This document shows, piece by piece, positions 1 to 26,523 of a DNA stretch of 26,523 nucleotides (position 1 is the stretch's first letter; each line of letters opens with the position of its first letter). Under the pieces are notes generated by a model. It was not told the origin of the DNA and did no database searches. It saw nothing but the letters and a program-made list of their open reading frames with translations. Source of the DNA: a virus (lineage: Duplodnaviria; Heunggongvirae; Uroviricota; Caudoviricetes); IMG/VR virus record IMGVR_UViG_3300037418_003165, positions 64,001 to 90,523 of that record. The stretch is one strand, 5' to 3'. Made by a program: the position numbers and the translations under genes.

Positions 1-1
1 G

Positions 2-331
2 GTAGTCGCGCTGCGCGGTGCGTTCCTGGCGACCCAGAGCCAGGCCGCGCACGTCATGGAGATGGGATCCGGTGGGCGGTTCCTGCCCGGGCTGATGATG
101 ATGCCCGGCGACCGCATCGGATCCACCTTCGAGCAAGCCACCTCCACCATCCGCGTCGACCTCGTCGAATCGGTCGACCTCGCCTGGGACTGGGACTCCG
201 GGCAACCCCACGAATACAAGGTCCAGATCGGGCAAGCCCAGGCCGCAATGTCGTTGGCGGAGAGGCAAACCCGTCAGATCAGCTTCGCGCTGTCCGTGCT
301 CCAGAACATCGGCGTCCACCTCCTGTCCTGA
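2..331 (+). CDS. C-terminal fragment of a minor tail protein (5'-truncated by the window)
   Basis: Frame is open from base 2 (VVALRGAFLATQSQAAHVMEMGSGGRFLPG..GDRIG..VDLAWDWDSGQPHEYKVQIG). Resembles the C-terminus of actinophage Gp37-like minor tail proteins and precedes a DUF2744-like gene. Confidence 0.7.
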   Translation, partial: VVALRGAFLATQSQAAHVMEMGSGGRFLPGLMMMPGDRIGSTFEQATSTIRVDLVESVDLAWDWDSGQPHEYKVQIGQAQAAMSLAERQTRQISFALSVLQNIGVHLLS

Positions 332-356
332 CCTTCGCTTGCAGGGAGAACCCATC

Positions 357-872
357 GTGAATCCGAACGATCTGCTGCGCGCTGTCCCGGTCACCCAAGC
401 CAACGCCGACATGTCCGACCCGCGCCAGCACCACGCCTGGGCGTTGGGCAGCTTCCCGGCGCCGAACCGGCAGATGGGCGACGTCGCGCTGCACCCCCTG
501 GTTGTTGCCGAATTCTCGGAACGCCTGACCGATTTCGGCTTCCGCCACCACCCGGAGCTGCAGACGAAATGGCTGATCCCCGGCGACCACCCGGAGGCCG
601 GCTATCTCAACGTGCCGAAGATCGTCGACCGCGAGGAGTACGAGGCGTGGCTGGCCACCCAGTCCGATCCCGCGGCCGCCGAGCAGAGCATGCGCGCCAA
701 GGCTGAGGAAGTCCTCGGCAAGGTCAACCCGCGGCTGCTCGAACGCATCAACTCGATGACCGACGAGGAGCGTCAGGCCGAGCTCGCCGAGCAGCGCGCG
801 CAGCTGCCGGCAGCGTTCGATCGGCTCGCCGAACTCCGCAAGGCCATCGAAGAAGATCGGGAAGCGCAGTGA
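357..872 (+). CDS. Minor tail/tail-associated protein, DUF2744 (mycobacteriophage gp29-like)
   Basis: AGGGAG at 343-348 precedes GTG 357. Motif HPLVVAEFSERLTDFGFRHHPELQTKW resembles this family, at its usual position after the minor tail gene. Confidence 0.75.
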   Translation: MNPNDLLRAVPVTQANADMSDPRQHHAWALGSFPAPNRQMGDVALHPLVVAEFSERLTDFGFRHHPELQTKWLIPGDHPEAGYLNVPKIVDREEYEAWLATQSDPAAAEQSMRAKAEEVLGKVNPRLLERINSMTDEERQAELAEQRAQLPAAFDRLAELRKAIEEDREAQ

Positions 873-1468
873 CGCAACGAGTTCTGACCTTCGACCATAG
901 CGTCATCCCGCAGGAAACCGGATGGTGGTGCGGGCCCGCGTCCACGCAGGTCGTGCTCAACGGCCGCGGCATCGTCGTCGCCGAGCAGGAGCTGGCCACC
1001 GAGATCGGCACCACGTTCGACGGCACCGGCGACATCGACGACATCGCGCCGATCCTCAACCGGTATCTCGGCGCAGGCCTCTACACCACCACCCACCTGC
1101 GCCAAGATCCGCCCACCCCGGCGCAGACAGCGCAGCTGTGGGCGGACATCACCGCATCCATCGACGACGGATACGGGCTGGTCGCCAACATCGACGCCCC
1201 GCCTGGCAACTACCCGATCGGCGTTAACGGATCCACCAGCCCGCGCTACGGCGGCGGCGAAGTTCTCCACTACATCGCGCTCATGGGCTACGACGACAAC
1301 CCGGCATGGCCGGCGGTCTACGTCGCCGATTCCGGCTTCTGGCCGTTCGAGTACTGGATCAGCCTCGCCCAGCTGGCCTCCCTGGTCCCGCCGAAAGGCT
1401 ATGCCACAGCCCGCAATCCGCTGTGGCGCACGATCCTCACCCAGTTCATCGGACCCCCACGGAGGTAG
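869..1468 (+). CDS. Endolysin subunit 1: stand-alone C39-like cysteine peptidase (lysin A protease domain), 199 aa
   Basis: QETGWWCGPAS (Gln, Cys) and HYIALMGYD..VYVADS (His, Asp) motifs. GTGA overlap with the upstream gene. Confidence 0.85.
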   Translation: MTQRVLTFDHSVIPQETGWWCGPASTQVVLNGRGIVVAEQELATEIGTTFDGTGDIDDIAPILNRYLGAGLYTTTHLRQDPPTPAQTAQLWADITASIDDGYGLVANIDAPPGNYPIGVNGSTSPRYGGGEVLHYIALMGYDDNPAWPAVYVADSGFWPFEYWISLAQLASLVPPKGYATARNPLWRTILTQFIGPPRR

Positions 1469-1470
1469 CC

Positions 1471-2469
1471 ATGGGCAGCGGACCCATACCGGTGCGGCCC
1501 GCCGCGCCGATGCTGTTCGACACCGGAGCCATCGTCGGCGCCATCACTGACCCCGGCGCCACCGTCGCCGCCTCGAAATACACCGGCCGCATCTTCTACC
1601 TGCGCCGCGCCGACTGGAACACCACCCGATTCCCGGACTACGTCTCCGCGAGCGAAGCCGCCAGCTACAAGGCCCACGGCCTGACGATCGTCCTCAACTT
1701 CGAAGACGCGCAACCGAACTGGTGCCTCGGCGGATACACGGTCGGCAAGGACCGCGGCGACCTGTGTGCGGCCCAGCTCACCGAACTCGATCTCGAATCC
1801 GCGCACGTCTACATGTCGGTCGACTTCCAACCCGCCAACGCCAGCGAGATGAGCGCGGTCATGGAGTGCCTGCGCGGATTCCAGGAGTCGGCGCTCGGTC
1901 ACCGCGGCCGCGCCGTGTACGGCTTCGCGCCGGTGATGCGCGAAGCGAAGGCCCGCGGCCTGGCCGACTTCTACTGGATGGCCGGCGACGGCCGCGACCT
2001 CTTCGTCGGCGACTGGCGCGCCGGCGTCCGCGCCGACGATCTCGCGCACGTGAACCTGTGGCAGCAGAACAACGAGCAGCCCTGGGTTTTCGGCGTGCGC
2101 GTCGACGACAACTACGCCCTTACCCCCGATTTCGGGCAGTGGAAACCCCAGGAGGACCCCATGGCCGACGAAGCGCAGCAGATTGCCACCCAGCTGATGG
2201 GCCCCGACGGCGCCGGATTCGAAATCCTTGGCCGCGCAGTCGAAACCGCACCCGACCGCGACCGCTACCTCACCGAAGCGATCGCGGTACTCCTCACCCA
2301 GGTGTGCGGCGACCCGAACTTCGGCGGCTGGACCCAGCTCGGCGACGGCCCCGACAGCGACACCCCCAAACGAACCCTCGTCAACGCCGTCGCGCAGCTG
2401 CTGCGGCAGAACGAGCAAATTCTCGCCCAGAACGCGCAGATCCTCGCCGCACTCACCCCGAAGGAGTAG
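1471..2469 (+). CDS. Endolysin subunit 2: DUF1906/Rv2525c-like (GH25-like) glycoside hydrolase with C-terminal putative cell-wall-binding repeats, 332 aa
   Basis: GGAGGT at 1461-1466, ATG 1471. Motifs GLTIVLNFE, VYMSVDF, AVYG, FYW and VDDN; C-terminal QLMGPDGAGFEILG and GGWTQLG repeats typical of actinophage lysins. Confidence 0.85.
   Translation: MGSGPIPVRPAAPMLFDTGAIVGAITDPGATVAASKYTGRIFYLRRADWNTTRFPDYVSASEAASYKAHGLTIVLNFEDAQPNWCLGGYTVGKDRGDLCAAQLTELDLESAHVYMSVDFQPANASEMSAVMECLRGFQESALGHRGRAVYGFAPVMREAKARGLADFYWMAGDGRDLFVGDWRAGVRADDLAHVNLWQQNNEQPWVFGVRVDDNYALTPDFGQWKPQEDPMADEAQQIATQLMGPDGAGFEILGRAVETAPDRDRYLTEAIAVLLTQVCGDPNFGGWTQLGDGPDSDTPKRTLVNAVAQLLRQNEQILAQNAQILAALTPKE
2161..2469 (+). 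CDS. Possible internal in-frame translation product (102-aa cell-wall-binding domain alone)
   Basis: AGGAGG at 2150-2155 followed by in-frame ATG 2161 exactly at the catalytic/C-terminal domain junction. Confidence 0.5.
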   Translation: MADEAQQIATQLMGPDGAGFEILGRAVETAPDRDRYLTEAIAVLLTQVCGDPNFGGWTQLGDGPDSDTPKRTLVNAVAQLLRQNEQILAQNAQILAALTPKE

Positions 2470-2471
2470 TC

Positions 2472-2720
2472 ATGGCCAAGGCCTCGCTCAACCCCCTCGC
2501 CTACAAGCCTGCCCAGCTCGCGAAAGCCTTTGTCGCGCTCACCACCGCGGCGATCGCCATCCTCACCCTGATCGCCAGCGACCTGTCCACCGGCGGCCTG
2601 TCCACCGCGGCCGGCTGGGTCAGCGGCATCGCGATGGCCCTCACCCCGGTACTCGTATTCCTCAAGCGCGCAGGGGATGTGATCGAAGTGATCGACCGGG
2701 GAGGCGACGATGGCCAGTAA
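2472..2720 (+). CDS. Putative holin, 82 aa, two hydrophobic segments
   Basis: AAGGAG RBS; follows the lysin; two predicted TM stretches and an acidic C-terminal tail. Confidence 0.7.
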   Translation: MAKASLNPLAYKPAQLAKAFVALTTAAIAILTLIASDLSTGGLSTAAGWVSGIAMALTPVLVFLKRAGDVIEVIDRGGDDGQ

Positions 2721-3138
2721 CGTCCCCGCGATCGAACCGTCGGTCGCGGCCGGGTTCACACGCCTCACAGCGATCGCGATCCTCACCTTCGCCGCCATCT
2801 ACGGCATGGTCACGATCATCGGCGGCGCCGGCCGCTGGTCCACCCCCGCCTACGACGTCGCCATGCAGGTCCCCGGCGCCCCCCAATCGTGGGGCGTCGT
2901 GCTCCTCGGATCCGCGCTGATGGGGCTGCTCGGATTCGCAGTGCGGCTCCTGCCGATCATCTGGATCGGATTCGCCGGATGCACCGTCTGGTCAGGCTGC
3001 TTCGCCTGGTGCGTCGGCGTCGTCGCCGCCCGCAACCCGCAAGTCGGGTGGGGCGGCGTCATCATCTGGCTCTTCCTGGCCGCGCTGTTCGCCGCGTGCA
3101 CCGCGGCCGGCGCCGGAAGGTTCCATGCGCCTGCCTGA
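2710..3138 (+). CDS. Lysis-cassette membrane protein (about 4 TM), 142 aa
   Basis: Four hydrophobic stretches; overlaps neighbours on both sides. Confidence 0.7.
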   Translation: MASNVPAIEPSVAAGFTRLTAIAILTFAAIYGMVTIIGGAGRWSTPAYDVAMQVPGAPQSWGVVLLGSALMGLLGFAVRLLPIIWIGFAGCTVWSGCFAWCVGVVAARNPQVGWGGVIIWLFLAALFAACTAAGAGRFHAPA

Positions 3139-3595
3139 ATGGCCGAGCCTGCCCGATCGGGTCGCCAACTACATCGATGGCGAATCGGTGCGCGGCTACC
3201 AGCGGATGGTCTACCTCGCCCTGGTCTGCGCCGGCGCGCAAGGACTGCTCCTCGGCCAGCTACCCAACGCGGTCGCCGACACCCTCGGCCCATGGTTCAA
3301 CGCAGGCTGGCTGGTCCTGCTGGTCCTCGGGCCGATTCTCACTTTCATAGGGTCCTGGTCCGAGCCGCGCCATGTCGTCGGTCTGTGGCTGCAACTATCC
3401 GGTGACTCGGCGGTCTCAGCGGCCCTGCTCGCCTACGCGGTCGCACTCGGCCAGACCGTTTACGCCGGACGCGCAACTCTGGCGATGTGGCTCGGCCTGG
3501 CGCTGAGCATGTGCGCGCTCATGTTGGTCGTGCGCGACATCCGCAAGCTACGCGCGGTCGCGGCCAAGGTCAGAGAGCTGGACTGCGATGAATGA
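3125..3595 (+). CDS. Lysis-cassette membrane protein (about 4 TM), 156 aa
   Basis: Four hydrophobic stretches and a basic C-terminus; overlapping starts and stops. Confidence 0.7.
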   Translation: MRLPEWPSLPDRVANYIDGESVRGYQRMVYLALVCAGAQGLLLGQLPNAVADTLGPWFNAGWLVLLVLGPILTFIGSWSEPRHVVGLWLQLSGDSAVSAALLAYAVALGQTVYAGRATLAMWLGLALSMCALMLVVRDIRKLRAVAAKVRELDCDE

Positions 3596-3917
3596 ACTGC
3601 TCAACATCGGCAACCTGCTCGTCGGCGCCGGCGGCAGCGCGATCCTCGTCACGCTCATCGGCGCGCTGTTCCAGCGCCGCATGAACCAGGCCAACTACAC
3701 CAGGGCCCTCGTCGAGACGGCCAACGACTTCGCCGACCGCGTCGACGTGCGTAACCAGCGCCTCGAGGACAAGGTCACCCGCCTCGAAGGACAGATCGAC
3801 AAGCTCGACGACCGGATCGTGCTGCTGTCCGAGCAGCTGCGAATCGCGATCCCGATCATCCAGGAAGCCGGGCACGAGGCGAAAGCCGCAGCCATGCGCG
3901 CCGCCCTCGGTAGCTGA
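3588..3917 (+). CDS. Single-TM protein with C-terminal coiled coil, 109 aa
   Basis: N-terminal hydrophobic helix then heptads (RNQRLEDKVTRLEGQIDKLDDRI); common last gene of actinophage lysis cassettes. Confidence 0.7.
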   Translation: MNELLNIGNLLVGAGGSAILVTLIGALFQRRMNQANYTRALVETANDFADRVDVRNQRLEDKVTRLEGQIDKLDDRIVLLSEQLRIAIPIIQEAGHEAKAAAMRAALGS

Positions 3918-3939
3918 ACCTTCCTGCCTCCCTTTACCT

Positions 3940-3963
3940 CTGCCGCTCACTCCCGGGCGGCAG
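3940..3963 (+). terminator. Weak GC hairpin after the lysis cassette
   Basis: CTGCCGC / GCGGCAG 7-bp stem, 10-nt loop, followed by TTGTCGTTT. Confidence 0.4.
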
Positions 3964-3997
3964 TTGTCGTTTCTGCCTGCCTTCAGGAGGCCCCTGC

Positions 3998-4756
3998 ATG
4001 CGCAAATACGGCAAAACCCCGGCCCGGATCAACTCGGTCCAGCTGAAACTGGCCGACTACTTCGACCACGCCAGCGTGCTGCCGAAGATTCCCGCCGAAT
4101 TCGGGCACGAAAACCTCGTCCACGCATGGGAAATGCTCGGCAACGACGAATTCGGCGACTGCGTGTGGGCCGGTGCCGCCCACGAAACCATGTCCTGGTG
4201 CGCCGACGCCGGCCAGAAGCCGGTCTTCACCCCCGACTCGGTGCTCTCGGACTACACCGCGGTGACCGGCTTCAACCCGGACGACCCGAGCACCGACCAG
4301 GGCACCGACATGCAGGTCGCGGCCAGCTATCGGCGCCGCGTCGGCATCGTCGACGCGACCGGCAAGCGGCACAAGGTCGGCGCGTATATCGCGCTCACCC
4401 CGGGCGACCCCGACCAGCTCGCCGCGGCCACTTACATCTTCGGCGCGGTCGGCGTGGGAATCCGCGTCCCGGACTACGCCGAAGCGGAATTCGACGCCGG
4501 GAAGCCGTGGGACGTGCGCCACGGCAACCCGAAAATCCTCGGCGGCCACTACATTTCGTCACTTGCTCGGCGAAGCGGCAACTTCTGTGTTGCCACCTGG
4601 GGCGCCATCCAGGAGATGACGCCCGCCTTCTACCGGCGGTTCTGCGACGAGGCGATCGTCTACCTCTCGCGCGAGTTCCTCACCGCCGGCCGATCGCCGG
4701 AAGGCTTCGACCTGGCACAGCTCACCGCTGATCTGAAGGCATTCACCCGGCGATGA
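3998..4756 (+). CDS. Papain-like (clan CA, C1-like) cysteine peptidase, 252 aa
   Basis: AGGAGG RBS. MLGNDEFGDCVWAG (nucleophile Cys), GGHYISS (His) and ATWG (aligns to papain NSWG). ATGA overlap with the next tail gene. Confidence 0.7.
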   Translation: MRKYGKTPARINSVQLKLADYFDHASVLPKIPAEFGHENLVHAWEMLGNDEFGDCVWAGAAHETMSWCADAGQKPVFTPDSVLSDYTAVTGFNPDDPSTDQGTDMQVAASYRRRVGIVDATGKRHKVGAYIALTPGDPDQLAAATYIFGAVGVGIRVPDYAEAEFDAGKPWDVRHGNPKILGGHYISSLARRSGNFCVATWGAIQEMTPAFYRRFCDEAIVYLSREFLTAGRSPEGFDLAQLTADLKAFTRR

Positions 4757-5892
4757 CCAACCCGGCCGGATCCAGCGGGCTCACTCCGGGCGAATGGGGC
4801 CTGACCGGCACCGACGGCTCCATCCCGGCCAAGTCCACCCACACCCAGGGCAACGTCACCCAAACACTGCAGGACCAGTTCACCTCGACACAGTTCTCCG
4901 GGCTCGGCAACAGCCTGATCGCGATGATCCTGAGCTTCATCGGCGCCGGAATCGCCGCGATCCTCGGCGGATTCGCGACCGTCATCGATGCGATTTTCGG
5001 CACCGTCGACAACGGGTACGTCGCGGCGCTGCCGATCATCAACGACCACAGCCAGTCGATCACCGAACTCACCGAGGCCTTCGAGCAACTCATCCTGCAA
5101 GGCGTCGCAACCGTCTTCACCAGCAACAACACCTACACGCCCAGCGCCGGCATCCTCAGCATCGACGTCATCATCATCGGTGCCGGAGCCGGCGGTGGTG
5201 GCGGCGACGGCGAAGTCCAGGCCAACGACTCAGCCGGTGGCGGTGGCGGTGGCGGGGGCGGCGAGATCCACTTCAACGTGCCGGCCTCCCTGCTGGCCAC
5301 CCTCCCCGGCGGCGGATTCGCGCCGATCCCCATCACCATCGGCGCCGGCGGAACCTACGGCAACGGCGGGTCTCACGGCACCCCCGGCACCGGCGGCGGC
5401 GACACCTCCTTCGGCTCATACCTCACGGCAGGCGGCGGCCAAGGCGGCCTGTACGGAATCCTGCAGGGCGGCGGCGCCGGGGGCATCGGCGGCGCCGGGA
5501 TGATCCCCGGCGGCACCGGCGGAACAGGCGGCCACAGCGGATCAGCCAACGTCGCAGCGACAGTCGGTGGAAACAGCACGTCCGCATATGACCTGCACGG
5601 CGGTGGCGGCGGAGGTGGAGGCGGCGGAGGCGGTTTCGTGGCGAGCGCGTCCGGCGGCATCGGCGGCATCTCTCCCGGCGGCGCCAGCGGCGGCGGGAAC
5701 GGATCAGCGCCCTCCAGCATCATCGCGACCGGCGGTGGTGGTGGCGGCGGCGGAACCAACAGCACCGTAGCCGGCGCAGGAGCATTTCCAGGTGGTGGTG
5801 GCGGCGGCGGTGGCGGCGGTGGAGGAATCTCCTCGACCCGCGGAGGGCCTGGCGCCAACGGAATCCTGTTCGTCATCGAACGGACCACATAG
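4753..5892 (+). CDS. Minor tail protein with glycine-rich domain, 379 aa
   Basis: Motif TVFTSNNTYTPSAGILSIDVIIIGAGAGGG..GANGILFVIE, the typical phage glycine-rich domain. Confidence 0.85.
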   Translation: MTNPAGSSGLTPGEWGLTGTDGSIPAKSTHTQGNVTQTLQDQFTSTQFSGLGNSLIAMILSFIGAGIAAILGGFATVIDAIFGTVDNGYVAALPIINDHSQSITELTEAFEQLILQGVATVFTSNNTYTPSAGILSIDVIIIGAGAGGGGGDGEVQANDSAGGGGGGGGGEIHFNVPASLLATLPGGGFAPIPITIGAGGTYGNGGSHGTPGTGGGDTSFGSYLTAGGGQGGLYGILQGGGAGGIGGAGMIPGGTGGTGGHSGSANVAATVGGNSTSAYDLHGGGGGGGGGGGGFVASASGGIGGISPGGASGGGNGSAPSSIIATGGGGGGGGTNSTVAGAGAFPGGGGGGGGGGGGISSTRGGPGANGILFVIERTT

Positions 5893-6489
5893 GTGTACGC
5901 CACCCTCACCGTCTACACCAGCAACGGTTTCTACACGCCGAGCACAGGTTTCGTCATCGGCGTCGACGTCATCCTGCGGGCCGCCGGAGGCGGTGGCAGC
6001 TCGACAGCAGGCGGCGGCGGTGGTGCCGCGGTGGTGCGCGAGCACATCCGGGCAGTCGACATCGGCGCCGGCCCCATCGCCGTAACTGTCGGCGCCGGAG
6101 GCACATCCGGCGGCGACGGCGGCAACTCGTCGTTCGGGACGTTCGTCACCGCCAGACCTGGCAGCGGCGGCGCGAATGGTGGCCTCGGCGGATTCGGCTT
6201 CATGCGCGGCGGTGTCGGCGGCGCATCCGGAGCAGTGGGGGAATCCGTTACATCCGGACCGGTACGGCTTCTGGCCGGCGGTGGGGGCGGGGCCGGGCTC
6301 GGCAGCACCGGCGGCGGTTCCGGTCTGGTCCCGCGAGGCACCAGCAACCCGGTGTTCTGGCAAACCACACAGTCCGGTGGTGGCGGCGACAGTGCCCACT
6401 CCGGCGGATTCCCCGCAGGCGGCGGCGGCGCGACCGCCAACGGCGCCGCGGGCTGCGTCACGGTCATCGAATACATCACAGAAAGCTGA
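5893..6489 (+). CDS. Second glycine-rich-domain minor tail protein, 198 aa, in frame directly after the TAG of the previous gene
   Basis: TVYTSNGFYTPSTG..VDVILRAAGGGG..GAAGCVTVIEY is paralogous to the preceding domain. No clear SD before GTG. Confidence 0.8.
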   Translation: MYATLTVYTSNGFYTPSTGFVIGVDVILRAAGGGGSSTAGGGGGAAVVREHIRAVDIGAGPIAVTVGAGGTSGGDGGNSSFGTFVTARPGSGGANGGLGGFGFMRGGVGGASGAVGESVTSGPVRLLAGGGGGAGLGSTGGGSGLVPRGTSNPVFWQTTQSGGGGDSAHSGGFPAGGGGATANGAAGCVTVIEYITES

Positions 6490-6494
6490 AGCAA

Positions 6495-6809
6495 ATGGCA
6501 ACAGCCACAGTGCATATCGAGTCTGTCGGTGGTTTCGCGGGCCCGGCCCGATGCTTCAAGGTCGACCCGCCGTTCATGGGTTCTGACTACGTGACCATCT
6601 GGGCGCAAACAGGTTTCGGTGAACACACCCTCCCCGAGGCATGCGTGGTGCCTGCAACCGAGACCGGGGCATGCGCCGAGCGGTCGCTCAAACGCCGCCC
6701 CGGCTCCTTCGTACTTCACGACGACCCCGACACCCCGGAGCGGGTCGACGGCGCGTACTGGATGGCGCTGCTAATGCTCGGCGGCTACGAAATCACGGAC
6801 GCGTCATGA
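6495..6809 (+). CDS. Conserved-type actinophage tail-region hypothetical protein, 104 aa
   Basis: Clean ORF in the operon (GGFAGPARCFKVDPP..ALLMLGGYEI); ATGA overlap with the next gene. Confidence 0.7.
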   Translation: MATATVHIESVGGFAGPARCFKVDPPFMGSDYVTIWAQTGFGEHTLPEACVVPATETGACAERSLKRRPGSFVLHDDPDTPERVDGAYWMALLMLGGYEITDAS

Positions 6810-7213
6810 CCGTCATCAGCGAAAACGTCGGCGATATCGCGGGCGCCGACAACAGCACCGTCTTCGTTTTCGCCTCCGCGGCCGTCCGCAACAGCAGCGC
6901 CGGGACAGCGCTGATCACCGACCGCGCCGAAACCTACACCGCGGTCGGTGGTGTGCTCACCACCGGCGACCTCGATCCAGGTCTGGCCATCGTGCGCGTG
7001 GGCGTGCACAAGTGGGCGATCGAGATCCCCGACTCACCCACCCCGATCCGGCTGCAACCGCTCCTGGACGCGGCCACACCGATCCCGCCCGCGCAGGAAG
7101 CGTCCGCTGTCCGCAACGGCGGCGGCGTGCGGCGCATCGAGGTCGACGAGCTGGCCGACTATGCCGCGATCGCCACGCCGGACCCCGAAACCCTCTTCTT
7201 CATCCCCGAATAG
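6806..7213 (+). CDS. Minor tail protein, 135 aa
   Basis: ATG 6806 overlaps the upstream TGA. LTTGDLDPG motif and C-terminal DYAAIATPDPETLFFI tail-fibre-type motif. Confidence 0.75.
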   Translation: MTVISENVGDIAGADNSTVFVFASAAVRNSSAGTALITDRAETYTAVGGVLTTGDLDPGLAIVRVGVHKWAIEIPDSPTPIRLQPLLDAATPIPPAQEASAVRNGGGVRRIEVDELADYAAIATPDPETLFFIPE

Positions 7214-7230
7214 CCACTCCACACCGTTCA

Positions 7231-7259
7231 AGGCCTCCGCTCACCGCGGGGGCCTTTTT
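7231..7259 (+). terminator. Intrinsic-terminator-like hairpin within the tail operon
   Basis: AGGCCTCCGC-tcacc-GCGGGGGCCT (one G-U pair) followed by TTTT. Confidence 0.7.
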
Positions 7260-7282
7260 CGTGCCACGAAAAGGAGCCCACA

Positions 7283-7720
7283 ATGGCTGCAAGCGCGAAG
7301 ATGTACGGCCCCGCGATGACCAGCGCCTTCAACAAGGAAATCGACTGGGACTCCGACACGATCAAGGTGATGCTGTGCACCAGCAGCTACACCCCGAACC
7401 AGGACACCCACCGCTACAAGTCCGACGTCACCAACGAAGTCACCGGCACCGGCTACACGGCGGGCGGCGCCACCCTGACCACCATCGCGCCGTCGTACGC
7501 GTCCGGTACCAACACTCTGACCCTCGACGCGAACGACGTCAGCTGGCCGAACAGCACGATCGTCGCCCGATACGCGGTCGTCTATGACGCGACCCCGTCG
7601 ACCGACGCGACCCGCCCGCTGATCGGCTATGTCGACTTCGGACAGGACATCTCCACCACGGCAGGCACTTTCAGCATCGTCTGGGATGCCGCGGGCGTCA
7701 TCAGCGCGGTCGCGGCGTAA
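7283..7720 (+). CDS. Putative virion structural/tail protein, 145 aa
   Basis: AAGGAG RBS. DTIKVML..YTP..EVTGTGYTAGGATL..ARYAVVY..LIGYVDFG is a widespread phage tail-region family. Confidence 0.8.
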   Translation: MAASAKMYGPAMTSAFNKEIDWDSDTIKVMLCTSSYTPNQDTHRYKSDVTNEVTGTGYTAGGATLTTIAPSYASGTNTLTLDANDVSWPNSTIVARYAVVYDATPSTDATRPLIGYVDFGQDISTTAGTFSIVWDAAGVISAVAA

Positions 7721-7731
7721 CGGATCCAGCG

Positions 7732-8997
7732 ATGGGGATCTTCTCCCGCGGCCGGCCGATCCAGCGCATCTACCTGGGAGAGCGCCGAGTCGCGCGCGTC
7801 TACCTCGGTGAGCGACTGGTGTGGTCGGACGTCGGGATCGGTGTCATCGGCACTACCGCGGCCGTGATGACCGCCGCCATGCACGCACCGCTGGTGACAC
7901 CCGGCTTCGGCGCGCCCGTCGCCACGATAGCTATGCAGATGCCGGCACCGGTGGTGCACGTGCATGCCGCGGTGCAGGCACCGCGCGCGACGATGTCGCT
8001 GTCGATGCACGCCGCCGACACGCCGCGCGTGGCCGTGGCCCCCGCCGCGACCATGTCGGTGTCGATGATCGCGCCGTCGTTCATCGACGCAGAGGTGGTC
8101 TCGCCGCCGTCGATCATGGTCGCGGTGATGATGCCGCCACCGATCGTCGGCATCACCGCCGCGCCGCCGGCCATGGGCCTCACCACGAGCATGCCGGCAC
8201 CGGCTGCGTCCGGATCGTCCACCGTTTCGCCCGCGGCCGCGCAGATGAACCTCGCGGCGCCGCTACCCGCGTATGCGATCGCGATGACCGCGATAGCGAT
8301 GGCGCTGTCCACTGCGGCGCAAGCTCCCACGATGACCGCGACCGCGCTGGTCACCCCGCCGTCGGGCGTAATGAATCTGTCGGCCCCGGTCCCTGTCGCG
8401 GGCGTGGCCGTCGCGCCACCGGCCATGGGAATGACGACTGCCGCAGCCGCGCCGACGGTCAGCGCGGGGAGCTCGCCGTCACCCACCGCCGGGATTCTCA
8501 ACCTCAGCGCACCGACCCCGGTGGTCAAGGCCTCGTCGTCTGTGGCGCCGCCCGCGGCCACGGCATCACTGTCTGCTCCGGCGCCGGTGGTGACCGCGGT
8601 GAACTTCCTGCCGTCCGGTATGTACAAGAACGGGACCTTCTCAGTCCCGAACACCTACACGGTGATCCCGAACTGGACCGCCGACACTGCCGGATACCCC
8701 GGGTCGTCTCTGTCAGGCAACGGCCTGGTTGTCCAGGGCAACAAGACCGGAGCCACAATCACCGCCAACATTCCTTGGACGAGCTCGTTCTCCATCACAG
8801 TGACCGTGCGGATCTATCAGGGCGCCACCATGATTGCGCAGGGAACCGGGGTGACCGCTGTCGGTGGCACATCGACCGCGACGGCGACCGGCGTGTCCGT
8901 GGCCTCCGGGGACGTGATCACCGTGCAAATTATCGGCAGCAGCGGCGGATTCGCGACCGTCACCTCCGGCACAGGCACTTACGTGCGCGTCACATAG
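7732..8997 (+). CDS. Tail fibre/minor tail protein with Ala/Pro-rich repeats, 421 aa
   Basis: N-terminal RIYLGERRVARVYLGERLVW motif, central ~42-aa repeats, and a C-terminal FLPSGMYKNG..WTADTAGYPGS beta-rich domain as in mycobacteriophage minor tail proteins. Confidence 0.75.
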   Translation: MGIFSRGRPIQRIYLGERRVARVYLGERLVWSDVGIGVIGTTAAVMTAAMHAPLVTPGFGAPVATIAMQMPAPVVHVHAAVQAPRATMSLSMHAADTPRVAVAPAATMSVSMIAPSFIDAEVVSPPSIMVAVMMPPPIVGITAAPPAMGLTTSMPAPAASGSSTVSPAAAQMNLAAPLPAYAIAMTAIAMALSTAAQAPTMTATALVTPPSGVMNLSAPVPVAGVAVAPPAMGMTTAAAAPTVSAGSSPSPTAGILNLSAPTPVVKASSSVAPPAATASLSAPAPVVTAVNFLPSGMYKNGTFSVPNTYTVIPNWTADTAGYPGSSLSGNGLVVQGNKTGATITANIPWTSSFSITVTVRIYQGATMIAQGTGVTAVGGTSTATATGVSVASGDVITVQIIGSSGGFATVTSGTGTYVRVT

Positions 8998-9013
8998 CCG
9001 CATCTCCACGCAG

Positions 9014-9052
9014 CGACGCCCCCCACCTCCGCAATGGAGGTGGGGGGCGTCG
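9014..9052. terminator. Bidirectional terminator-like hairpin ending the structural operon
   Basis: Perfect 17-bp inverted repeat CGACGCCCCCCACCTCC-gcaat-GGAGGTGGGGGGCGTCG between convergent genes. Confidence 0.85.
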
Positions 9053-9069
9053 TCGTATTTCCGGCCCCA

Positions 9070-9360
9070 CTACTTCGGCTCGTGGATGTTCCCGTCCAAG
9101 TCGCGTACTCGGTTGGTCGGCGTCCGATAGGGCTCGCCGCGCATGGTCGCGGACAGCCGCCGGTCCAGTTCCGCGACATCGACACCGAGCTTCTTCAGCT
9201 CCTGCGTCGGGAGTGCGTCCGGATCCCGCAGCACCGAAAGGACTACGTGTTCGACGCCGATCCGCCTGTGGCCTGCGTCGGCCGCGATATCCGCGGCGTC
9301 GGCCAAGACCTGATTGAGCCGGGGCGTGCGCCAGGGGTGGCTGCGATCCATGTTCTCCAT
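9070..9360 (-). CDS. Stand-alone single Clp N-terminal (Clp_N repeat) domain protein, 96 aa
   Basis: TPRLNQVLADAADIAADAGHRRIGVEHVVLSVLRDPD..LKKLGVDVAELDRRL matches one ClpA/B/C N-domain repeat; no AAA+ module. Confidence 0.85.
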   Translation of the reverse strand: MENMDRSHPWRTPRLNQVLADAADIAADAGHRRIGVEHVVLSVLRDPDALPTQELKKLGVDVAELDRRLSATMRGEPYRTPTNRVRDLDGNIHEPK

Positions 9361-9376
9361 CCTCGCCTCTTCTTCC

Positions 9377-9685
9377 TCACATCAGGAGGATTTCGTTCCA
9401 CTCCCAGCCATCTGGTCCGAAGAGATCGTTGACGAACTTGCACACGAACAGGTGCCTGCCGCCGTGCGCATCTTCGGTCTCCACACGCTGGCCGTCGTTC
9501 TCCGGGCCGCATCGCTGCCGCGGATACCCATTCGAATCGGCGGGCACCCGCGGCGACAGCCGGGTGGGGGCCGCCGGTGTCACGACAGCGGATGCCGCCG
9601 TCGCCGAGGCCGTGAGTGCCGCGCCCGGCAGCACCGCCGCGGTGATCAGTGCGAGGATTGCCAGCGGCCGACGCACTCTACGCAT
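9377..9685 (-). CDS. Small secreted protein with two Cys, 102 aa
   Basis: GGAG RBS before ATG 9685. Basic N-terminus, hydrophobic h-region and Ala-rich cleavage region (MRRVRRPLAILALITAAVLPGAALTASATAASA). Confidence 0.7.
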   Translation of the reverse strand: MRRVRRPLAILALITAAVLPGAALTASATAASAVVTPAAPTRLSPRVPADSNGYPRQRCGPENDGQRVETEDAHGGRHLFVCKFVNDLFGPDGWEWNEILLM

Positions 9686-9934
9686 GTTCTTCTCCATTCA
9701 GGCTGCCCCGGCATATGCCGGGCTGGACTGCTGGGATGTTCGCGGCCAGCGCCGCGCGGTCGCGATCGGTCGCCGTGAGCGCCGCACGGCCGCCGGGCTG
9801 CCAGTCACGAAGCCCGGCGAGGACAGCGCGCAGTAGCGACATCCACGCCAGCCCCTGAGGGCCGGAGTACGAAGCGATCGGCTGCGGAACACGTTGGGGG
9901 AGGCCAGAATCCGCTCGCAGGATGTGAGCGGATG

Positions 9935-10219
9935 TCATGGTTGCTCCGATGCTGGCTGAATGTATTCCTGAAGCCACTTGTCCGCAGTGACTTTCGCGTC
10001 GTCGACGCCGAGCGCGGATGCCTCGCGCCTGAGCTGGCCGGCCTGGCTGACCGCCCAGCCCACAGTTGTTGACGTGGTCGCACGCACTACTGCCCGCACC
10101 TGGGCATGCTCTACCGTTTTCGCCAGCCGCCATTCGCGGTAGTCGCCCTCGAGCAACCATCCGTCGGTAGCATCTGTCTCCCGGATGGGGCCGAATGGCT
10201 CGCGTGTGTGGTCACTCAT
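9935..10219 (-). CDS. Hypothetical protein, 94 aa
   Basis: ATG 10219 overlaps the stop of the upstream gene (coupled operon); protein-like composition. Confidence 0.6.
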   Translation of the reverse strand: MSDHTREPFGPIRETDATDGWLLEGDYREWRLAKTVEHAQVRAVVRATTSTTVGWAVSQAGQLRREASALGVDDAKVTADKWLQEYIQPASEQP

Positions 10220-10688
10220 CGGCTTTACCGCCCAACGCTGCGGTGCTGGCGTACAGGGCGCCCAGCACATCGTCGATGGAGGGGAAGATCATGCCGCGGT
10301 GCGGAATGCCGGAAACCCAATGGAACGGGCAATCCGGAGAGCCGGGCAGGACGATCGTGCTGCCCTTCTCCGAAATTGTTACCCCGAGTCCGGTCAGCTG
10401 TCGGATGGTCGTCTCGTCGGGCTTGCGGCCGTAGGCGACCAGAACGATCGTGCGCTGAGTCATCGCGTTCTGGATGACGGGAGCATGCTGCAGCTGAAAT
10501 GGGATGCCCGCGGCCAACTTCGATGGCATCGATATTGCACCGAAAACCTCATTGAGGCGCATCCGGATCCAGTCGCGCCCGGTTTCGCTGGTAGCCAGAT
10601 ACACCGGCAACGACAGGGCTTGGTAGACGTGCAGCTGGGTGTGGACCCCAGGATCGGTCTTCACCGTGGTCTGCAAGGGCTCTGTCAT
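10212..10688 (-). CDS. Hypothetical protein, 158 aa; C-terminal half weakly resembles a degenerate Prim-Pol domain
   Basis: Coupled operon gene. KGSTIVLPGS..PFHW recalls the G-x-YVVAPPS..Y-x-W segment of bifunctional primase-polymerases, but catalytic motifs are not evident. Confidence 0.55.
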   Translation of the reverse strand: MTEPLQTTVKTDPGVHTQLHVYQALSLPVYLATSETGRDWIRMRLNEVFGAISMPSKLAAGIPFQLQHAPVIQNAMTQRTIVLVAYGRKPDETTIRQLTGLGVTISEKGSTIVLPGSPDCPFHWVSGIPHRGMIFPSIDDVLGALYASTAALGGKADE

Positions 10689-10918
10689 CAGATCGACCCC
10701 ATTTCCGGCGTGACGAAATCGCGACGCGCCAAAGAGACGGTAGGAGAGGGCAATTGCGGAAAGAACAGGCGGCGGAGCTTGTTCACGACACCCGCGATGC
10801 GCCGTGGTTGCGCGTGCTCGCGGTGGGCATCACGCCGCGACAGGAGCCTGGCCACCAGGTGTGCGCCGGCGACCGTCGCGGCGGCGGCCGCGAAGACGAG
10901 CAGATCGAACCTCGTCAT
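10688..10918 (-). CDS. Small membrane-anchored protein, 76 aa
   Basis: N-terminal hydrophobic helix and basic tail; start and stop overlap both neighbours. Confidence 0.6.
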   Translation of the reverse strand: MTRFDLLVFAAAAATVAGAHLVARLLSRRDAHREHAQPRRIAGVVNKLRRLFFPQLPSPTVSLARRDFVTPEMGSI

Positions 10919-11265
10919 GCCGGCACCTTCAGATCGGGATTTTCATAGACACCGTGCGCCAGGGCGCGTTCGCCGGCGATGGTGACGACCTGGACCATCT
11001 TCTGAACTGTGCTCAACGTCGTGACCGGTTGCAGATGGCGAAGCTCCGGGACTATCGCTGCCTCGGCGTGCGCTCGCCGAATCGCGTCGAACACTGCCGA
11101 TTCCGGTGCTGAGATGTCGAGATCGACGATTGCCGCGAGCTCCAGATTCAGCCTCTGGGCGAGGTCACGGATCTGGGCGCGGTGGATTTCGCGATACGGA
11201 CCCGATATATCCGGTGAGAGACAGCCTATGGCGATGCGGGCGCCGCCCGCGTCGAAGGTTCCCAT
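10915..11265 (-). CDS. Hypothetical protein resembling a degenerate resolvase N-terminal fold, 116 aa
   Basis: GAAGG RBS before ATG 11265. AIGCLSPDISG..QIRDLAQRLNLEL..AAIVPELRHL pattern; the catalytic Y-x-R-x-S is not conserved. Confidence 0.55.
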   Translation of the reverse strand: MGTFDAGGARIAIGCLSPDISGPYREIHRAQIRDLAQRLNLELAAIVDLDISAPESAVFDAIRRAHAEAAIVPELRHLQPVTTLSTVQKMVQVVTIAGERALAHGVYENPDLKVPA

Positions 11266-11416
11266 GGTGATGATGCCTTCCCGTGTGCGGGCGGTAAGCC
11301 CTTCTCCGGTTGCTCGTCGATAGCGCGCCTGGCCAGGCAAGACGACCGGTTTCGCGGTAGCGGAAAGGGCCGCCTGGTCGGGCGTGTGCACTAAACGTAG
11401 ATATCGGGCGCGGCGA

Positions 11417-11440
11417 AGACTCATATAAAAATATGAGTCT
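11417..11440. promoter_or_regulatory. Perfect palindromic operator in the divergent promoter region
   Basis: AGACTCATAT-aaaa-ATATGAGTCT (10-bp arms), AT-rich, over the predicted -35 region of the XRE gene. -10 TAGCCT at 11448-11453 lies 6 nt before ATG 11460. Confidence 0.8.
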
Positions 11441-11459
11441 CGGCCTGTAGCCTCGTGGT

Positions 11460-12695
11460 ATGAGCACAGAGCTGCCATCCCTGACGCAGGGGATCGGCGA
11501 TCGCATCCGCATCTACCGTCAGGCCGCCGGCCTCTCTCAAACCCAACTCGCTGCCTTGATCAAAAAGTCAGGGGTCTGGGTGTCCCAAGTCGAGCGCGGC
11601 ATCAGCCACTGCGATCGACTGACCGACATCGTCAATATCGCCGAAGCGTGCCGCTGCATGCCGCAGGACTTGCTAGGCGGTTCGATCAACGCGCTTTCGC
11701 CCAAGGCGACACCACGACGCGAGCAGGTCGCCGAGGTGCGCGAAGTCATCATGCGAACAGCGCTGCCGCTCGTCCAGCCGTCATCGGCCCCGACCTCCTC
11801 GCTCGACGAGGTTTCCACGCGAGTCGCGCAGGCCTGGACGACCTGGCACAAGTCTCCGACCGCACACGGGTCGGTTGGCCGGGTGCTTCCACAGCTCATC
11901 CTCGACGCCAACGCCACCTACCTCGCAGCTGGGGATGAGCACCGCCGCGCGGCGCGAACCCTCGCCGGCACATGGCAAATCACCCGCCAGTGGCTGCACC
12001 ACCTCCCCGAACCAGAACTCGCATGGGTCGTCGCCGAGCGGTCGGTCACAGCCGCCCGCGAAGCTGACGACCCGTACCTCCTCGCCCTGGGCGCCTGGGC
12101 CATGTCCGCGAGCTACCGGCGCGCCGGACAGCAGGAAGAAGCCACGCGCGTTTGCTTGGCCGCCGCCGACGACCTCAAACGTCGTCTTGGCGACGACCCG
12201 GCCAACGAGTTGCTCGCCGCCTACGGGATGCTCAACCTCGCAGCGGCGATCTCCTCAGCCCAGTCCGACGAGTCCAGCAAAGCATGGGCGCTGCACCAGG
12301 CCGCCGAAGAAGCGGCGCGGGCGCTCGGCACGACATACGACCCATGGACCATGTTCGGCATCGGCAACGTCGACATCCACGGCCTGGCCATCTCCGCCGA
12401 ACTCGGTGATCACGACGCCGTGGTCGACAAGATCTCACGTCTGGACATCGACAGAGTCCCGTCCGTCGAGCGCCGTGCGCGGCCGCTCATCGACGCCGCT
12501 CGCGGTTACGTCAAGCGCAAGGATGATCTCTCCGCGGTGATGGCACTGCTGCAAGCAGAGAAGATCAGCGCCGACGACGTCCACGACTCTGGCCTGGTCC
12601 GGGAATTGGTCCGCGAGTTGCTGATGCGAGATCATGCCCGCGCCCGCGCCGACGTGCGAGCCCTCGCCGTCCGCTGCCACTTGCTCATCGACTAG
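11460..12695 (+). CDS. XRE-family HTH regulator with long helical (TPR-like) C-terminal domain, 411 aa
   Basis: IGDRIRIYRQAAGLSQTQLAALIKKSGVWVSQVERG HTH followed by an Ala/Leu-rich helical region; actinomycete ~400-aa XRE architecture. Confidence 0.85.
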   Translation: MSTELPSLTQGIGDRIRIYRQAAGLSQTQLAALIKKSGVWVSQVERGISHCDRLTDIVNIAEACRCMPQDLLGGSINALSPKATPRREQVAEVREVIMRTALPLVQPSSAPTSSLDEVSTRVAQAWTTWHKSPTAHGSVGRVLPQLILDANATYLAAGDEHRRAARTLAGTWQITRQWLHHLPEPELAWVVAERSVTAAREADDPYLLALGAWAMSASYRRAGQQEEATRVCLAAADDLKRRLGDDPANELLAAYGMLNLAAAISSAQSDESSKAWALHQAAEEAARALGTTYDPWTMFGIGNVDIHGLAISAELGDHDAVVDKISRLDIDRVPSVERRARPLIDAARGYVKRKDDLSAVMALLQAEKISADDVHDSGLVRELVRELLMRDHARARADVRALAVRCHLLID

Positions 12696-12697
12696 AC

Positions 12698-14218
12698 ATG
12701 CGCCGATCTGATGGAATGGGCCGGATGACGAGCCGTATCGCCTACCGCGCCGCCGACGTACAGGCCGCTGTAGCAAAAGAATTGGAGACCGGCCGACCCG
12801 ATCGTCTTCTCCGCAAGGCCGCCGCGGGGCTGGCCGTGGTGTGCGCCGAGCAATTGGAGCAACACCACGGCACGATCTACGGACGCCGCGTAACCCTGCT
12901 GGTCGGCACCGGGCACAACGGGGCAGATGCGCTGCTGGCAGGAATCCGCCTGCGCCGCCGTGGCGTGAAGGTCACCGCGGTGCTCACCGGCGACACCGCA
13001 TACAAACCCGGAGTAGCTCAGCTCCGCGCAGCAAGCGGTCGCATCATCGCCGCTGACGATGTGAAGGCCGCGCAGCTCGCGCTCCGCGCAGCGGATCTCG
13101 TCGTCGACGGGATCATTGGCGAAAGCGGTGTCGGCGGCCTCCGCGATCGTGCCGCGCACCTGGCCGCCGCGGTCCCGGCCGACACGCCAGTCGTCGCGGT
13201 CGACCTTCCCAGCGGGATCGATCCGGATACTGGCGAAGTCCGCGGCTCGCACATGCGGGCCGATATCACCGTGACGTTCGGCGCGTGGAAGGGCTGTGCG
13301 ATCCTTCCGCCGGCCAGCAACCTCGTCGGCGAGCTGCGTTTCGTCGACGTGGGGCTGCCGCAGATCGAGGCCGCTCCGATCGCCCGCAGCCTCGACAGCA
13401 GCGGAATCGCCGCACTCTGGCCGAAACCGCCGAAAGCAGCACACAAGTACACGCGAGGGGTGCTCGGCATCGTCGCAGGCTCCGACACCTACCCGGGTGC
13501 GGCGGTGCTCGCGGTCGTCGGTGCGGTCGAGTCCGGTGCGGCTGGAATCGCGCGGTTCGTCGGGCCCGAAGGCGTTACCGCCAAGGTACTTTCAGCCGCT
13601 CCGGAAGCAGTCCCCGGTATCGGCCAGGTGCAGGCGTGGCTGCTCGGCTCCGGAGTCGAAGATGACGAGGACCAGGACAAGGCGATCGACACAGCGCTCG
13701 CGAGCGGTCTGCCCTGCGTCGTCGACGCTGGAGCACTCGAAGCGTGTACTCAGCGCCGCCTCAACGGTGAACGAGCCGCGGCCGCCGACAAGATCCTGCT
13801 GACACCCCACGCGGGAGAGGTCGCGCGGATCCTGGGCTGGCTCGGACAACCCGCCACGCGGTCCGAAATCGAGGCGCGGCCACTGCATTACGGACACTTG
13901 GTCGCGAGCGCCCTCGAAGTCACGGTGCTGGTCAAGGGGCCCACGACGATCATCGTCGATCCATCCGGCTTCGCAGCCAGCCAGGCCGAAGCGCCGGCAT
14001 GGCTGGCGACGGCCGGCGCTGGCGATGTTCTCGCGGGTATCGCCGGTGCCCTGATGGCGGCCGGGCTGAAAGCGATCGACGCCGGCGAGGCGGCGGCGCA
14101 CATTCATGGTCGCGCGGCGATGGTCGCCCACCAATCCCGCAGCGGCGGCCCGCTGACGGCCTCCGCAGTCGCCAAGGCGGCGCCAGCCGTGATCGGAGCC
14201 ATGCTGGCCTCGGCATAG
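12698..14218 (+). CDS. nnr: Bifunctional NAD(P)H-hydrate epimerase/dehydratase (YjeF_N NnrE fused to NnrD); true start may be ATG 12725
   Basis: NnrE motifs GTGHNGADAL, VVDGIIG, VAVDLPSG and TVTFG; NnrD motifs HKYTRG, GSDTYPGAAVL, VVDAGAL, LLTPHAGE, VLVKG, ATAGAGDVLAG and HGRAA. Confidence 0.92.
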   Translation: MRRSDGMGRMTSRIAYRAADVQAAVAKELETGRPDRLLRKAAAGLAVVCAEQLEQHHGTIYGRRVTLLVGTGHNGADALLAGIRLRRRGVKVTAVLTGDTAYKPGVAQLRAASGRIIAADDVKAAQLALRAADLVVDGIIGESGVGGLRDRAAHLAAAVPADTPVVAVDLPSGIDPDTGEVRGSHMRADITVTFGAWKGCAILPPASNLVGELRFVDVGLPQIEAAPIARSLDSSGIAALWPKPPKAAHKYTRGVLGIVAGSDTYPGAAVLAVVGAVESGAAGIARFVGPEGVTAKVLSAAPEAVPGIGQVQAWLLGSGVEDDEDQDKAIDTALASGLPCVVDAGALEACTQRRLNGERAAAADKILLTPHAGEVARILGWLGQPATRSEIEARPLHYGHLVASALEVTVLVKGPTTIIVDPSGFAASQAEAPAWLATAGAGDVLAGIAGALMAAGLKAIDAGEAAAHIHGRAAMVAHQSRSGGPLTASAVAKAAPAVIGAMLASA

Positions 14219-14296
14219 GGCGAGGCGTTGCGCCACTTCTGTTCTCGGGCTATGTACTCTGACCTGTGGTGATGATTCCAGAGCACAGCGTTTGAC

Positions 14297-14328
14297 GAGA
14301 TGGGCCGCCCTTCCGGGCGGCCCATCTC
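14297..14328. terminator. Bidirectional terminator-like hairpin between convergent genes
   Basis: Perfect 14-bp stem GAGATGGGCCGCCC-ttcc-GGGCGGCCCATCTC, then TGTTTT. Confidence 0.85.
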
Positions 14329-14334
14329 TGTTTT

Positions 14335-14970
14335 CTAGTAGCAGAAGTGGTAGTCGCCGTAGTAGTCGCAGTCCTTCTGGTACTCCCACTTATCCGGCAC
14401 GTCGCTGTTCGGGATCGCCGCGCCGGCGGCGCCGCCGATCAGACCACCGACCAGCAGGCCGCCGATCAGGCCGACGGGCAACGTAATCGGCAGGAGCAGG
14501 CCCTCGGTTGCGATACCGGCGATGAGGCCGATGAAGCCGCCAGCCAAGGCGCCGACGATCATGCCGACCGCGGCGCCGCCGCCGATACTGCGCGAGCGCG
14601 GTGAGGTGAGCTCCCAGTGGCCGATGTCGCTGGCCTTCGCGACGAGCTTGGTGCCGGACTTGTCCAGGTGCGGATCCAGCGCGATCCCGTGGCTGGCGAT
14701 CGGGAAGGCCAACGGAACCGTGGTGACCACGGTGCCGTCGCTTGCCGTCACGACCACCTCGTCGGTGTCGATGCGGAACCGGCCGCCGGTGATGTCAGCG
14801 ACCAGAGTGGTGCCTTCCCGGCTGAGGTTGTAGCTGACCCCGTGGTCGATCCCGTGGGTGCTGGTCGGCAGCGTGGAGGTCGCTGCCGGGTCGGCGGCCG
14901 CCGTGCAGTAGGTGACGGTCGTCGCGGCTGCGGCGAAGGCTGCGGTCGCGGCCAGCTGGCGGATCTTCAT
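14335..14970 (-). CDS. Exported protein with C-terminal glycine-zipper hydrophobic hairpin, 211 aa (Nocardia-type family)
   Basis: Signal peptide MKIRQLAATAAFAAAATTVTYCTAAA; beta-rich middle; GxxxG array GAAVGMIVGALAGGFIG..GLIGGLLVGGLIGGAAGAAI; terminal Cys pair. Confidence 0.8.
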   Translation of the reverse strand: MKIRQLAATAAFAAAATTVTYCTAAADPAATSTLPTSTHGIDHGVSYNLSREGTTLVADITGGRFRIDTDEVVVTASDGTVVTTVPLAFPIASHGIALDPHLDKSGTKLVAKASDIGHWELTSPRSRSIGGGAAVGMIVGALAGGFIGLIAGIATEGLLLPITLPVGLIGGLLVGGLIGGAAGAAIPNSDVPDKWEYQKDCDYYGDYHFCY

Positions 14971-15074
14971 TTGTGTGAATTCCTCTATGTGAGTGGGCAA
15001 TTGGAACGCCGCCGCTTCGGGCGGACAACTAGGGGTTGGATAGCGCGCGCCGGATGGCCGGCGCGGTCGGTGAA

Positions 15075-15803
15075 TCAGGAGGAGAGGGACGGCGGATCGG
15101 ACCACAGACCGCCGCCGAAACTGCTCCAGCGCGCTGACTGCAGCGCCAGGCTCTGCTGTGCGGCTCGGAGTTCCTCGCGGGCCTCTTCGACTTGCTCGCG
15201 CAGTGCTCGCGCGTCGTTGGCGTGCTTGAGGCGCTCGCTCTCGATGGCGCGCGTGCACCGGTCCCGCTCGCTCGCGATCTCGACCCGGTGCTTGTCGAGG
15301 ATCTCCTGCACCGCTTCGTCATGGCCCTGCTGTGCGCGCTGCAGGTTTTCCTCCGACGAGTGATGCATTTGCAGCAGCGATGCGCTGTGGGCCTCGTGCA
15401 GGCGTTCGATGCGATCGCGGAGCTCGGCGATCTGCTCGTTGGCTCGGTCGAGCTGGTTTTCGGCGCGCAGGCGTGCGCGCTCGGATTCCTCCAGCCGCAC
15501 GGTGGTCTCGGTCAGTCGGTCCGGCTCGAGGATGGTTGCGGGCTGCGGTGCCGGTGGGGTCATCGGTGCCGCCTCCTCGTTGCCGGCCTGGGCCGCCGCG
15601 ATCTTTTCTTCGTTCTGGCGGGCATTGCGGGCGTTGTGGGTGGGATCGTCGCAGTACTTCGGTGGCGCCCCGACGAGGTTTCGGCGCCGGACGTCTCGGT
15701 TGCAAACCTGACCGTCGAGGGTTCGGAACGGGCAGGAACCGATTACCGGTCCAGGGGGAGGGTTCGATACCGGTCTCAAATGGCGCGCGGGTTCGGATTC
15801 CAT
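15075..15803 (-). CDS. Protein with N-terminal Cys/His putative Zn motif and long coiled coil, 242 aa
   Basis: CPF..VC..GAPPKYCDDPTH, then about 120 residues of heptads. Architecture recalls coiled-coil DNA-binding proteins of actinobacterial mobile elements. Confidence 0.7.
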   Translation of the reverse strand: MESEPARHLRPVSNPPPGPVIGSCPFRTLDGQVCNRDVRRRNLVGAPPKYCDDPTHNARNARQNEEKIAAAQAGNEEAAPMTPPAPQPATILEPDRLTETTVRLEESERARLRAENQLDRANEQIAELRDRIERLHEAHSASLLQMHHSSEENLQRAQQGHDEAVQEILDKHRVEIASERDRCTRAIESERLKHANDARALREQVEEAREELRAAQQSLALQSARWSSFGGGLWSDPPSLSS

Positions 15804-16220
15804 GACGTTGTGGTCCGTTCGATTCGGATCGAGTCGGTTCCAAACCCGTTCCCAGGCAGTTCGGTGCAGGTTCGATACCGACGTGATTGTCGAAACTCTG
15901 ACCAGCGCAAACAGGTCCTACATGGAGCGCGGGACAGGGTTGTGTGCAGATGCGGTCCAGAAGGACTCGCGGAGCCGGGATTCAGAATCGGCCTCGGCTG
16001 TTCGGATCAGATTTCTGTACCCGATTCGCGGATACCTGTATACGGTTTCGTGACGGACCGGATCCTTCGGTGGTGGAATCGAATCGGTTCGGTACCGGTT
16101 TGGAACAGGCACTGGCCGGGTTGCGATCTCAGCTGGTTGGGTTCAAATCCTTGTCCTCAGGTTCGGGATTCGAACACTTCGCGGTCGACGATGTACCAAA
16201 CCTCTACCGGGTACCGAATC
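15720..16220. repeat. Dense array of short degenerate repeats (GGTTCG/GATTCG/GGATCG/GAATCG and (G/A)TACCG)
   Basis: Roughly 20 or more copies by eye, often at 5-6 nt spacing (GTTCGATTCGGATCGAGTCGGTTCC; GAATCGAATCGGTTCGGTACCGG). Exact 12-mer GGTTCGATACCG at 15761-15772 and 15869-15880. Confidence 0.65.
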
Positions 16221-16570
16221 CGGCCATCGGCGATGAAAAGGACATCGCCGCGCCAGTTCCGTGTCCCCGGCATCGGATCCTCTTCCTCGGCGAGGTTCAG
16301 CTCGGCCGCCCACTGCTGCGCGAGAGCCTGCGGATCGTCGACTTCGTCTTCGAGGATCCGGCCCAACAGCAATGGCCCGCCGGCCATGGAGTGGCGTCTC
16401 CAGTCCAACGGCGCCAGGTGCGGCGCGTGGGCGTTGACCCATGCGCTGGTGGCACTGGCAACAACGTGTTCGAGAGCCGCCGCGTCGAGGACTAGCGGGG
16501 AGCGGGGCGCGGCAGAATAGGGATCGGATTCGGGAACTCGAGGTGCCCGCTCGTTCGTTGAAATGGACAT
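16157..16570 (-). CDS. Hypothetical protein, 137 aa
   Basis: Protein-like ORF divergent from the integrase; no family recognised. Confidence 0.55.
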   Translation of the reverse strand: MSISTNERAPRVPESDPYSAAPRSPLVLDAAALEHVVASATSAWVNAHAPHLAPLDWRRHSMAGGPLLLGRILEDEVDDPQALAQQWAAELNLAEEEDPMPGTRNWRGDVLFIADGRIRYPVEVWYIVDREVFESRT

Positions 16571-16652
16571 ACCGGACCTTCCAGCGTGCCCGCTCCAGTG
16601 TCCTCGCAGGTAGCATCCGAATCGGGCATCGACTCTAAGGAGAAGTGACAGA

Positions 16653-16700
16653 TGCGTGCTTCACGCACTACCAGCAACCTGGTGTTGCGTGAAGCAAGCA
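16653..16700. mobile_element. Candidate intact attP site of the serine integrase
   Basis: 48-bp imperfect palindrome, 19 of 23 positions per arm complementary (TGCTTCACGCA/TGCGTGAAGCA and ACCAG/CTGGT) around central AA (16676-16677), 73 bp upstream of int. Confidence 0.7.
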
Positions 16701-16773
16701 ATTCGGTACGCTAGCCCCAAGTTTGGCCGTTGTCCAGATGGGCGGCCAAAATTTGCCGTAAAGGGGCCGAGCC

Positions 16774-18180
16774 TTGATCCAATGCGGTGTTTACCTCCGC
16801 CAGTCCGACGATGATGAAGACACCCAGCTGGCCGTCACCCGGCAATGGGACGAGATCATCGCGAAGATCATCACCCCGCGTGGGTGGATTCCGGTCCGCT
16901 ATTGCGACAACGACCGGACCGCGGTCGGGCGCAAACGGGCGCTCCCGGAGCGTGACCGGATGCTGCGGGACGTCAAATCCGGACAGTTGCAGGCGATGGC
17001 GGCTTGGGACTGCGACCGCCTCTACCGCGAGCCCGTCGACCTCGAAGAGATCATCGACATCGCCGACCGCAACCACACGCTGCTGGCCACCGTGACCGGT
17101 GACATCGACTTGTCGACCGACAACGGTCGTCTGTTTGCCCGTATCAAAGGCGCGGTCGCGAAGGCTGAGACAGAGCGGCGATCCGCGCGCCAGAAGTCCA
17201 AGACGCGGCAGCTCGCGGCAGCCGGCCAGAACTTCAGCTCCCGTCGATCCTTCGGCAGGATGCCGGACGGATCGCTGAATCCAGTCGAGGCCCCGGTACT
17301 CGCCGAAGCCTATGAACTCGTGCTGACCGGCCACAGCCTCAACGGCATCATCACCGAGTGGAACCAGCGCGGCATTCTCACCAGCCTCGGCAACAAATGG
17401 AAGTCCCCGACCCAGCTGTCGACCATCCTGAAGAACCCGCGCAACGCAGGCTGGAAGTCCTACCTCGGTGAGATCATCGACGACACCGAGGCCGCATTCG
17501 AGCCGATTGTGTCGGCTGAGGTGTGGCGCGCGGTCAACGAGATCCTCGCGGACCCGTCCCGCCGGCCGGTCGATGTCGCGCGCAAATATCAACTCACCGG
17601 CATTGCCCAGTGCGGAGGCGTCTGCGCCAATCAGGATCCGCCTGTCGTCTCCACGGTGAAGGTGTGGAAGCTCTCGACAACCAATCCGATCCTGGTGCTT
17701 CGCTGCCGCACCTGTTTCGGTGTCGTGCGCGTGATGTCGGTAATCGACGACTACATCAACGGTCTGGTCATCGCTCGCCTCTCGTTGCCGGACGCTGCGG
17801 AGCTGCTGATCGACCAAAAGGTTCCCGACCTCGAGCAACGGCGGACCGAAGCGGCGGCGCTGCGCCAGCGCCTCAAGTCCCTGGCACTCGATTTCGCCGA
17901 CGGGGAGTTGGACTCGACGCAGCTGAAGGCGGCCACCAAGCGCATCAAGGAGAAGCTGGCGATCGCGGAGTCGGTCGTTCAGGATGCGAACCGGGCCCGC
18001 CTGTTCAAAGATGTCGTCGGGCCGGAGGGAGCACAGAAGTTCCCCGGTCTTCATCTCGACCGCCGGCGGGCGATCATCTCGACGCTGATGTCGATCACTC
18101 TGCTGCCGCAGCCCCTGCATGATCCGTTCGACCCGGAATCCGTCGTCATCGAATGGAAAGATCCGATCGCCGGGCGGTGA
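16774..18180 (+). CDS. int: Large serine integrase (phiRv1 Rv1586c-like), 468 aa
   Basis: Catalytic VYLRQS, WDCDRLYREP and TVTGDIDLSTDNGRLFARIKGAV, recombinase domain, Zn ribbon (LTGIAQCGGVC..RCRTC) and coiled coil. Confidence 0.93.
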   Translation: MIQCGVYLRQSDDDEDTQLAVTRQWDEIIAKIITPRGWIPVRYCDNDRTAVGRKRALPERDRMLRDVKSGQLQAMAAWDCDRLYREPVDLEEIIDIADRNHTLLATVTGDIDLSTDNGRLFARIKGAVAKAETERRSARQKSKTRQLAAAGQNFSSRRSFGRMPDGSLNPVEAPVLAEAYELVLTGHSLNGIITEWNQRGILTSLGNKWKSPTQLSTILKNPRNAGWKSYLGEIIDDTEAAFEPIVSAEVWRAVNEILADPSRRPVDVARKYQLTGIAQCGGVCANQDPPVVSTVKVWKLSTTNPILVLRCRTCFGVVRVMSVIDDYINGLVIARLSLPDAAELLIDQKVPDLEQRRTEAAALRQRLKSLALDFADGELDSTQLKAATKRIKEKLAIAESVVQDANRARLFKDVVGPEGAQKFPGLHLDRRRAIISTLMSITLLPQPLHDPFDPESVVIEWKDPIAGR

Positions 18181-18192
18181 TGCGGCGCAGCG

Positions 18193-18906
18193 TTAGCGCG
18201 GCTCGTCCCGCATCGCCCATGCGGCACGGAATCCCGGGACACCGGCTGCAGCTAGGGCCGCCAACGCGAAGGTTGCTCCGACGCGCGCGAGTGTCGGGTA
18301 GTGGGTGTGGAGCCACTCGGGGCGGATGGTCATCAGCACCGCGGTGGCCACGCCGGTGCCGGCGCCGGCGAGACCGACCAGAATTGTCAGCAGCAGCGAA
18401 TGGCGAAGGTCGAACCCCGGGTCGGTCAGGTGGCTGATGCCGGTGATCAAGACCGCGGTGAAAGCGATGACCAGCCACGCGATCCACACCCAGTTGTTCA
18501 CGGTGCTGCCGGGATCGGTGAGCTGGAATTCCCGTGCGGGGGTGTCGAACTCATCGCTGAAGAGATAGCTGCCGACCAGGGCGAAGCTCACGACGATTGT
18601 CGTGATCCTCCAGGCTCGCAGCTTGCGGTCGCTCCAGTGGCGGCGGTTGAAGGAGACGACGAGTTCATAGCTGGCGAATACCAGCAGCAAGCGCTGCGCG
18701 ATGTTCGACGTATTCGCGCCGATGAAATCCATTAGGGGATCAATGAATTCGTCGCCCCAGGACAGGAACAGGGACGAGGCGAACGCGAGGACGAGCATGC
18801 CGATGGTGAACCGGTGGGAATCCTCGGCCGTTTCAGGGCCCGGTACCGACCACACCCGTACGCGGGCAAGCCCGACCACCGCATTCGCAATGATCGCTAG
18901 CAACAC
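18193..18906 (-). CDS. Polytopic membrane protein (about 6-7 TM), 237 aa
   Basis: Multiple hydrophobic helices; TAGACT -10 box 6 nt before GTG. Loosely like the N-terminal part of the MAB_1171c-type family. Confidence 0.75.
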   Translation of the reverse strand: MLLAIIANAVVGLARVRVWSVPGPETAEDSHRFTIGMLVLAFASSLFLSWGDEFIDPLMDFIGANTSNIAQRLLLVFASYELVVSFNRRHWSDRKLRAWRITTIVVSFALVGSYLFSDEFDTPAREFQLTDPGSTVNNWVWIAWLVIAFTAVLITGISHLTDPGFDLRHSLLLTILVGLAGAGTGVATAVLMTIRPEWLHTHYPTLARVGATFALAALAAAGVPGFRAAWAMRDEPR

Positions 18907-18952
18907 GGTGGCAGTCTATTTACCCTGCTTAAGCAATGAAAGATCCAACTGT

Positions 18953-19246
18953 TCAGTCTATTCCGAACGCGCCGCGCGGACCTGCGCCGGGATGCTCCGG
19001 AAGGTCGCCGGCTTCGGCTCGTTCTTCGGCTGCTTTGAGGATTTGCCAAGCGGGTACTTCGAGGGCGTTAGCGATTGCCACCAGTTGCCGGATGGAACAG
19101 GAGCGTTCGTTGTACTCGAGACGTTGATACACGTTGGTGCGCTTGCCCATTGCAGACGCCAGCTCGGACTGCGTCAGGTCTGCCGCGTCTCGGCGCGTCT
19201 TGAACTCGTCAGCCAGCGTTGCGGCGACGTCGTCGGGTGCAGCCAT
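18953..19246 (-). CDS. Small XRE-family HTH regulator, 97 aa
   Basis: FKTRRDAADLTQSELASAMG..VYQRLEYNERSCSIRQLVAIANALEV; TACGCT 6 nt before ATG 19246 supports a leaderless start. Confidence 0.85.
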   Translation of the reverse strand: MAAPDDVAATLADEFKTRRDAADLTQSELASAMGKRTNVYQRLEYNERSCSIRQLVAIANALEVPAWQILKAAEERAEAGDLPEHPGAGPRGAFGID

Positions 19247-19360
19247 TGTCTCAGCGTAACCAGTGTTTTCGTGGCTTGGTCGGTCTGCGATCTGGGTGTT
19301 GAGCTGGAGCATTGCCGCAAAATGCCTGCGAGGTTGCCGTGAATGCGGCAAACTACTTCC

Positions 19361-19380
19361 GCACTCCCATATGGGAGTGC
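19361..19380. promoter_or_regulatory. Perfect 20-bp palindrome, candidate operator
   Basis: GCACTCCCAT|ATGGGAGTGC with no spacer, upstream of the small XRE gene, directly followed by TACGCT. Confidence 0.7.
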
Positions 19381-19596
19381 TACGCTCCGTGCGATCAGTT
19401 TAGAGCATTACTGTCCCACAAAATAGCGAGACGCACCCTCCAGTCGGGGGAAGGGCAGCGTTTCGGCTCGAATCCACCTTGAGGTGCTGAACGTGGAGCC
19501 ACCTGATGCGGCTACCAACTTCGTCGGCATTGAGAGACTCCAGTGCGATGTGGGAGTCGACGACGACGAAACTGAATATCTCTGCGAACTCGTCTG

Positions 19597-20208
19597 CTAC
19601 CCGGACGCGTCGTCGACGCCGTTATCGCCGTCGATAGCGGCAGATCTAGCGGAAGGATTGGCCTGCTTGGTCAAGTACTGCAGGGCCTCTCCTAGCGCCG
19701 ACATCTGATCCGGGCCGCCCATCCATTCAGCTACGGCATCGGCGCCGGTCTCCAGAACCTCCTCCACCACTTCGGCGAAGTCTTCAGCCGCCATCTCGCC
19801 AGCCCTGAAATCCTCCAGGCGCAGGCCGAGGCGAGACAGCGCGATCATCAGCTGAATCATCGACGTGTTGGTGACGGGATGATTCGTCATCGTGTAGCGG
19901 ACGCTGCCGTCATTGCCGGCGGATAGTTCACCGAATGGTCGGGTTATCCCGCGTCGCGTCTGCTTCGGCAGTGTTTCGGGATCTCCCTCACGTAGATAGA
20001 CGCGCGTCGCGCTCCCCGGCTCCCAGTCCAAGCCGACGTCCAGTTTGCGCAGCGTGTCCTTGCTCACGGAGGTCGCGGTGCCCTGTTCCAGCCCGGTCAG
20101 CGTGGTGTCCGACGGGCCGCCAGCGCGGTAGACGTCGACTTGGGTGCGGCGCAACTCGAGGCGGCGTTTCTTCACGAGTTGGCCAAGCCTTGCTATGTCC
20201 GGGCGCAT
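19597..20208 (-). CDS. Immunity repressor (HTH), 203 aa
   Basis: RLGQLVKKRRLELRRTQVDVYRAGGPSDTTLTGLEQG..TLRKLDVGLDWEPGS is the actinophage repressor pattern; divergent from a Cro-like gene. Confidence 0.85.
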   Translation of the reverse strand: MRPDIARLGQLVKKRRLELRRTQVDVYRAGGPSDTTLTGLEQGTATSVSKDTLRKLDVGLDWEPGSATRVYLREGDPETLPKQTRRGITRPFGELSAGNDGSVRYTMTNHPVTNTSMIQLMIALSRLGLRLEDFRAGEMAAEDFAEVVEEVLETGADAVAEWMGGPDQMSALGEALQYLTKQANPSARSAAIDGDNGVDDASG

Positions 20209-20228
20209 GAACCCAGTTTGAACGAGAA

Positions 20229-20327
20229 CTTCGGCAAACAGAAGCGTCTTCGGCAAACAGGGCATCTGCGTGTGCGCAGGTCAAGGTTGCTGCGAGCGAG
20301 GCCAAATCGTAGCAATGTTTGCCGAAG
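20229..20327. promoter_or_regulatory. Three copies of an asymmetric 12-13 bp operator-like motif in the repressor/cro interval
   Basis: CTTCGGCAAACAG at 20229-20241 and 20248-20260; inverted TGTTTGCCGAAG at 20316-20327. Confidence 0.8.
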
Positions 20328-20333
20328 CTATCC

Positions 20334-20362
20334 TTGCCAGGTCCGGAGGTTTGCCCTACTGT
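20334..20362 (+). promoter_or_regulatory. SigA-type early lytic promoter
   Basis: TTGCCA (20334-20339), 17 bp, TACTGT (20357-20362); in-frame GTG of cro 7 nt downstream. Confidence 0.7.
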
Positions 20363-20369
20363 ACCCCTC

Positions 20370-20669
20370 GTGGCAGCAGAATTTGCGGCAAGAAATGAGG
20401 CAGATCTTGGGAGACCGCGCCGCCCCGTGCCATGGGTCGGTCTCGAGGTTTTGCGCAATCTCACTGGATGGAGCCTCGGTGAATTAGTTCACCGGTTGCG
20501 TCGGTGCGGTCACACCGTGTCCCGAGGCCATTTGTCGGCCGTGGAAACCGGCACCCGCGGCGCCAGCTTGGAACTCATCATCGCGCTGGAGAAGGTCTAC
20601 GGCCTCGAGCCCGGAACCATCCAGGTCGACTACGAACTCCGCCATGAAACGCAGAGGGCCGCCGGATGA
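20370..20669 (+). CDS. Cro-like HTH protein, 99 aa
   Basis: VGLEVLRNLTGWSLGELVHRL..TVSRGHLSAVETGTRGASLELIIALEKVYGL; first gene of the early operon. Confidence 0.85.
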   Translation: MAAEFAARNEADLGRPRRPVPWVGLEVLRNLTGWSLGELVHRLRRCGHTVSRGHLSAVETGTRGASLELIIALEKVYGLEPGTIQVDYELRHETQRAAG

Positions 20670-20869
20670 GCGCCAACTACAGCGAATCCGACGCAGCCCG
20701 AATCATTCTCGGCTCTATGCCGTCGCCCGAGCGGGACGCATACGAGCAGCAGAAGGCGAAGTGGATCGCAGATCAGATCGCGAAATGCCCACCGCTTTCG
20801 GAATCGCAAAAGTCCGTCATCCGAACCGCATTCGCCCAACATCTCACTGAAGGGAAATCCGCCGCATGA
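20666..20869 (+). CDS. Small protein, candidate recombination directionality factor (phiRv1 Rv1584c-like), 67 aa
   Basis: WIADQIAKCPPLSESQKSVIR resembles the IAD..APPLTDEQR segment recalled for the phiRv1 RDF; located right after cro. Confidence 0.45.
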   Translation: MSANYSESDAARIILGSMPSPERDAYEQQKAKWIADQIAKCPPLSESQKSVIRTAFAQHLTEGKSAA

Positions 20870-21318
20870 CGATCGGTTGGACCTGCTTCGGCCTCATCGT
20901 GGCGGCCGACGCATTCGGAATCTGGGTGCTCTCGCGCGTCAAGAAGTACAGCGGTGACGCGCAGCAAAGCGCCACTCGCGCAGAGGCCGCCGCGAGGACC
21001 ACGGTCGCGGCCCGCCGCCCGGGCGCCACCGCTGAAAGCCTGTCGACGGCACTACCGATCCGGGAAACTGGGCAGCCGCGGCACCGTGCCACCCCCTCCC
21101 GCCCCGCGCGGAACGCCGCTCGGTCGAGCAACGCATTCACCGGTTGGGGGCGCGACGCGGAGCCGGTCATCGACAATGTCGCCGCGATCGAAACCGCAAT
21201 CGGGGACGCGGGCGGCAGCGATATCGGGACGTTCGACAACACCAGCTGCGACACCAGCTCGGCGGTGGACACCAGTTCCTCGACAGACTCGAGCTGCAGT
21301 GTCGATGGCGGCTACTGA
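20866..21318 (+). CDS. Membrane-anchored hypothetical protein with Ser/Asp-rich C-terminus, 150 aa
   Basis: N-terminal TM; low-complexity tail DTSSAVDTSSSTDSSCSVDGGY; ATGA overlap. Confidence 0.65.
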   Translation: MTIGWTCFGLIVAADAFGIWVLSRVKKYSGDAQQSATRAEAAARTTVAARRPGATAESLSTALPIRETGQPRHRATPSRPARNAARSSNAFTGWGRDAEPVIDNVAAIETAIGDAGGSDIGTFDNTSCDTSSAVDTSSSTDSSCSVDGGY

Positions 21319-21557
21319 TGAACCGCGCGCTGCGTGATCTCAGCCTCGCCGTACTCGCAATGACGCTCGCGACCTATGCCCGCGGCGGATGCGACGCGGA
21401 CACGGCCCTCTCCTGGATCGTGGTTGGACTGTCGCTGGGCGGGTTCGGAACCGTCTTGGCTGCCGCGCCGATATTGCGGCGCTTCGACCGACTCATGCCT
21501 CCGGCGCCGATCGACGCCGGCCTCCGCGGATTGATCACCGCCATGGAGAGGGGGTGA
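21318..21557 (+). CDS. Small 2-TM protein, 79 aa
   Basis: TGATG overlap with the upstream stop; two hydrophobic segments. Confidence 0.65.
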   Translation: MNRALRDLSLAVLAMTLATYARGGCDADTALSWIVVGLSLGGFGTVLAAAPILRRFDRLMPPAPIDAGLRGLITAMERG

Positions 21558-21562
21558 ACCCG

Positions 21563-21661
21563 ATGACCGACTTCTTCGCCTGGATGGCGGGGCTGTACAC
21601 GCGCACCGCCCCGGCCGCCGTCGGCCCCGATCTCCTCGGGGCTTGGAGTTACGGCCCATAG
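21563..21661 (+). CDS. Very small hypothetical protein, 32 aa
   Basis: GAGAGGGGG RBS then ATG; MTDFFAWMAGLYTRTAPAAVGPDLLGAWSYGP. Confidence 0.45.
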   Translation: MTDFFAWMAGLYTRTAPAAVGPDLLGAWSYGP

Positions 21662-21888
21662 GCACCTGCCACGACCGGTGATGCACCCCGGCCGTGGCAG
21701 GCAGCGCCGGTGCCGCGTGGCGGTCCGGCCCAACGCGCGGCCCGCAATCACACCACCCGCATCCTCTGGACGATTGCGGGCCGCGTTTCCAAACCTGAAC
21801 TGACAGAAAGAAATCCGGCCGCCGCGCTCCTACACGCGGCGACCGGACCAACACTCGAATCCTTGAGCCGAACTGGAGTCTACAGCCA

Positions 21889-22323
21889 ATGACAACCTCT
21901 GCGGAGCTGCGAACAATGGCGGACGAGCAGGTGTCCGCAACCGCCGCGCTCGACACTACCGACGGCCTTGTGACCCTTCTGTGGTCAAGGATGCACTCCG
22001 ACCCGGACGACCCAGCCCCGATCGAGGCTTGGGAACACGTGCAGCCGGCCACCCGCCGCAAATTCGAACTGCTGGCCGACGCGGTCCGGGCCTACCTCTG
22101 GGTCGAGGCCGCCAACCACAAGCCGATCTATCGCCCCCGGCGTTGGGAATCGGCCCACGACATCCCCGACGGCACCCGATTTCGGGCGCTTCACGACGTG
22201 CGCGAATTCGTTCGTATCCACGACCACGCCCGCGCACTGGCCCCGGCCAACGACGCCATCAAATACGACCTCACGGCTCTCGACGAGCAGTTCGGCCGCC
22301 GGGGCTTCGTGGAGGTCGTGTGA
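21889..22323 (+). CDS. Hypothetical protein, 144 aa
   Basis: GGAG RBS; C-terminal PRRWESAHDIPDGTRFR..FVEV domain. Confidence 0.75.
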   Translation: MTTSAELRTMADEQVSATAALDTTDGLVTLLWSRMHSDPDDPAPIEAWEHVQPATRRKFELLADAVRAYLWVEAANHKPIYRPRRWESAHDIPDGTRFRALHDVREFVRIHDHARALAPANDAIKYDLTALDEQFGRRGFVEVV

Positions 22324-22655
22324 TCACACTCCAGCACCAGCGCCACGCCCGCGCCGACACGATCGGCCCCGCGGCCGCCATCGAGCCGCGGTCATGGCGC
22401 AAGGCCTACGACATCCCCGCCGGCGTGGTCTTCCGCTCGGACGCAGCGCACGCCGAGGTGACATGGCGGCGCGAGGTCAGCGGTTGCCGCGCACTGCCGC
22501 CCGTCGGCACCGGCCGTGTCTATCCCGTCGCCTTGGTCGACGGGGCCTGGAACGCCTACGGCGACCACTTCGTCGAAGTCCTGCCCGCAGCCAACGTCAC
22601 CACCTGCGGATTCCCTGACCCGTACCGGAAAAGCATTGCGAGGCAATCACAATGA
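22320..22655 (+). CDS. Hypothetical protein, 111 aa, paralogous domain to the previous gene
   Basis: GTGA overlap; PRSWRKAYDIPAGVVFR..FVEV. Confidence 0.7.
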   Translation: MITLQHQRHARADTIGPAAAIEPRSWRKAYDIPAGVVFRSDAAHAEVTWRREVSGCRALPPVGTGRVYPVALVDGAWNAYGDHFVEVLPAANVTTCGFPDPYRKSIARQSQ

Positions 22656-23005
22656 GCACACCCATTCATGCGTCCGTCGGCATGGTGCGCGACATCGACG
22701 TCCGCTATGAGCCCCCTCGGTGCGCCGAGGACCACACCGCGTCCATCTCGATCGTCGCCGATTCCCACCTCGGGATGGTCCTGGCCACCCTGCAGAACCC
22801 CGACGACGCGGAAGCGCTCGGCCGGCGACTGTTGTCGATGGCAGACCGGTGGCGAGCGGACCGCGGTGAGGTGCTGCACCCCTGGAGCGCGGCGAGGAAC
22901 GCGAACATCTTCGACCCGCCCACCGAGCGGGAGCTGCCCATCGTCGCAGGTCCGTATTCGCAGATGGTGCTGGCGGCCGCTAAGACCGAGGCGGCATCGG
23001 CATGA
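22652..23005 (+). CDS. Hypothetical protein, 117 aa
   Basis: ATGA overlaps at both ends. Confidence 0.7.
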   Translation: MSTPIHASVGMVRDIDVRYEPPRCAEDHTASISIVADSHLGMVLATLQNPDDAEALGRRLLSMADRWRADRGEVLHPWSAARNANIFDPPTERELPIVAGPYSQMVLAAAKTEAASA

Positions 23006-23280
23006 GCGATCCGGATCTGTTGATGCCCGCGCGGAAATGCTTCTGCTGCAAAGAAATCGACCTGTACGCGCCGAAATGGGTGTGCTGGGAATGCATGAGG
23101 TCTCTCGGCCACATGAAGGACGAGATCTGGTCGGTCGCGGACATGCCGATCGACCACCCGGACAAGCAGGCCGTCATTCAGCGCGCCAAGCGGTTCATCG
23201 TCACGCGGGCCCGCACCGCCGAGGCCGCTAAGAAGGCAGCGGCCGGGGCCCGCGCTGCTGCCCGGAAGAGAGTGGCATGA
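23002..23280 (+). CDS. Hypothetical protein with CxxC..CxxC putative Zn ribbon, 92 aa
   Basis: KCFCCK..WVCWEC; coupled operon gene. Confidence 0.7.
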   Translation: MSDPDLLMPARKCFCCKEIDLYAPKWVCWECMRSLGHMKDEIWSVADMPIDHPDKQAVIQRAKRFIVTRARTAEAAKKAAAGARAAARKRVA

Positions 23281-23957
23281 CGACCTCAACTGCGACCGAG
23301 CAGGACGAACTCGACGCGGAGGCCAGCGCCCCCGAGATGATCGAGCAAGCGAAGCGTGTGGTCGCTACCTATGCCCGCGACGCTGCCGAGTGCCAGCAAT
23401 TCTTGGCCATGCTCGGCATCGGGCCCGCTCCGGAGAAGCCGAAACCGAAACCGGCTGAGCCCGGGCTGCGGTGTGAGTGCGGCCGGGCCGCCTGGAACGG
23501 CGACAAATGCCACCAGTGCCTGACGACGGTGCCGGTTGATGAGATCCGGGAAGTAGTCGTGCGAATCCGCCTCGCCACGGATCTGGAGCCGTCATCGATC
23601 GCGCCGATGGCGGACGTCGAACCGCGGCACCTGGTCAGGATCATGCGGCCAGCCAGCGACGGCATGCGGGCGAAACGCACGATTCTCGAGAAGCTGCTCT
23701 CAACCGAGCAGAAGATCGCCGCCGGATCGATCTCGGTGCCGGAGAGCCCTGCTCAGTATGTGCACCGGGTGCAGGCACACCTCGACAAGCTCGATGCCGC
23801 GGGCAAAACCACCGGCTGGATCGCCAACGCCGCGCAGGTTCCCCGCCGTTTCGTGCGTGACCTCCGACGCTCCAGCGACGACCGCACTCGAATCAACAAG
23901 GAATCCGCCGAACGCCTGCTCGCGATCGACGTATCCGCGGCGGCGGAGAAGTCATGA
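23277..23957 (+). CDS. Hypothetical multi-domain protein (putative Zn motif and HTH-like C-terminus), 226 aa
   Basis: ARDAAECQQFLAMLGI; CECG..CHQC; VQAHLDKL..WIANAAQVPRRFVRDL..AERLLAI. Confidence 0.7.
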   Translation: MTTSTATEQDELDAEASAPEMIEQAKRVVATYARDAAECQQFLAMLGIGPAPEKPKPKPAEPGLRCECGRAAWNGDKCHQCLTTVPVDEIREVVVRIRLATDLEPSSIAPMADVEPRHLVRIMRPASDGMRAKRTILEKLLSTEQKIAAGSISVPESPAQYVHRVQAHLDKLDAAGKTTGWIANAAQVPRRFVRDLRRSSDDRTRINKESAERLLAIDVSAAAEKS

Positions 23958-24787
23958 CCGAAACCAAACGACTTTCCCGACAAGGAGATCCGTTGTCCAA
24001 CACGTTGTCGGAGCCGAGGCCGCTCGTGTTCCTCGACACCGAAACCACCCACCTGCACCCCCGGCTACGGCGACCGTGGGAGATCGCGATGATCCGCCGA
24101 CCCGCACTCCCGAACAACGCCGACCGGATCACCATGATGATCACCGACGTCGATCTCAGCGACGCCGACCCGGAATCGCTGAAGATCGGGCGCTTCTACG
24201 AGCGGCATCCACTCGAGCACGACCGCGGCGCAAAGATGCGGGAGCTGATCGACCGGTCGTCTCTGGGATCCCCGGCCGTCCGCACGCTCTCCGCCCGAAC
24301 CTCCGAAGCAGAGGTCGAGCGGATCCTCCACCGTGCCAGGGGACTCGTCAGCACCTCGGCCGAAGGGGCGCTCGAAACGAAATACATGAGCGAGTCCGAG
24401 GCCGCCCACGTCGTCGAGTGGTGGATCCGCGACGCCATCGTGATCGGCCTGGTGCCCGATTTCGACACCTACACCCTCGATCCGATGCTGCGCCGCCACG
24501 GGCTGCTGCCCCGCCAGTACTACCACTGCATCGACGTCGAGACCGAGGCCGCGGGCTGGCTGCGTGGCCGCCTCCACGCCGGCGATCCCGAGCTCGTCGA
24601 CCGCGCTGACGAGGTACTCGATGCCCTGGCACTGCCCCGAAAATCCGACGCCCTGTCCCGGCTCTGCGGCGTCGAACCGCCCACCGACACCGAACGCCAC
24701 ACGGCCATGGGTGACACCGCCTGGGACGAACGCTGGTGGGACGCAATCACTCCGGCTCTGCCGCAACCAGGAGGCATCGCAGCATGA
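23954..24787 (+). CDS. DEDDh (DnaQ-like) 3'-5' exonuclease, 277 aa
   Basis: ExoI FLDTETT, ExoII PDFD, ExoIII HTAMGD. Confidence 0.85.
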   Translation: MTETKRLSRQGDPLSNTLSEPRPLVFLDTETTHLHPRLRRPWEIAMIRRPALPNNADRITMMITDVDLSDADPESLKIGRFYERHPLEHDRGAKMRELIDRSSLGSPAVRTLSARTSEAEVERILHRARGLVSTSAEGALETKYMSESEAAHVVEWWIRDAIVIGLVPDFDTYTLDPMLRRHGLLPRQYYHCIDVETEAAGWLRGRLHAGDPELVDRADEVLDALALPRKSDALSRLCGVEPPTDTERHTAMGDTAWDERWWDAITPALPQPGGIAA

Positions 24788-25041
24788 CCCCAGAAGCTGC
24801 CGAGGCCGGCCTCTGGGCCGATCCGCACTCGCTGTCGCGGTTGACCGATGCGTTGCGCGCGTTGGGCGATGAGTTCGGGCCGATGGCCGTAGCTCGGATC
24901 GCGACCGTGTTGACGCATCCGTCGCATGTGGCCCAGGCCGCCGGCGGGATGCAGCCGCAGCTGGTGCCCGCACTGTCTCTCGTCACCGCCCGGATCCAGG
25001 ACCGCTCGCGCCCCGTCCGCGAGGTCGACCGCCATGGGTGA
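24784..25041 (+). CDS. Hypothetical protein, 85 aa
   Basis: GGAGG RBS and ATGA overlap. Confidence 0.7.
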   Translation: MTPEAAEAGLWADPHSLSRLTDALRALGDEFGPMAVARIATVLTHPSHVAQAAGGMQPQLVPALSLVTARIQDRSRPVREVDRHG

Positions 25042-25339
25042 ATTCGCGCAACCGACTCCGATCGACGGCGGCTTCTGCGTGAAGGTGCTGCCCGGCGGAG
25101 AGTACTGCGTCGACGTGCGTCGGATGGCCTTCAACTGGCGGTTGTTGTTGGCGCCTCGGCCGCCGCTGGTCCCAGATCCGCACATGGTTTTCGACCACGG
25201 CTGGTGCTACTTCGGCCACGGCCACGACGCCGCCGGCCAGCCGCGGACGATGCAGGCCGCCTACCTCCGGGCGCTGGCGGCCGCGCACTCCTGGGACGGG
25301 GTCGGTGCTCCGGAGGGATTCGACAAGGCGGCGTTCTGA
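25034..25339 (+). CDS. Hypothetical protein, 101 aa
   Basis: GAGG RBS; MAFNWRL..DHGWCY..ALAAAHSWDG. Confidence 0.7.
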   Translation: MGEFAQPTPIDGGFCVKVLPGGEYCVDVRRMAFNWRLLLAPRPPLVPDPHMVFDHGWCYFGHGHDAAGQPRTMQAAYLRALAAAHSWDGVGAPEGFDKAAF

Positions 25340-25376
25340 ATGGATTCGAGATTCGACTAGGTGCAGGAGGTGGCCG

Positions 25377-25625
25377 GTGGTGAGCAGGGAGATCGACGGT
25401 ACTGGTCCGACTGTCGAAGACGGCCGCATCACGGTCCGTGACGGTTGGGCGGCGACCACTTTCGAACGCGACGTCGCTACCGGCCGCATCCGCATCATCG
25501 GCTACAGCCGGAGAGCGGAGAACCGGTTGACGGAGGTCCACGGGATGGGTATGTCCGCGAAAGCGGCACAAGACCTCGCGCGCGGTCTTCTCGTCCTCGC
25601 CGCGGCGGGATCGGAGAAGCGGTGA
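25377..25625 (+). CDS. Hypothetical protein, 82 aa
   Basis: AGGAGG at 25365-25370, GTG 25377; GTGA overlap with the next gene. Confidence 0.65.
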   Translation: MVSREIDGTGPTVEDGRITVRDGWAATTFERDVATGRIRIIGYSRRAENRLTEVHGMGMSAKAAQDLARGLLVLAAAGSEKR

Positions 25626-26470
25626 TCCTGGGCTTCGAGCGCCCCGCTCCGACCGAGCGGGGCGTTTACCCGAATATCGCCCATCACGCCTATCACGCCG
25701 ACCGCCGGTCGGTGTCCTCGTCGGGGATGCGGCGGCTCAACCGCACCGCGCCGCGCCAATTCAAGTACGAACTCGACAACCCGAAAGTCCAGTCCACCAA
25801 GTATTTCGATCTCGGCACGGTGGTGCACACCTTGGTGTTCGGGGTAGGCCCGGAGATCGTGGTCGTCTACTACGACGCGTGGCGCAAGGACGATGCGAAG
25901 GCCGAGCGGCAGGCGGCGTGGGATCAGGGGAAGACGCCGATCCTGCTGCACGAGTACGAGCAGGCCCGAGCGATGGCCGATGCGGTACTCAACCACCCGA
26001 TCGCCGGGCCGCTGGTCGCCCAGTCGATACCGGAGCTGTCCCTGTATGTGGAAGACCCGGTGACCGGGATCATGATGCGCGCCCGGCCCGACGGCTACAA
26101 CGACAGCGGTAGCCCGCTGATCTTGGTCGATCTGAAGACGTCCACGACCGCCGACCCGCGTGCTTTCGGGTGGTCGGCAAGGGATTTCGGCTACGACGAG
26201 CAAGACGCTTGGTACGTCGACGTTGTTCGGCTGCTCGGCCTGGCCGAGGACGTGACGTTCCTGTTCATTGTGGTCGCCAAGGAAGAGCCGCATCTCGTGT
26301 CGGTTGTCGAGCTGCCGCCCCGTGCGGTCGCGCGCGGCCGGCACTTCAACCGGCTGGCGCTGGACCGCTACGCGGAGTGCCGCCGCACAGACATCTGGCC
26401 CGAATTCGCTGACGACGTGCTCCTGGTCGACCTGCCGCGGGCCGCCTACTACGGACTGGAGCTGCAATGA
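25622..26470 (+). CDS. RecE-like PD-(D/E)XK exonuclease (DUF3799/ExoVIII type), 282 aa
   Basis: YHAD..SSSG, LGTVVH, ELSLY, MRARPDG, LVDLKTS, GYDEQDAWY and FIVVAKEEP motifs. Confidence 0.9.
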   Translation: MILGFERPAPTERGVYPNIAHHAYHADRRSVSSSGMRRLNRTAPRQFKYELDNPKVQSTKYFDLGTVVHTLVFGVGPEIVVVYYDAWRKDDAKAERQAAWDQGKTPILLHEYEQARAMADAVLNHPIAGPLVAQSIPELSLYVEDPVTGIMMRARPDGYNDSGSPLILVDLKTSTTADPRAFGWSARDFGYDEQDAWYVDVVRLLGLAEDVTFLFIVVAKEEPHLVSVVELPPRAVARGRHFNRLALDRYAECRRTDIWPEFADDVLLVDLPRAAYYGLELQ

Positions 26471-26523
26471 CCGAAACAGCCACCGCCGCCACCGGTTCCG
26501 ACCACACTGCCACCGGCCAGCCC
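26467..26523 (+). CDS. Start of next gene (3'-truncated); position suggests a RecT-like annealing protein
   Basis: ATGA overlap with the RecE-like stop; only 19 codons visible, so identity rests on synteny alone. Confidence 0.3.
   Translation, partial: MTETATAATGSDHTATGQP

What the first reader, a model, noticed from the sequence alone, without database searches (positions are those of the whole stretch)
11417..14328. XRE sensor-regulator plus NAD(P)HX repair enzyme as a self-contained two-gene unit in a phage
Seen: operator, leaderless-type promoter, 411-aa XRE, nnr starting 2-29 nt after its stop, then a strong terminator. Both NnrE and NnrD motif sets appear intact (epimerase loop reads GHNGAD rather than the usual NNGGD). 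Known: Nnr restores damaged NAD(P)H hydrates; the housekeeping copy in mycobacteria lies near glmS/alr, not behind an XRE; phages counter NAD+-depleting defences with NAD-rebuilding pathways (NARP1/2). Inference: an accessory, regulated redox-cofactor repair module that I do not recall being described in phages, benefiting the lysogen under heat or acid stress, or sustaining NAD(P)H during lytic growth. A link to NAD-targeting defence is speculative.
Basis: partly seen in the sequence, partly recalled or inferred. Interest (0 to 1): 0.8.

Follow-up and report, generated by a model that had tools for sequence, protein, structure and literature searches.

The report
Phage-borne regulated NAD(P)HX repair cassette
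A complete temperate phage of Nocardia-type bacteria carries a two-gene unit copied from its hosts, a sensor-type repressor plus a second-copy enzyme that should mend water-damaged NAD(P)H; this kind of phage cargo turned up in no phage database or paper I could search.

Summary
Window 11412-14328 contains a dyad operator, a -10 box placed for a leaderless mRNA, a 411-aa XRE regulator, a bifunctional Nnr starting 2 nt after its stop, and a strong terminator.

The record is a real, complete temperate siphovirus: 90.5 kb, circular assembly, with terminase, portal, capsid, tape measure and a serine integrase.

New here: the pair is a pre-existing actinobacterial cassette. XRE and this Nnr ("Nnr2") are adjacent in every Nocardia genome that has them (orthologue level in 11 of 201 species genomes), and they are linked in other actinobacterial orders. 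All 8 Nocardia carriers tested also have a separate housekeeping nnr.

The phage copy nests inside the Nocardia Nnr2 clade. It is 80% (Nnr) and 86% (XRE) identical to a copy that sits inside an unrelated N. wallacei prophage. Most other copies are chromosomal, so capture went from host to phage.

Catalytic motifs are intact, dN/dS is about 0.1, and the operator arms co-vary across loci. The "GHNGAD" loop is ordinary family variation.

Nnr has no PHROG family and no match in any isolated phage. No link to NAD-targeting defence was found. The physiological role is untested. It is a new member of the moron/auxiliary-gene class.

The parts
11368..14218 (+). Block of DNA homology with the Nocardia wallacei cassette: the captured unit, from 92 nt upstream of the XRE ATG to the nnr stop codon
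   Evidence: blastn gives 76.7% identity over 2863 nt to N. wallacei contig C207 47628-50485. The homology stops at the nnr stop codon.
11412..11445 (.). Operator: dyad-symmetric site (perfect core AGACTCATAT-N4-ATATGAGTCT, 11417-11440) overlapping the -35 to -10 interval of the cassette promoter
   Evidence: Unique in the genome. The same position holds a palindrome in 10 homologous loci, and both arms change together: CTCATAT/ATATGAG, CTGATA/TATCAG, TTGATAC/GTATCAAC, CTGCTAA/TTAGCAG, CTCGTA/TACGAG.
11449..11454 (+). -10-like hexamer TAGCCT (TAnnCT) ending 5 nt before the ATG; implies a leaderless mRNA
   Evidence: GTAnnCT and its distance to the ATG are kept in 10 loci. The sigma-70 consensus scan finds nothing here. 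The transcription start is inferred.
11460..12695 (+). XRE-family regulator, 411 aa: N-terminal HTH plus a C-terminal TPR-like alpha-solenoid (residues ~105-411), the presumed ligand sensor
   Evidence: HTH_31 E 1.9e-10. Full-length match to phrog_5823, E 1.5e-73. AlphaFold2 model pLDDT 90.4. Fold matches: MalT domain III Z 17.4, phage phi105 Rap Z 17.4, NprR and PlcR Z 14, ImmR HTH Z 12.1. 86% identical to the N. wallacei protein.
12698..14218 (+). Bifunctional NAD(P)HX epimerase/dehydratase paralogue ('Nnr2'), 506 aa (500 aa if started at 12716)
   Evidence: YjeF_N plus Carb_kinase. Aligns end to end with T. maritima Nnr 2AX3, E 2e-36, keeping xNGxD, DGxxGxxG, PSGxD, HKxxxG, TPHxGE, GxGD and HG. 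80% identical to the N. wallacei copy. Sits in a 100/99-supported subclade within the Nocardia Nnr2 clade.
14297..14328 (.). Intrinsic terminator hairpin between the convergent nnr and the minus-strand gene 14335-15258
   Evidence: 14-bp stem with 11 G-C pairs, loop of 4, T-rich tail. It lies outside the block shared with N. wallacei.

Best explanation
This is a moron: a host-derived, autonomously regulated operon carried by a temperate Nocardia siphovirus in the cargo region between the tail/lysis genes and attP-int.

Proposed mechanism. A dimer of the XRE protein binds the dyad operator that overlaps its own leaderless promoter and represses the XRE-nnr2 transcript. An unknown ligand sensed by the TPR-like C-terminal domain relieves repression. 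Nnr2 is translated by close coupling to XRE. Nnr2 then epimerises R-NAD(P)HX to the S form and dehydrates it, using ADP or ATP, back to NAD(P)H. This adds an inducible second repair capacity on top of the host's housekeeping Nnr. The unit ends at its own terminator and is wired independently of the phage lysis-lysogeny circuit.

Origin. The whole promoter-XRE-nnr2 block was captured from the Nocardia accessory genome, where the same cassette exists in about 5% of species.

Shown: the anatomy, homology, origin, purifying selection, operator co-variation and phage context. Inferred: repression, ligand control, enzymatic activity, expression in the lysogen and any fitness benefit.
For: - Real complete phage.
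- XRE sits immediately upstream of nnr2 on the same strand in all 10 intact Nocardia loci plus two metagenome contigs.
- All 8 Nocardia carriers and one Micromonosporaceae MAG have a separate, higher-scoring housekeeping nnr.
- The tree places the phage protein inside the Nocardia Nnr2 clade (100/100), far from housekeeping copies.
- The DNA homology block is exactly promoter through nnr stop.
- dN/dS is 0.09 (XRE) and 0.12 (Nnr) at dS ~1.1, against the N. wallacei prophage copy.
- Motifs are intact.
- The operator is conserved in place with compensatory arm changes, and the -10 to ATG spacing is fixed.
- The operator is unique in the phage genome.
- The XRE fold is HTH plus a TPR sensor, like RNPP regulators and MalT domain III.
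- A separate weak-HTH gene (19597-20265, minus strand, next to int, divergent from the early genes) is the better candidate for the immunity repressor.
- B. subtilis NAD(P)HX dehydratase contributes to stress adaptation (PMC4231035).
Against: - No expression, binding or enzyme data exist.
- Nnr2 scores lower than housekeeping copies on family models: Carb_kinase 127 vs 190-211 bits. It is 6 bits below the TIGR00196 cut-off. Its substrate could therefore differ from NAD(P)HX.
- No sigma-70-type promoter is detected.
- No clear Shine-Dalgarno sequence precedes nnr.
- Why a host that already has Nnr needs a regulated second copy is unexplained.
- The ligand is unknown.
Confidence: 0.68

Rival explanations
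1. Counter-defence or lytic-cycle auxiliary gene. Nnr2 would act during infection to keep NAD(P)H usable, or would process an ADP-ribose- or NAD-derived molecule made by a host defence system. In this reading the YjeF_N and ribokinase-like domains bind such nucleotides, and XRE times expression.
For:
- The cassette has been taken up by two unrelated Nocardia (pro)phages.
- Nnr2 is a divergent paralogue whose substrate is unproven.
Against: - No PADLOC match.
- No Nampt/NAPRTase or Nmnat family gene in the phage.
- Most copies sit among ordinary metabolic genes in chromosomes, not in phages or defence islands.
- Nnr chemistry does not rebuild NAD+ after cleavage (established knowledge).
- Autorepression by a ligand-sensing regulator fits a lysogen-expressed stress gene better than an early lytic gene.
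Confidence: 0.12
2. Neutral hitch-hiker. The cassette would be passenger DNA picked up by illegitimate recombination or imprecise excision near the att end, with no selected role in the phage.
For: - It lies in a 7.5-kb host-like cargo block next to the attP-like site at 16653-16700.
- No relative was found in IMG/VR or in isolated phages, so carriage is rare.
- GC3 is lower than in the structural genes: 0.77-0.80 vs 0.85-0.89.
Against: - dS ~1.1 with dN/dS ~0.1 between the two phage-borne copies means long retention under purifying selection.
- Both genes, the operator and the -10 box are intact.
- By contrast, chromosomal copies do decay: XRE is split in L009 and truncated in L011.
- Much of that divergence could have accrued in chromosomes before two separate captures, so this evidence is not decisive.
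Confidence: 0.15
3. Assembly artefact or host contamination: the cassette would belong to host DNA mis-joined to a phage contig.
For: The closest relatives are bacterial chromosomal genes.
Against: - The contig closes on itself with a 127-bp overlap, and phage genes lie on both sides: tail and lysis upstream, integrase and early genes downstream.
- Identity to any Nocardia genome is only 77% at the DNA level.
- An independent N. wallacei prophage carries the same cassette internally.
Confidence: 0.03

Closest known systems
Bifunctional NAD(P)H-hydrate repair enzyme Nnr (E. coli YjeF; T. maritima TM0922, PDB 2AX3; B. subtilis YxkO dehydratase, 3RPH/1KYH)
   Same: Same two-domain architecture, YjeF_N plus Carb_kinase. 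End-to-end alignment to 2AX3 (E 2e-36) with the nucleotide-, K+- and catalytic-site motifs conserved.
   Different: It belongs to a distinct actinobacterial paralogue clade that coexists with the housekeeping gene, separated by a long branch. It scores lower on the family models. It is always paired with an XRE-TPR regulator, and here it is phage-borne. Activity is untested.
Phage morons / lysogenic-conversion cassettes (e.g. lambda bor and lom; prophage-encoded cargo genes of mycobacteriophages)
   Same: An autonomous transcription unit with its own promoter and terminator, set between phage modules on the opposite strand to its neighbours, near the att/int end of a temperate phage, and of host origin.
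   Different: The cargo is a cofactor-damage repair enzyme captured together with its cognate ligand-sensing repressor. I found no such cargo in PHROGs, INPHARED or the searched literature.
RNPP-type regulators (PlcR, NprR, PrgX, Rap; phage phi3T/phi105 Rap) and MalT domain III
   Same: XRE-type HTH followed by a TPR-like superhelical sensor domain. Structural matches have Z 14-17.4 over about 230-270 residues.
   Different: Sequence identity is only 6-11%. There is no adjacent pheromone-peptide gene: nnr starts 2 nt after the XRE stop. The lineage is actinobacterial, not Firmicutes. Helical-repeat matches at this Z may reflect only a common fold (note).
phrog_5823 regulators of temperate Streptomyces phages (e.g. 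Chymera gp24, SF1, phiHau3 'putative XRE regulator')
   Same: Same length and architecture, with a full-length profile match of E 1.5e-73. In Chymera the gene also lies between the lysin and the integrase.
   Different: Only 27-31% identical. None of these phages has an nnr next to it. Their function is unknown.
Phage NAD+ reconstitution pathways NARP1 and NARP2
   Same: Phage-encoded enzymes acting on the nicotinamide cofactor pool.
   Different: No Nampt/NAPRTase-family or Nmnat-family gene is in this phage. Nnr repairs hydrated NAD(P)H and does not rebuild cleaved NAD+ (established knowledge).

Membership tests
Nnr (bifunctional NAD(P)HX epimerase/dehydratase) | N-terminal YjeF_N (epimerase) domain | tested here: met
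   PF03853 E 7.1e-30, residues 36-200. TIGR00197 scores 88.8 bits against a cut-off of 88.6.
Nnr (bifunctional NAD(P)HX epimerase/dehydratase) | C-terminal ribokinase-like Carb_kinase (dehydratase) domain | tested here: met
   PF01256 E 4.5e-36, residues 257-483. TIGR00196 scores 123.9 bits, just under its 129.85 cut-off.
Nnr (bifunctional NAD(P)HX epimerase/dehydratase) | Conserved binding and catalytic motifs: xNGGD loop, DxxxGxG, PSGxD; HKxxxG, TPHxGE, GxGD | tested here: met
   Alignment to 2AX3 and to 36 family members. N74, G75 and D77 are invariant. The first loop residue varies (N/K/H/D) even in housekeeping copies, and G-to-A at the fourth position is typical of the Nocardia Nnr2 clade.
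Nnr (bifunctional NAD(P)HX epimerase/dehydratase) | ADP/ATP-dependent conversion of S- and R-NAD(P)HX to NAD(P)H | not testable with these tools
   Needs an enzyme assay.
Phage moron | Located inside a bona fide phage genome, between phage modules | tested here: met
   Tail and lysis genes upstream; attP-like site and serine integrase downstream; circular 90.5-kb record.
Phage moron | Own promoter and terminator, independent of the phage operons | tested here: met
   Conserved operator and -10 box; terminator; flanking genes 10915-11478 and 14335-15258 are on the other strand. Promoter activity itself is inferred.
Phage moron | Absent from related phages; host origin | tested here: met
   No isolated-phage hit for Nnr. 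Nearest relatives are Nocardia chromosomal copies.
Phage moron | Expressed from the prophage | not testable with these tools
   Needs RNA data from a lysogen.
RNPP quorum-sensing regulators | HTH plus TPR sensor architecture | tested here: met
   AlphaFold2 model pLDDT 90. PlcR Z 14 spanning residues 9-352; NprR Z 14; Rap Z 17.4.
RNPP quorum-sensing regulators | Cognate secreted peptide gene adjacent to the regulator | tested here: not met
   nnr starts 2 nt after the XRE stop. The upstream neighbour is a divergent ORF of >120 aa. No small-peptide ORF was identified, but no dedicated peptide search was run.
Known anti-phage defence systems (PADLOC-DB 2.0) | Match of the effector to a defence-system model | tested here: not met
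   Nnr has no PADLOC family. XRE gives only generic HTH hits, E >= 6e-5.
NARP1/NARP2 NAD+ reconstitution | Nampt plus Nmnat (NARP2) or ADPR-PP synthetase plus Namat (NARP1) | tested here: not met
   PF04095 and PF01467 are absent from the whole phage genome, with positive controls. The NARP1 enzymes were not searched.

The most novel reading that the evidence does not exclude
XRE-Nnr2 would be a mobile, ligand-switched cofactor-maintenance module that temperate actinophages recruit for the phage-host contest over the NAD(P)(H) pool. Nnr2 would either keep NAD(P)H usable under infection or defence-induced stress, or act on an NAD/ADP-ribose-derived molecule rather than on NAD(P)HX, with the TPR domain of XRE sensing that molecule.
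Probability: 0.1. Interest if true: 0.8.

Novelty: new member of a known kind. Interest (0 to 1): 0.42.

Why it matters
- Metabolite-damage repair would be a new functional category of phage cargo. Here it travels with its own sensor-repressor, so the lysogen gains a ready-wired inducible trait.
- The analysis also exposes something not described in the papers I could search: a conserved XRE(TPR)-Nnr2 cassette across Actinomycetota that coexists with housekeeping nnr. This implies either a regulated back-up for NAD(P)HX repair or a shifted substrate.
- The co-varying operator and the compact architecture make the regulator-ligand-enzyme relationship directly testable.
- Nocardia includes opportunistic pathogens, so prophage-borne stress-tolerance cargo may be relevant to strain fitness. 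No such effect is shown here.

Tried and rejected
I used genome contigs, metagenome contigs and the genome search instead.
- IMG/VR pattern scans with the single protein and with the Nnr2 alignment found no other viral contig. The XRE alignment found one distant (30%) viral relative, which I did not follow. These scans need exact 8-mer peptide matches, so they are a weak negative.
- The INPHARED tblastn gave only four short (5-12 kb), unannotated human-faecal 'Bacteriophage sp.' fragments at <=33% identity. I did not treat them as evidence for phage nnr and did not inspect them.
- Rejected: the 411-aa XRE as the immunity repressor. Its operator is unique, and a better-placed HTH gene lies next to int.
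- Rejected: GHNGAD as a meaningful deviation.
- Rejected: a toxin-antitoxin reading. The only hit is a generic HipB-like HTH, there is no toxin-like partner, and the regulator is large.
- Aberrant-excision capture from a site next to a related prophage was considered. In N. wallacei the cassette is inside the prophage, not beside it, so this route is neither supported nor excluded.
- An apparent homologue of the upstream divergent ORF in N. wallacei (34% over 128 aa) partly reflects antisense translation of the shared promoter/XRE DNA, so it is only weak evidence for a three-gene block.
- One unfiltered tblastx run produced only noise and was repeated with a score filter.
- One search was a mistyped query.
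Full report
WHAT THE RECORD IS. The window is bases 64001-90523 of a 90,523-bp IMG/VR virus record. The record has a 127-bp terminal overlap, meaning a circular assembly, a CheckV completeness estimate of 100% and 66% G+C. PHROG profiles identify the following:
- large terminase (E 6e-49)
- portal (E 1.8e-93)
- major head protein (E 3e-77)
- a 1762-aa tape measure protein
- a minor tail protein
- an endolysin-like protein
- in the window, a serine integrase at 16774-18180 (phrog_95, E 1.7e-64)

The portal is 53-57% identical to portals of Mycobacterium abscessus prophages and cluster-F-like mycobacteriophages. This is therefore a genuine, complete temperate siphovirus of a mycolic-acid actinobacterium. 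Earlier notes on the same genome reached the same host guess.

THE OBSERVATION.
- Operator. The inverted repeat has arms at 11412-11426 and 11431-11445, with a perfect 10-bp core separated by AAAA. It is unique in the 90.5-kb genome even allowing five mismatches, and its 9-mer half-site is expected 0.15 times by chance.
- XRE gene. It runs 11460-12695 (411 aa; HTH_31 at residues 13-70).
- nnr reading frame. It has in-frame ATGs 2, 20 and 29 nt after the XRE stop. It encodes YjeF_N plus Carb_kinase domains.
- Terminator. A 14-bp, G+C-rich hairpin with a T-rich tail lies at 14297-14328.
- Coding signal. Codon-position G+C supports both genes.
- Strand context. The genes on either side, 10915-11478 and 14335-15258, are on the minus strand, so the unit stands alone.

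ORIGIN: A PRE-EXISTING HOST CASSETTE. The best database hits of both proteins are Nocardia proteins, and they lie on the same contigs. N. wallacei gives 80% identity for Nnr and 86% for XRE. At least 45 contig lengths recur in both hit lists, spanning Nocardia, Micromonosporaceae, Planosporangium, Microlunatus, Pseudonocardiaceae and Promicromonospora.

In every intact Nocardia locus fetched, XRE lies immediately upstream of nnr on the same strand. These loci are L006, L007, L008, L010, L012 and L038-L042, plus metagenome contigs L044 and L045. Two loci show decay of XRE with nnr intact: XRE is split in L009, and only the last 106 residues remain in L011. In two Micromonosporaceae MAGs the genes are near each other but convergent. 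One of these, L013/G203, is flagged unpublished. The statement also rests on L014/G204.

All eight Nocardia carriers tested, and the G204 MAG, have two nnr-type genes. One is a housekeeping copy scoring 186-211 bits on Carb_kinase. The other is the XRE-linked copy, scoring 128-149 bits; the phage copy scores 127 bits.

A maximum-likelihood tree separates the XRE-linked clade ("Nnr2") from Nocardia housekeeping Nnr by a long, fully supported branch. It places the phage protein in a 100/99 subclade with N. wallacei and three other sequences, inside a 100/100 Nocardia Nnr2 clade. The mis-extracted N. wallacei housekeeping row was left out of the tree.

Orthologue-level XRE (>=57% identity) occurs in 11 of 201 Nocardia species genomes sampled. 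A looser tier of same-architecture regulators (30-36% identity) occurs in 125 of 201. The cassette is therefore a rare accessory trait, and the phage gene is a xenologue of the accessory paralogue, not of the housekeeping gene.

HOW IT GOT INTO PHAGES. DNA homology between the phage and N. wallacei runs from 92 nt upstream of the XRE ATG to the nnr stop codon and no further (76.7% over 2863 nt). The promoter, regulator and enzyme therefore moved as one block.

The N. wallacei copy is itself inside a prophage. The 64-kb contig carries these genes, almost all on the minus strand:
- capsid, head-morphogenesis and portal (phrog_533) genes at 20-26 kb
- YqaJ, Rad52 and DnaT-like early genes at 52-56 kb
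- a tyrosine integrase at 58.4-60 kb

The plus-strand cassette is embedded at 47.7-50.5 kb. That prophage differs from the present phage in integrase type, portal family and cassette position.

Two further loci (N. amamiensis L010; Nocardia sp. L012) have a tyrosine integrase 1.3-1.7 kb downstream of nnr. The other nine contexts examined hold ordinary chromosomal genes: AurF, PPK2, P450, NusB/EF-P, ABC transporters, esterases and an L,D-transpeptidase. These nine include two metagenome contigs from the phage's own subclade. Flanks are not syntenic between species. The simplest reading is host-to-phage capture, at least once, possibly followed by exchange between phages.

Between the two phage-borne copies, dS is about 1.1, with dN/dS of 0.09 (XRE) and 0.12 (Nnr). 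Both genes have therefore stayed under purifying selection.

IS THE ENZYME INTACT? The protein aligns end to end with T. maritima Nnr (2AX3, E 2e-36). It keeps the epimerase motifs (xNGxD, DGxxGxxG, PSGxD) and the dehydratase motifs (HKxxxG, TPHxGE, GxGD, HG).

Across 36 relatives, N, G and D are invariant. The first residue is N, K, H or D (D in Nocardia housekeeping Nnr). Ala at the fourth position is the norm for the Nocardia Nnr2 clade.

Nnr2 is nevertheless a divergent paralogue with lower family-model scores. NAD(P)HX is the most likely substrate, but this is unproven.

IS IT UNDER XRE CONTROL? Ten loci carry a palindrome at the same distance from the start codon, and both arms change together: CTCATAT/ATATGAG, CTGATA/TATCAG, TTGATAC/GTATCAAC, CTGCTAA/TTAGCAG and CTCGTA/TACGAG. 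The arms flank an A/T-rich spacer. This is the signature of a site read by a dimeric HTH protein that co-evolves with it.

A GTAnnCT box ending 5 nt before the ATG is conserved in position. This fits the actinobacterial TANNNT -10 element and a leaderless transcript (established knowledge; the start site itself is inferred). In L009, where XRE is broken, the palindrome is degenerate.

The AlphaFold2 model of XRE (pLDDT 90.4) is an HTH followed by a roughly 300-residue TPR-like solenoid. The best bacterial structural matches are MalT domain III and phage phi105 Rap (Z 17.4 each). RapH, NprR and PlcR follow at Z 14-15, and ImmR matches the HTH at Z 12.1. This is the architecture of ligand- or peptide-sensing regulators. 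Helical-repeat matches at this level show fold, not function.

The protein also matches phrog_5823 over its full length. That family consists of uncharacterised regulators of temperate Streptomyces phages, which carry it without nnr. In phage Chymera the gene lies between the lysin and the integrase.

The cassette operator occurs nowhere else in this phage. A weak-HTH gene beside int (19597-20265, minus strand) is better placed to be the immunity repressor.

IS IT NEW? Searches for a prior example found the following:
- Nnr has no PHROG family.
- It has no match in any isolated phage among 50,697 INPHARED records. The only hits are four short, unannotated faecal fragments at <=33% identity.
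- It has no relative in IMG/VR by pattern scans.
- It has no PADLOC model.
- Full-text searches for NADHX or NAD(P)H-hydrate enzymes together with phage, prophage or auxiliary metabolic genes returned nothing relevant.
- No plasmid carries an orthologue-level XRE.
- The phage has no Nampt/NAPRTase-family or Nmnat-family gene, so nothing links it to NAD+ rebuilding.

VERDICT.
- The lineage is Nocardia, not Mycobacterium.
- The unit is a captured host accessory operon, not a phage invention.
- The epimerase loop is ordinary.

It is a new member of the moron/auxiliary-gene class, with a cargo type (cofactor-damage repair with its own sensor-repressor) that I did not find described. The physiological role, the ligand and the substrate are inferences awaiting simple experiments.

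Noticed in passing
window 9070-9360 (-): A 96-aa protein consisting of a single Clp_N domain (PF02861, E 3e-9). Homologues (44-48% identity) lie 2-3 kb upstream of the XRE-nnr cassette in two Nocardia genomes (L009, L010). The link may be loose or coincidental.
   Followed up: partly
window 16653-16700: A 22-nt imperfect inverted repeat (86% complementary, 4 nt between the arms) just upstream of the serine integrase gene.
   Followed up: partly
window 19597-20265 (-): A 222-aa protein with a weak XRE-type HTH (E 0.004-0.006) and phrog_6288 (E 2.6e-24). It lies next to int and is divergent from the plus-strand early genes. It is the likelier immunity repressor.
   Followed up: no
L033-L036 (Nocardia wallacei contig NZ_JARWOP010000207.1, ~3-60 kb): A prophage with a tyrosine integrase, YqaJ/Rad52/DnaT-like recombination genes, a PAPS-reductase-like gene (phrog_2302) and a capsid of the same PHROG as this phage. 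It carries the XRE-nnr2 cassette internally, on the opposite strand to its neighbours.
   Followed up: partly
L009:2741-3853 and L011:9633-9950: Decaying regulators next to intact nnr2. XRE is split in Nocardia sp. NPDC057455, where the operator is also degenerate. XRE is reduced to its last ~106 residues in N. donostiensis. This suggests nnr2 can persist without its repressor.
   Followed up: no
window 11397-11405: A second conserved upstream box (GTAGATATC; consensus TAGGTATC) about 55-62 nt before the XRE ATG in 6 of 7 aligned loci. It could be an auxiliary half-site or part of the divergent gene's promoter.
   Followed up: no
window 14335-15258 (-) and 15075-15803 (-): Two overlapping minus-strand cargo ORFs without family matches; the second is coiled-coil-like. 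The second shows weak similarity (30-41% over 51-89 aa) to sequence downstream of nnr in L009 and L012.
   Followed up: no
L043 (Streptomyces phage Chymera, KU958700.1 18154-19377): Temperate Streptomyces phages carry a same-architecture XRE-TPR regulator (phrog_5823, 27-31% identity) without nnr; in Chymera, the one inspected, it lies between the lysin and the integrase. The same architecture is also widespread in Nocardia chromosomes (125 of 201 genomes) and on Streptomyces plasmids.
   Followed up: partly
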